From Nitrososphaerales archaeon (GTDB lineage: Archaea > Thermoproteota > Nitrososphaeria > Nitrososphaerales > UBA213): a stretch of DNA of 64,000 nucleotides. The notes beneath the pieces were generated by a model. It did not search any database and had not been told where the DNA came from. It saw only the letters and a list, made by a program, of their open reading frames with translations. Below are positions 1-64,000 of this stretch, in pieces. A program made the translations under genes and the position numbers. Each line of letters starts with the position of its first letter. Positions within the stretch are counted from its first letter, which is position 1. The stretch covers positions 448,001 to 512,000 of the forward strand of contig CBDAOC010000019.1 in NCBI GenBank assembly GCA_965197925.1, written 5' to 3'.

Positions 1-2
1 AT

Positions 3-89
3 ACAGTTAGCCAAAATATTAGGCAGGAAATGATGATAAAGGTAGAAGCATTAGCAAGAACTCTAAAGGATGCTACCAAGCAAATATAG
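3..89 (+). CDS. 3' end of a gene entering the window; possibly tryptophan synthase alpha C-terminus
   Basis: Open frame TVSQNIRQEMMIKVEALARTLKDATKQI* ending just before pyrG; resembles the TrpA terminal helix, but only 28 aa are visible. Confidence 0.3.
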   Translation, partial: TVSQNIRQEMMIKVEALARTLKDATKQI

Positions 90-125
90 AATAACGATTA
101 AAAAGCTGTATTGCAATACCTGAAT

Positions 126-1751
126 ATGCAGAAAACAGAGACAAATTCTGACACAAAATATATTTTTGTCACTGGTGGTGTCATGTCCGGTTTGGGCAAG
201 GGTATTACTACAGCTTCCCTTGCAAAACTACTGCAGTTATGCGGTTTAAAGGTTTCATGTATAAAGATTGATCCCTACTTGAATTTTGATGCCGGCACAA
301 TGAACCCTATTACGCATGGAGAGGTATTTGTGACCAAAGATGGTGGTGAATGTGATATGGATATTGGAACTTATGAACGATTTTTGGATATCGATTTATT
401 GAAGGACCATAACATCACCACAGCACAGATTTATTCCAAAGTAATAGAAAGGGAGAGGAGGGGAAAATATCTGGGACATTGTGTACAGATAATTCCACAT
501 ATAACAGACGAGATAAAAAACAGAATCAGAACTACAGCGAAAAGTGATAATGTAGATGTGATGGTTGTAGAATGTGGTGGTACTGTTGGTGATATGGAAA
601 GCCTTCCATTTCTAGAAGCAATGAGGCAAATGCGGTTGCAAGATGGTATAGATAATACGTTATTCGTGCATGTTACTTTGGCACCAATACTTGATGTTGT
701 TGGTGAGATTAAAACCAAACCTACACAACACAGCGTTCAGGAGTTGCGAAGAATCGGAATACAGCCTGACATCATTGCAATAAGATCCAAGATCCCTTTA
801 GATGGTGGCGTGATAAGGAAGATATCTATGTTTACAAATGTTGAAGAAAAAGCTGTAATTTCTAATCATGATTCCGTTTCTATTTATACAATTCCCGAAA
901 TTTTGGAGGCCCAAGGTCTACACCTTACTATTATACGGAAGCTCAATCTTGATACGCAACCATTCAGGTGGAATGATTGGTCTGAAGTTTTAAATTCTTA
1001 CAAACATTTTGAGGATAAAGTAAAGATATTGATGGTTGGTAAGTATGTGAATTTAGAAGATAGTTATGTTAGTATTAACCATGCTCTTAGCAACGCTGGA
1101 GCAAAACTTGGATATGAAACAGATATAGAATTTGTAGATTCAGAACAACTTGAAGATGGTAATTTACAAATTTTAGATCATCATGATGGGATACTTGTTC
1201 CAGGAGGATTTGGCAAGCGTGGAAGTGAAGGAATAATAAACACGGCAAATTATGCAAGAGTGAAGAACATTCCCTTCTTGGGAATTTGTTTTGGTTTTCA
1301 ATTGGCCATTGTTGCTTTTGCAAGATATGAGTGTAATCTATCAGACGCAAATTCAACAGAAATTGATCCAGATACTAGAAATCCTGTAATCGATTTATTG
1401 CCAGAACAGAATGGTATTGATAACATGGGGGGTACGATGAGACTTGGTACACATGAAATTGATATAGTGCCAAATACAATTGCACACAATCTTTACAAAT
1501 TCAATAAGATAATGAAGAGACATAGACATAGATATGAGTTCAACCAGCAATATAGAGAGCAATTTGAGAAACTTGGGATGATATTTTCTGGTGCTAGTGA
1601 TGGCAGCAGGAGAATGGAAATATTGGAAATACCATATCAAAACTTCTATTTTGCGGTGCAGTATCATGCAGAATTTACAAGCAGACCAGCCAACCCAGAA
1701 GAAGCGTTTCTATCGTTCGTAAAAGCATCTATAAAGAATAAAAAGATTTAG
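126..1751 (+). CDS. pyrG: CTP synthase
   Basis: KYIFVTGGVMSGLGKG, KIDPYLN, GICFG nucleophile elbow, RHRHRYE, QYHAE; ATG at 126 preferred over TTG at 111. Confidence 0.98.
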   Translation: MQKTETNSDTKYIFVTGGVMSGLGKGITTASLAKLLQLCGLKVSCIKIDPYLNFDAGTMNPITHGEVFVTKDGGECDMDIGTYERFLDIDLLKDHNITTAQIYSKVIERERRGKYLGHCVQIIPHITDEIKNRIRTTAKSDNVDVMVVECGGTVGDMESLPFLEAMRQMRLQDGIDNTLFVHVTLAPILDVVGEIKTKPTQHSVQELRRIGIQPDIIAIRSKIPLDGGVIRKISMFTNVEEKAVISNHDSVSIYTIPEILEAQGLHLTIIRKLNLDTQPFRWNDWSEVLNSYKHFEDKVKILMVGKYVNLEDSYVSINHALSNAGAKLGYETDIEFVDSEQLEDGNLQILDHHDGILVPGGFGKRGSEGIINTANYARVKNIPFLGICFGFQLAIVAFARYECNLSDANSTEIDPDTRNPVIDLLPEQNGIDNMGGTMRLGTHEIDIVPNTIAHNLYKFNKIMKRHRHRYEFNQQYREQFEKLGMIFSGASDGSRRMEILEIPYQNFYFAVQYHAEFTSRPANPEEAFLSFVKASIKNKKI

Positions 1752-2746
1752 ATCTTAAGTTCATATGTTCTTTGTCTTGCATCCCTCAACGAAATTTTCT
1801 TCCTTACATAACCCTTATCCAATAAATAGCTCAAAGCAAGACGAACAGTTCTTTCAGGAAGCATGCTCCTTGATGCCAGCTCCTTCTGACCTAAAGCTCC
1901 TTCGTACTCAAGTGTTTTAAGTACTAATTTAGCACTTGGAGACATGCCAAGGAGATCTTCTGCTAGCCGTACTTTTTTTGCTATAAGTGATGTCGCAACA
2001 GAGTCCTCTGTAAGACTAATTAGCCTAGCTGGGAACTGGTGTTTCGAACACTCAAGCATTTTTCTTACCCTCAAACGCTTTCCGCCATCTAAAATTACCT
2101 CACAATGATACCTACTTGTAATATCGTTAATCTCAACTAAACTATCATCGGGCACAACTAGGGGTCTCCGTGTAACGTCAACGGAGCTTACAGATACTAT
2201 AACGAAAACTTTTGCCTTAGGAAGAACCATTGGACCACCAGCAGACATTGAATATGCAGTAGAACCTATTGGAGTGGATGCTATGATACCATCACTGTTA
2301 TCATGCCAAACATCTTCACCATTGACCTTCAACTTATGCTCCATCAAAATTGCACTTTTAGATGGAAAAATTGCAACATCGTTTAGAACCGGCTCTATAT
2401 CTTTGCCATCCACTTTAACTCCTATACGTGTAACTTCGTCAATATTGAAATCACCAGCTTTTAATCTAGTGATTGCCTTATTCAAGTTCTTGATCTCAAT
2501 TTGGGACAGGAAACCTGTAGAATCTGATTCGTGGACACCTAACACCGGAGGTGAATCAGTGATTATCTGATGAAAATAATGTAGTATTCCTTTATCTCCT
2601 CCTAAAACCATTACGATATCGGCATCTTTAGATGTGGCATAATGCCTCCCCATAACAAATGTTTGAATTCCCATACCTTCAAGCGTCTTTTTTATAAGAA
2701 TAAGGATATCATTGTTGAACTCGCCATCCATAATTGCAATACGCAT
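1748..2746 (-). CDS. nadK: NAD kinase with C-terminal winged-HTH
   Basis: LGGDK, LNDV, DGIIASTPIGSTAYSMSAGGP; C-terminal SPSAKLVLKTLEYEG...ERTVRLALSYL wHTH. Confidence 0.9.
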   Translation of the reverse strand: MRIAIMDGEFNNDILILIKKTLEGMGIQTFVMGRHYATSKDADIVMVLGGDKGILHYFHQIITDSPPVLGVHESDSTGFLSQIEIKNLNKAITRLKAGDFNIDEVTRIGVKVDGKDIEPVLNDVAIFPSKSAILMEHKLKVNGEDVWHDNSDGIIASTPIGSTAYSMSAGGPMVLPKAKVFVIVSVSSVDVTRRPLVVPDDSLVEINDITSRYHCEVILDGGKRLRVRKMLECSKHQFPARLISLTEDSVATSLIAKKVRLAEDLLGMSPSAKLVLKTLEYEGALGQKELASRSMLPERTVRLALSYLLDKGYVRKKISLRDARQRTYELKI

Positions 2747-2787
2747 TAAAATTCATACTTGAATACTTTAATTTAAGTTTAGAAGTT

Positions 2788-3021
2788 TCAATCCTCAACT
2801 ACCATCATTGTTAAAGTAGATTTTATATGTGTCAGTTGTCTCACTTTCTCGAATACAGTTTCCTTTATTATTGACTGTGAATTACCTTCCATCATGACAA
2901 TGATATCATATGCACCATAAACCTCATAAATTTGTTTCACATTATCAATCTGTTTTAATTCATTTATTACTTCAGTATCTGTACCTGAATCCACGGAAAG
3001 CAGTACAATGGCTTTGGCCAT
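2788..3021 (-). CDS. Lrp/AsnC ligand-binding (RAM) domain protein
   Basis: 77 aa, VYGAYDIIV motif, C-terminal STLTMMV. Confidence 0.85.
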   Translation of the reverse strand: MAKAIVLLSVDSGTDTEVINELKQIDNVKQIYEVYGAYDIIVMMEGNSQSIIKETVFEKVRQLTHIKSTLTMMVVED

Positions 3022-3055
3022 AACATTAGTATAAGATACTAAATAAAAAACCTGC

Positions 3056-3934
3056 TTATCTGGTAAGCGATCTAATATTGTTATGAAGTATTGAAGCGTA
3101 CTCCTCCACTTCTTTTCTGGCGGGTAATTTTTCTATTCCTACCTTGTTTGTTTTCAATGCTACAATCGAAGCTGCAACTCCATGGCATAACGCCCATTGC
3201 ACGTCATTTGACTTCATATATGCAGACACATATGCGCCAGCAAAAATATCACCAGCGCCAGTTGAATCAATGGCGTCAACAGTTTCCGTAATAATTTCAT
3301 ATAAGTGCTGGTTATGCAACATCAGCGTTCTGTTATCGATCGTCATTATTGCAGTCTTGACATATAATTTGTATATAGCATCTATACCACGTAGGCCTGT
3401 GAGTGCAAAAGCCTCTTCCTTATCAACCTTGATTACATCTATGTTTAATTTGGAAAGATCAATTATGGATTTTTCAACATAACACCTACCCCCATCTCTA
3501 ACTTTCCTTAATAGACCTTGAGGATCAAGGAACATAATGTTTGTTCTTTTAGACAATTTGTTTATTACATCACCATTTACTTCTCCAATTATAGGACTTA
3601 CTATACATCCATCACTATCAACATTAACGTCATGAACAGTTAAATCAGCACATCTTTCTAGAAGGAAAAGCTTTCTTTCATTTCCATTAATCACAATCTT
3701 AAATCTGGTGGTAAGCTCATCTGTTTGGCAGTTATCTGAGATGAAGAGACCCCTTCTACTTAACAGATCCTTATAATCAAAGTCAATACCGATTTTGGTC
3801 AGCAGATTCACATCATGAGAGAATGATTTTATCATTAACCCACTATAGGTAACGGGACCGCCAACAGTTTCCTTATTTAACCTATTACTCTGAATGTGAT
3901 CAATGGTCATATGCGAAACGACAGTTACATCCAC
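3056..3934 (-). CDS. PfkB-family carbohydrate kinase
   Basis: GGPVTY, DPQG, DSTGAGDIFAGAY signature. Confidence 0.9.
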   Translation of the reverse strand: MDVTVVSHMTIDHIQSNRLNKETVGGPVTYSGLMIKSFSHDVNLLTKIGIDFDYKDLLSRRGLFISDNCQTDELTTRFKIVINGNERKLFLLERCADLTVHDVNVDSDGCIVSPIIGEVNGDVINKLSKRTNIMFLDPQGLLRKVRDGGRCYVEKSIIDLSKLNIDVIKVDKEEAFALTGLRGIDAIYKLYVKTAIMTIDNRTLMLHNQHLYEIITETVDAIDSTGAGDIFAGAYVSAYMKSNDVQWALCHGVAASIVALKTNKVGIEKLPARKEVEEYASILHNNIRSLTR

Positions 3935-4460
3935 AATAATATTTCTTGAGTATGATAATATAATTTATAGGGAAATCTGATATTATCATAGACAAACTCT
4001 GGATGAGATCTCTCAAGGCAAGATTTATTCTATTATAGAAGGTAATACATAACGTCTCAAAATATGTTTTGAATGTTTAGAACGATCTGGCATCTCCGTA
4101 AAGACAAGAAGACAAATTTTTTAAAATCTATTTTTTATACAAACTATTACTAGATAATATTATTGGTAAGTCTAGAGATATGAAAAGAGCGTTAGATAAT
4201 ACAATTTTATACTTTCAAGTTTTTATCTGCTTGGAATTGATGAAGGTATTATTATTTGATTAGAACAATCACATTAGATAACTTTCTAAATTGTTCGATA
4301 TCAATATATTTAACCGATGCCATTTATTGAGTTCAGAATTGGATTGGTTCTAAATTCAATTGAATCTTAACCATACACTTTCCCACTTCAATTCTATTCC
4401 ATTGTATTATACCAATAAAGGAACACAACACTTAAAACATATTGCCAGGGTGTGAAATAC

Positions 4461-4748
4461 ATGCCAAAGAAAAGAACCAGCAGGGGTCGTTCTAAGGGTG
4501 GAAAGGGTCGTGCAAGTTTAATTCAATGTACCAATTGCGCTCGATGGGTTCCTCGAGATAAGGCAAAGAAGGTTACCCAGAGGTTAAGTTTGGTAGAACC
4601 ACAATTGGCAAAGGAACTTAGGGCAAGTGGAACATACATCGCGGCCCCAACTATAGTAAAAACCTACTGTGTATCATGTGCAGTGTTCTTCGGTGTCGTG
4701 AAGGTTAGGTCGGAGAAGGATCGAAGAATGACAGGTAGACTGCGTTAA
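4461..4748 (+). CDS. rps26e: 30S ribosomal protein S26e
   Basis: MPKKRTSRGRSKG, CTNC...VPRDKAKK, YCVSCA. Confidence 0.96.
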   Translation: MPKKRTSRGRSKGGKGRASLIQCTNCARWVPRDKAKKVTQRLSLVEPQLAKELRASGTYIAAPTIVKTYCVSCAVFFGVVKVRSEKDRRMTGRLR

Positions 4749-5329
4749 GTTTGCTTCATGTGTGAAACAACGAAAACGAGTCTCTGAATAAAGGTTATGC
4801 CTGCTATTATCGCTACTACCATTATTCCATATTGGATTAAACCAGCAATGCTAAAGATGGCTATAACAATCAAGCGTTCGGCTCTTTCACCGATTCCTAT
4901 CCCTTTAAGCTCAATCTTTAGTGATTCGGCTCTTGCTCTGGTATAACTGACCAATAAGGAGAGGGCTAATGCAAGTAACACCAATTTATCATCCGCAAAT
5001 CCGCCATAAAGTATGCCAAGAAATATAGCAGTTTCTGCAACCTTGTCAAAAGTCGAATCCAAAAATGCTCCCTTGGATGAGACTTGTTTAGTTGCTCTAG
5101 CAACACTACCATCAACGATATCGAAGAAACCTGAGATCAGTAAAGCTATGCCACCGTAAATTGGTGCATACATTATTCCGACCTTAACACTTGTATATAA
5201 TAGTGAAGATAAAATTGCAAGTGTAAAACTAATAATAGTACAGATATTCGGAGATAGTCCGCTGGCAGCGAGCTTCAGTCCCAGCTTATTCATTGCTGGT
5301 TCTATTCTATCCCTTAATCGGTTCAGCAA
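4745..5329 (-). CDS. CDP-alcohol phosphatidyltransferase (archaetidylinositol phosphate synthase-like)
   Basis: DIVDGSVAR...GAFLDSTFD motif, SYTRARAE, ERAER. Confidence 0.92.
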   Translation of the reverse strand: MLNRLRDRIEPAMNKLGLKLAASGLSPNICTIISFTLAILSSLLYTSVKVGIMYAPIYGGIALLISGFFDIVDGSVARATKQVSSKGAFLDSTFDKVAETAIFLGILYGGFADDKLVLLALALSLLVSYTRARAESLKIELKGIGIGERAERLIVIAIFSIAGLIQYGIMVVAIIAGITFIQRLVFVVSHMKQT

Positions 5330-5385
5330 TGTTATTTTTGTTATTTAACAAGTATTTATAGGCTAGCGGTAAATGAAGAAAGTGA

Positions 5386-5604
5386 ATGGGTAAGGTTAGT
5401 AAAGGGATAAAATGTAGTGTCAATAATTGTAACGATAACTCAGTTAGATCATTAAGCGCTAACAGAGTAAAAGATGTGGGCCTTGATGTTTATTCTGGCT
5501 CAAAGCAATCTTATCTTTGCAAGGAACATTATAAACAATGGAAGAAAGTAATGAAACAAGAAAAAAAAGATGACGTTTCATTGCGGTATGGTGGAGAATC
5601 CTAG
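5386..5604 (+). CDS. Small Zn-binding hypothetical protein
   Basis: CSVNNC and YLCKEHY; directly upstream of thrS. Confidence 0.7.
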   Translation: MGKVSKGIKCSVNNCNDNSVRSLSANRVKDVGLDVYSGSKQSYLCKEHYKQWKKVMKQEKKDDVSLRYGGES

Positions 5605-5650
5605 TCATATTTGTTAGAAAGTTTTAATTCAACATATTTGTTCACTAGAT

Positions 5651-7504
5651 ATGCGAATATTACAATTACATTGCAATTTCATAGAGTATGAACCAATCGA
5701 TAAAGAGATAGTATTGGCTGAGGATATTAAGAAGGAAAAAATTAGACTAGAGGATTTAGTTGTTGTATTGGTTGCTGTTGAAAATGAAGATGATGAGAAT
5801 GTGGTTAGAACAGCAGTTGACGAAATAAAAAAATCCTGCTCGAACTTGAAATGTAATAGCCTATTGATATATCCTTATGCACACCTGAGCTCAAATTTGG
5901 CGACTCCTGGCTCTGCTTTGAATATATTAAAGTCTATGGAATCACTTGCAAAGGATGGAATAGAAGTTTACAGGGCACCCTTTGGATGGACAAAATCATT
6001 TAACATTAGCGTCAAGGGTCATCCGTTGGCTGAGCATTCAAGCGTAATATCAAGACAAACTCCAAAAGAAGGCGTTTCCTCTGCCCTAAAGGCCGAGGAG
6101 AAACTGGTATCATATTGGTATATATTGGATCCAGAGGGTAATTTAACAACCCTGGAGAAATACAATTTTTCACCCAAGGAAAGATTAGAGGTGTTAGCAA
6201 ATTATGAAACTGTAAAGCAACGAACTGGTGACAGCCTATCCCCACATATGATATTAATGAAGAAACTGGCAATAGCAGATTATGAGCCAGCGTCTGATTC
6301 TGGAAACTTGCGTTTTTATCCCAATGGTAGATTGATCAAATCATTAATAGAACAATTTGTTACCAACAAAGTAATGGAATATGGTGGCATAGAAGTTGAG
6401 ACGCCTATAATGTACGATGCAAAACATCCTAGTATGGAGAGTTATTTTAACAGATTCCCTGCCAGACAGTATAACATAACTGAAGAAGGTAAACGATTGT
6501 TTCTAAGATTTGCAGCTTGTTTCGGTCAATTTCTTATGGCTAAAGATTTTCAAATATCATACAAAAATTTACCCCTAAAGCTCTACGAACTAACAAGATA
6601 CAGTTTCAGGAAAGAAAAGAGTGGCGAATTAGTTGGTCTAAGAAGATTACGAGCTTTTACTATGCCTGATTGCCATGCTTTATGTAAAGATATGGAACAA
6701 GCGAAGCAGGAAGCTATACGGAGGTTCAAATTGTCATTAAACGTGATCAACGAGTTGGGGTTAACAATTGACGATATTGAAATGGTTCTACGATGTACTC
6801 AAGAATTTTACTCCTTAAATAAAGAGTTCGTTCATGAGCTCGTAAGAATGTTTGGTAAACCCATTTTGGTGGAGTATTGGAAGGAGAGGTTTTTTTATTT
6901 CACTTTAAAATGGGAATTCAATTTCATTGATAATTTAGGTAAAGCATCTGCGTTATCAACAGACCAGATAGATGTAGAAAATGGCGCAAGATATAATATA
7001 TTTTTTGTTGATGAAGATGGTTCCAAAAAAAATCCCATCATTCTTCATAATTCTCCAAGTGGGGCAGTAGAGCGTATTATTTACACACTGCTAGAAAAGG
7101 CTGCCAAAGCTCAGAAGGAAGGTAAAACACCCACTTTGCCAATTTGGCTTGCGCCTACACAGATCAGAATTCTACCGGTTTCGAATAAATACCTTCAGAT
7201 TTGTGAAAAACTACTGGAAAAGTTGGAAAAAACACAGATAAGGATTGATCTCGATGATAGGGACGAAACACTTGGAAAAAGAATAAGAGAGGCGGAAAAA
7301 GAATGGATACCGTATATAATAGTAATAGGAGATAAAGAAATGAAGAGTGACAAGTTAAGTGTTAGGGATAGATTTTCAGGCAAAGTAAGGGAAATAAAAA
7401 CTAGTGAACTCATAAAGGAGATCAATGATGCAAGTATTGACAAGCCATTCATGCCTTTGAATATGGTCAAGTATATATCAAAAAGACCACAAATAGCGGT
7501 GTAG
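5651..7504 (+). CDS. thrS: Threonine--tRNA ligase, archaeal type with N-terminal editing domain
   Basis: YPYAHLS, RAPFGW, LRFAAC, RLRAFTMPDCH, anticodon-binding C-terminus. Confidence 0.97.
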   Translation: MRILQLHCNFIEYEPIDKEIVLAEDIKKEKIRLEDLVVVLVAVENEDDENVVRTAVDEIKKSCSNLKCNSLLIYPYAHLSSNLATPGSALNILKSMESLAKDGIEVYRAPFGWTKSFNISVKGHPLAEHSSVISRQTPKEGVSSALKAEEKLVSYWYILDPEGNLTTLEKYNFSPKERLEVLANYETVKQRTGDSLSPHMILMKKLAIADYEPASDSGNLRFYPNGRLIKSLIEQFVTNKVMEYGGIEVETPIMYDAKHPSMESYFNRFPARQYNITEEGKRLFLRFAACFGQFLMAKDFQISYKNLPLKLYELTRYSFRKEKSGELVGLRRLRAFTMPDCHALCKDMEQAKQEAIRRFKLSLNVINELGLTIDDIEMVLRCTQEFYSLNKEFVHELVRMFGKPILVEYWKERFFYFTLKWEFNFIDNLGKASALSTDQIDVENGARYNIFFVDEDGSKKNPIILHNSPSGAVERIIYTLLEKAAKAQKEGKTPTLPIWLAPTQIRILPVSNKYLQICEKLLEKLEKTQIRIDLDDRDETLGKRIREAEKEWIPYIIVIGDKEMKSDKLSVRDRFSGKVREIKTSELIKEINDASIDKPFMPLNMVKYISKRPQIAV

Positions 7505-7510
7505 TATGCA

Positions 7511-8381
7511 CAACTCATCTCAAAACTAACCATTTAGACAATTTTTAGCGGCCATTTAGATCTATGAATAGCGACATCTAAAATTATTTTATGAAATTCC
7601 AAGAATTATCAGACAAACAGTGGAGTATGATGGAATCACACATACCACCACATGCAAAAACTGGCAGGCCTAGGGATTATGATAGAAAAATCATTAACGG
7701 AATAATCCATGTTCTAACTACTGGATGCCGATGGGACGATATGCCAAAAAGATATGGTGATGATTCTACTGCAAACAGAAGGTTAAACAAATGGCAACAA
7801 AAAGGAATCTGGAAAAAGATTCTATCGCGTACTATTCACTCAGCACATAAATCTGGCAAAATTAATCTACAAATATCAGTTGACTCTTCATCCATTCCTG
7901 ATAAAAAAGGGGCAATGTAACTGGATATAATGGATTCAAGAGAATAACAGGTACAAAAATACATGCCGCAGTAGAGAGTAACGGATTTCCAATATCCATA
8001 CTGTTGAGTCCAGCAAATGAACATGACAGTACAAAATGCATGGATGTTACAGGATCAATTTCAGACTATCTTGATGATGATTCAATACAACAGATAGAAC
8101 CAGTTTATGCAGACAAAATGATGCAAAATACATCAGAATGTATTTGTGGGATAGAAATATTGCATGTTGCATCCCATACAAAATAAATTCCAAGTTCATC
8201 TTGCAAAATAATGATTGCAAACATTACAGCAAGACAAGATTTGTAGTTGAGAGATTCCTTGCATGGCTCAAGAATGGATTTCACAGAACAAGAATCAGAT
8301 ATGAAAGAACGGCAGAAAACTACCTGGCATTTGTTAATCTTGCATCATTTTTGATGTATTGTAGGGTTTTGAGATGAGTTG
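7511..8381 (+). mobile_element. IS5-family (IS427-like) element, copy 1, transposase defective
   Basis: Perfect 16-bp TIR CAACTCATCTCAAAAC / GTTTTGAGATGAGTTG; orfA 7591-7920 (TGCRWDDMP), AAAAAAGGGG slippery site, orfB VVERFLAWL...RYE broken by a further frameshift. Confidence 0.93.
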
Positions 8382-9410
8382 ATAATAATCACTTAATGCC
8401 GATGCAAGTTCTCTCTCCAATGCGATGACACGTGCATTGTTGCCAATATCACTAGTACAAAATGTTGCACCGTGCTTCACACGCTTGATTATTTCAATGA
8501 CCTTGGGATGTATTGCCATCTTGTCGAAAGCACGGTCTGTCTTGGACTCGTATAACGGCATGATTGCGTATTCATCATGAACGCCCCTGGCATCGATTGG
8601 CTTGATCTCAAATTTGTTCACCATTGTAATCCCCGTCTTGGTCCTGGGAAAGACCTCGTGCATCACTCCAAATAATTCTTCAAAACCATAACCATGCATG
8701 AACTTCAACCCTCGTTCAAACTCCCTATCTGTAAGCTTCACATTGGCATATGCGCCAAAACGCTTCTTCTTGCCAGACATGATGCCTGTGATTCCACGTG
8801 GAATTGCAACACCATTCCTGATCATGAAATTACGGGTTGATGATACATAATTGGTTATCTCTCTGGCACCAAAATCGATATTATTGTTGAATTGATGTGC
8901 ATGCCTTGTCTCACCTGCCTTGAACATTCTTTCAAACTCCTTTAGCAGGGCAACGCTTGTATCAATATCTTGTAGGAATGCATCCGGGTGAACATTCAGC
9001 GTGTTGCATACAACGTTCAAACCCTGTATCATATGATTAACCGATACCGCTGGCTGCCCATTCTTTCCAGCGGTCATCAAGTCGTTGAACCATTTCTGGA
9101 CTGATGGAATCTGTAAGAATTGAGACTTTGCCATTTCTGCATATTGTACCTGCTTCCTGTCCTGTTCTGACCTAAGTAGACGACCAGTTGTAGGATCTTT
9201 TTGTAGCTTGCCTTCCCTGACCAACATTTGCCATAGTTCCCATACCCACTGTTCCGAACGGTTGATCAACTTTGCAATCTCCTGCCTGTTCTTTGGCATG
9301 ATACCCTTCGATCGATTGCCGACCGTATGCTCATAGACTTGCTGCAGTAGTTGTTGTTTATCCTGTGGTTTCTTTACACGTTGTTTATCCCAGGAGAATC
9401 TAGTTCTTAT
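8382..9410 (-). pseudogene. Tyrosine-recombinase/integrase-like protein with N-terminal wHTH, C-terminally truncated by the IS
   Basis: LTDREF...FPRT (first catalytic Arg position), ESKT (Lys); ORF runs into the IS TIR before any HxxR/Y; frame is open upstream of ATG 9299 to an ATA at 9410. Confidence 0.5.
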
Positions 9411-9550
9411 GCTCCCTCACCTTGATGGCATTCCATGCACAAAAATTCATGGTTGGTTGGATTCGAGCAATCGCACCTCTCTATCGTACTGTGAAAGTTA
9501 CATCCAGCGCATCTTATCTTATGCTCATGTATTGATGTGTTGGTAGTCAT
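9407..9550 (-). CDS. 47-aa Cys-rich Zn-finger microprotein (not in the ORF track)
   Basis: MTTNTSIHEHKIRCAGC...CDC...CMECH; ATGA overlap with the upstream ORF. Confidence 0.6.
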   Translation of the reverse strand: MTTNTSIHEHKIRCAGCNFHSTIERCDCSNPTNHEFLCMECHQGEGA

Positions 9551-9708
9551 GCTTTGGTCTCCAGCTTGTCTAGTTTTTCACGAATAACTAAATCGATAAA
9601 TTGGTTAGTATTAGTCATGCTTGGGTCGGTCTTCTTTTTGATTAGATCTTTGATTCTTTTTGCTAACTCATCTCTTAGCCGTGCTGTCGTCCAACCTTTT
9701 ACTGTCAT
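9547..9708 (-). CDS. 53-aa ribbon-helix-helix-like regulator (not in the ORF track)
   Basis: MTVKGWTTARLRDELAKRIKDLIKKKTDPSMTNTNQFIDLVIREKLDKLETKA; aligns by eye with the N-terminus of 9828-10214. Confidence 0.75.
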   Translation of the reverse strand: MTVKGWTTARLRDELAKRIKDLIKKKTDPSMTNTNQFIDLVIREKLDKLETKA

Positions 9709-9761
9709 ACTATAAATATACTATAAATCCTATTTAAATGTTTATAGTATATTTATAGTAT
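9707..9761. promoter_or_regulatory. Operator-like perfect 21-bp inverted repeat flanking a TATA box
   Basis: ATACTATAAATATACTATAAA (9707-9727) / TTTATAGTATATTTATAGTAT (9741-9761); 13-bp spacer contains TTTAAATA on the minus strand, about 25 nt upstream of ATG 9708. Confidence 0.75.
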
Positions 9762-9827
9762 TTTTTCACAACATAGAATTAAAAATCAGGCATAGCCTTT
9801 TATTAAAATATCTGGTAATAATACTAT

Positions 9828-10214
9828 ATGGTAAAAGAAACATGGTCAGCAGCTAATGTGAGAATTTCGTTACTTCGCAGAATTAAAAAAGCGTTAGAGT
9901 CAGAAGAAGCAAAAGAAGAAGGGTTAAACAACGTTAATCAATTCATTGATTCGGCAATACGAGATCTATTAGAAAAATTAGAATCCGAACGCTTCAAGCA
10001 TATAAACATGTACAACGACCACGTAAAAATTATGGACAACAAGCTTGGTAAATTGGGCAGAATCGTATCTGTATACTTTAAGAAAGGAGGTAATCAATGG
10101 TGCGACTACTGTGAGGAATCAGACTGTATCCATGTCCAGTACGCATGGGAGATTGCAGACGTACGGAAGATTCTGGAAAAACGTGGGTTTAGTCCTCCTC
10201 CGTCAAGGGTCTGA
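9828..10214 (+). CDS. RHH-like DNA-binding protein with C-terminal SWIM-like Zn finger
   Basis: NNVNQFIDSAIRDLLEK helix; CDYC-x4-CIH. Confidence 0.7.
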   Translation: MVKETWSAANVRISLLRRIKKALESEEAKEEGLNNVNQFIDSAIRDLLEKLESERFKHINMYNDHVKIMDNKLGKLGRIVSVYFKKGGNQWCDYCEESDCIHVQYAWEIADVRKILEKRGFSPPPSRV

Positions 10215-10248
10215 CTCTTGCTAGATAGTTTGATTTCAGAATCCTGAA

Positions 10249-10554
10249 TTACAGTGTAGTTATATTATCATGGGAATAAGCCAGGGTTTCATGCCTGGGG
10301 AGGTTCTGCATCCAGAGGGCGATGATCTTGATTGGAATTTTATAGGTTACCCCCTTGCGTTCTATTGTGACAGAGATGTTGTGCTCCGGGAACAACATGA
10401 ATCTTTCCGCCTGCCGCCTGTATTGTCTTGCCGCAAGATTTAATGTGCCTTCCAGCCACCTGTTATTTTTTTTGTACAGCCTGACCTTGCCGAAACAGCA
10501 TACACACCGATCCTCGATTACGCTGGCATGATGCCTGCAGTTCTCACAGAACAC
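10249..10554 (-). CDS. Hypothetical protein with N-terminal Zn finger
   Basis: CENC...CVCC; start uncertain. Confidence 0.5.
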   Translation of the reverse strand: MFCENCRHHASVIEDRCVCCFGKVRLYKKNNRWLEGTLNLAARQYRRQAERFMLFPEHNISVTIERKGVTYKIPIKIIALWMQNLPRHETLAYSHDNITTL

Positions 10555-10616
10555 TACATGCCTTCGTCTATCTTTAAAACTTGATTTGAGTTTTCTGCAT
10601 TTAATTTGAACACTGT

Positions 10617-10997
10617 TTATTCCTGCCCATCCTTGGGGGCAAACATCTTGTTGATGTCTTTCTTGCCCTTTACATCACCATCGTACTCATAGCGCACCTT
10701 GGTCTGTGTCAGCTCCTTTATCAAGGCACCATTGATTGACCTGGTCGCAGTCAGTGACCTGATGAACAGGTTGTAATAATCCCTTGCAAGGTGCCTTAGT
10801 TTCGGCGGCAGTGCATGAATCAATAACGGTATGTGCTCTATCTCAAAAACTACCAGGGGAAGTGCATCCGTGCTTATCATTGAAGAGTAGAGCTGTCTCA
10901 GGAGATCCGGGTAGTAGCTATCGCCCTGCCTGTTGCTGTTGCTCTCCTGTATAAGTTCCATCAGCCTATCGCTGGACATGTCCTGGTTATGCAGCAC
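10617..10997 (-). CDS. Hypothetical protein of the integrated element
   Basis: 126-aa ORF co-oriented with its neighbours. Confidence 0.55.
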   Translation of the reverse strand: MLHNQDMSSDRLMELIQESNSNRQGDSYYPDLLRQLYSSMISTDALPLVVFEIEHIPLLIHALPPKLRHLARDYYNLFIRSLTATRSINGALIKELTQTKVRYEYDGDVKGKKDINKMFAPKDGQE

Positions 10998-11015
10998 ATG
11001 GTTATAACGTTGAAA

Positions 11016-12031
11016 TTAGATTGCGTCATTCACGGTTGTCTTTTCCTGTGCCACCCTGACCAGGGTTTCATGTCGTTTTTTCCTTTCCTGCCATAACTCC
11101 TCACGCAGTATTTTCTCAACCTCTTCCCAGTCAATTTTGCATTCATGTGCATACCTGTTTATCGCATTGAATATAGAGCGTGTCCTGCTTTCAATTGCAC
11201 CGGTTCTATTCTGGTTGAAGTATAGGTACCACCACAGGCATGCCCATACCTTGTCCCGGCCATTTTCTGCGAGCAATTTATCCATGAGATCCCTTGCAGG
11301 CATTTCCGCCCCGTGAAAATCCTTGGCGCACTTGTTGCATCCATCCCGGTAATAGAGTATACCATGTAATTTACCTAGCTCACTAATCAATGCAATGCGG
11401 AATGGGTTGTGCGTGTGATAAGTGTATTTTCCTATCCTGAACTGCTTGCGCAGCAGCATCGAGCGGTACAGCCTGGTGAACCTGTGCAGTTTCATTGCGT
11501 TCTTGTACCCAAATAACTTCTGGAAGTTGTCCATCTCCTCATCCGATATCGAGGTAACAATCTTGAAATCCGTGTCACGGAAGAACTTCTCAAGTGCCTT
11601 GCTATAGTGGATGTTCATGAACACGATTACCGGGTTCCTCACCTCGTGCCTTATCGTCGTCAGGCCTGCCGCCAGCTTGTTGCGCTCGGGTTCAGACATC
11701 TCTGCAAAGGTATAACTGGCATCATCGAATTTCAATATTGATGGTGCCTTTGGCATCTTCTTTATGATGTTGTGAACATCCATCAGTTCATCCGCCCCGT
11801 AATCGTAGACTGCAAAGTTCTTCCTCTCATGCAGCAAGTGGGATAACAGGGAAATTATCGTGTTTTTCCGGACCCGCTGTGCCCTATCGATAGTATGCCC
11901 GTGTAGCCGCTTAATGAGTTGTGGTTGAGGATATTGTTGATTACCAGGTTCGGTGAGTGCTTCTGCAGGATTGGGATGCCTAGCAGCGTCGTGGTCCTCT
12001 CACCGAAACGCTGTTGTTCTTGGTCGCTCAT
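11016..12031 (-). pseudogene. P-loop ATPase with a single frameshift just after Walker A
   Basis: ATG 12031 MSDQEQQRF...ILSIGHSGSGKT then stop; the adjacent frame continues IISLLSHLLHER...ILKFDDAS (Walker B); break at about 11860. Confidence 0.75.
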
Positions 12032-12311
12032 AATTCCATATCCTTGAATGTGCTCTGGAGGTATTCGCTGATGGTATCTTCCAGTTTTGGCAGTGCGTCG
12101 TTAGCCCACTCCACTGGGCAATGCCCATTGACGACGGTCTTGTATCATCCCTGCTCGGTGGCCTGGGTAGTTTACACCGTGCTGGTTTTGGCAGGACGCT
12201 GTTCATTGCGTTGATGCATAGCATGATATCATATACCTTGCCCTGCTGGATGGCAAATACTATGCCCTGCCTGTATTGTTGTAGTGCCGTTGTAAGTATC
12301 TGTAGCCCCAT
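12000..12311 (-). CDS. Hypothetical protein, possibly frameshifted
   Basis: First ORF of the minus-strand cassette. Confidence 0.4.
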   Translation of the reverse strand: MGLQILTTALQQYRQGIVFAIQQGKVYDIMLCINAMNSVLPKPARCKLPRPPSRDDTRPSSMGIAQWSGLTTHCQNWKIPSANTSRAHSRIWNYERPRTTAFR

Positions 12312-12494
12312 GTAGTAGTAGTAGTAGGGGGAGGTAGTTAATGACGTTGAAAAGCATTATAACATATTATATATATTATAGGCACTTCGTTCCTTCGTAT
12401 CGTCTGGCTACCCCCTGAAAAATGTTAATGTTTTTGACTTATTACTTAACTTTTTTAGTTCACTTTAACTGTTCCAGAACAGTTAATATCCCGT

Positions 12495-12569
12495 AATTTA
12501 GGTAGCCCCCTTTACGTAAAGAGGGCTACCTAGTACACACCTTTTTGCAAAAGGGGGGCTACCTAAATT
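12495..12569. repeat. Nested palindromes/inverted repeats
   Basis: 34-bp near-perfect palindrome TAGGTAGCCCCCTTTACGTAAAGAGGGCTACCTA (12499-12532); outer IR AATTTAGGTAGCCCCC / GGGGGCTACCTAAATT. Confidence 0.85.
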
Positions 12570-12607
12570 GAAAAACCTGTTAACTTCCCCCTACTTTATG
12601 CCAAACG

Positions 12608-13627
12608 TCAAGTTACAGGCACGTTATTCCCGATATACTGTCTTCTAGATTTATTTCCATACTTTATTGGTGAATCTTTTTCCCAAGCTACATACTCCCA
12701 TTTCCAATGTGTATGATTATTGTCATATTCAACCATAGCATGATTCGATGTATTCACAAAAACCACAGGATTGTTTTTTGAAAGATACCAATGCAATATT
12801 GATCTTTCAGGTGCAGGAGGTTCATCCTCATGTATACTGTCATAATAAAGGCAGTAGCCTCCACTGTGAATATCTTCAAAAATAAAATGAATAGCTACAT
12901 TATTTTCTGACTTGATCTTGAATGACTCAATATCCTTTATTCTACCATATCTTATCTTCCGATAAAGTCTATAAGGCCAATCGAAGACCCAATGTTTTCG
13001 AAGCCTTTCATCGTTAAAAACCAAGGATATATCAAAGTATCCGTTGTTATTATTATGACAATGAATTTCACGCAGGAAATTTTTCCAAGCATCTACATAC
13101 GGCTGGTAAATTACTGGTATTAGCCTGTCATCAGGAGGAGAACCTGTATCAAAAATAACATCATGACCTTCTTTCCTCGGTTTTTTTGAAACATATTCCA
13201 ATTCTTCAAACAAATTCTCAAGAGAATCGTCCCTTTCTCCTTCAAGTTGCCAAATCTCACATTGATCAAGGGATCTATCATCTTTCTCAAGGTCATTTTC
13301 TATTTTCAGCTTGATTACTTGTCTTTGATTTTCAGTTTGAGGAATGTTATTTCCAATTAGTGCTTCTGATACTAGCTTTGGTCTTTCAAAATTGATCACT
13401 ATTACACTCATCATTGAATCAACCGAAATCTCTCTCTGTTTAAATCTGCTGTAAATTCTCTCCCTCCTCCTAATTACCACTCTTACCTTTTGATTTCCAA
13501 GTGGTATTAAAGTAAACCTACAATTATCCCAATTCCAACTGCTTTTCTCTTTTGTCCAAAATTCCTCAAAACTTTTCTTTTTAGGTTCGTATTTTTCTTG
13601 GGTATAAGAAAACCAAAGATTTCCCAT
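12608..13627 (-). CDS. Hypothetical protein (339 aa, Trp/His-rich C-terminal half)
   Basis: Long ORF; motifs YGRIKDIESF, VNTSNHAM; no family recognised. Confidence 0.7.
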   Translation of the reverse strand: MGNLWFSYTQEKYEPKKKSFEEFWTKEKSSWNWDNCRFTLIPLGNQKVRVVIRRRERIYSRFKQREISVDSMMSVIVINFERPKLVSEALIGNNIPQTENQRQVIKLKIENDLEKDDRSLDQCEIWQLEGERDDSLENLFEELEYVSKKPRKEGHDVIFDTGSPPDDRLIPVIYQPYVDAWKNFLREIHCHNNNNGYFDISLVFNDERLRKHWVFDWPYRLYRKIRYGRIKDIESFKIKSENNVAIHFIFEDIHSGGYCLYYDSIHEDEPPAPERSILHWYLSKNNPVVFVNTSNHAMVEYDNNHTHWKWEYVAWEKDSPIKYGNKSRRQYIGNNVPVT

Positions 13628-13879
13628 TATGTTAACATAAGTTTGTACCGATAGATAAGTGATTTCAGGATAATTTCAAGGGTTGTTTTTCATGATAAAT
13701 TTGTCTCCATAATTACAAAAGGTATCAAGATCCCTTAACAACAATATAATCAAATTGGGGTCTAATAGTATTTGAACAATTGATCTACTGTATCGAATAA
13801 TCAACCAGAAGATCGTGAATATTTGATAGAATGTGATTGTGATCAGTTATTATAATTGAGATTCATCCCTGATAGGAAT

Positions 13880-14740
13880 TAGAAAAGGTATTATGTACTG
13901 GTACGAGTGAGAGATACTTCTTGATATGGATTTCATAGATTCACGGCCGGCTAATTAGTGAGAATAAATGAAGGTAAAGTAAGCAAGCAATTCGTGTATC
14001 TAGAATCATTCCTAGCGATGCTTTCTGTTGTGCAGGCTTATCTGCTAACAAACAGGCAGTTAGAAGGATTCACAAGGATGTTAACCAAAAATGTTGACCG
14101 TTCAGATACACCTGAATTCACAAACATAGCATGGAAAGTAGCGAAGATGGATATTAAGATAGACCCATCAATTATGGAAGAGGCTGTTATTATAATAGCT
14201 GCAGATTCCTCTTGCATAAAGGTAGAAAACAGGGGAGAATGGACAAGGAAGAAGTGGTATGTATGGGGATTCATCAAGATGCGTACAGCTATAGGTAAGG
14301 AAAGCAAAGAGATAGTTGTAAAGAGGGTAACTAGGAATGTACCTGAAGGCAAGAAGATGATACCCATGATATAAGGTGTTGAAGATAGGTATCGTGACCA
14401 AAGTGATACTAGATGGGGCTTATCATTCTAGAAGGAACTTCAGATTCCTTATCGATAACTATATTGAATCCACTGATAAAGATGAGAAGATTGCATCGCT
14501 CAAAGCAAAAGGAGGTATATGACCAGGAAGCTATCAGTACCAAAGCAGTAGGAGGATTTTGATGCATGGAAGAAGAATCATGAATATGGACATAGATGGG
14601 CTGCAGTATCGGTTTTCTCTGCATTCAAGGTATTTTTGGTGAACATATGAGGGCAGTCAAATGGTAGAATATGGTAAAGGAACTAATGCTAAACGCATTC
14701 ATATACAACATGTTCATTGCAATGAATCCAAAAAGGTTTG
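13880..14740 (+). pseudogene. Decayed IS5-family (IS903-like) transposase
   Basis: IAADSSCIKVENRGEWTRKKW...GFIK; multiple stops and frameshifts; limits approximate. Confidence 0.75.
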
Positions 14741-14833
14741 GATAATGCTATAATATAGTAATTATTCGACATAGTGGATATTCCGAAATCTTCATAAGGC
14801 ATTTCAAACTATAAGATGAATCGATAATAATGG

Positions 14834-16198
14834 GTGGACCTGTTTGGAGAAATTAACCCAGACCGCATAAGATTTAAGCGCTTATTCGTAAATGAGAAAC
14901 CTTTTGAATTATATCAAAAACTACAGTCAAAATATAAATATGCATTTATTTTAGAATCATTAACAGGACCGAAAGAAATGTCGGAAATGTCAGTAATAGG
15001 ATTCGACCCCATGTTAATTATTACTGCTAATGAAGGCAAGCTTGCAATAACAGACTATGATGGTAATGAGGAAAAATACGAGGTCACGGAGCCAATGGAG
15101 CAAATTCGTAAATTAATACCTATAGTAAAAGATGACACCTTTAGGTACTTGGGTGGCGCAGTTGGTTATGTGAGTTATGATGCGGTAAGATATTGGGAGA
15201 ATATACCAATGAAGCATGTGAGGACTGGTTACCCAGATATTGAGTTTGGAATATACACTGACGGTATATTATTCAACCATATAGACAATCGAGTTTATTA
15301 CTTCTATTTAGATAAATCTCGAATAGACGATGTAGAGTTTGATGATGCTACTAATGATTCATTCATCTATAATGAACCAACAAGAAATGTTAACGAAGAT
15401 AAATTTGGAAAGATGGTGGATAGAGCGAAGGAATACATTTATGATGGTAACATATACCAAGTGGTTCTCTGCAAGCGGTTCAATTTCAATATAGAGGGAA
15501 ATCCTATATTGGTTTACGAGAAACTTAGAGAAATTAACCCATCACCCTACATGTATTGTCTGAAGATGGCTGATAGATCTATAATTGGGTCGAGTCCAGA
15601 AATGTTGGTAAGGGTAAACGCCAGCAATATAGAAACATTTCCTATTGCTGGTACAAGGGCAACCAGCGTTCATCCTGAAAAAAATATGCAGTTAAGAGAA
15701 GATATGCTTAATGACGAGAAAGAACTTGCGGAGCATACTATGCTAGTTGATCTTGCAAGAAATGATATAGGGAGGGTATGCAGGTGGGGCACCGTTAAGG
15801 TTGATCAGTTAATGACAGTGAAAGAGTTCAGTCATGTACAACATTTAGTTTCTCATGTTGTCGGGAAGCTTAAGAATAACTATGATTCTTATGATGCGTT
15901 CAAGAGTGTATTTCCCGCAGGGACAGTTTCTGGGGCACCAAAAGTGAGGGCAATGGAGATAATTGATGAACTTGAAACTGACGCAAGAGGACCATACGCA
16001 GGCGCACTCGGATACTTTTCATTAAATGGAAACTGTGACTTTGCTATCGTTATAAGGTCAATGTTTGTAAATTCGAATAAAGCATTTATACAGGCAGGAG
16101 CAGGGATTGTCGCTGATTCAGATCCTGAAAAGGAATGGATGGAAACAGAACATAAAGTAAACGCTTTGATGGAAGCTCTGATGAGGGCATCTAAATGA
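14834..16198 (+). CDS. trpE: Anthranilate synthase component I
   Basis: NPSPYMY, SSPEML, PIAGT, EHTMLVDLARND, FPAGTVSGAPK. Confidence 0.93.
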   Translation: MDLFGEINPDRIRFKRLFVNEKPFELYQKLQSKYKYAFILESLTGPKEMSEMSVIGFDPMLIITANEGKLAITDYDGNEEKYEVTEPMEQIRKLIPIVKDDTFRYLGGAVGYVSYDAVRYWENIPMKHVRTGYPDIEFGIYTDGILFNHIDNRVYYFYLDKSRIDDVEFDDATNDSFIYNEPTRNVNEDKFGKMVDRAKEYIYDGNIYQVVLCKRFNFNIEGNPILVYEKLREINPSPYMYCLKMADRSIIGSSPEMLVRVNASNIETFPIAGTRATSVHPEKNMQLREDMLNDEKELAEHTMLVDLARNDIGRVCRWGTVKVDQLMTVKEFSHVQHLVSHVVGKLKNNYDSYDAFKSVFPAGTVSGAPKVRAMEIIDELETDARGPYAGALGYFSLNGNCDFAIVIRSMFVNSNKAFIQAGAGIVADSDPEKEWMETEHKVNALMEALMRASK

Positions 16199-16782
16199 AA
16201 CTACTTGTGATAGATAACTACGATTCATTTACTTACAATTTAGCACAACTATTAGGAGAGTTAAAAACGGAACCAATAGTCATAAGAAATGATATGATAA
16301 CTTTGGAGGAGGTAGATAAAATGAACCCAGATGCTATTGTAATATCCCCAGGACCGGGACATCCTGCCAATAAGAGAGATTTTGGTGTTTGCGCAGATAT
16401 TATAACTAAACTCGGATCCAAATTTCCCATACTAGGCGTATGTCTAGGACACCAAGGTATAATGCATCTCTACGGGGGGATTGTAGGTCACGCGAAGAAG
16501 TTAAGACATGGTAAAACAAGTTATATTGAACATTGGAACACAGATATCTTCGAGGGTCTAACCAATCCTTTCAGGGCTACAAGGTACCACTCACTCGTAG
16601 CTATGTCTAATGCCATACCAAAATGTATAGAAGTCACTGCAAGATCCCTTGACGATGGTGAGATCATGGGGGTAAGGCATAAAGAGCACTTAATAATGGG
16701 TGTTCAATTTCATCCAGAATCTATTCTGACTCATGAGGGTAATAAACTCCTCACGAATTTTCTAAAGCTGGTGAAACGATGA
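16195..16782 (+). CDS. trpG: Anthranilate synthase component II
   Basis: IDNYDSFTYN, SPGPG, GVCLGHQ, RYHSL, QFHPES. Confidence 0.95.
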   Translation: MKLLVIDNYDSFTYNLAQLLGELKTEPIVIRNDMITLEEVDKMNPDAIVISPGPGHPANKRDFGVCADIITKLGSKFPILGVCLGHQGIMHLYGGIVGHAKKLRHGKTSYIEHWNTDIFEGLTNPFRATRYHSLVAMSNAIPKCIEVTARSLDDGEIMGVRHKEHLIMGVQFHPESILTHEGNKLLTNFLKLVKR

Positions 16783-17837
16783 TTAGAGACTCGATGAAAA
16801 AATTAGAGGAGCGTCAATCCCTGAAATATGATGAAATGATGGAATGTATGTGTGAAATAATGGAAGGGAATATTGATGATATGTCTATAGCTAACTTCCT
16901 ACTTGCATTGAAAATTAAAGGGGAAACGGTCGATGAATTGAAGGCAATGTTCAGCGTAATGAACGAGTACAGTATCAAGATAAGACCAGTGGTAAGGGGC
17001 AGCCTAATTGATACTTGTGGTACTGGTGGGGACAAGATAAAGACATTCAACATCAGCACTGCGGCTGCTTTCATTGCAGCTGGTGCTGGCGTAAATGTAG
17101 CTAAACATGGAAACAGATCTTCATCTGGTTTGTGTGGAAGTGCTGATGTTTTGGAGTTTTATGGATTTGACCTGAATACCGAACCTGGTATGGTAGAAAA
17201 ATCTATAGAACAACTGGGAATAGGGTTTATGTTTGCACCAAAGTTCCACCCCGCAATGAAGAACGCTTCAAATGCAAGGAAACAACTTGGAACCAAGACC
17301 GCTTTCAACATCCTTGGTCCTTTGAGCAATCCTGCAAACATAAATGCACAAGTTGTAGGGGTTTCCAATGTTGAGTTGATAGACAAGATCATACAACTTC
17401 TAAGAGAAGAAGGTAGGGAACAAGCAATGGTATTTCACTCCATTGATGGTTTTGATGAAATATCGAATACATGCGCTAACCAGATGGTGTGGTTAAGAAA
17501 TGACAATGTAGAGAAATTCGATCTTAATCCTACTAGTTTCAACGTATCTATTGCTGAGGTTACTGATCATAGTGTGTATAGCAAAAAGCAATCAGCAGAA
17601 TATACATTTAGGGTATTGAACGGAACCGCGGATGAGAAAAAAACTGACATAGTTCTCCTGAATGCAGCTGCAGCACTGGTAGTTGCAGATAAAGTTGACT
17701 CATTTAAAGATGGTATAGAACTTGCGAGAAAGACTGTTCAGAATGGAGAAGCCTATGAGAAGCTAAGATCCTTGGTCAAATTCTGTGGTGATATGGGGGT
17801 GTTGGAGGAGATCGAAAAAAAATGGGAAAATTCCTGA
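16779..17837 (+). CDS. trpD: Anthranilate phosphoribosyltransferase
   Basis: DTCGTGGD, NIST, KHGNRS, GSADVLE. Confidence 0.96.
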   Translation: MIRDSMKKLEERQSLKYDEMMECMCEIMEGNIDDMSIANFLLALKIKGETVDELKAMFSVMNEYSIKIRPVVRGSLIDTCGTGGDKIKTFNISTAAAFIAAGAGVNVAKHGNRSSSGLCGSADVLEFYGFDLNTEPGMVEKSIEQLGIGFMFAPKFHPAMKNASNARKQLGTKTAFNILGPLSNPANINAQVVGVSNVELIDKIIQLLREEGREQAMVFHSIDGFDEISNTCANQMVWLRNDNVEKFDLNPTSFNVSIAEVTDHSVYSKKQSAEYTFRVLNGTADEKKTDIVLLNAAAALVVADKVDSFKDGIELARKTVQNGEAYEKLRSLVKFCGDMGVLEEIEKKWENS

Positions 17838-18616
17838 AGACATTGGTAGATAATGCTAAGAAAGCAATTGATGACCAGAATTACGATTTAAATTTCACAA
17901 TTTACAAACCAGTATTGAGTATGAAAAATGCTATTAAAAACTGTGAATTTGTTCCAATACTGGGAGAAATAAAATTTGCGTCACCATCAGTTGGCGTTAT
18001 AAGAGAGTATGCATCCCCCCAAAATATAGCTGCCGATATGATAGAAGCTGGATGCATAGGATTATCGGTATTGACACAGCCTTATTTATTCAACGGTTCA
18101 GTAGACTATCTTGCTAACATTAGAATGATAACTAACGCCCCTATACTTATGAAGGACATAATAATTAGTGAAATTCAGGTTGAAGCTGCAAAGAAGATAG
18201 GCGCTGACTGTATATTACTTATAGCTTCTATATTCAACGAAAATTTATGCCAAAATAGCATAGATTATTTTACAGAAAAGGCACATAAACTCGGGTTGGA
18301 AGTTCTGCTAGAGACTCATACGGAGGCGGAATTTAAACTGGGAATGGAAACATATGTAGATCTAGTAGGAATAAACAATAGAAATTTGGATACCATGAAT
18401 GTTGATATTAGGACTACTGGAAAAATACTTAAGGGATGTGAGAAGAAGAAATTTGTGATAAGCGAGAGCGGGGTATCTCAAGCTGATCAAATAAGGTACC
18501 TTGTAGGTGTTGGCGTTGATGCGTTTCTCATCGGAACAAGCATTATGCAATCCAATAGTATTCAGGACAAGGTAAGAGAACTAGTAATGGCTGAAGTGCC
18601 TAAAAAAGGCAGTTAA
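17822..18616 (+). CDS. trpC: Indole-3-glycerol phosphate synthase
   Basis: EIKFASPS, LSVLT, MKD, GINNRNL, SESG. Confidence 0.95.
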   Translation: MGKFLKTLVDNAKKAIDDQNYDLNFTIYKPVLSMKNAIKNCEFVPILGEIKFASPSVGVIREYASPQNIAADMIEAGCIGLSVLTQPYLFNGSVDYLANIRMITNAPILMKDIIISEIQVEAAKKIGADCILLIASIFNENLCQNSIDYFTEKAHKLGLEVLLETHTEAEFKLGMETYVDLVGINNRNLDTMNVDIRTTGKILKGCEKKKFVISESGVSQADQIRYLVGVGVDAFLIGTSIMQSNSIQDKVRELVMAEVPKKGS

Positions 18617-18639
18617 TTTAATTTTATTATAATTACGAT

Positions 18640-19036
18640 TTCCCGGAGATAGAAGAAGGTGAAAGTGGAAGAGATACATGGAACACATTTACCATAAGGG
18701 TGAAAAGATAGTAAGCAGGAATTTGAACAAAGCATAGTTATGGATTGTAGAAAGAAATGCTTCTTGGCATAAGGTTTAGAAAGTTATTGATAAGGTTCGA
18801 GAAGAAGGATGAGAAATTTCAGACATTAATAGTACTGGCTAACTGTATACTAGTGTATCGAGTGATACAGTGGCAGTCTCATAAACATGTTATTACAGCT
18901 ATTTCTAGCACCTACCATCTACCATACCAACAAGGTCATTAAAAATTAAACTAGGCATTATCAAGCTATATTCTTGGGTATCAATACTTATTTCTACTAA
19001 TTGTTAATTATCAGATAGAATTTTGGGATAAACCCT
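18640..19036 (+). pseudogene. 3' remnant of the IS5 element also found at 30279-31322
   Basis: RFRKLLIRFEKK; homologous non-coding tail and degenerate right end TAGAATTTTGGGATAAACCC. Confidence 0.75.
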
Positions 19037-19137
19037 AATCGCATTGTCCTACTTAGGACATCCTTATCAATAAAGGAATTTGTATTTTAAAGTATCAATT
19101 CACAAACTTAATTAGATAAAGTCTCTACATTAGTTTA

Positions 19138-19689
19138 TTGCTAAGATTGGAGAAAATGGGGTTGAGTATAGGGGTTATCTTTGCAAGCGTTATGGTAATA
19201 TTTGCTATCAACCCTATGCAAGATACGGATGATCTTGTCGTAAATTCTGTTAATGAAGAAATTATCAAGCAGAGGGGATCTTTAGGAGAAATTCAAGAAA
19301 GTAATTATGGAGAAGTAGTGTTGAATTATAACAAGCGGCTGCAAGAGATATCTGACTCTCATAACAGTTTATGGAATAGATGGGAGAATAAAGAAATTAC
19401 AGCTGAAGATTACAGTAAAACCACTCTGGTTGAAATGGAGACGATTATTAATCTTGCAGAGAAGATAAGTATTAACATTCCACAAGAATGGGAAGAATTC
19501 TCCAAATACGCGCGGTATCATGTAACGGAATATTTATCATATTTACAGTTAACTTATATGTATGCGAAAGGGGTCGAATCAGGTTCTCTAGAATCATCAT
19601 TGGTAGAGATAGAAAGGGCGATGACAAATCGTCTGGATGCATCTGATCATTATCTTGCACTTGCTAAAGACACAATGCCCGAAACTTAA
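19138..19689 (+). CDS. Hypothetical membrane-anchored protein
   Basis: N-terminal hydrophobic segment, helical remainder. Confidence 0.65.
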   Translation: MLRLEKMGLSIGVIFASVMVIFAINPMQDTDDLVVNSVNEEIIKQRGSLGEIQESNYGEVVLNYNKRLQEISDSHNSLWNRWENKEITAEDYSKTTLVEMETIINLAEKISINIPQEWEEFSKYARYHVTEYLSYLQLTYMYAKGVESGSLESSLVEIERAMTNRLDASDHYLALAKDTMPET

Positions 19690-19912
19690 TCAAAAAGAAT
19701 TATCTTATTTTGTACGGTGTAGTTAATATTTGAAATAATTTCCTACTTATCCCCATTGGGCTGATAATGGATGATGTAGATTTGTAATCAGTCGTAGCAA
19801 CTATACAATACTGCTGTACCAAGATGAATTTTCTTTATTATTTTAGAAAATAATTTTCAGCATAAGATCCAAAATGGAATTGAATATAACTTAATTTGTT
19901 TGATGATTATCT

Positions 19913-20999
19913 GAGGCTTGGGCGTAATTTAGTTCGAAACGATAAGATCAGGTTCTAGTTTTTATTGTTGATATGTTTAGCTCAGACTCGATACTTCTTC
20001 ATATATTATTTTTGATTGACGTGATTCGGACAAAACCTAATAGGAAAAGAGGTAGACCATTCTACTATTCTCCTACAGTTATGGTAGATGCTTCATCGTT
20101 AGAGTATGGGTAAGAATACCAGGCAACAATGTGTTACATCAATATTTTTCGTTAGACATGCCATACAACAGGAAGGTAATGAAGGCATGTGGTCTTAATA
20201 GATTACCAGACAGAAGAACATTCGACAGAAGGTTCAAGACCATATCAATTGACATAAGATCAAGGATAGGTGCTATGGGTATGCTCTTCATAAAAGATGG
20301 GTTGGTAGACCCAGCCATAGTATCCGTTGACAGTTCATTGTTGAAAGCAAAGGGACATGTATGGCATAGATCAAACATGAAGAAGAATGAAGTGCCACGC
20401 TCCGGTATAGATACAGATGCTCGATGGGGATTCAGCAGAACCAAGGATGGATATTCGGATACAAGATGCATCTAGCATGTAGCACAGGTTCGTTGATAGT
20501 TCCATTATCAGCTGATTTCACAACAGCTAACATTACTGATAACAAGATGTATGAAAGCATAACATCTTCATTGCCTACAGGAATGGTAAGGTATGTTGTA
20601 GGAGATGAAGGATATGATGATCACAAGTTATGTGATTTCAGCAGGTATAGAGGGCATCCAGTATTCCCATTGGAAAGGTACAAGCATACTACAGATAATA
20701 ATAGACTGGCATTGCTGCAGTTCTATAACTCTGAATTTGGACAGCATGTATATTCTCGGAGGAGCATAAGCGTTGAGCCATTGATAGAGCAGATAAAGGA
20801 TGTATTTGATATAGACCCACTACCTGTTAGAGGATTTGATAAGGTAAGGAGTATAGTGTTGTTATCAGTATTGTTGTATCAGGTAATGGTTTACTACAAC
20901 TACTTGACAGGAAGGCCTCTTAGGGCATTGAAGTATATGTTGGGAAACTAATAGTAATAATTTCAAAATAATATTATAATTGAATTATGCCCAAGTCTC
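19913..20999 (+). mobile_element. IS with DDE transposase (frameshifted), family A copy 1
   Basis: TIR GAGGCTTGGGCGTAATT / AATTATGCCCAAGTCTC; SVDSS, GYKMH, GDEGYD, RSISVEP in broken frames. Confidence 0.9.
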
Positions 21000-21094
21000 A
21001 AATAATTATTGAATTATTATGTAAATGTCGTCAAATGGGGAGGTTCAAAGAAACCTGGGAGTACTTATTAATAGAATAGAATGAAGGTTTACAC

Positions 21095-21424
21095 ATGAAT
21101 AGAGTGCAAAAAGATATAGACTTTAACAAAGAAGGAGGTTTGGTTCCAGTCATAGTTCAGGACATTGGTACAAAGGATATACTTATGCTTGCCTATGCAG
21201 ATAAAGAAGCTCTTGAGAGTACCATAGAAAGTGGAAAGGCATGTTTCTGGAGTAGATCTAGAAATAAAAAATGGATAAAGGGTGAGGAGTCGGGTAATTT
21301 TCAGATAGTAAAGAAGATTATGGTAGATTGCGATTCCGACGCTTTGGTATACCTGGTGGAACCAACCGGTCCTGCATGTCACACAGGCAACGAAACTTGC
21401 TTTCATAACGAACTACACGGATGA
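21095..21424 (+). CDS. hisI: Phosphoribosyl-AMP cyclohydrolase
   Basis: WSRSR, KGEESGN, DCDSDA, ACHTGNETCF. Confidence 0.96.
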   Translation: MNRVQKDIDFNKEGGLVPVIVQDIGTKDILMLAYADKEALESTIESGKACFWSRSRNKKWIKGEESGNFQIVKKIMVDCDSDALVYLVEPTGPACHTGNETCFHNELHG

Positions 21425-21441
21425 TGTCTTTTCGAAATATC

Positions 21442-21627
21442 TTATGTCATGGATGTGTTGTCCAGATTGGTAATTAACATCGTTCGCAGTATATCTAATT
21501 CTGGATTTGGCTTGTTAACGAAATTGTAACAAAGTAGGCAATAGCATCCAACACAGATCTTGTGACCAATAAAATCTATGTTAAGATCAACCATGGAAAT
21601 ATCTTTATCGTGTTTTTTGCAGTACAT
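21442..21627 (-). CDS. Small Cys-rich hypothetical protein
   Basis: MYCKKH...YCLLC. Confidence 0.45.
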   Translation of the reverse strand: MYCKKHDKDISMVDLNIDFIGHKICVGCYCLLCYNFVNKPNPELDILRTMLITNLDNTSMT

Positions 21628-21913
21628 TCATTACTATGATATCAAGTCTACTCATAAGGAGTTGTTTGTCATTGAAAAGAACATGCTTCCTTGAGTGACG
21701 GTCTTAAGCAAGTGTTAAAAATTGAATAATATTACTTCTAATTCTGAAATTATTATATTATCATTGTACATAATTTATAATTCTAGATGATGTTTTTAGT
21801 GTTATCACAGTTAATAGTGTTTAATAATACTACACTAGGATATGCAATAATTAATTTATATTAAACTTTATCTTAGTTATACTTATCTATGGTATTGTGG
21901 AGGTGCATTCGCT

Positions 21914-23131
21914 ATGGGTATTGTCAAGGCATTGAAGTGTAGAGAGTGCGGAAATGAATTTAATAAAAAGCTGATCTATATTTGCGAGGAATGCTTCGGC
22001 CCGCTGGAAATTATTTATGAAGACATCAAAGTTAGTCGAGAGATGTTTGCCTCAAGAGAGAAAACTTACTGGCGATATTTTGAACTTCTACCAATTCATG
22101 ATAGATCAAATATAGTGAATTTGAATGCTGGGTTCACGCCATTACAGAAGGCTGAAAGATTAGCTAGTGCGCTAGGTGTGAGAAATCTGTACATAAAAAA
22201 CGACAGCGTTAATCCGACATTCTCTTTCAAGGATAGACCAGCTGGTGTAGCGGTATCCAAAGCCAGGGAATTTAAATTAAACGCTGTTGGCTGTGCATCT
22301 ACTGGCAATCTAGCTAGTGCTACTGCTGCACATGCTGCAAAGGCAAATATGAGCTGTTATATTTTTGCACCAAGTGATATAGAACAGGCTAAGATATCAC
22401 AAAGTTTAACATATGGCGCTGAATTCATAGGTGTTGAAGGAACTTATGACGATGCTAATAGACTAGCAACACAGATTGCCGATAGCAAAGGCATAGGCAT
22501 AGCCAATGTTAATATGCGTCCTTTTTATGTAGAGGGCTCTAAAACTCTTGCATTCGAGGTGGCAGAGCAATTATCTTGGACTGTTCCTGATCATGTGGTG
22601 ATACCTGTGGCTAGTGGTGCGATGCTCCACTCAATATGTCAGGGTTTTGAAGAGTTATATGACTTGGGATTGTTGAGAGATTTCTCAAATCTGAAAGTTA
22701 CAGCAGGCCAGGGTAGGGGATGTGCTCCAATAGTCGATGCATTCAAACGAAACAATGAGGAGATCATTCCAGTAGAGCACCCTAATACAATAGCAAAAAG
22801 CTTGGCCATAGGCGATCCCGGTGATGGCTTGTATGCTTTAAGAAAAATTAAACAATATAATGGCTTTGCAGAAGATGTAACTGATAGGGAGATAATGGAC
22901 GCTGTTGTTCTGTTGGCGAAAACAGAAGGTATATTTACGGAACCTGCAGGTGGTGTTGCAGTAGCAACTTTGAAGAAACTTGTTGAAGATGGCAAGATAG
23001 AACGAAACGAATCAATAGTGTGCTATGTAACAGGTAATGGCTTGAAGGCAACAGATGCTCTAATTGATTTTATACCCAAACCAAAGATTGTCAAACCTGA
23101 TATTGCACAGGTATCAGCTATAGTAAGGTGA
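21914..23131 (+). CDS. thrC: Threonine synthase-like PLP enzyme
   Basis: N-terminal CxxC pairs, NPTFSFKDR, ASTGN, EGSKT, TGNGLK. Confidence 0.9.
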   Translation: MGIVKALKCRECGNEFNKKLIYICEECFGPLEIIYEDIKVSREMFASREKTYWRYFELLPIHDRSNIVNLNAGFTPLQKAERLASALGVRNLYIKNDSVNPTFSFKDRPAGVAVSKAREFKLNAVGCASTGNLASATAAHAAKANMSCYIFAPSDIEQAKISQSLTYGAEFIGVEGTYDDANRLATQIADSKGIGIANVNMRPFYVEGSKTLAFEVAEQLSWTVPDHVVIPVASGAMLHSICQGFEELYDLGLLRDFSNLKVTAGQGRGCAPIVDAFKRNNEEIIPVEHPNTIAKSLAIGDPGDGLYALRKIKQYNGFAEDVTDREIMDAVVLLAKTEGIFTEPAGGVAVATLKKLVEDGKIERNESIVCYVTGNGLKATDALIDFIPKPKIVKPDIAQVSAIVR

Positions 23132-23135
23132 TGGA

Positions 23136-24455
23136 ATGGCAAAGATTGAGTTCACCATACCTTCAGTTTTGAACAAGGGAGAAGGAGAGAAGAAGGTGAG
23201 TGTAGATGTGGATACATTACAGGATGCAGTAAACTCCATAGGTTCTTTATTTGGTGAAGAATTTACGAGACGTATTCTAGATGCAAATGGGAAGCCACGG
23301 TCATTGATCAACATTTACATTAACGGAAAAAATATGCGTTTTACGGGTGGCATGACAACTTCTCTTAAGGATGGGGATCAAATAGTGATTCTACCTGCGG
23401 TTGCAGGAGGCATAGATTTCACTGACCATGAACTTGAGAGGTATTCAAGGCAGATAATGCTAGAAGGCATTGGGTATGATGGGCAAATGAAATTAAGAGA
23501 TGCCAAGGTATGCGTTATCGGTGTGGGGGGTTTGGGAACTCCTATTGTTGCTCAGTTAACAGCAATGGGTATTGGTCATTTAAGGATAATTGATAGAGAT
23601 GTTGTGGAACTATCGAATTTCCACAGGCAGACATTATACAATGATTCAGACATTGGGCAAGTAAAGGTAGAGGCAGCTGCCAAGAAGCTGAGAGCAATGA
23701 ATCCTAATGTTCATATTGAGGCAATGCCTGTTTCAATTAGTGAGCACACAGCTCTAAGAATAGTTGAAGGATGTAACGTAGTTATCGATGGCTTGGATAG
23801 CGTAATGGCAAGATATGCTATTAATGATGCATGTATTCGGTCCAAAATACCATATATTTACGGTGGTGCAATTGGATTGTTAGGATCTGCTTGCACCATA
23901 ATTCCCAACAAGACAGCATGTCTCCGTTGCATATTCCCGAGTTTGGCGGATGAAGAAATGCCTACGTGTAGCACCGAAGGAATACACCCATCGGTATTAT
24001 CAGTCATAGCTGGTACACAAGTGTCTGAAGCAGTCAAGATACTTGTAGGCCAGAAACCTCGATTGATAAATAAATTGCTTTACTTCGATTTAGCCGACTT
24101 AACTTTTGATATGATTGAGGTCAAAAGGAACGAAGAATGTAATTCTTGTGGCAGCGGCGCGGATCAAACTCATATGACTAGAGATAAAATAATGATCGAA
24201 GAATTGTGTGGTAGGGATCGTGGTAAACGAACGTATTCTATAACTCCAGCAGATTTGTTAGATGTTGATATCGAAAGTGTGTCGGATCAGGCAATAAGAA
24301 CAGGATTCAATATTGAAAGTAAGGGCGCAATGGGTGTAACACTGCGTAACACCAAGATATCATTAAGTTTGTTGAAGAGTGGTGCTGTTGTAATTGTCGG
24401 AGCGAAGGATGAGAATGATGCCCTTAGTATATTTAAAGAATTTGTGGATGTTTAA
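23136..24455 (+). CDS. MoaD/ThiS ubiquitin-like domain fused to a ThiF/MoeB E1-like adenylyltransferase
   Basis: Beta-grasp domain ending PAVAGG, then RYSRQ, GVGGLG, SNFHRQ, CLRC, PTC, CNSC. Confidence 0.92.
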   Translation: MAKIEFTIPSVLNKGEGEKKVSVDVDTLQDAVNSIGSLFGEEFTRRILDANGKPRSLINIYINGKNMRFTGGMTTSLKDGDQIVILPAVAGGIDFTDHELERYSRQIMLEGIGYDGQMKLRDAKVCVIGVGGLGTPIVAQLTAMGIGHLRIIDRDVVELSNFHRQTLYNDSDIGQVKVEAAAKKLRAMNPNVHIEAMPVSISEHTALRIVEGCNVVIDGLDSVMARYAINDACIRSKIPYIYGGAIGLLGSACTIIPNKTACLRCIFPSLADEEMPTCSTEGIHPSVLSVIAGTQVSEAVKILVGQKPRLINKLLYFDLADLTFDMIEVKRNEECNSCGSGADQTHMTRDKIMIEELCGRDRGKRTYSITPADLLDVDIESVSDQAIRTGFNIESKGAMGVTLRNTKISLSLLKSGAVVIVGAKDENDALSIFKEFVDV

Positions 24456-25049
24456 TTAAGATATTAATATAGTCATTTTACTTTTTATGCGAATGCCACT
24501 TTTCTATTTGTTATCTCAAGGCTTGGTCAAGATTAAGTAGAGCATAGAATGATATTATTGAAGATCCTATTATATATTAGAATTGGTGACTGATGAATAT
24601 ATAATATTGGTAAATTTGTTCATGAAAATGTTTTTGTATCTGATATTAAAGGCAGTCCAACCATATCCTTTGGTTAAGAATGCTAGGCCTAGTGAACCAC
24701 TCTGAGCATAGTACGAAGGTTATCACAACAGTGATCAACACCTACCTATATCAAAGCAATTTATCGGAGATTTAACCAAATTTTATCATTGTTCACAGGT
24801 TAATTTTCTGTCTAGAGAATAACAAAATAATGAATTATTTAAACAACCTTGAATGATATAAGTTTATCATATGAGACAAACAAATAATTGTTGATAAATA
24901 TCTAAATGGATCACCTGGACAAAGTTTGTATCGTGTATAGAACTTGATCAAAGAATACCATAGTGCTTCCCGTACTTACTTTTTTCACTAATTCTCTGAA
25001 TTAAGTGGAATAAGGTATCGTATTCATTCAAGAAAAGTTAATTACATTC

Positions 25050-25703
25050 TTGGAAGATTTAGTTCACATGGGTTCTAAACCTATGATAATTGGTGCAATA
25101 TCAATCGGTATCGCTATAGGTTATGTGGGAGGATTTCTAACTTTTTACCAAGAGTTAAGTGACGTGGAAAGTGGACGCGCCGTAATGGTAGGAAATGAAC
25201 TTGAATCTTTGAAGGGGGATCTTGAAATTGCTAATAGTAGGGTTTCTTTGCTAAATGTGGACAATGAGGAGCTACGTTCTTCCCTTTCTGAGGTAGAGGC
25301 CAGTTATGAAGTCTTAAGGAAGCAGGCTGATTCCTTACAATTCTCACTTAAAACAGATGGACCGTTCACTAGAATTGAAGAGGGAGTGATGCTTATTCGT
25401 ATGGTGACAGGAATCATGCCTTTTGAAAGTAATGAATTATCTGAATGGAGACTTTCCGTTTTGAATGATACTGCCAAACTAGATCCGACATTGGTTCCTT
25501 TAATATTAAGATTGGTTGATTCTTGGGTTGATATAGTGCAATTGGAAGAAAACGAGCCCGAACGAGGATCTACAACCTGGGCTCAGTGGAATATTGAGTG
25601 GCAGCACAAAGCATTAGAATACATCGATGCTCATAATACAGCTGTTTCTAGACTTGCGGTTGTCGTATTGAAGGAGATTGAATCGCTAAAACCTCTTATT
25701 TAG
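25050..25703 (+). CDS. Hypothetical membrane-anchored coiled-coil protein
   Basis: N-terminal TM helix, heptad-like segment. Confidence 0.65.
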   Translation: MEDLVHMGSKPMIIGAISIGIAIGYVGGFLTFYQELSDVESGRAVMVGNELESLKGDLEIANSRVSLLNVDNEELRSSLSEVEASYEVLRKQADSLQFSLKTDGPFTRIEEGVMLIRMVTGIMPFESNELSEWRLSVLNDTAKLDPTLVPLILRLVDSWVDIVQLEENEPERGSTTWAQWNIEWQHKALEYIDAHNTAVSRLAVVVLKEIESLKPLI

Positions 25704-26481
25704 TTCTACGTTCAGTTGCAATCATTTCAAAGAAGCCCAATCTAGTTAGTGTTAGCAACACAATTGTTATCGATATTGGCAATATTATGATAGGACCAAG
25801 CCTTATCATAAATACTACTATTGATATCAACAATACTGATAATGCTATTGCTATTGATGATGCATAGCTCAAGTCCTTGGCACTGCTTAATGCTGCAGAT
25901 GCAATTAATATAGTAATTACATACAACGGTATTGAAACGTAAACATTGTCAATCCAAGAAAGCGTAACCACAGGTATTGTCGACAAAGATATTCCAGCTG
26001 CTAATGCGAGAATTCCATGTCCAATTTTTGCTCCCGAGGCTATACTAAATCCTTCAGCAACTAATATTGAGAGAATCAAACCAAAAAAAATTGATTCTAT
26101 CACACTACTGTGTTTTACAGGTAGTAACAATATTTGACTTGAATCAACATAAACCAATAAGTATAACTGTAGTACGGCTATTATCGTTATGAGTGATGCA
26201 TACTTGCTCTGTATTGCTGGAATAATAAAACTAACATACCAAGGCTGTTTCTGCACTTTCAACAGGTCCTGCTTTTCAAAGAATTCACGACCTTGTTGGG
26301 ACAACAAATAACGCTTTTGTTCGTCCTGTATTACATATTGTTCTAATTTTGACAAATGATGGTATAGAGATCCAACACTAATTCCAGTATCATGTCTAAG
26401 ATCTTTTATTGTAATAGGCCCTTTTTTGGCAATCAACTCAAGCAGTTTTTGCCTTGGATTAGCCTCCTTGCTGATTGGCAT
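25696..26481 (-). CDS. Winged-HTH regulator fused to a multi-pass membrane domain
   Basis: GISVGSLYHHLSKL; about 6 hydrophobic segments. Confidence 0.8.
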   Translation of the reverse strand: MPISKEANPRQKLLELIAKKGPITIKDLRHDTGISVGSLYHHLSKLEQYVIQDEQKRYLLSQQGREFFEKQDLLKVQKQPWYVSFIIPAIQSKYASLITIIAVLQLYLLVYVDSSQILLLPVKHSSVIESIFFGLILSILVAEGFSIASGAKIGHGILALAAGISLSTIPVVTLSWIDNVYVSIPLYVITILIASAALSSAKDLSYASSIAIALSVLLISIVVFMIRLGPIIILPISITIVLLTLTRLGFFEMIATERRTK

Positions 26482-26770
26482 AAGCTACCATTCGCAATCT
26501 CTGATTAAAAATGTGTTCTAAAAAATACTAAAGATTGGATACAAATAATCCAATAACCAATAAGAGTAGATCAAAATAAATTAAGAGCCTTAATAGATAC
26601 TCCTATCACTAGCGAATATCACTTCATTTCTATCATATGTTATGAAGGGTAGTGTCAATAAATTGTGTTTACCTAGATTTTGTTACTTACTGACATTCTT
26701 TGACACATTCACAATGCAAGAAAATGTAAGAACACCCAAAAATATCACTCTATTAGTTACCAGTGATTAC

Positions 26771-27731
26771 GGCTCTGTAGAAACCATACCAAAAATACAG
26801 TTAATCTATGCATGTTGTAGGCAATTACTCTGAAGAACAGCTCCCTGTTCTGCATTCTAACAGATCTTGATAGTATATGCTCACCAAACATTCTCTTTAC
26901 CACAGACAGTATGGTTTCGTTCTTGTTACTCTGACAGTAAAGTTCCTTGTAGAATCTCCTCTCCATCTGCTTCCTGTATCTTCCATGCGTTCTCCATACT
27001 GGTACATCTCCATATCTAGCAGGGACTGCTCACAGCACCTAGATACTCTCTAACAAATTCGTGATTTGCTTCGCTATCATAGCCTTTATCAGCTGCAACT
27101 ATAGACAATAGCATTATACTTGATGCCCTTTGCAGCAATGGTGTGAAATCTATAGTATCGTGTCTTGGCCCTCTTCTTATCTTCAAAGAACATGCCAGCT
27201 GCTCTCTCACTTCAGCACCTATAGACAGCTTGATGTAACGCTTCCTTATTCCTGCTACATCAGTATAATATGATGAAGCGTTACTGGATTTGAATCCAGA
27301 CGCATCTATTCCCACAAACATCTTCCTTACCTTCGTAAGAAGGATGAATGAACTGATTATCCTGTACAGAAGCATGTCATTCATCCTTGAAGCAAACTTC
27401 TGCAGTGTTGTATAATGGGGTACTATATCTAGATGTAGAAAGATCCTCAGGTAGTATGCTTCATGCAGCCATTCCACAAACCTCCTGTAGCTCTTCCCTT
27501 CATACTGCCTTAATGCCAGAAGGATTGTATGCTGCCATACAGTGTAGATATGATTGCTCTTCTTGTGTATGTACAGGGATATCCTGGCCTTTATCAAAAC
27601 ATTGAGCATGGTTCTAGCAAGTTTGACATACCTTGACTCTTTCATGCATAGGCAGGAGTTATATGTGATACATTGATCTCATGGTGCAATTCAGTGCACA
27701 ACAGGCTAAAATCTATGGTTTCTACACAACC
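26771..27731 (-). mobile_element. IS5-family element, transposase frameshifted
   Basis: 18-bp imperfect TIR GGCTCTGTAGAAACCATA / TATGGTTTCTACACAACC; IDASG, ADKGYDSE, NETILSVVKR. Confidence 0.88.
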
Positions 27732-27926
27732 AATGAAGTCTTTTCTCCTATAAATATAGGGAAAACATAAAAATCCCCTCAATCTAGACATAAATAATTT
27801 CCCGCTAGGTCTTCGTTACGGGAGTTACCTGGTTAGGCCACTTTTGAAAACAGTAAACAATCGTGTTAGTATTTTGATATATAAATTGAAAGAGAATAGT
27901 AAAAATTAAATTTCCAATGATTTTAC

Positions 27927-28277
27927 TTGATCCAAATGAAAAGCGGCGAAAATGGCTTGAAGAGCTATGAAGGTAGCACAAAAAAAGTGGTTGTTTACAA
28001 TACATATGCAGATGATTATAAGATCCACTTCGACGTCTTCATCCCTACAGAAGAGAAAAGTGCGGCTAAGATTGCAAATGAAATCAACGACAGGGCTGTG
28101 GAATATGCAAAGGAGTTCCTACAACTGATAGGAAAACCATCTGAGAACGTCCAAGTCAATATGTGTGAAAGGTGTCATATTGACAACACTGATCTATATT
28201 CTAATCAACTATGGCAGCTACCTGGCAAGGAAGTATATGTTTGGCCTTTGGAAGGTTGTCCAAAACCAACACAATAA
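27927..28277 (+). CDS. DUF2024-like protein
   Basis: VYNTY...HFDV...A.EYAKEFL...CERCH pattern. Confidence 0.6.
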   Translation: MIQMKSGENGLKSYEGSTKKVVVYNTYADDYKIHFDVFIPTEEKSAAKIANEINDRAVEYAKEFLQLIGKPSENVQVNMCERCHIDNTDLYSNQLWQLPGKEVYVWPLEGCPKPTQ

Positions 28278-28658
28278 TTTTTTGAGAATATATATTAAAA
28301 ATAATTATAGTTAGTGATATTATGAATTGACTACCCTATTAATTACGATGTCTGAATAACTATGGAAGAATAATCAAACAAGGAATGGTTCTTATGATCA
28401 TAGTGAATAATAAAAATAATCAGAAGAAATTTACTAGGAAATAATTGAAGGTTGCGAGTAACAAGGAGTAACGAACCAATACCAGTCGGGGAGGTTATTG
28501 ATTACTTGATGCGGGTTTTTAGATAAAAACTTCAATATTTGTTGAACCACATATGACCATCATCTATTCTTATTAGTAGAGTGGCTCATGTAAATCATTA
28601 GTTGCTTATAATATTCATATAGGATTGATGCTCGAGCTTCATAGAAGGTGATGAAGCA

Positions 28659-29549
28659 TTGAAAGCTAAATTTGATGTCGCAGTGTGGGGACAGGATATC
28701 GATACCGTGAAAGATATCTGCATTGAGTGTGAAAGACTAGGTTACAACGCTTTCTATTACGGTGAAGGACTAGGGCCAGAATGTTTTACGACTCTTGCTC
28801 ACCTGACTGGAATTACAGAGAAGATAAGGCTTGGGCCTGGTATAAGCTTCCTTTCATATAGACATCCCGTTCTTTTAGGGAAAATTGCTGCTACCTTGGA
28901 TGTTTTGAGTGGGGGAAGATTCGAACTTAGGGTGGGTGCAGGAGGCGTGCCTGGTTATGGAATAGAACGACCGCCTCCTGAAGTGCGAGTGTCCCAAATG
29001 GCAGAGGGACTACAAATTGTAAAAATGTTGTGGAAAAAAGGCAAAGCCACATTCGATGGACGTTTCTATCAGGTTGAAAATGCTGTATGCGATCCTCTTC
29101 CAGTTCAACGATCCCATCCGCCTATCACAATTGCCGCCAAAGGCACAAAAATGTTGGAGGTAACTGCTCTCCATGCAGACATTTGGGAAGGATATTTCCC
29201 ACCAGAGGTTTATGCCTCTAAAACTGCATTGCTCGATAAGCAGTGTCTATCCCTACATAGAAACCCCTCTGATCTTGAAAGGTCATTGATGCTTAGGGTA
29301 TTTATCGGAAGGAATAACGATGATGCTAAAGATAGTATGAGGCGTTACATCACTAGGCGGGGTATTTCTGAAGAACGATTAGAGCGGTCTCGAGGTAGGG
29401 ATGCAGTAGGAGAGGCATCACAGTGTGCTGAAAAGTTTTTGGAATATCTACACCTAGGTGTAAATCGATTTACACTTTTAGTTGGAGATGCAGAAAAGTT
29501 AGAATCTCTAAGGTTATTCTCCGATAAAGTTATTCCAATGTTATCATAG
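28659..29549 (+). CDS. LLM-class (luciferase-like) flavin/F420-dependent oxidoreductase
   Basis: RHPVLLGKIAATLDVLSGGRFELRVGAG, P.PVQRSHPPI. Confidence 0.92.
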   Translation: MKAKFDVAVWGQDIDTVKDICIECERLGYNAFYYGEGLGPECFTTLAHLTGITEKIRLGPGISFLSYRHPVLLGKIAATLDVLSGGRFELRVGAGGVPGYGIERPPPEVRVSQMAEGLQIVKMLWKKGKATFDGRFYQVENAVCDPLPVQRSHPPITIAAKGTKMLEVTALHADIWEGYFPPEVYASKTALLDKQCLSLHRNPSDLERSLMLRVFIGRNNDDAKDSMRRYITRRGISEERLERSRGRDAVGEASQCAEKFLEYLHLGVNRFTLLVGDAEKLESLRLFSDKVIPMLS

Positions 29550-29564
29550 GCCGAATATGTATTT

Positions 29565-31682
29565 GAGGCAAAGTCGTAAATTAGTTCGAAACGATAAGAA
29601 CAGGTTCTAGTTTTTATTGTTGAAATTTTTATTCAGACTCTATACTTCTTCATATATTATTTTTGATTGATGTGATTCCTTGGCCAAAACTTATAGGAAA
29701 AGAAGCAGTCTTTTTACTACTCACCATAAGTAATGGTGAGATGCTTCACCGTTAGAGTGTGGCTAAGAATCCCAAGCAACAATGCTTTGCATCAATATTT
29801 TTCGTTAGATATTGTATACAACAGGAGAGTAATGAAATTATATGGGTTGGATAGGTAGTCAGACAGAAGAAATTTCGACAGAAGTTCCAAGAGCATATCA
29901 TTTTAAAGTCAAGAATAGATTTAATGGCAATCCTGTTTGTAAGAGAAGGATTGGTAGACCCAATCATTATATCTGTTGACGCTTGCTTATTGAAACCAAA
30001 GGGATGTGTATAGCACAAATTAAGCATGATGAAGAATATAATTCCACACTCTGGAATATATACAGATGCAAGATGGTGCTACAGCAAAACCAAAGGATGG
30101 ATATTTGGATACAAGCTGCATATGACATCTAGTTCAGATTCATTGATTGTACCATCGTCTGCTGAACTCACTACCATCAATATTCGTGACAATAATATCT
30201 ATCAGAGTATAACAATATCATTGCCAGAAGGAATTAGGTACGTGGCTGCAGATGAGGGATATGATAATCATGGACTAAGAGCTTATCCTAAAATTAACAT
30301 CATAGCCTAATTGTTTATACCGAAACAGATCTAGATCTGTCCTCTCTAGCTAAATTTGTGAGAAAATCAAAGAAAAAGAGCATGCCGACCATATGGCATA
30401 TACCAGACAATCTATGGGTAGAGTTCAAACTAGTGCTGCCGCCAGGGAAACCAGCAAGAACAGTTGGAAGACAGGCTGTGCCATTTAGAAAAGTATTGAA
30501 TGGAATACTGTACGTATTAAGAACTGGATGCCAGTGGAAGAAGGTATCGAAAGAATTTGGTTCTGGCTCAACTTGCCACGCAAGATTTCAGGAATGGATT
30601 GGGATAGGAGTATTCAAGAAGGTATGGAAGAGGCTGCTGGAAATATATGATGAATTGAAGGGTATAGGATGGGACTGGCAATCCATGGATAGCGTACCGA
30701 AGGCCCCATTAGGGGGAAAACGACCGGAGCAAACCCAACGGATAGAGGCAAGCTAGGTACCAAACGTCACATGCTGGTTGATAGAAGAGGTATTCCTCTC
30801 TCATCTGTAATTACTGGAGCAAATAAACACGATATGAAATCAGCCTTTCCTACAATAGATAGCATTGTTGTTGATAGGCCCAAAGTTAAACAGAACATAT
30901 GCATGAATAGGATATGATATGATTTCCCTGAGATAGAGTATGGAGTTAGGAAGGGGATATGTGGATCACATTCGTCGTAAGGGTGAAGTGTTGAAAAAGA
31001 ATTTGTACAAAGCAAAGAGATGGGTTGTAGAAAGAACCGCATCTTGGCATAACAGGTTCAGAAAGTTATTGGTAAGGTTCGAGAAGAAGGAAAATTATCA
31101 GGCGCTAGTAGAATTTGCTAACTGCCTAATAGTGTATAGAGCGATATATTGGTAGTGTCATAAACACGTTAATGCAACTGTTTCTAGTATCTACTATCTA
31201 CAATACTAATAAAATCAATAGTAAGAAAACTAAACCCGACAGTTTGAACTAATATTCTTGCATTCTAAATGTTATCATTTCTACCAATCGTTAACTATCG
31301 GCTAGAATTTTAGGATAGGCTCTAAATCAGTTCAGCAAGTAAAGTATTCCTTCTTGCCTCCCTATAGAAAGTTATGGACATACAAAGTATGATAGAATAG
31401 CATTAATATGATTCTATCAATCTAAAATTGGGTAGTATGTATATTGGCAAAGCATTAGCGTTGAGCTATTGATAGAGTAGATAAAGGATGTATTTGACAG
31501 ACCCAATATCAGATAGAGAATTTGATAAAGCTAGGGGCATCGTTCTGATTTCTATATTGCTACGTAAGCTGACGGTATATTTCAACTGCTTAACAGGAGG
31601 CCTTAAGGGCATAGATGTACACGCTGGGAAGTTAAAGAAGTAATTTCAAAATATTATTATTATTGACTTATGTCCAAGCCTC
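29565..31682 (+). mobile_element. Family A IS, heavily decayed, interrupted by a nested IS5
   Basis: Degenerate ends GAGGCAAAGTCGTAAATTAGTTCGAAACG and TTATGTCCAAGCCTC; GYKLH, ADEGYD; the C-terminal part resumes after 31325. Confidence 0.85.
30279..31322 (+). mobile_element. IS5-family element (GAG ends, 3-bp TAA duplication) nested in family A IS
   Basis: TIR GAGCTTATCCTAAAATT / AATTTTAGGATAGGCTC; TAA on both sides; LRTGCQW and WVVERTASWHNRFRKL in broken frames. Confidence 0.9.
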
Positions 31683-31703
31683 AAATAATCATGCCTGACA
31701 ATA

Positions 31704-34118
31704 TTATTTGAAGGGGGTAGTATAATAAAAATCGTGATTGGATTTTCTCATCCCAATGTTAATCTTCTGCTTCTGGGTCAAAGTATTGCATGAGGGACAT
31801 CTATTGCCTTTAGAACTGTAGAATGTTGCTGACCAGTAACATGATGGGCACAATAGAAAACAAGTCAACCTCCTTCTGCTGGTAGTAATATTAATCAATA
31901 CAGATCCCTCTACCTCAATTTCTCCTCAATTTGAGCTCGAAGGATTTCCCGTAACCTATTACGTATAGGATCTACCCCTCTCTTATACAGGTATAGTGCT
32001 AACATGTTTTCTTCCGCTAACAAGTCTATTACCGACAAATTTTGATAAACCCTTCTCATCTCTTCAACTATCATCAATTATGCTTGATTCAGGCTTCATA
32101 TCATCACCTTAACTGCCGTGTAACATTTAGTTTGCAATGATCCACATCTGAGACATCGATTATTTTACCAACACAATTTTCATCTTCAGCTTCAATAATC
32201 TCAAACTTACCATTTCTCTTATACCTTATGCTGGCCTTAACCTGCTGTCCTCCGACCCTGACAACACACCATGATGATTCTTTCATTGTATATTTTATAT
32301 AATTACAGATTGAAGTACCTTGCCTTTGACCGTTCAGAAATTAATTGAACGCTTGTATGTATTTATTGGTTTCATAATCATGTTAATTTCTTTTCACATT
32401 TATTACTAAAATTGCCCACTTGAGAAGTATAGTTGACATGAGAGAAACATCCTCTTCTAGTTATGTAGGGAATGAAAGTGGTTTTTCTCTGTTAAAGTTA
32501 AATGTTTACTCGAACCAGGGTTATTAGTTGTAAAGCAAGATTGGAAAGAATCTAAGGTTGAATCTTGTTTCCTTGCTTCTTCTAGGACTTCCTTTTGTTT
32601 GGCATCAGAAGGTGTAATGTGCTTTGAAACGTAGGTTCTGGCTTCTGGTCCTAGTTCCTTCAATGTCTCCAAAGCTTTCTGGCAGTCTGAACCTAGTTCC
32701 GATTGAAACTCTCAACCTTTAGGTGTTACAATAAACTTTCCAGCACATACTTGTTTCTCTTAGTTTGCTGACTCATTAATCTCCACCATAGCTTTCATAA
32801 CTGAGTATTCATCATTTAGTCTTTCGATAATATTCTTTAGTTCCTCTAATGGGTCATCAAATTCAGTTTCATATTCATAGCCTAGCTGTTCTTTAATAGA
32901 TTGAATAGATTGTCTAACAGATTCAAGTAATTCTTCCTTGGACGCATTCTGTGCATCTAATTCTTCTTTTAGTTGATTAATGCTTTCAACCTTCTCTTCA
33001 ATGAGTGAAGATTAAGCTGCCATTTTCTTGGATTGGGAAGAATTTACACCTAAACACCTTTCAACTTCTAATTTACTCATTAGACTATTCTTGATTAAAA
33101 TAGATGCTAGCTGGAGAAGTCTTTTCTTGATTTCTTTAGTAGTATCAGATTGTAGAATACCATGCCTACCATTGGTTCTGAATCCTTTTACCCTTCCCAA
33201 ACCTATGACAACCTGTACATAGATATCAGGATCGAGTGAGCATGGATCGAACTTTCTACGACTGGCGTTTTTCCCGCAAATGGGGAATACAAGTAAGCTC
33301 ATACCTAGTTTTCATATTCTTACTATTTGATCTTGTCGGTGAAAGTTTTATCACTTTAGTTAGTTAGTAACATATGTTCCTAAGGGTGAGTAACATTATA
33401 AGGTAAAGGTAAGGTATTACCTAGGTATGGTAAAGGTATAGTATAGGGTACCCTATACCCATGGTAAAGGTAAATAAGGTTTGTAAAAAGCCAGTTGCAT
33501 GGCGGGTTCAGATGTTTGTAACACCTATAATTATCATAATTATCCTAATACTATAATTATTATAGTTGATATAAAAAAAGATATATTTATTTGGTTACTC
33601 GACTAACATTACTTGTGACCTTAGCTATCTAACCTAAAACTAAGAAAGAACAGATAGGGTCACTGCTTCATGAAGGTTAGTCAGCGCTGATGACGGTGTT
33701 GACGTAAGTGAAAGTAACGAAAACAATAATATCAAAGCAAAGAAGTACCAGTTTAAAGAAACAACAATCTTTCATTTTTATTTGATAATTGGTCTTCATA
33801 TCCTAAAGGAAATGACATTGTTACCGGAGATGTTTTCTAAATCCTTGACAATAAAGTGTTAATTAGTCAAAATTCCACAATCAAACTTTATCAATTGCTA
33901 CCATTTTACTCAAAAAACTCTATTGATGTCGGACTCGGCCTAACATACCTTTTATTCCTATCCAATTCAGCAAAACCAAATCTGACTAGAAAACTTATGT
34001 TCTTATCCGTTGTTTCTTTAGTTAAATCAAACCTACGTTGAATCTCGCTAATTTCAACCTCACCTTTATTTATTATAGACATCAATATTCCCTCTAGTAA
34101 ATCTATCAAGCCAGTCAC
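31704..34118 (-). other. Cluster of small co-oriented ORFs/pseudogenes, possible remnant of a second integrated element
   Basis: Zn-ribbon 31704-31898, 54-aa ORF 31910-32074, 32104-32286, broken coiled-coil ORF 32457-33010, 33012-33302, wHTH-like 33906-34118. Confidence 0.45.
33402..33566. repeat. Iteron-like repeats and palindromes
   Basis: GGTAAAGGTA at 33402, 33429 and 33463; perfect palindrome GTATAGGGTACCCTATAC 33441-33458; TACCTAGGTA 33418-33427; ATAATTAT x3 at about 33527-33560. Confidence 0.75.
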
Positions 34119-34385
34119 CCCTCAATCCCCTCATACGGTAGGTTTTTGTACTAAATAACCATGTGTGGATAAAATCCATTAATTTTCTATAACACAATCG
34201 TCATAAAATCATGGTAGCAACGTATGTTAGGTAACAAAAACCTAAAGCGGGAGGAATGTTAATGAACTGTTGGAAGGTATCTGAACTTCTATCATATGGT
34301 ATTCTTTCTCATCTCTGTCTTTTAATATAATTGGGATTCTCTCTTTCTGCTTTTGATACTTTGAGCGATGCATACTCTTATTCGT

Positions 34386-34624
34386 ATCAAGTATAATAGA
34401 TTCGATGTCATTCATGACAATAGTTTCTGGATTTCTTGGCCGGAGCACCTCTTGGAATGGAAGAAAAGTTAATACCAGACTCTTGTGCTTTTGTTTTATC
34501 AAAGATCAAGTATAATAGATTCGATGTCATTCATGACAATAGTTTCTGGATTTCTTGGCCGGAGCACCTCTTGGAATGGAAGAAAAGTTAATACCAGACT
34601 CTTGTGTTTGTTTTATCAAAGATC
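34386..34624. repeat. Tandem duplication of about 119 bp
   Basis: ATCAAGTATAATAGATTCG...TTTATCAAAG repeated back to back, differing by a 2-bp indel. Confidence 0.92.
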
Positions 34625-34682
34625 TCTTCATTTAGTTCATCATCTACAGAAATGAGAGTAGATAATTTTCTTGGTACTGATC

Positions 34683-35015
34683 TTAACCTTTTATTTCTTC
34701 TTCCAAAATATCCAATGACTTGAGAAATATCTCCTTACTCCTCTTCATTATCCAGTCAGGGAATTCATTTATTGTAAATACAAATTGTTGTTGAAAGCTT
34801 GGAGGTATGAACCCTCCATGGGTAATTACCTGCACTATGACATAGAAATGCGTAACTGTTGCAACTTCTTCTTCCATAGCATGTTCACTTTCTTCAATAG
34901 ATTGTCTATAAAGAATCAATGGTATACCTGTCTTAGCCGAAATAACACTAGCTTTATGCAACAGATCTTTGAATCTGGTTATGAGCCATTCATCTAAAGT
35001 TACTTGTTTCTTCAT
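34683..35015 (-). CDS. Hypothetical protein
   Basis: Intact 110-aa ORF. Confidence 0.65.
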   Translation of the reverse strand: MKKQVTLDEWLITRFKDLLHKASVISAKTGIPLILYRQSIEESEHAMEEEVATVTHFYVIVQVITHGGFIPPSFQQQFVFTINEFPDWIMKRSKEIFLKSLDILEEEIKG

Positions 35016-35134
35016 ACAACATCACTATACTATTAATTATATAATAGCAAGATGACAAATATTCTTTACCTTTTGTTATCCGCACTGAATAATCTTCCCA
35101 TGATCTCTGTAGGACTTTAGCATTTAGATATATT

Positions 35135-36010
35135 GAAGTCATCCCAATACTCTCCAATACATCATAATCGACGAAATGATAACAAATGCCAGATAGTTTT
35201 GTGCATTCTTCTCATATCTGATCCTGGTTCTGTGGAACCCATTCTTCAACCAGGCAAAGAATCTCTCCACAACATAGCGCGTCTTGCCGTATAGGTATTG
35301 TTCTGTATTATCATTTTGTTGTTGTGTCTTACTGTTTTTTCTGTAAGGTATGCAGTCAGAGATTTTTCTTTTGGTGAGGTATTTCCTGATGAATTCTGCA
35401 TCATAGCCCTTGTCTGCTTGGCACCGCGCAATTTTTCTGATAGATCTCTCATCCAGATATTGTGAGATGCCATCCATCACGTCTACAAATCTGGGAGTCA
35501 TGCTGATTTGCAGGACATTACTACTGAGACTGGCAGTCCGTTTTGTTCCACCGCAACGTGTATTTTTGTGCCTGAAATCCTGTTGAATCCGTTGTATCCT
35601 ATGACGCTTCCCCTTTTTTGGCCGGAATTGATGACGAATCGACCGTTTTTTGCAGCTGCATCTTGCCTGATCTGTGGGCTGATTTGACTGCAGCGGAGAG
35701 GATATTCTTCCATATTCCACGTCGCTGCCAGTTCTGCAGTCTGCGGTGCGCAGTTGATTTGGAGCCGTACCTTTGTGACATCCCAGTCCACCTGCATCCT
35801 GTTATCCCGACAAACAGGATTCCGTTGACTGTCTTTCTGTCGTCTGCCCTTGGCCTTCCGGTTCTGGCTGGCTTGGGGAGATGCGGTGATATCATCTTCC
35901 ATTGTTCACCTGTTATCTCCTGAAATTTCATGTTCTGCTACAGGCAGCATTGCAAATAGATCCAAATGATCGTCAATTATTCACTAAATGATCAGTTTTG
36001 GGATCAGTTG
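35135..36010 (-). mobile_element. IS5-family (IS427-like) element, divergent relative of the 7511/44720 copies, frameshifted
   Basis: TGCRW, AAAAAAGGGG slippery site, ADKGYD, VVERFFAWLKNGF; imperfect ends GAAGTCATCCCAATAC / GTTTTGGGATCAGTTG. Confidence 0.88.
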
Positions 36011-37300
36011 ATTAATTTCCTGCACTTCATACACCAAAGGAATGGGATCGTTAAGTTTTTCCCAAACAAATATTTGTATTTTGAATATCCCTTTTGTTTC
36101 AGGGATCCATGACTGTTGAACATCTGACGTCTCTTCAGCTGCCAGCCTTCCCATTACCCAGTTGAATGATTCCGTTATATCTGTTGAATTATTTATTAAA
36201 GTAATGTATACATATCGTTGTGGTAATTTTAGAACGCTTGTTAGTTTCGAATGAATGACAACTTCATCCCCCACGTTAATCTCTGGAACTTCAGACCCCT
36301 TGGAGTTAATTAAGCGTCTCCGAAATATGTAAAGATTCATCATAATTTGGTCTAACATTAATCGACATATGCTTTCTGCTATCTAAGATAGAAAATGTAA
36401 TATTATATGTTCCATATCGGATCAATTTGTCAAGCTTAAATTTATAACTAAATTGCCCAAATTGCTCTACCACAATATCATCAGTCAAGTAAGGTTGTTT
36501 ATTGGGACCGAAAACCACTATTGACAAAGGCTGCTGTAGAAAAACAGGTTTGATTGACCCTGTAATTCTAACTGTATCCCAGTGTCAAAATCGGTCAACT
36601 TTGTCAAAGCATTAATCGCAATTGAAGGATCTTCTGAAGGATCTCCCACAATTATTTTCCCTATCATCCATGGATGTATGGTGCAAAAATAGGGAAATAT
36701 ATCAGAAAAATCAAATTTATGCTCAAAAGTTCCCTTTGGACTTATAAAGGGAAATCCTGAATCAAATAGGACCCCATAATCAGCACGATCAGGAACACCG
36801 CTTGTTATACTGTGACTAATAATATCCTTGTTAGCCCATACAACTGTAGTTCCCCTTGTAACGGAAAGTACTTTAGGACCAAAAGATTTCTTTGAATTCT
36901 CTAGACCTGCGCCGTATTGAATTACCACATCAACTTGATTTAGTGTTCGTCCAAGTTGAAATGATGTTTGGGCAAACCCTCCGGCGTGCACAGCCTTGAC
37001 TGTATAAATACCAGTTACGGCTTTACTTTCTTCTATTATGAATTTATAAGAGTATTTTCCAAAAATGGTAGCTAAATCAATTATTTTATACAAATCGCCA
37101 TTAGGATCTATAACGGAGATTTTCACAGGAGAATCGTTAGTAAGGTTTGATGTACTTCCCTGTATAACTATCTCTTCTCCTTTCTCATACAACTCCTCTT
37201 CCACTAATATAGTCACAACTGTGCTACCAGAACTAAACTCTAATGGGAGAAGCAATGATAGAATGAGAATAGAGCTTAGTAATACAAATGAACTTTGAAT
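36011..37300 (-). pseudogene. Exported cupredoxin (plastocyanin-like) domain protein, split into three frames
   Basis: GTTVVWAN.D...HSITSG and YFCTIHPWMIG type-1 Cu ligands; fragments 36518-37255, 36306-36527, 35984-36358; 3' end abuts the IS. Confidence 0.8.
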
Positions 37301-37568
37301 TAACTATCACCTCTTCGCCGTTGACCTTGTCCATAATTTAAATGAGTATTCTGGAAATAATTACAGCATTGTAAAAATAAGATATTTGTATAGCACAATA
37401 TAAGTATCAGACTCCTAATACAGTTGAATTATTGTACTTCATCGTAAAAGCATTGTGTAACTTATAAGCTATATAAGGTATCTTTTCAAGTAATGGTAAC
37501 AAGTCTGTATCTACCATTACATAACACAAAAATAAGAATCGGTAAGTTGTCTATGGTGATAGGGTTAA

Positions 37569-38360
37569 TTGATATCTCTCATTAAGCTCTTCTTGCGACT
37601 CGGCCGCATTTACACCCTCTATGAATGGTATCTAAAGAATCAATTCGATCAGGAAAGAATACCAAAGCACATTGGGTTTATAATCGATGGAAATAGACGG
37701 TGGGCCAGAACCAATATGCTAAGTAAATTGGATGCATATACTTTAGGAGCGAACAAATTGGAAGAAGTTCTTGACTGGTGCCTAGATATCAATGTTCAAT
37801 CAGTGACTGTGTACGTTCTTTCGACTGAGAACTTCACTAGAAAGACAGAGGATATCCAGGCTTTGTATAAGGTGTTGGAAGAGAGGTTGAAAAGATTATA
37901 TCATGACAAAAGGGTGTATGAGAAACAAATAAGAATAAAGGTTATTGGAAAGGTAGAACTGCTACCTGATAAAATTATCAAACATATCCGTGTCTTAGAA
38001 GATTTAACAAGGGATTATGATAGACATTACCTCAACATTGCTCTTGCATACGGGGGTAGAGCAGAAATCGTAGAGTCTGTGAAAACAATTGCAGGGCAGA
38101 TTGCCAAGGGTGAGATTGATGTTAATAAGATCACTGAACAGATTGTTGCGCAAAACCTTTACACCTACCACTTACCCAATCCAGATCCAGATTTGATAAT
38201 AAGAACTTCAGGAGAAGCAAGGCTAAGTGGTTTCCTCCTCTGGCAGTCTGCCTACAGTGAACTGGTATTTGTTGATACTTTCTGGCCCGAATTCAGAAAG
38301 ATAGATTTGATGAGAACAATAAGGACTTATCAAGCCAGACAGAGAAGGTATGGTAAATAG
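37569..38360 (+). CDS. uppS: cis-Prenyltransferase (polyprenyl diphosphate synthase)
   Basis: IIDGNRRWA, STENF, YGGR, IRTSGEARLSGFLLWQ. Confidence 0.96.
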   Translation: MISLIKLFLRLGRIYTLYEWYLKNQFDQERIPKHIGFIIDGNRRWARTNMLSKLDAYTLGANKLEEVLDWCLDINVQSVTVYVLSTENFTRKTEDIQALYKVLEERLKRLYHDKRVYEKQIRIKVIGKVELLPDKIIKHIRVLEDLTRDYDRHYLNIALAYGGRAEIVESVKTIAGQIAKGEIDVNKITEQIVAQNLYTYHLPNPDPDLIIRTSGEARLSGFLLWQSAYSELVFVDTFWPEFRKIDLMRTIRTYQARQRRYGK

Positions 38361-38435
38361 CTTTCATGATAGAACATTCATTTTAAAATAGCTAAACAAG
38401 AACATAGGTTATAATACCTCTTTCATACGAATGTG

Positions 38436-39227
38436 TCACTTTTCTAAAACTTTTATTACTTTCTCATATTCCTTGAGTGTATTGATGGGTATCCACTTGC
38501 TGCTTGCAATAAAGAAACCTGAAAGTTTGCGTTCATTAGCCAATATTGGAAGAACGCCGGACTCCAACTCTACTGCGTCAATATCTTCCAAGTCAATCGC
38601 ATATTCGATAATTTCGTAGACCGCGGGCTCAAAGATGTAGATACCAATTGATGTTGGTTTGTGTATGAGTGGTTTCTCTTTGAAACCTAGGATCAATCCA
38701 TTGGGATCTACGCTTGCTTCCCCATATGGATATTCTGTACCAGGAACTAATACTATTGAACCTATACAACTACGGTGTATTACCGAGTCAAGATGAGACT
38801 TCAAAAAACGAGAGAAAATGTCTTTTTCTAATACAACATCATCAGGAAATAATATTAAACTCCTCTTTGTTCTATCAAATTTGTGGCTTTTTAATGCTTG
38901 TTTTATTGCTTTTCCCTTGCCCCAGTCGACATTTCCAATAGGATCAATACTAAATTCCGCCTGAATACCGTATTTTGAACCGTCGCCAATATGTTCCATC
39001 ACTAACTCGTGCTTGTGACCAACGAGGAATACAAATTGCTTAAATCCTTCCTTCGTTAAAGACTCAATTGTTCTATCAATCAACTTTTTTCCAGAAATTT
39101 CAAGAAGACATTTTGGTATGTCTATTCCCATCCTCTTTGCTTTTCCACCTGCTACGACTATAACCTGAGTCTTGTCTATTTCGTACTGCAACTTGCTAAA
39201 TTCCAGAATTAACCTCCTCCTTGACAA
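38436..39227 (-). CDS. Sugar-phosphate nucleotidyltransferase
   Basis: VAGGKAKRM...PKCLL, FKEKP; true start may be slightly downstream. Confidence 0.88.
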   Translation of the reverse strand: MSRRRLILEFSKLQYEIDKTQVIVVAGGKAKRMGIDIPKCLLEISGKKLIDRTIESLTKEGFKQFVFLVGHKHELVMEHIGDGSKYGIQAEFSIDPIGNVDWGKGKAIKQALKSHKFDRTKRSLILFPDDVVLEKDIFSRFLKSHLDSVIHRSCIGSIVLVPGTEYPYGEASVDPNGLILGFKEKPLIHKPTSIGIYIFEPAVYEIIEYAIDLEDIDAVELESGVLPILANERKLSGFFIASSKWIPINTLKEYEKVIKVLEK

Positions 39228-40262
39228 ATCCGAACCTTTTCATGAATTCTATATTACTCACAGCAGAAGCGTCAATCTCTTTTGCCAATGCAAGATAAAC
39301 ACTAGTAAAGTCACCTAAATAGCTTAAGGAAAGAAGCCTAGAGAGTTCAGATCTTCCTTCCCTCCAATACTCGCAAATCTTTGCCCCTTTTTGCTGGATC
39401 ATATATTCTGCAAGCATTAATTTTTTCTTGAAGACCTACTTCGTGTTCATAAATTAAATCTCTAAGTAAAATAAGCGCATAGTTTCCGTGTACATTTCCG
39501 ACCGAATCCCACGCCTCTATTTCATTATGAAGGAGTTCAGGAAAGATATCGTAGTAGCAATGAACCTTCGAATTTTCATTAAACTGTTGTTTCCATCGAA
39601 TTGCGACGCTATCTGTAAAATTCTGTTCCCCATAAACAATTGGGAATCTTCCTAGAAGTTCAAACGCAAGCGAGCGTGCAACATTTTTCGCTACGGGAAT
39701 CTCAGGCCCGCATTTTTCTTTGATATTGTTCAACACTTCTACAGTCTCAACCACATCATTCTCCACCCCCTTTAGAATACCTATTTTTTCCAGCATAAGT
39801 AAAATTGGAATCAACATGTATCCAAGTGATGCTCTACTATGCCCATTCTGTGGAACAGTCAAACACGGTATATGTCCCTCATAACATGAAGTTTTAACGC
39901 CTCTCCACCTGTCACTACAATAGTCTTCGCTCCAGCATGCTTACAGGACCATAAAGTGTCTAATGTCTCACGAGTTTTACCTGAGTAGGTTGCACCAATG
40001 ACAAGGCTATTTTCGTCAATATAAGAGGTGGAAGAAGATGTTTGTTTACATAAAGAGGTATTCTTGAATTTCGTAACAATACACGCATAAAGTCACCTAC
40101 TATACCAGAACCTCCCATTTCGCGAACAACAAGATTAGAAATTTTATCATAATTGAAACAAAGATCTAGCTCTTTTTTCATCTTTAACACTTCTAAGACC
40201 TGCGTTGGGAAATTCAATACTCTATCTAACATATCAGATTTTTCGACTGAAGCTAGTGTCAT
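39196..40262 (-). pseudogene. Bifunctional phosphoglucose/phosphomannose isomerase, multiply frameshifted
   Basis: MGGSGIVGD, RASLGY, RWKQQFNENSK, PELLHNEIE, GDFTSVYLA spread over several frames. Confidence 0.88.
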
Positions 40263-41147
40263 TATATGGTATGCTAGTGTGATAAAGCAAATAAACATCT
40301 ATGGACAATCGGAACCAATTTTCCGTATTTTAGATTGAGTAACATTGATTACATATAAAATTATATTTTTTTCTAGATCAATATTGCTTATTATATAAGC
40401 CGTGGTTCAATAGAATAATTCACAGAGAAAAGGGCTAGATATTGTGTCCAGTGAAACAAATCCTAAATAAATTCATAGGGTAAAGTAGTTACTTGTGTTC
40501 TCACGTTATTAGAGCGAAATACCATCTTCAAAGCATACGAGGAGGTCTGATAATTTTTCTTCTGAAGAATTTGTAACTAACCTTCTCCTCCACCAACACT
40601 TACTAACCCTGATTTCTTCCACCTGGCTTTATTTCTAATAATCGATTTGTCTCTAAATAATATTAATTTCTTGCGTGTAAATAAGATATTATACCAAAAT
40701 GTTTCCATTCTTGGGTATAACCCTATCCTTCAATGATAACATCGCTCCTGTAAGAAGTTAAACCTCCGAATACTCTCAACTATGTGATTTTTCGGGTTGA
40801 TTTCTCAATCATGAAAGTTATCAATATATTCAGGGCCTTCCAAATGGTATTTCTCTATAGTATAAGAAAAAAAATACATAATCAATTACAACAATAGCAA
40901 GATCATTCTATTAATCTAAACAAATCAGAGATTATCACAAAACAAGAGGAAATTTTTGAATAAACTACATCCTTTACAACAATGAGATTTAATTTAATTT
41001 AATATAACACAAGTTACATGCTACAGATACGGGTTCTGTCGGGTTAACGGGTGCTGGGATTTCAGGCATTTGGAACCGGATATCTGTACCTTATAATACC
41101 TAAAGGTACAAAGGAGGATTTATAATCTCTGCAAACACGCATCAGAC

Positions 41148-41246
41148 ATGATCAAAACACCATCATGGACAGACGAAGAACTAAAGAAAGCTGCAGCAGT
41201 AATCAAGGATTTTAAAGCAGGAAAAGTCAAGGTTCTAACAGAATAA
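41148..41246 (+). CDS. 32-aa micro-ORF
   Basis: MIKTPSWTDEELKKAAAVIKDFKAGKVKVLTE; TTTATAA about 25 nt upstream. Confidence 0.45.
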   Translation: MIKTPSWTDEELKKAAAVIKDFKAGKVKVLTE

Positions 41247-41256
41247 TTTCAAAGGT

Positions 41257-41427
41257 ATGGCTGACAATTACAGGATACCGGACAGTATCAACTATAACGG
41301 TTCCAAAGATTTCAAAGCAATCATTCACGAGTATGTGGAAAACAAAGAAAAATGTCCTGAACCCAACATTTGTAGGAACGATCATGAGATTGGGAAAGTT
41401 TACATCCCTCAAGAGGATGCTGTATGA
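41257..41427 (+). CDS. 56-aa micro-ORF
   Basis: MADNYRIPDSIN...IPQEDAV; ATGA overlap with the next ORF. Confidence 0.55.
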   Translation: MADNYRIPDSINYNGSKDFKAIIHEYVENKEKCPEPNICRNDHEIGKVYIPQEDAV

Positions 41428-41567
41428 GCATGAAAGTTGAAGGTGCGTATTGGAAACATGAATGTAATCGATGCGGTGAGATTTGGTACAGCAGGAACGA
41501 ATCCCCAAAGAACTGCAACAACAAGAAATGTAACTCGCCATACTGGAACAAGAAACGTGTAAGGTGA
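41424..41567 (+). CDS. 47-aa Zn-ribbon protein
   Basis: CNRCGEIW...PKNCNNKKCNSPYWNKKR. Confidence 0.7.
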   Translation: MSMKVEGAYWKHECNRCGEIWYSRNESPKNCNNKKCNSPYWNKKRVR

Positions 41568-41572
41568 TTTAT

Positions 41573-43264
41573 ATGACAAGGCACAGCAACAAGGCACAGC
41601 AACAAGGCACAGCAACAAGGCACAGCAACAAGGCACAGCAACAAGGCACAGCAACAACAAGGCACAGCAACAAGGCACAGCAACAAGGCACAGCAACAAG
41701 GCACAGCAACAAGGCACAGCAACAAGGCACAGCAACAAGGCACAGCAACAAGGCACAGCAACAAGGCACAGCAACAAGGCACAGCAACAAGGCACAGCAA
41801 CAAGGCACAGCAACAAGGCACAGCAACAAGGCACAGCAACAAGGCACAGCAACAAGGCACAGCAACAAGGCACAGCAACAAGGCACAGCAACAAGGCACA
41901 GCAACAAGGCACAGCAACAAGGCACAGCAACAAGGCACAGCAACAAGGCACAGCAACAAGGCACAGCAACACCTAACTGGGTCAACCGAACACTGTTTCA
42001 TGGGGACAATCTGAATTTTCTTCGTGCCATGAACTCCTGTACTGTAGACCTGATCGCAACCGATCCCCCGTTTAACAAGGGACGTGATTTTCACGCCACA
42101 CCTGACAGTCTTGTCAAAGGTGCGTCATTTCAGGACAGGTGGTCATGGGACAGGGATGTTCATCAGGAATGGGTAGATCAAATTACAGACGATCACCCAA
42201 ACGTCATAAATGTAATTCAGAGATCACGCTCAAGCTATGGCGATGACATGGGAGCGTTTCTATGTTTTATGGCAGTCAGACTGTTGGCCATGAGACGTAT
42301 CCTAAAGGATACAGGGTCGATATATCTGCACTGCGATCCTACAGCATCGCATTATCTGAAGGAACTGATGGATTCCATCTTTAACAGTAGGAACTTTCAA
42401 AATGAGATCATATGGCATTATTATAACATCGCAAACGTTGCCAGAAGACATTTTGGACGCAAGCATGATGTGATATTATTATATTCCAAAAACAAACACG
42501 TCTTTAACTGGGATGATATGCGTGAGCCATACGACAAAAACAGTAATTGGGTAAAACACTATGAATCATACGGGGATGACCGCTACAAACCTGACAAACG
42601 TGGCAAGCTGATGCATGATGTTTGGAGGATGCCTATCAATAACATGGCAAAGGAGCGTACAGGATACCCTACACAGAAACCACTGGCGTTATATGAAAGG
42701 ATGATAAAGGCATCAAGCAAAAAGGGTGATATTGTATTAGACCCATTTGCCGGGTGTGCCACAACCTGTGTAGCTGCAGAGAGACTTGGGAGGCAATGGG
42801 TTGGAATTGACATCTGGGACAAAGCACATGAGACAGTCATAGACAGACTGAAAAAGCAAAATCACCTAAGTATTGATGGTAATCGTAATGATATTCTGTT
42901 TAGCGAGGGTGTCATGACATATACCTCAGAATTGCCCAAAAGAACCGATGGCGGTGAAACTGCATCCCCACACCTAAAGACAAAACAAAATGTGTTGGAA
43001 CCACAGGATAAGAAGATGAGCAGGGCCGAAATGATGCAATACTTGTTAGAACAGCACGGCTACAAGTGTCAGAGATGTGATAGAATGTTTGACGATTCAA
43101 GATATTTGGAGCTTGATCACAACACTCCACGTGCTGACGGTGGAATCAACCACATCTCAAACAGGATATTGTTGTGCAGCCCATGTAACAAGCTAAAAAG
43201 ACACTACTATACGCTGTCAGGTCTGAGACGTGAGAATGTAAGGCATGAATATATGGCAAGATAA
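41573..43264 (+). CDS. Beta-class N6A/N4C DNA methyltransferase fused to a C-terminal HNH nuclease, with an N-terminal repeat tract
   Basis: GDNL, DPPF (motif IV), YPTQKP, LDPFAGCATT (motif I); CQRC...LDHNTPRADGGINHISNRILLCSPCNKLK; AGGTGA SD before ATG 41573. Confidence 0.92.
   Translation: MTRHSNKAQQQGTATRHSNKAQQQGTATTRHSNKAQQQGTATRHSNKAQQQGTATRHSNKAQQQGTATRHSNKAQQQGTATRHSNKAQQQGTATRHSNKAQQQGTATRHSNKAQQQGTATRHSNKAQQQGTATPNWVNRTLFHGDNLNFLRAMNSCTVDLIATDPPFNKGRDFHATPDSLVKGASFQDRWSWDRDVHQEWVDQITDDHPNVINVIQRSRSSYGDDMGAFLCFMAVRLLAMRRILKDTGSIYLHCDPTASHYLKELMDSIFNSRNFQNEIIWHYYNIANVARRHFGRKHDVILLYSKNKHVFNWDDMREPYDKNSNWVKHYESYGDDRYKPDKRGKLMHDVWRMPINNMAKERTGYPTQKPLALYERMIKASSKKGDIVLDPFAGCATTCVAAERLGRQWVGIDIWDKAHETVIDRLKKQNHLSIDGNRNDILFSEGVMTYTSELPKRTDGGETASPHLKTKQNVLEPQDKKMSRAEMMQYLLEQHGYKCQRCDRMFDDSRYLELDHNTPRADGGINHISNRILLCSPCNKLKRHYYTLSGLRRENVRHEYMAR
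41576..41968 (+). repeat. Tandem repeat: 30 x 13 bp ACAAGGCACAGCA plus one 3-nt ACA insertion
   Basis: 6 units (41576-41653), ACA, 24 units (41657-41968); 393 nt in total, in frame. Confidence 0.97.
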
Positions 43265-43839
43265 TATATGCCAGCACCCGTTAACCCGACAGAACCATAA
43301 AAAGAAATATAATTATATAGGTAGGTCTCTTCAAAATATTATCACTTTTCTACAAAAAAATAAAGATGTTCGTACCGAGCACTATCACTAGAGAAAATCT
43401 GTCAGTCAGTTTCGTACCCCTTCTCAAATCTAGCATAGAAGGGAAGTAGTGCATTTTTACATCGAAGATAATGCGTATTTCCAGATGATTAATATTTGAG
43501 AAAACTCAAACAAAAGCGGAAAAACTTCTAAATTAAGAGTTGATCAACAATTTCACCTTATTGAATTGGTATTTATAAACACCTAGGGCCTGTCTCAATC
43601 AATTTATGAAGGAAAATCAGGTCCTTAAATAAGGAAAAAATTAACGAGTTCTAACCTTTTAGGCCTAGAGGAAATAAATTGAGCAAACTCTACTAGATTT
43701 ACACAAATATTCGTTTCATTTACCATTAAAGCAACACATTCTAGGTTTTATAAAGCCAAGCTTGTTAGTTTACCTTCATCCTAATGTGATACTTCTTGAC
43801 CAAATAATTTAATAGATCGAATACGACTTTATAAAATCG

Positions 43840-44259
43840 TTGACAATTGCGAAAAGTGCGATTTTATCAATCGCGTTAGTATTTGTATTGTTTCCATATA
43901 TGTTAGCTCAGGGAGAGTCTGATTATGGAATCGTGGAGGCAACTGGTTTAGTATTGTTTGAAGATTCTCCGAATTCTGGACTTTGGGCAGCTGAAGCAGA
44001 TTTTTATTCCCATCGGGGAGACGTTATAACAGTATATCAAAATGACGCAAGCGATATTTTTATAGTGACAATAAAAGGAGATGATATTGCATTTGAAGAA
44101 GATGAATTGATAATTTCCGGAATAGGTTTCATTACTAAAAATGGTGTCCTGCTTGAAGAGGGTGATGGCAATTCCACAATGAACAAAAACGGTATGGAGC
44201 TAAAGATCAATGGAAATATTGTTGTGACTGGACAGACAATTTCTTTTACAAAAAATTAA
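43840..44259 (+). CDS. Hypothetical secreted protein
   Basis: Signal-peptide-like N-terminus, acidic beta-rich body. Confidence 0.65.
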   Translation: MTIAKSAILSIALVFVLFPYMLAQGESDYGIVEATGLVLFEDSPNSGLWAAEADFYSHRGDVITVYQNDASDIFIVTIKGDDIAFEEDELIISGIGFITKNGVLLEEGDGNSTMNKNGMELKINGNIVVTGQTISFTKN

Positions 44260-44719
44260 TTGGGATTCGTTGATAACTGATAGTTGCTCTCAGTACAGAT
44301 CATAAAACATAGTGGTAGATTAGAATAATAATTAGAGATATTATCAAAGTAACCATTACGAATTAACTCATTTATTATAGTACTTAATTTAGTCTTAATC
44401 GTAACGGTGTCGATAGTAGGCTTTCTTGTAAATCTTCAATACAACTGAAATGATTCTAGTATTTTATCGATAATAGATTTATTACTACAATATTCTGGAT
44501 TGGAACACCTAATATTCCCTTGAGGCAGGGTCAATAATTAATTGACAAAATTTTCAAACAATGGTCATAAAAATCAACATGTATTGAATTGAATTTCTAG
44601 AGCACATATTCAAATGTAATTTCCTATTTATCATATATGTTAATAATTTCTCGTGACAATAGTCGTGTCATGTTGCATCCAGATATTTGTGAGACCTTCT
44701 ACAAAATTAAAAATAATGT

Positions 44720-45590
44720 CAACTCATCTCAAAACTAACCATTTAGACAATTTTTAGCGACCATTTAGATCCATGAATAGCGACATCTAAAATTATTTTA
44801 TGAAATTCCAAGAATTATCAGACAAACAGTGGAGTATGATGGAATCACACATACCACCACATGCAAAAACTGGCAGGCCTAGGGATTATGATAGAAAAAT
44901 CATTAACGGAATAATCCATGTTCTAACTACTGGATGCCGATGGGACGATATGCCAAAAAGATATGGTGATGATTCTACTGCAAACAGAAGGTTAAACAAA
45001 TGGCAACAAAAAGGAATCTGGAAAAAGATTCTATCACGTACTATTCACTCAGCACATAAATCTGGCAAAATTAATCTACAAATATCAGTTGACTCTTCAT
45101 CCATTCCTGATAAAAAAGGGGCAATGTAACTGGATATAATGGATTCAAGAGAATAACAGGTACAAAAATACATGCCGCAGTAGAGAGTAACGGATTTCCA
45201 ATATCCATACTGTTGAGTCCAGCAAATGAACATGACAGTACAAAATGCATGGATGTTACAGGATCAATTTCAGACTATCTTGATGATGATTCAATACAAC
45301 AGATAGAACCAGTTTATGCAGACAAAATGATGCAAAATACATCAGAATGTATTTGTGGGATAGAAATATTGCATGTTGCATCCCATACAAAATAAATTCC
45401 AAGTTCATCTTGCAAAATAATGATTGCAAACATTACAGCAAGACAAGATTTGTAGTTGAGAGATTCCTTGCATGGCTCAAGAATGGATTTCACAGAACAA
45501 GAATCAGATATGAAAGAACGGCAGAAAACTACCTGGCATTTGTTAATCTTGCATCATTTTTGATGTATTGTAGGGTTTTGAGATGAGTTG
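44720..45590 (+). mobile_element. IS5-family (IS427-like) element, copy 2, near-identical to 7511-8381
   Basis: Same 871-bp length and 16-bp TIR, same broken ORFs; only about 3 substitutions noticed. Confidence 0.95.
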
Positions 45591-45923
45591 ATATTTTAGT
45601 AGAGGAAAAATATTTAGGTTTGGGGAAGGTTAAATTCATTTACATGGAGGCTGGAAAGATAATGTGCTCATGTTGGGATAAAACTTATCTAACAAAGGTC
45701 TAGGGTAGTAAATTTTTGATAATAAATCAGCCTCGCACAATGCGGAAAGTTCATACTTGAATCTCAAAATCTACCAAAATCATATACAATATTAAAGAGT
45801 GAAATCAATAGTTAATTCAGTTTTATTAAACTTCTAGGAGTTCAATTAAAATTTATTCACATGTGGGAAAAACAATAGATATGTTTAGAATGGAAATCAG
45901 AACAGCATTTTTCATAAAAATAA

Positions 45924-46643
45924 TTATTTCAAAGAACGAAGGTCTACAATACTTATAAAACCGTAGCCCTCCCTTGTTGTCCTATTTACATCAGAATTGT
46001 AATCAACTATTATCTTTGAGTAATGTTCTAAAACATCGGCCATCTCTTCCAATGATTTTGATAAATAAAATCCTGGACATCTACCATCAAACTGAAAAGT
46101 GGCATGCACTTGCGGTTTTCCATTTTTTAAAATAACCCAAGACATAAATGGATACATTTGGCAACACCCAGGTCTTTGTGGGTGCAGATTGCAAGAACCT
46201 GTGTTGTCCAAAAATCTACATGACAATGGTGTGCCATCTTGATCCTCTTTTTCCTCTTTCCTTCTTTTCAACGAGATCATTGAAAGTGATGTTATCACAC
46301 CCCCAAATGAATCACCTTCGGTCCAGCTTGAAACCCTCGTTTCAGTATCTATAAATTCTTTTTTTGTATAATGAAATTTGTAAGATAATGCTTCTATATC
46401 CTTAATCGTCAATGGTAATCTTCCCTGTTTTATACAACAGTTATGACATTTAGGCCATAAACAGTCCCATAAGATATAGGATTTATCATTTGTTATTGTA
46501 GGTATATGATAGATCACATCATTAATTTGAACTGCAGTATCCTCTACATCTAGTTTGCCCAAAGCAAGGTCCCGTATTCGCTGATCAATTTCCCACTCTT
46601 TTGATAGCTCATCGAAAGCAGATTTCAGGTGATTACCGTCCAT
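45924..46643 (-). CDS. YkgJ-like cysteine-cluster protein
   Basis: CLWPKCHNCC, CRFL...CNLHPQRPGCCQMYPF, CPG. Confidence 0.85.
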   Translation of the reverse strand: MDGNHLKSAFDELSKEWEIDQRIRDLALGKLDVEDTAVQINDVIYHIPTITNDKSYILWDCLWPKCHNCCIKQGRLPLTIKDIEALSYKFHYTKKEFIDTETRVSSWTEGDSFGGVITSLSMISLKRRKEEKEDQDGTPLSCRFLDNTGSCNLHPQRPGCCQMYPFMSWVILKNGKPQVHATFQFDGRCPGFYLSKSLEEMADVLEHYSKIIVDYNSDVNRTTREGYGFISIVDLRSLK

Positions 46644-46678
46644 AGTTTTATATTATAACACCCGGCTTAATCTTATTA

Positions 46679-47005
46679 ATGCTTCGAACGAAGGGGAAGT
46701 ACGCCTCCTCTACTGAAAACAGGAGGTTGGTATGGGAGAAAATTATCTGGCCCCTTGTGTTGGAAAAAGATAGATCCTATTTCTCTATCGAAGAATATCA
46801 TGAAGTTCGCAACAATTATTGCGAAGAAGAAGTGATTAATCAATCGAAAGTCGTTAGTGGATTTGTTTCCTTGATAGTGAGAGGTTTACTCGTCAAAGAC
46901 AGAGATAAGGAGATTTATTCAGTACATTATAAGGTCATCCCGTATATGAGAAAGAAGATAAGGTTGGACTATGGACAGGCGGTTAGAGAAGTAATTACCA
47001 AATAA
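46679..47005 (+). CDS. Hypothetical protein (possible wHTH-like)
   Basis: Intact 108-aa ORF divergent from the YkgJ-like gene. Confidence 0.7.
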   Translation: MLRTKGKYASSTENRRLVWEKIIWPLVLEKDRSYFSIEEYHEVRNNYCEEEVINQSKVVSGFVSLIVRGLLVKDRDKEIYSVHYKVIPYMRKKIRLDYGQAVREVITK

Positions 47006-47061
47006 CCTTTCCCTAGGTAAAAGAACAAATACTAAGTAAATAGTCTCTTAATTAGCCCGGA

Positions 47062-47194
47062 AGCCCGGTCGAAACTATAAAAGTTGCCGAATCTAGTGGT
47101 CAAGGAAGGGCTAGAAACTCCTTGTGTACCAGGCTCTGGATCCGCTTTGAAAAGATACCTGGTGACAGCAGTTCGAATCTGCTCCGGGCTACCA
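47062..47194 (+). tRNA. tRNA-Gln(CTG) with three introns (47072-47091, 47107-47126, 47140-47156) and encoded CCA
   Basis: Spliced exons give AGCCCGGTCG TCTAGTGGTCAAGGA TACCAGGCTCTGG ACCTGGTGACAGCAGTTCGAATCTGCTCCGGGCTA CCA: a 73-nt cloverleaf with stem CCAGG/CCTGG and TTCGAAT loop; each intron forms a BHB/BHL motif. Confidence 0.9.
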
Positions 47195-47227
47195 TTTATC
47201 TCTAAAAAACATACATTCTTGTCCAGT

Positions 47228-48841
47228 TCAGATGTGATGGATTCTTGGCCCGGCCTCTTTGATTTCAATTGGGATGTTTTTGAACTTGTTGAAGTTTTCC
47301 ACAAACAGTCTTGCAAGTCTTTTTGCTGCGATATCATATGCGTCCTTTTCTGGCCATGTATATCTAGGATCAAGTATCTCGCTCGGCACGCCGGGACAAG
47401 ATCTTGGAATATCAAGATTGAAAATATCAACATGGATGAACTCTGATTTTTCAATAGAACCATTTATAGCAGCCCTTACAATTGCTCTTGTATGATGGAG
47501 TTTTATTCTTTCACCAACACCATATGGTCCCCCTGACCATCCACTATTCACAAGGTACACCCGAGTTCCATATTTCTCTATTTTCTCACCAAGCATTTTT
47601 GCATAAACCGCAGCAGGACGAGGCATAAAAGGTGCACCAAAACATTTAGAGAATGTTTCTTTGGGTTTAGTTATGCCTCTTTCTGTACCAGCTAGCTTGC
47701 TAGTATATCCTGACATAAAGTGATACATTGCTGCTTCCTTTGTAAGCTTTGCAATAGGAGGCATAACACCGAATGCATCTGCCGTCAAAAATATGATTAA
47801 CTTAGGATGGGCACCAATGCTCGGTATTACTGCATTGCGTATATGATAAAGAGGATAAGCAACTCTGGTATTTTCTGTGATACTATCATCAGCAAAGTCG
47901 GGAGCTCTTGTTGTTTTATCTAGGACAACATTTTCCATTACTGCCCCAAACTTTATTGCATTCCAAATCTGGGGTTCATGTGTCTTATCCAGGTTGATGC
48001 ATTTAGCATAGCAACCTCCTTCGAAATTAAAAACTCCGTCTTCTGACCATCCATGCTCATCGTCACCAATTAGATTTCTCTCATAGTCAGCCGAAAGTGT
48101 GGTTTTTCCTGTCCCTGATAGCCCAAAGAACAAAGCTACATCACCTCCCTTTCCCATGTTGGCACCACAATGCATGGGAAATACACGTCGTTCAGGAAGA
48201 TAATAATTCATAGAAGAGAATACCGCTTTTTTTATTTCACCGGCATAGGAACATGCACTTGTAAGGACAATTTTCTGCTTAAGGTTTATTATGATGAACA
48301 TACCACTTCCAATACCATTCTTTTTTGGATTTATTAGGAAACCATTCATCGCTATTAACGTGAATTCTGGACTAAATGAGTCTAATTCAGAAGGTTTAGG
48401 TCTTATAAAGAGTTGACGCGCAAATAAATTTTGCCAAGCACGATCGTTGATTATACGTAAAGCCATACCATATTTAGGATCTGCTCCAACGAATCCATCA
48501 AAAATAAATATCTCCTTCCCTTGAATATGTTCCTTAATTTTCTGATATATTTTTTCAAAATTTTCTTCGGATAACGGCTGGTTAAACATACCCCAGTGAA
48601 CAGTATCATGTGTGATATCGTCATCTACAATATACCGATCATCAGGAGATCTACCAGTAACTTTACCAGTTACTATAGAAAGTGCTCCAGTAGAAGATAA
48701 GACACCTTCTTTTCTTTTACCTGCCAATTCAACTAACAACTCGACTGGAAGGTTTCTATGTACCTTATCAGTCTTGATACCAATGTTTTCCAGCTCATCC
48801 TTGAATTGGCTCCTCCCAGTAACTCTCCGCTTTTTGATCAT
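47228..48841 (-). CDS. pckA: Phosphoenolpyruvate carboxykinase (ATP)
   Basis: TGRSP, YAGEIKK, FFGLSGTGKTTLS, IGDDEHGW, NFEGGCYAK. Confidence 0.97.
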   Translation of the reverse strand: MIKKRRVTGRSQFKDELENIGIKTDKVHRNLPVELLVELAGKRKEGVLSSTGALSIVTGKVTGRSPDDRYIVDDDITHDTVHWGMFNQPLSEENFEKIYQKIKEHIQGKEIFIFDGFVGADPKYGMALRIINDRAWQNLFARQLFIRPKPSELDSFSPEFTLIAMNGFLINPKKNGIGSGMFIIINLKQKIVLTSACSYAGEIKKAVFSSMNYYLPERRVFPMHCGANMGKGGDVALFFGLSGTGKTTLSADYERNLIGDDEHGWSEDGVFNFEGGCYAKCINLDKTHEPQIWNAIKFGAVMENVVLDKTTRAPDFADDSITENTRVAYPLYHIRNAVIPSIGAHPKLIIFLTADAFGVMPPIAKLTKEAAMYHFMSGYTSKLAGTERGITKPKETFSKCFGAPFMPRPAAVYAKMLGEKIEKYGTRVYLVNSGWSGGPYGVGERIKLHHTRAIVRAAINGSIEKSEFIHVDIFNLDIPRSCPGVPSEILDPRYTWPEKDAYDIAAKRLARLFVENFNKFKNIPIEIKEAGPRIHHI

Positions 48842-49035
48842 GGATCCTATCGACCTCGCCCCATGTATTTAATTTATTACTTTCATAGTCATAAGCATGT
48901 GTTTCTTATTCTCATACAGGTTTTTCTAGAAATATGAGAGCGTGTAGAAGTCCTGAGTAAATTGCTGCACATATAGGGAATTAATTATTATTACATGTGA
49001 AAATAATTCTATTTATGTTTAAATAGATCATAATA

Positions 49036-50256
49036 TCATCTGATAGATCTAGTTTTCTTGCCCAATTCTGCGATTTTATCTTTTACATCCTTAATCCATA
49101 CATGAGGCACTCTGTACTCATCGTAAAAACTAACAATTTCTTGGTAGTATTTTAAGGCCGTAGCAAACTTTTTTTTGTTTTCTGCAATTTGTGCATCGTT
49201 AAGTAAGAGATAAAACTTTGCGAAATTTGGAGTCAAGAATCCAAGTATTATCTGTACTCCAAGCTTTAGATCTTTGTTTGACGGCTTGTTTTCCAACTTG
49301 GCAATTATATAATTGAACTGTTCTGCTTTACCATTATTATGGCTAACCAACATCTTCAATAAATTTATCAAGTATAGAATGTCTTCAACCATACTTTTAG
49401 GAGATATGGGATTCTTACAGAAATCCGGTTTTTCATTTGAATTGGAGATACCAGAAATTAATTCAATCATCAGTTCAGTATCTCTAGTTAACAAATCATA
49501 CTTCAGTTTGTCCTCTGTATCCTTTTTATTATGATAATCAAGATGAATTCCATTGCTTATGAATAAAGATGGTATTTGTTTTTTAATAAATGGTATGTAA
49601 TTTCCTTTTACTCCAGTAAGAATGTCAACGTCGAACATAATCTTGCGTATACCTGACGAGCATCTATAAATTACATCCTGAATGAACAACGAACGTTCAG
49701 AACCCAGGATGAATACCATATCATTTCCTAGATCGTTACGTCCAAGGGTATCGAGTGATAACATCGCAGCGGTCTTCTTGAGGTTAAATATCGGATTATC
49801 TACGTAGTGATGTGCTCCATACATTGTTTGCCTTTTACCGTCAATCGGTATTAGTTGTTCTTCTCCATCGAAACATGCAAAAAGCAAACTACGCCTATTA
49901 CTATCTTCGGCAAATATCCTTACAAGCTCCAACAAAACTCCTACACCTGCGGCATTATCACTAGCACCAACAAAACCATTACCTAGATGATCGTGATGCG
50001 CATCTATGATTACACACTCTTGTGATAATTCCTTATCATTCCCATATGAGATCCCCATCAAGTTTTGTCCTCCTCCTGGTAGGTTTTGAATATAATCGAG
50101 AAATTTCCCTGGAGTTTTCAATCCAAATTCTTTAAATTGTTCTTGAATATATTGCACTGCCATTCTATTCCCCTTACTACCAAACTCTCTACCTTGCAAC
50201 TCCGGAGAAGCTAAATATCTTACATGTTTCCTTAAATTATTTTCTGATATTTCCAT
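49036..50256 (-). CDS. M28-family metallopeptidase with a helical C-terminal extension
   Basis: AHHDH, GASDNAAG, DGEE, LDT, DYH. Confidence 0.88.
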   Translation of the reverse strand: MEISENNLRKHVRYLASPELQGREFGSKGNRMAVQYIQEQFKEFGLKTPGKFLDYIQNLPGGGQNLMGISYGNDKELSQECVIIDAHHDHLGNGFVGASDNAAGVGVLLELVRIFAEDSNRRSLLFACFDGEEQLIPIDGKRQTMYGAHHYVDNPIFNLKKTAAMLSLDTLGRNDLGNDMVFILGSERSLFIQDVIYRCSSGIRKIMFDVDILTGVKGNYIPFIKKQIPSLFISNGIHLDYHNKKDTEDKLKYDLLTRDTELMIELISGISNSNEKPDFCKNPISPKSMVEDILYLINLLKMLVSHNNGKAEQFNYIIAKLENKPSNKDLKLGVQIILGFLTPNFAKFYLLLNDAQIAENKKKFATALKYYQEIVSFYDEYRVPHVWIKDVKDKIAELGKKTRSIR

Positions 50257-50355
50257 ATTGTTTCATAGTACGGGTAAAGTATTAAAATACTAAAAATCTC
50301 CTTGAATCTAATGGTACTCGTTACAGTTCTGACTTGCAAAATGCTAAATTGGACT

Positions 50356-50964
50356 TTAACGTGACGACATAGCTATACGTTCTTGCTCATTTTTCTTTTT
50401 AATTGCAAAACTGTTCATATTGTTACCTGCTGCTAGAATTATTTCGTCAACAAGTGCCTCCTCAATTGACTTGGGATTTGAGAACGTTGATTCTTTTACA
50501 CCTTCTGTTAAGAATCTTAATGCTAAATCAATTCGTCTTAATGGAGAAACATCTACTGAAACATGATATACTACACCTCCATAAACTATTCTAGTTGTAT
50601 CTTCATTTGGTGAAGCGTTTTCTATTGCTCTTATTAATATGGACAGTGGGTTCTCACCCGTCTTGAGGTATATAATTTCAAAAGCTGTTTTCACGATGTT
50701 AATGACCTTCGCCTTTTTGCCTCCCATCCTCCCAGTATTCTTAGCATACTTTTTGCCAAAGTGCATCATCTTGTTTGCTAAGCGCTCGACAACATTCACA
50801 TCTGCCTTTCTGAATCTCTTATGCACATGTCTTCCAAAGGATGATGGAAATATACATGGTTTAAGAGAAAGTACCCTTTGTAGTCCAGGATCTATAACTG
50901 TTACTTGACTAAGGTCCCATTTCCTGAATAACAACTTATTAGATGCTGATTGGTTCAAATTCAT
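50356..50964 (-). CDS. rps7: 30S ribosomal protein S7
   Basis: [25 protein letters not shown]. Confidence 0.97.
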
Positions 50965-51401
50965 CGCCTTGGTTTTTCTTTTCTACCCCTTACCAATTCA
51001 TTAAGTGAGACCCCATTCACCTTGAAAACCTGCCAACGAACCCCAGGTATATCACCCATAGCCCCACCCATAGATCCACCGATACCTTCTAGTACGACTT
51101 CATCATGCTCATCGATATAGTTCAACGCACCGTCCCTGGGAAGAAATGCTGTTATACTTTTACCATTTTTGATCAGCTGCACCCTAACACATTTCCTTAC
51201 CGCTGAATTGGGTTGTTTTGATTCAACCCCAACCTTCTCTAACACAATACCTCTAGCTTGAGGGGCGCCTTCTAATGGGTTGGTTTTTTTGTCCAGCAAA
51301 AACATTTTTCTATTATAATATTTGTCAGACCACCTAAATCTTCCCTTCTTCTGCTTAAGCACACGTCCTGCAAACAAACCTAGCGGAGATTTTCTTGCCA
51401 A
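50961..51401 (-). CDS. rps12: 30S ribosomal protein S12
   Basis: [26 protein letters not shown]. Confidence 0.98.
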
Positions 51402-51405
51402 TTTG

Positions 51406-51861
51406 TCACCTTGGAATCTGTTCCGGTGTAACTATTAATACATTCGAAATTTGAAAATACCGCTTCATCAAGAGTCTTGCCTTTTCAGCGTTTCTTCCCT
51501 CTCTGCCTACAACCACACCCTTCTTCTTTGGATCAACTACAGCAACAGCAACCTTGGTACCATTATCCTTTTCATTAATCTTAACATCTAAAATCAAGCT
51601 TGAACTTAACGTATTTCGTATAAATTCATTAACATCGTCAGAATATTCAACCAATTCGATCTTCTTCCCAACAATATCTTGCATTGTCTTAATGGTAGCC
51701 CCATTCTTGCCAATAGCCAGTCCCATAGAACCCTTGTTAACTATAAATATCACCCTATCAAGTTTTTCGTCAATAACACAATCCCTAGCTGTTGCACTAG
51801 TAATGCTCTGGAATAGTGACATCAATTGCAATTCATCTGTTGTTAATTTGATTTCAGTCAA
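51406..51861 (-). CDS. nusA: Archaeal NusA
   Basis: Two KH domains, GLAIGKNG and GVVVGREG. Confidence 0.95.
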
Positions 51862-51921
51862 TTCTTTTCTCCGCTATGAATACACACCCTTCTATAAAGC
51901 TTCATTTAAATCTTAATATTT

Positions 51922-51985
51922 TTTATACTAAGATCTGGCGATATTTCTAAATATTTATACTAAGATCTGGCGATATTTCTAAATA
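51922..51985. repeat. 32-bp tandem duplication
   Basis: TTTATACTAAGATCTGGCGATATTTCTAAATA x2 upstream of nusA. Confidence 0.9.
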
Positions 51986-52594
51986 TTAATATCAATAATA
52001 CAATAGATAATCTCTTCACCAACAAGTTCAAAGTAATAAAAATCACAATATTTAGTGATTATTGTCCAACAAAGAAATGGAAATATCTAAATGAAACTAA
52101 TTGTGTGTTAATCTTTAATCATAGATGCCATATTCTCTACACTCAATGGTACACCACACTCTTTTTACCATATTTTATACTAGTAGCGTAAACTAGATAC
52201 ACAATTAAAGAATTATCCATTTTATCAAGGAAGAACTGCCATGTTCATACATGGTCCTATATGACCTTTACAACTATAATTTTGTATGCCAATGGTTACA
52301 TTCTACCAAATGAAAAACATTTATTCTCTAATCCAGAGCTTGAATGACCCTATATTCTCTCATCCTAAATATGGCAATTATTGTTCATATAAAGAACAAC
52401 GACAAAGGCAATTGTATGAAAAAATTAGTGAAACAAATAATTAAGATTTTTTCCACTACTAAATTATGAAAATCTATTCCAATAGAATTATTCACCTATT
52501 ATCTTTGATCCTCCGTTTAATTTAGCACAGCATTTTTTATCTACCATTATTATAATAAATCCAAGAAAAAATTAATCTATCCTCTTTACTGAAT

Positions 52595-52939
52595 TCAGTT
52601 ATTAATATTTTCTTCCTCGTTTATTTCTTCCAAGATCTCTGACATATCAAAGCCAATTGTATCGTCTATAGATATTACGGATATTCTAAATGGCTTGTTG
52701 CACAATTTACCAAGCTCCATTGACGTATGATTTAGATTATGTATTGGAATATTTCCAGCTTTCGCCAATTGTTCTATTTTGCTTTTCACTTCTACAGATA
52801 GTGATTTTGAACACACTATCAATTTTGAATTCTTGACCGAGCGTAAGACTGCCTTCCCTCCTATCTTGCATTTGTCGTTCGATAATGAATCCTTAATAAA
52901 TTTCGCAAGAGGTTTATTCATTTTAGTTAATCCACTCAT
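52595..52939 (-). CDS. rpl30e: 50S ribosomal protein L30e (L7Ae family)
   Basis: IGGKAV, SMELGKLCNKPFRISVISI; upstream of nusA. Confidence 0.88.
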   Translation of the reverse strand: MSGLTKMNKPLAKFIKDSLSNDKCKIGGKAVLRSVKNSKLIVCSKSLSVEVKSKIEQLAKAGNIPIHNLNHTSMELGKLCNKPFRISVISIDDTIGFDMSEILEEINEEENINN

Positions 52940-53011
52940 TTACTTTAATCAGAATCATCAAGTCCAATATGTAAAGTTCGTCTAGATACCCATCTATATA
53001 TGTTGATTTAT

Positions 53012-53260
53012 TTAGGAGCCATCTTAAACCTCCTCATTGCCTTATGAACTCTTCTAGATGTTGAAATCCCACCAATACTTTTCTAATAATCTTTCATAAC
53101 GTAACGATAATTTCCTGAACCTTCCCTTCAGCCAAGGGAAGAACATTTCTATATATCATTTATTCCTTTTGAACTCATCATCATCCTACACAACCGGAAT
53201 CTTAGGATCCTTCCTCCTCTTATTTTACGGTCTAGCTATATTGTCTATACTAGCCTTTAT
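53012..53260 (-). pseudogene. IS5 transposase C-terminal remnant
   Basis: Minus strand reads IEMFFPWLKGRFRKLSLRYER. Confidence 0.6.
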
Positions 53261-53268
53261 ATTTAGAT

Positions 53269-53890
53269 GAGCTTTGGGCGTAATTCTAATCCATTTTACC
53301 TTATTACAAAATCTAGTTTAGATTCAATGTTTAGGTTCTTCTGCAGGGAGATTCTCTGATATGAATCCCCATAGAGCATCTGTATCTATATCTGAACCTG
53401 ATACTTCATTCTTCTTCGTGTTTGATCTATGCCATACATGCCCTTTTGCTTTCATCAATGAACTGTCAACGGATATTATGGCTGGGTCTACCAACCCATC
53501 TTTTATGAAGAGCATACCCATAGAGCATCTATCCTTGATCTAATGTCAATTGATAATACCTTAAACCTTCTATCAAAAGTCATTCTATCTGGCAATCTAT
53601 CCAAACCACATACTTCCATCGCCTTCCTCTTGTATAGCATATCTATCAAAAAGTATTAATGAAAAGCATTGTTGCTTGTTATTACTAACCATTCTCTAAC
53701 GATAAACCATCTTTACATTACTGTTGGTGAATAGTAGAATGGTCTGTCCCTTTTCTTATTGGGTTTTAGCCAAGAATTCACATTGATTAAAGATAATATG
53801 CGAAGGAGTATGGGGTGTGTTCTAAACATATCAACGAAAAAAATGGAACCTGATCTTATCGTTTCGAGCTACTTAATTATGCCCAGCCTC
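53269..53890 (-). mobile_element. Family A IS, internally deleted (about 620 bp) with both ends retained
   Basis: Ends GAGCTTTGGGCGTAATT and AATTATGCCCAGCCTC; only the N-terminal transposase half, up to DTDALWGF. Confidence 0.8.
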
Positions 53891-54190
53891 AACTAATTGG
53901 TACACCGATTGTTTTTCATATATGCTTGCAGTAACCCCCGATTCGAACAAATTAAACAGCTGCAAGCCTTTAGCAGTGATTTTGTAACCCTTAAAAGTTG
54001 ATTCTATCTCTTCAATCATACCAACTGTTGTGAGCCAATTAATATATCGGGTTAATTGGTAGAAATTTAATTTTGCTTTGTACATTATATGAGTTTTCCT
54101 CACAGGAGTTCTAGTGATATCTAGGATTGTCAACATTATGTTGAATTTATCCCGTTTGTTTGATTTTTGAGGTTGAATCATCAACCTCAT
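53873..54190 (-). CDS. Winged-HTH protein; last codons come from the IS end
   Basis: KRDKFNI...KTHIMYKAKLN...YKITAKG. Confidence 0.8.
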   Translation of the reverse strand: MRLMIQPQKSNKRDKFNIMLTILDITRTPVRKTHIMYKAKLNFYQLTRYINWLTTVGMIEEIESTFKGYKITAKGLQLFNLFESGVTASIYEKQSVYQLVEAGHN

Positions 54191-54229
54191 AAGTTGTGTC
54201 TAACATTGTTAAAATATTTGGTCTATAAG

Positions 54230-54263
54230 TTTCAGGTATAGGTAAATTTCAGGTATAGGTAAA
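54230..54263. repeat. 17-bp tandem direct repeat in the wHTH promoter region
   Basis: TTTCAGGTATAGGTAAA x2. Confidence 0.8.
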
Positions 54264-54617
54264 CAAATTTCCAGCGAAGTAGATTAATAAGTTCAAGTCT
54301 ATGCTTAACCCAATAAACCGTGGCGGTTATTCCATTGAGAAAATTGTAGAGAATATAAACAATAAGAATATACGATTAAGGGGAATCTTGAACCTAATTC
54401 AATACTTCTAAATAACGATGAATCCTAAACGATGAAGTACTAGAATTAAAGGTAAGAATGCAAGAGGTATTTCTCTTTTACTTCCTTAGACTATAACATT
54501 GTTCATTGATAAAGTGAAGATAGGTGATTTTATAATTAAAATTTAAAAAAATTATTCGCGGAAAAACTAAAGTTAAACCAAAGCTCTTATAACACTTCTC
54601 AAGAATAGATTTGTGAA

Positions 54618-56450
54618 ATGATAATCAAATTATTGATTCTTGCAATAATCATAATTCCATTGAGCCCAAGTCTTGTTCCAGTTTTTGCAAATCATATTGG
54701 TGGACATCCAAAGCTTGTTCCAACCAGTCTTGTATTAGATCAGCTTCCAGAATGTACGAATTCAGTTCAATGTAATGCAACATTATTAGTGGGTGATATT
54801 GTCACTTTTACTGGGACATTGACAGACAATCAAGGAGAATTTATTTCTGATGCACAAGTAAATATTTGAGGCTTGGGTATAATTTAGTTCGAAACGATAA
54901 GATCAGGTTCCAGTTTTTATTGTTAATGTGTTTAGCTTATACTCCATACTTCTTCGTATATTATTTTTGATTGACGTGATTCCTTGGACAAAACCTCTTA
55001 AGAAGAGAGGTAAACCCTACTACTATTCTCCTACAGTTATGGTGAGATGCTTCATCGTTAGAGTATGGGTAAGAATACCAAGCAACAATGCTTTGCATGA
55101 ATATTTTTCGATAGATATGCCATACAACAGGAAGGTAATGAAGGCATGTGGTCTTGATAGGTTGCCAGACAGAAGAACATTCGACAGAAGGTCAAGGCCG
55201 TATCAATTGACATAAGATCAAGGATAGGTGCTATGGGTATGCTCTTCATAAAAGATGGGTTGGTAGACCCAGCCATAATATCCGTTGACAGTTCATTGTT
55301 GAAAGCAAAGGGACATGTATGGCACAAATCTAGCATGAAGAAGAATGAAGTGCCACGCTCCGGTATAGATACAGATGCTCGATGGGGCTACAGCAGAACC
55401 AAGGGATGGGTATTCGGATACAAGATGCATCTAGCATGTAGCACAGGTTCGTTGATAGTTCCATTATCAGCTGATTTCACAACAGCTAACATTACTGATA
55501 ACAAGATGTATGAAAGCATAACATCTTCATTGCCTACAGGAATGGTAAGGTATGTTGTAGGAGATGAAGGATATGATGATCACAAGTTATGTGATTTCAG
55601 CAGGTATAGAGGGCATCTACTGGTATTCCCATTGGAAAGGTATAGGCATACTACAGATAATAATAGACTGGCATTGCTGCAGTTCTATAACTCTGAATTT
55701 GGACAGCATGTATATTCTCGGAGGAGCATAAGCGTTGAGCCATTGATAGAGCATATGAAGGATGTATTTACCATAGATCCATTGCCAGTTAGAGGATTTG
55801 ATAAGGTAAGGAGTATAGTATTGTTATCAGTATTGTTGTATCAGGTAATGGTTTACTACAACTACTTGACAGGAAGGCCTCTTAGGGCATTGAAGCACAT
55901 GTTGGGAAGCTAATAGTAATAATTTCAAAATAATATTATAATTGAATTATGCCCAAGTCTCAAATATTTACAGATTTACAGCCACATCTATGCAATTGCT
56001 AGCATCAACCATTACAGAACTCGATGGTACATTTAATACAACATGGACAACACAGTTTTTGGATAAGAACAGAGCAGGTGAAACCTTTGATCAACAGATC
56101 AGTGAGATTTTAATTTTATTTGCAAAGTTTGAAGGCGATAATAGATATGCAACTGCACAATCAGACAAGATGATGGTCACTATAAAAATAAAAGATATGA
56201 TCACAGTTGCTGCTACGGATAAGTTATTGTATCAAAGCGGAAACATTGCAATAATATTTGTCAATCTTATCGAGATGGATGATAGTAGTGAGAAAATACG
56301 ATATGGCAATTTTGTCGAGCCAGATAACATGAGAGTTACTTACGATAACGAAACGGTACACCTTTCAAAGAAGAAGCTAGGCTCATATATACCTTTATTA
56401 CTCCACCATTGACTGTAGGGCATCATCAATTAGTGATCAATCCTCTAAGG
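54618..56450 (+). pseudogene. Secreted/surface protein gene interrupted by a family A IS
   Basis: Signal peptide and VTFTGTL; DAQVNI joins YRFTATS in frame once the IS and one target copy are removed. Confidence 0.85.
54868..55961 (+). mobile_element. Family A IS, best-preserved copy, 8-bp target duplication
   Basis: TIR GAGGCTTGGGTATAATT / AATTATGCCCAAGTCTC; AAATATTT at 54860-54867 and 55962-55969; one frameshift near 55190. Confidence 0.94.
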
Positions 56451-57081
56451 GAGGGCTATAACAGCAGCCTCGGATTTATTACTGTACAGGTATCTGGATT
56501 CTTTGGAAAATAACATTGATACAATCTTTACGACCATTAATTTATACCGAATTAAATAGTTAGCATAAAGGAAAAGGGGTATCAAGTTTATTCGAGCCCC
56601 AGAATTAAATTGATTGTCATAAATTGACCAAGATTCAAGCTGCTTCCTTTTTATCCTCAATAGGAAAGCTTGAAAAATGCTTCTTCAGTGCTATCTATGG
56701 CCTACACATCTGAATTATTCTAAGAACCCAATCTTCAGAAGCAATCTAACCTGTTATTTCTACAAACTCTCTTAAGCTTCGATATTGTATCCAAATCTTA
56801 TTAGGGAACTAAAAGATCCATGATCTGCATTTTAATTGAATTCATGATAAGGTAACTTTGATTCTTTTTTATTACAGATTCTACATTGATATAGTTACGG
56901 AACCAACAATTACAATATGACCATGCGCTCAACCTATACCTTGCCAACCTATTCTCTTCTGTAAGAATTCCTAGGAATTTTTTTCTGCCGACCATTCTAC
57001 AAAACTGACTTGTTCCTATTATCCCCTTCAGGCATAATTATTCATGTACAATTACTAGTCGATGAAATCTGTGGGATATAT

Positions 57082-58032
57082 TCATCGCTTATTCTCTTTT
57101 ATCAATTCTTTGATTGTACGCACTATGTTATCTGCCTTCAGACCATACTTGGACAACAGCTGATCATGCTCGCCTGATTCTCCAAATGTATCCCTGACCC
57201 CAATTCTCCTTATTGGTGTAGGCAAGCTCTCACCAAGAACTTCGGCTACCGCTGATCCTAACCCACCATAAATATTATGCTCCTCTGTAGTAACTATAAA
57301 ACCAGTATCCCTTGCCGCTTTCAATATGTAAGAATTTTCAACTGGTTTTATTGTAAACATGTCAATTACCCTACAAGAAATTCCATTTTCTTTTAATAAG
57401 TCTGATGCTTCCATCGCTTCAGCTACCATTAGTCCACATGCAATTACTGTTACATCGCTTCCATCTCTTAAAGTATTACTCTTTCCAAGTTTTAGATCTA
57501 TTTTTTCCTTTTCATAAATGAGAGGAGACTTGGGTCTTGCCAAGCGCATATACACTGGGCCGTTCATTTCTGCAATGAGATGAACTAATTCCCTAGTAGC
57601 TATCTCATCCGAAGGTACAATCACCCCCATATTTGGTATTGCTCTCATTATTGCAATGTCTTCTATCTGTTGATGTGACCCCCCATCTGGACCAACGCTC
57701 AGACCCGCATGGGATACAACAATTTTCACATTAATCTGCTCGTAGGCTACAGTGTTTCTTATCTGATCAACACACTTCCCTGGGATAAAAGCTGCATAAG
57801 TGCTTGCAAAAGGCACTTTCCCTGAAAGTGCTAATCCTGCAGCTACGGAGACAATATTTGATTCTGCTATACCCACATTGAAAAACCTCTCAGGATACTT
57901 ACTGCCAAACAAATCAGTCTTCACCGATTGAGTAGTATCACCTCCAACAACAACCACATTTCTTTTTGCCGCACCAATTTCTACAAGGGCTTCACTATAT
58001 CCAGTACGCATATCACCCATGGGTATTGCCAA
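57082..58032 (-). CDS. Transketolase, C-terminal subunit
   Basis: NVGIAE, GPDGGSHQ, YMRL, EEH...GGLGS. Confidence 0.94.
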   Translation of the reverse strand: MAIPMGDMRTGYSEALVEIGAAKRNVVVVGGDTTQSVKTDLFGSKYPERFFNVGIAESNIVSVAAGLALSGKVPFASTYAAFIPGKCVDQIRNTVAYEQINVKIVVSHAGLSVGPDGGSHQQIEDIAIMRAIPNMGVIVPSDEIATRELVHLIAEMNGPVYMRLARPKSPLIYEKEKIDLKLGKSNTLRDGSDVTVIACGLMVAEAMEASDLLKENGISCRVIDMFTIKPVENSYILKAARDTGFIVTTEEHNIYGGLGSAVAEVLGESLPTPIRRIGVRDTFGESGEHDQLLSKYGLKADNIVRTIKELIKENKR

Positions 58033-58038
58033 TTTTTG

Positions 58039-58722
58039 TCAGAACTCCTTGATTGCAGGAAATGCCTTTTCCTTTAATTCTTTAATTGCCATTTGTACAT
58101 CAGACTGACCACAAACTGCGTTACCAGCGACAAGTATTCTTGTGCCTGCCCGAACTAAATCATATACATTTGAGGTATCGACCCCGCCATCTGCTTCAAT
58201 TTCTGTAGAAGCATTACTCTCACGAATGATTTGATCTATCTTATTAATTTTGGGAAGAATTTCTGTCATAAATTTCTGACCAGAGAATCCTGGCTGTACA
58301 GACATCACATTGAGCAAAAAAAGAGAACCCAAATTGTTGACAACCCACTTTGGAATTTCAGTCTCAGGCTTAATTGCTATCCCAGTCTTTACTCCATTTT
58401 CATCCAACCTTTTTATAATCTTAGCAAAAGTTTGTTCTGTGCATACCTCTACATGTACCGAAATGATATCACAGCCAGCATCTATGAAACTATCAAGATA
58501 TCGCAAAGGATCAGATATCATCAGGTGTGCATCAAATGGTAATTTGCTATACTTACGCAGTGCCTTAATAGTTCCAGGACCGAAGGTGATGTTCGGCGCA
58601 AATTGTCCATCTATTACATCCAAATGTACAACATCTGCACCCCCAATTTCTACCCTTTCAACCTCCTTGCGAAGCTCACCAAGATCTCCTGCAAGAACAG
58701 AAGGTGCAATTTTTATTGTCAT
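58039..58722 (-). CDS. rpe: Ribulose-phosphate 3-epimerase
   Basis: IAPSVL, HLDVIDG.FAPN, DAHLM, MSVQPGFSGQ, DGGV. Confidence 0.96.
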   Translation of the reverse strand: MTIKIAPSVLAGDLGELRKEVERVEIGGADVVHLDVIDGQFAPNITFGPGTIKALRKYSKLPFDAHLMISDPLRYLDSFIDAGCDIISVHVEVCTEQTFAKIIKRLDENGVKTGIAIKPETEIPKWVVNNLGSLFLLNVMSVQPGFSGQKFMTEILPKINKIDQIIRESNASTEIEADGGVDTSNVYDLVRAGTRILVAGNAVCGQSDVQMAIKELKEKAFPAIKEF

Positions 58723-59540
58723 AAACCCAATTCTTCCTTGAATATCTTATCCAATGATTCCTTCTTTGGGGCCTTTCCATGCCACTCCGGAGACCACTCC
58801 ATGAATGACACACCCTTACCCTTGGTTGTATGTGCAATGATCACCGTTGGTCTGTTGATAGTGTTCTCTGCTTTCTCAATTGCATTGATTATCTGCTCAA
58901 AGTTGTATCCATCGATCTGTAAAACATTCCAATTAAATGCCTTCCATTTCGCAGCCAGTGGTTCCAATGGCATTATCTGCTCTGTTAAACCATCTTGCTG
59001 TATACCGTTCCTATCTATAATTGCAGTAAGATTTTCTAGTCTATATTTTGCCGCAGTCAAAGCGGCCTCCCAAACCTGCCCTTCCTGTAATTCACCGTCA
59101 CCCATAAGCGTGTATATTCTATGACTCTTATTATCCAATCTTGCTGCAAGAGCCATTCCCACCGCAACAGACAACCCGATTCCCAAAGAGCCACCAGGGT
59201 ATTCTACCCCCGGTGTTTTAAAATCAGGATGTCCCTGTAACCTGCTATTGATTTTTCTGAACGTCTTAAGCTCTTCCAAGGGAAAATAACCGGCCTGTGC
59301 AAGTATTGAAAACAATAATGGAGATGCATGTCCTTTGGATAGTATAAATCTGTCCCTGTCATCCCAGAAAGGATTTTTAGGATCATGCTTCATTTTGTAA
59401 AAATAAAGTGAGACAAGTATTTCTACTGCAGACAAAGAACCGCCTGGATGACCCGAACCCGCTTCTGCAACAGTCTCCAAGATCAGTTTTCTTGTATTCT
59501 TTGATATTTCTCTCAATTTAATTATATCTTGGCTCTCCAT
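58719..59540 (-). CDS. Transketolase, N-terminal (ThDP-binding) subunit
   Basis: GHPGGSLS, DRFILSKGH, LQGHP, GDGELQEG. Confidence 0.95.
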   Translation of the reverse strand: MESQDIIKLREISKNTRKLILETVAEAGSGHPGGSLSAVEILVSLYFYKMKHDPKNPFWDDRDRFILSKGHASPLLFSILAQAGYFPLEELKTFRKINSRLQGHPDFKTPGVEYPGGSLGIGLSVAVGMALAARLDNKSHRIYTLMGDGELQEGQVWEAALTAAKYRLENLTAIIDRNGIQQDGLTEQIMPLEPLAAKWKAFNWNVLQIDGYNFEQIINAIEKAENTINRPTVIIAHTTKGKGVSFMEWSPEWHGKAPKKESLDKIFKEELGL

Positions 59541-59545
59541 TGAAA

Positions 59546-60586
59546 TTACCTGTGCAATGGCACCTGCGTCACATTTTGTTCAAGAATTTTATCATCATAA
59601 AGATAATCATCAAAGAGTTTAGTTGAAAGAACAAGAGTTCTTGCCCCCGCATTACTTATCGCAGCAGCGATATTACTTAGGATAGATGCTTCAAGTACGT
59701 TGGCATCTTTGGTTATTGACAAAGTAAGTATAGCCATCATCCCATCCCTTATGCCTATAGCCCTTCTGAACTCCTTGGACGGTTTCAGCGAGAGTATCTG
59801 AATCATATTATTACCCTCAAATACGGTAATTCCTTTTGCTCCACTTGTTAAAATAAGCGATTTGCATTCGATCTTTGTCATTAGATTAATTCCGATGTTA
59901 TGTAGGCTTGATTCATTTAAAATCGATATACCAGTGGCCCTGCTAGCTTCCTTAATATTTGATTTTACACATGTAAAACCTATAAAGTCCATATAGTGCT
60001 TGACTTTTGGCTGTCCCACTATAGGAATGTTCTGTTCCTCTGTAAAATTTACACAATGATTTGTCAATCTTGGTGTTATTGTTCCCTTGTCATAATCGGA
60101 AATAGCCACACAGTCAACCTTACCAAGATTTGAGTTAACCGCATTGATTAGTTCACCTGTAATATTTTTATCCACATCCCCCCTGACCTCTCTGTCAATC
60201 CTAAAATGCTGCCTGTCGTCAAGGAAGTACCTCCTCTTGAGGGTGGTCGCTCTAGAAGTAGTAACTATACCACTGGTATCTATGTTTTGATTTTTCAACA
60301 TTTTTTTCAGCCTTTCACCCTCATAATCATCGCCCACTATGCCAACGACAGATACACGCCCTCCTAAGGATGCAATATTGGCAGCAAGATTTGCTCCTCC
60401 AGCGGGATAGGAATTCTCTGCAGTAACGTCACTAACAGGAATAGGAGCTTCCCTAGAAAGTTTCTTGGCAATAGTTTCCACATAGTGATCTACCATCAAA
60501 TCACCTACCACCATAACCCTAATGCCTGAAATTCCCTTTAGTATCTCCTTTAATCTATCCTTGGAATTAAAGGCCACCTTAATCAC
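59546..60586 (-). CDS. HldE/RfaE-domain-I-like PfkB kinase
   Basis: VVGDLMVDHY...LSREAPIPV, GANLAAN, ISDYDKG. Confidence 0.82.
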   Translation of the reverse strand: MIKVAFNSKDRLKEILKGISGIRVMVVGDLMVDHYVETIAKKLSREAPIPVSDVTAENSYPAGGANLAANIASLGGRVSVVGIVGDDYEGERLKKMLKNQNIDTSGIVTTSRATTLKRRYFLDDRQHFRIDREVRGDVDKNITGELINAVNSNLGKVDCVAISDYDKGTITPRLTNHCVNFTEEQNIPIVGQPKVKHYMDFIGFTCVKSNIKEASRATGISILNESSLHNIGINLMTKIECKSLILTSGAKGITVFEGNNMIQILSLKPSKEFRRAIGIRDGMMAILTLSITKDANVLEASILSNIAAAISNAGARTLVLSTKLFDDYLYDDKILEQNVTQVPLHR

Positions 60587-60708
60587 TTGTAAAATAATGT
60601 CTCTTTATGCAAAATAAAAAGGTATTGCCATATTCTGATACATTCAAGAAATAATGGTTTCAACCAAGGTTTAAATGTACAGACCTCGATTTCTATTATA
60701 GGTATAAA

Positions 60709-61107
60709 ATGGTACTTCTAATATACGATAATAAATGTTATTTATGTGGAAAGTTTGCACGGACTGCAAGAAGGTTATCAAGAGAAAGTGTGGATATAGT
60801 TGGACATTACGATGAGCTAGGTATTTCTACAAAGAATAAGATTTTTCCTGGGGGATTTGATCCAAACACGATGTTCTGGATTGTTAAAGATGATCAGGCA
60901 TTTGGTGGTAGAGCAGGATTAATCCCTCTAGTAATCGAAATTATTAAGGATATATTCAGACCCTCAAGGAAAAACAATACATACAGAATAGAGATGAAAT
61001 GTTCCAATAAAGAATTATCATGTAACAAACCCACGGAATTCATAAGAAGAATATTAGGCCTAATGAAGAACGGAAAGAAAATTGAGATAGGAAAATTAAA
61101 GAAATAA
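60709..61107 (+). CDS. DCC-family (DxxCxxC) thiol-disulfide oxidoreductase-like protein
   Basis: N-terminal YDNKCYLC. Confidence 0.7.
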   Translation: MVLLIYDNKCYLCGKFARTARRLSRESVDIVGHYDELGISTKNKIFPGGFDPNTMFWIVKDDQAFGGRAGLIPLVIEIIKDIFRPSRKNNTYRIEMKCSNKELSCNKPTEFIRRILGLMKNGKKIEIGKLKK

Positions 61108-61684
61108 GTAACGTTTTGCTTTATCGAGATCTTTTCTACCTTTGCTTTAGTATTAGTATCTTCCCATGTATTTGATCCAATCCATTGGCACTCTGATAAG
61201 TCATATCTACAATGCCAACCTAGACAATATTGATATAATTAGTTTCGCCAGATGTAACTGGCCAGTAGATGCTCCTGTCTCTGTCACCATAATGTTATAC
61301 GTGTTTCTATCGTTGTTTGTTAATTCAAGCCTCAATATAGCGAATGGTCAAGATGTAAAATCAGGATTTGTCCTTTTTCCTGGATTAACCAACTTATCCC
61401 CCCCCATCTATCGTTTCTTTAGCCACACGAATTACTGATAGAGGGAGTGGTCTGGAGGTCATGCCTGCCCTCCGTAGAAAGTATTCCACCTGTAGTCGTA
61501 TATCAAGCTAGCATAGCTCCTATAGCGATTACCAGTGGTATTCCTGTCCCCATAATTCCCATACTAACTTTGTTCATAAAAAAATTTTAATTAATCAGTA
61601 TATTTAGTTATCCGTCTGATGTAGAGGACAATTGCAAGATACTAAAAATTCCATAATAAAAATTCGTGCGTCGTTTCAAAATAG

Positions 61685-61801
61685 GCACCGGCACCATCGC
61701 TTCCCGACTGCTCACGCAAGTCAGTATCACGATAGCGACGGCAGGTTTGACTTCTGGGATCGGACGAGACCAGGTCGGACCCTGCCGCTATGGCCGGCTG
61801 A
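61685..61801 (-). rRNA. rrf: 5S rRNA, stand-alone
   Basis: Minus strand CCGGCCATAGCGGCAGGG...CCGATCCCAGAAGTCAAACCTGCCGTCGC...GGGAAGCGATGGTGCCGG; helix I and the conserved loops present; ends approximate. Confidence 0.9.
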
Positions 61802-62001
61802 ATCAATTTCAGCATAGGGCTAAATTAATCTTTGCTACACAAAATTTGAAGCAAAATTTAAAGAGATGATTTGCGTCGTCTATGAGCTCAAATGGTTATT
61901 GCTTTACTCCATTGGTTAAAGGTAATTTTACGTAAGAAAAGAAGCATAATATCCATTTTCTAGATAGAGATATATGATATCAGTGGTATTGTATAAATAT
62001 T

Positions 62002-63792
62002 ATGAGTCATAGGGTGGCGGTAATAGACGAAGATCTATGCAAACCAAAAAAATGTAATCTTGAATGCATAAACTTCTGCCCGATCAATAAATCTGGTGCT
62101 AAATGTATCTTTCTAGGAGATAATAGTAATAACCAGATTGCGGTAATAGATGAAGATCTATGTAATGGTTGTGGCATCTGTGTCAGAAAATGTCCCTATG
62201 ATGCTATAACGGTAGTTAATCTATCCCATGAAATGAGTGAGTTGAAGGTACACCAATATGGAATAAATTCATTTCGTCTATACAAATTACCTACCCCAAA
62301 GAACGAATCCGTGGTTGGTCTACTTGGTAGAAATGGGATGGGTAAAACGACTATAGTTAATATATTGTCAGGGGTGTTGAAGCCCAACTTGGGGTTAGTT
62401 GAACATGATGCTAATATGGAAGATGTGCTGAAATTCTTTCACGGTACAGAACTAAAATCACATTTCGAAAGGATTTCTAATAATGATATCAAGGCATCAA
62501 TAAAGCCGCAGAAGGTGTATTTGATACCTAAGGTATTCACAGGCACTGCAAAGGAACTTCTTGATAAGCATGATGAAAGAAATACTATTGATGAATTGAC
62601 GGAAGAGCTCGAACTGAAGGATTCTCTTGAGAAATATGTGGGGGAGTTGAGTGGTGGTGAGTTGCAACGGCTATCAGTCGCTATTGCTGCAAATAAAGAG
62701 GCTGATTTTTACTTCTTTGACGAACCCTCATCATACAACGATGTTTACCAACGCTTATCGGTAGCAAGAGTGATACACGCATTGGCAAAACAGGGTAAAA
62801 GTGTTATGGTAGTTGAACATGATATTGCCCTTCTTGATTACCTTAGCGACTACGTTTACGTCCTGCATGGAGAACCGGGTGTGTATGGTATTGTTTCGGG
62901 TATGTTAAGCACTAAAACTGGAATAAACGTATTCTTAGATGGTTATCTACCAAATGTGAATGTAAGGTTTAGAGACAAGGCATTTAGGTTTGAAACTACG
63001 GCTGGAACATTAGATTTTATCCAAAACGAGCTTTTTGCCAAATATTCTGAATTGGAAAAACATTATACGACCTTCAAACTCAGAGTTGCTGCTGGTAAAA
63101 TAAGGAAAGGGGAAGTGATAGGAGTGGTAGGTGCAAATGCTCTGGGCAAGACAACTATGATGAAGATGTTAGCAGGTGTTGAAAAGCCCGATGAGGGGAA
63201 GGTAGAGGTGACAGCTAAGATATCTTACAAACCACAATATCTGAGCCAAGAGTATGAAGGGAATGTTAGATCATTATTTCATACTACATATGGAAGACCG
63301 GTAGAAGGCACAAGTATCGAGGACCAAATACTCCGTCATATGGGAGTCAACAAGTTGTATGACAAGATGGTCATAAACCTAAGCGGTGGAGAGCTTCAGA
63401 AGGTCGCAGTGGTAGAATCCATACTTAGGGAAGCAGACATCTATGCATTTGATGAACCCTCTGCATTCCTTGATGTAGAAGATAGGATTGTACTTGCAAA
63501 GCTTTTACAACGGTTCGTCAGGGGGCAGGGTAAATCTGCAATAATAATAGACCATGATCTCCAATTAATTGACCTAGTATCTGATACTCTCATAGTATTC
63601 TCAGGCATTTCTAGTATTGAAGGCCATTCAACTGAAACAGTTCCTAAGGCGCAAGGAATGAATTTATTTCTGCAGGGACTAGGCTTAACTTATAGAAGAG
63701 ATCCTGATAATAACAGACCTAGGGTAAATAAGATTGACAGCAGACTAGACAAGATTCAAAAAGAATCTGTGAATTATTATTTAACAAAATAA
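62002..63792 (+). CDS. Ribosome recycling ATPase ABCE1/Rli1
   Basis: N-terminal 2x[4Fe-4S] Cys motifs, two ABC domains with LSGGELQ and DEPS. Confidence 0.96.
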   Translation: MSHRVAVIDEDLCKPKKCNLECINFCPINKSGAKCIFLGDNSNNQIAVIDEDLCNGCGICVRKCPYDAITVVNLSHEMSELKVHQYGINSFRLYKLPTPKNESVVGLLGRNGMGKTTIVNILSGVLKPNLGLVEHDANMEDVLKFFHGTELKSHFERISNNDIKASIKPQKVYLIPKVFTGTAKELLDKHDERNTIDELTEELELKDSLEKYVGELSGGELQRLSVAIAANKEADFYFFDEPSSYNDVYQRLSVARVIHALAKQGKSVMVVEHDIALLDYLSDYVYVLHGEPGVYGIVSGMLSTKTGINVFLDGYLPNVNVRFRDKAFRFETTAGTLDFIQNELFAKYSELEKHYTTFKLRVAAGKIRKGEVIGVVGANALGKTTMMKMLAGVEKPDEGKVEVTAKISYKPQYLSQEYEGNVRSLFHTTYGRPVEGTSIEDQILRHMGVNKLYDKMVINLSGGELQKVAVVESILREADIYAFDEPSAFLDVEDRIVLAKLLQRFVRGQGKSAIIIDHDLQLIDLVSDTLIVFSGISSIEGHSTETVPKAQGMNLFLQGLGLTYRRDPDNNRPRVNKIDSRLDKIQKESVNYYLTK

Positions 63793-63793
63793 A

Positions 63794-64000
63794 ATGACAA
63801 AGATGTTGAAAGAGGCATTGCGCGGACTGCTTTCGGAGCAGGAAATAAACGAAGTTTATTCTGCATTTGACATTATAGGTGATATTATTGTGATCAAAAT
63901 ACCCGAAAGCATTATTGATAAAAAACATCTAATTGGGGAGACATTAGTTGCAAAATTGAAACCCATTAAATCTGTTTTGATGCAATCATCACCAATACGT
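63794..64000 (+). CDS. Trm5/Taw2 (Met-10+-like) tRNA-modifying SAM enzyme, 5' part
   Basis: MTKMLKEAL...SAFDIIGDIIVIKIP; runs off the window. Confidence 0.7.
   Translation, partial: MTKMLKEALRGLLSEQEINEVYSAFDIIGDIIVIKIPESIIDKKHLIGETLVAKLKPIKSVLMQSSPIR

Follow-up and report, generated by a model that had tools for sequence, protein, structure and literature searches.

A probable phase-variable methylase-HNH nuclease fusion with a 13-bp repeat tract in an ammonia-oxidising archaeon

Our analysis points to a probable phase-variable single-chain methylase-nuclease in an archaeon, as judged from its sequence. The gene encodes a beta-class DNA amino-methyltransferase fused to an HNH nuclease domain, and its start codon is followed by a long tandem array of a 13-bp unit. 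We consider it likely that this tract is a simple-sequence-repeat contingency locus that switches the fusion ON and OFF. The relevant features of the window, by which we mean the whole 64,000-nucleotide stretch of DNA analysed, are collected in Table 1.

Table 1. Coordinates of the methylase-HNH gene, its repeat tract and the surrounding element in the window
Feature	Position	Strand	Evidence or remark
Left terminal inverted repeat, 29 bp, IS6/IS240-type	41032..41060	+	97% complementary to 43268-43296
32-aa ORF, possibly no gene	41148..41246	+	Without NCBIfam match; single copy in genome
56-aa ORF	41257..41427	+	No match above Pfam or NCBIfam cut-off
47-aa Cys4 zinc-ribbon-like ORF	41424..41567	+	Overlap of its stop with the methylase's putative ribosome-binding site
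Shine-Dalgarno-like GGTGA and start ATG (41573)	41563..41575	+	Sequence; Shine-Dalgarno role presumed
Candidate switch tract, 30 x 13-bp unit + ACA at 41654, ON allele	41576..41968	+	TRF, sequence; stop-free in all frames
Beta-class amino-methyltransferase	41969..42835	+	Pfam, PADLOC MTase_II best, AlphaFold pLDDT 80.5, Foldseek
First strand and GD	42002-42007	+	Conserved columns, 109 sequences
DPPF motif	42062-42073	+	Invariant in 109 sequences
Target-recognition region, apparently swappable	about 42413-42658	+	Region swaps among relatives
DPFAG motif	42740-42754	+	Invariant or nearly so in 109 sequences
Zinc-binding HNH nuclease domain (ORF end 43264)	43067..43198	+	Pfam HNH, invariant residues
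Right terminal inverted repeat	43268..43296	-	Contigs in runs X10 and X11 stop matching at 43296

The tract lies directly 3' of the ATG and consists of 30 exact copies of the 13-mer and one extra ACA. Its length of 393 nt is divisible by 3, and the assembled allele is in frame (ON), with an ORF of 563 aa (41573-43264) that leaves a body of 431 aa once the tract is subtracted. TRF assigns the array a period of 13, 30.2 copies and a score of 765, the highest of the four arrays in the window, and all 30 occurrences of the unit in the 2.9-Mb genome fall within this tract. Alleles constructed in silico with 0, 3 or 6 units are full length, those with 1, 4 or 7 units stop after 7, 20 or 33 aa, and those with 2 or 5 units stop after 24 or 37 aa. 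The gene therefore has a non-triplet repeat unit inside its reading frame, one of the features by which phase-variable restriction-modification genes of the simple-sequence-repeat type are recognised. An exact recount and the in-silico alleles agree with a preliminary description of this DNA, which had claimed 30 units and one ACA behind the ATG, a unit that cannot create a stop, a frame kept only by copy numbers divisible by 3, and an assembled allele that is ON. That description had missed the terminal inverted repeats and the three small upstream ORFs.

Pfam detects N6_N4_Mtase (E 3e-52) and HNH (E 8e-10) in one polypeptide, an arrangement expected of single-chain (Type IIG/IIC) restriction-modification enzymes, and its domain content suggests that the product is most likely a single-chain restriction-modification protein. 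The catalytic DPPF-type motif precedes the target-recognition region and the SAM-binding motif, which is the order that defines the beta class. Among 109 aligned sequences, G12 and D13 of the body are at least 90% conserved, and DPPF (residues 32-35) and D258, F260 and G262 of DPFAG (258-262) are invariant; in the HNH domain, C367, C370, D383, H384, N398, C403 and N407 are invariant in 109/109. The roles given here to the GD, DPPF and DPFAG motifs are those usually assigned to them in methylases. Foldseek matches of the AlphaFold model (E 1e-17) include CcrM, M.BceJIV, M.RsrI and M.MboIIA, which have the same fold and motif order as the methylase described here but carry no HNH domain and share only 23-27% identity with it. 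The HNH domain itself has PDB sequence matches to Cas9/IscB-type HNH domains and to McrA; a structure model of this domain alone, made with no alignment, was set aside (pLDDT 51.6). The genome also encodes a stand-alone protein of 148 aa (G000 C16:86607-87053) with 40% identity over 105 aa to the C-terminal HNH part of the fusion. Close relatives are identical at 111-115 of 128 positions in the N-terminal part and at 77-78 of 86 in the HNH part, and with this chassis identity of roughly 90%, the target-recognition region is identical at 81 of 82 positions to that of P0002 and at 28-34 of 82 to those of P0003, P0004, P0017 and P0020. Because the middle region is either near-identical or very different on a conserved chassis, the pattern looks like an exchange of target-recognition regions.

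Activity from a start downstream of the tract had been named in the preliminary description as an objection to a switch. A sequence scan found no in-frame ATG, GTG or TTG from the end of the tract up to Met21 of the body, and no such codon preserves the first conserved strand. Residues 1-20 of the body form a confidently modelled strand and helix (AlphaFold pLDDT 91-93) and include the GD pair, which in beta-class enzymes we take to contact the cofactor. Rescue of OFF alleles from an internal Met is thus unlikely, since there is no start before Met21 and a start at Met21 would delete the strand, the helix and the GD pair.

The preliminary description had proposed a search for orthologues with other unit counts and had recognised that an invariant tract would speak against switching; the tract is not invariant. 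The 90% cluster of the protein has five members, three of which are full length with identical 431-aa bodies, and in these three assemblies (contigs of 0.95, 2.63 and 0.59 Mb) the body is preceded by 9, 27 and 30 (+3 nt) units, the counts of 9 and 27 being deduced from peptides and not from DNA. Relatives carry 2 or 3 units. P0004 and P0140 begin with three imperfect units and P0003 with a 9-residue variant; P0140 equals P0020, which was called from an internal Met, plus 34 residues. In run X10, a contig of depth 427 is 94% identical to the window (23 differences in 382 nt, 0 gaps) and has the same context of the methylase ATG, and in it the upstream sequence and ATG of the window itself are followed directly by position 41943, which leaves exactly 2 units, out of frame. 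A contig of run X11, compared from its first matching letter onwards, also starts at 41943, the same base as the X10 join. This comparison covered the assembled contigs of 4 of 22 runs over 41860-44600. An OFF allele is therefore present in a 94%-identical relative, and none of the three same-gene assemblies is OFF. The 2-unit allele may represent a near-stable OFF state instead of a fast switch, and we infer, as a plausible history, that long tracts grew out of an imperfect seed of two units. Seventeen relatives among 147 proteins share the N-terminal motif, of which 6 are complete at the N-terminus and 11 begin with an internal Met; some of these internal starts may be gene-caller choices or contig breaks. 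Six of 401 GTDB genomes of family f12 match the gene, and the 13-bp unit is absent from all six.

The first alternative to be weighed is that the tract expanded neutrally under selection to stay ON, with OFF alleles as dead ends or pseudogenes, an account that we regard as improbable though not negligible. The three full-length assemblies with the same gene all have it in frame (a chance of 1 in 27 for random phases), and an exact look-up, which variants may escape, found no record of the internal-Met product in the protein collection; both results count against frequent OFF majorities in this species. Many long arrays are present elsewhere in the genome, including intergenic ones and some in transposase- or integrase-like remnants (57 perfect arrays, of which 21 have non-triplet, multi-base units and lie, with few exceptions, outside recognisable genes or within mobile remnants; they seem to be neutral), and NucS and MutL domains were not found in the 98.7%-complete genome, so that expansion of the tract needs no adaptive story. 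However, the period is 13 and not 39, one relative has an enzyme in both an ON and an apparently OFF form, and homologues from eight phyla show unrelated non-triplet repeats recurring at this 5' position.

This recurrence was found in a GTDB homologue survey of the best 80 of 142 loci. Fourteen of these 80, from 8 phyla, have a non-triplet repeat <=150 nt before the conserved RTLFHGD, compared with 5 of the 219 starts of other genes at these loci (Fisher p 1.3e-5), a count that includes homopolymers of 9 or more under a threshold chosen after a first look, and in which kin are not independent. By a stricter rule, the best 80 of 142 loci include 9 in which a perfect multi-base repeat lies no more than 150 nt ahead of the conserved start motif; its units measure 4, 4, 7 and (six times) 8 bases. 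Loci that turned up again in further searches were counted once. None of the 14 tracts contains a stop or is followed by an in-frame start, and by the chosen start codon 9 are OFF, 3 are ON and 2 are unclear, which is near the 2:1 random expectation. On a quick tree built from the first 150 aa, from which L045 was left out as truncated, the repeat-bearing homologues are scattered, the repeat label requiring 13 changes compared with 14.0 when shuffled, and strongly supported branches force at least 3 changes. Five further loci have intragenic G/C runs, at which the frame is broken in three cases, and a 5' C9 is present in one of nine metagenome loci. It is the family-wide position bias that tips the balance from neutral expansion towards a switch. 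As to the ON/OFF frameshift switch originally proposed, variable tract length, the OFF allele in a close relative, the recurrence across the family and the lack of a later start codon that would spare the first strand stand in its favour, and the three in-frame same-gene assemblies stand against it.

Several other loci of the survey have repeats in different positions. In L052, L074 and L080, which represent at least two lineages, a G/C run and a frameshift fall in the same loop just before DPFAG. In the distant archaeal homologue L109 (G324), a methylase-HNH protein by Pfam, a short ORF upstream contains a 7-bp x 52 array, and in the distant archaeal homologues L113 and L114 (G327) arrays of a 19-bp unit (x 3 and x 10) begin or end about 80 nt upstream; these three were excluded from the in-frame count, as a stop separates tract and gene, and are possible promoter- or coupling-type switches. 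In L111/L149 (G366), a homologous methylase directly follows a tRNA-like sequence beside a short G run, without a clear start codon. Nine of the best 80 homologues (L033, L034, L043, L046, L049, L054, L055, L059 and L061) are on one Dehalococcoidia chromosome.

If the tract acts as a switch, gain or loss of 13-bp units by slippage or unequal exchange would move the frame, so that one copy number in three would yield a complete enzyme whose N-terminal tail is disordered, and every other number a short peptide. The methylase would recognise and methylate its site via the swappable target-recognition region, and the fused HNH domain would cut unmethylated DNA. Because both activities share one frame, switching OFF should not be self-lethal; survival on unmethylated DNA upon a change from OFF to ON is left unexplained by the switch model. 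The population would hedge between defended, methylated cells and permissive, unmethylated cells, and the gene travels on a non-autonomous IS6-type element. The model presumes high-rate reversible switching, both enzyme activities and a selective benefit.

A second alternative shares the switch with our preferred explanation and differs on its purpose: switching would serve gene regulation (a phasevarion) or methylation only, and the HNH domain would act without restriction of foreign DNA. The analogy with mod genes, which have a 5' repeat and swapped target-recognition regions, is consistent with this, as is a study in which switching of Cj0031 alters transcripts (PMC4889913). We nevertheless find it distinctly unlikely, as the catalytic and zinc residues of the HNH domain are invariant in 109/109 sequences and the patchy, mobile distribution of the gene (0/8 own-family genomes) suits a defence gene.

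An assembly artefact behind the tract or its length, against which the preliminary description had cautioned, is very improbable. Split housekeeping genes in the window suggest indel errors or decay, as in the phosphoglucose-isomerase-like gene that is divided over three ORFs at 39196-40298, and collapsed repeats are a known problem according to passages of a survey of mod genes (PMC5909438). However, two other long-contig assemblies encode the same repeat peptide with an identical body, which largely refutes such an artefact, and relatives have 2-3 units; what assembly error could alter is the exact counts and the extra ACA, and not whether the tract exists. It is extremely improbable that the near-perfect inverted repeats at both ends make the 2.27-kb segment an invertible switch to which the tract is incidental, since the repeats match IS240-type transposon ends, no invertase lies inside, and a contig of run X6 crosses the right repeat unbroken into the same flank with 0 differences (contigs drop rare variants).

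The inverted repeats enclose a segment of 2265 bp with the three small ORFs and the fusion. Its G+C content is 40-44%, compared with 33-35% in the flanks. Of 401 genomes from the order, 16 contain the terminal repeat motif; family f12 accounts for 15 of these, and the motif is found in 0/8 genomes of its own family; the methylase protein is likewise found in 0/8 own-family genomes and has matches in 8 of 400 other genomes of the order. The same terminal repeat bounds IS240-type transposase elements with cargo (L145, L147 and G000 C20:477853-480005) or TnpB-like genes. From the shared IS240-type ends, the patchy distribution and the G+C contrast, we conclude that the segment is a horizontally acquired, non-autonomous IS6-type element. 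Unlike its IS6/IS240 sisters in related archaea, which carry a transposase and cargo or TnpB-like genes, this copy has no transposase between its inverted repeats (5 matches over the PF13610 cut-off are elsewhere in the genome) and no target-site duplication was seen at its ends, and its cargo is the probably repeat-switched methylase-nuclease; an empty-site comparison used 30 relatives, which are too distant. The terminal repeat was found in 0 viral contigs. A casposon reading of the inverted repeats was rejected.

Upstream of the methylase, translational coupling with the zinc-ribbon-like ORF is possible. In L066 an ORF with 43% identity to it immediately precedes the homologous methylase, and a weak relative (tblastn E 0.28) lies on contig C1 between an IS240-type transposase and an HsdM-like gene. 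A promoter scan gave 2 sites versus 1.5 expected, for a promoter type that is wrong for archaea.

Other elements with related ends were observed. In family f12, TnpB/Cas12f-like genes stand alone between the same IS6-type repeats (L143:1501-2780, L135:1501-2765 and L137), and those of L143 and L135 match Pfam Cas12f1-like_TNB; IS6-type ends are an unusual carrier for TnpB. An IS240-type transposase, a small ORF and Type I restriction-modification-subunit-like genes occur together in L147:156-4956 (G033) and in G000 C1:83900-88700, the latter unit being present as two inverted copies that differ by one 24-bp repeat unit between the transposase and the zinc-ribbon gene. The C20 element is the second inverted-repeat-bounded element of the genome and holds an IS240-type transposase in split form together with two passenger ORFs.

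That repeats drive the phase variation of methylases in host-adapted bacteria is textbook knowledge. Among single-chain enzymes, Eco57I and MmeI have an N-terminal PD-(D/E)XK nuclease and a gamma-class methylase, whereas in the protein described here a beta-class fold comes first and the HNH domain last. According to passages of the study of Cj0031, a Type IIG enzyme of Campylobacter jejuni, a G9 tract switches a single-frame methylase-nuclease, and this is proven (PMC4889913). In both proteins methylase and nuclease share one frame and would be frameshifted together, the tract is present in some alleles, and the recognition region varies. Cj0031, however, is an Eco57I/TaqI-like protein of 1243 aa with an internal G9 tract, whereas the present archaeal protein, known from its sequence, has a core of 431-432 aa, a beta-class methylase first, a C-terminal HNH domain and a 13-bp unit at codon 2. 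In the consulted parts of a survey of units of 1-9 nt, the proportion of Type III mod genes with repeat tracts is 17.4% (PMC5909438), which compares with 14/80 (17.5%) of the best homologues here at similar thresholds. Like these genes, ours has a beta-class-like methylase, a 5' non-triplet tract and swapped target-recognition regions; unlike them, it has a fused nuclease, a better PADLOC score for MTase_II than for MTase_III and a unit longer than 1-9 nt, and its element, made up of three small ORFs and the fusion, has no res gene, nor is a res-sized ORF nearby. The gene would work like Cj0031 and mod and is a member of neither family.

Supplementary tables of repeat surveys give enzyme names only, and archaeal entries were identified by enzyme prefix. 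The prefix S.Mja presumably denotes Methanocaldococcus. In the accessible portions of these sources, M.CsyAORFQP is listed in Supplementary Tables 4 and 5 of the Type III survey, the word "archaea" being absent from its main text (PMC5909438), the prefix CsyA stands for Cenarchaeum symbiosum A (PMC11033074), and S.Mja entries with (CCCT)3 appear in the supplement of a Type I survey (PMC7383803). The idea that this is the first archaeal restriction-modification gene with a simple sequence repeat was therefore rejected. The view of the locus as an archaeal equivalent of bacterial switches holds for the host and must be qualified by M.CsyAORFQP, a precedent listed without discussion there, and the unit is unusually long only relative to surveys of units of 1-9 nt and not beyond them. 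In the open literature (titles, abstracts, passages and, in part, supplements), we found no paper that deals with an archaeal methylase switched by repeats or with this family of methylase-HNH proteins.

The locus contributes an archaeal host, the 13-bp unit, the length series of 2 to 30 units and the IS6-type carrier. Passages of a 2025 review describe the archaea as still to be surveyed for phase variation (PMC11868660), and in the portions of the survey supplements consulted, archaeal candidates are listed and not discussed or tested there. The locus is a concrete archaeal test case that existing long reads could answer, as homopolymer error does not disturb the counting of a 13-bp unit on single molecules, which also reveal their methylation. 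Switches of this kind escape surveys that stop at units of 9 nt, and the locus draws attention to a large single-chain methylase-HNH family. If true, a phasevarion would split an archaeal population into methylated and unmethylated cells that differ in expression and virus sensitivity. We think it rather unlikely that this picture holds in full, with active flipping, up to about 13 family-wide origins (8 phyla, units of 1 to 13 bp) and the birth of the tract seen as 2, 3, 9, 27 and 30 units.

The host is an ammonia-oxidising archaeon, since its genome encodes archaeal AmoA (PF12942, E 8e-111; 0/14 control genomes). A sponge habitat is suggested only by the host names of homologues, such as "Cenarchaeum symbiont of Oopsacas minuta" and Poriferisodalaceae; passages of one study report that restriction systems and transposases are enriched in sponge Thaumarchaeota (PMC7848895). 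Two small contigs of G000 may reflect contamination, in keeping with the 5.4% estimate: C9 has G homopolymer and (AG)n runs, and C10 carries a different-looking methylase. G000 is unusually rich in arrays. Long perfect or near-perfect arrays elsewhere in it (C19:414273-414843, C20:869679-870574, C20:958098-958625, C20:117992-118320, C20:284646-285391 and C1:16183-16476) have units of 16, 10, 29, 32, 28 and 34 bp in up to about 90 copies and are mostly intergenic or beside IS elements. The window also contains two multi-copy IS5-like elements with split transposase frames (35139-35931 and 44800-45586), the second of which has at least 8 more near-identical end copies in the genome.
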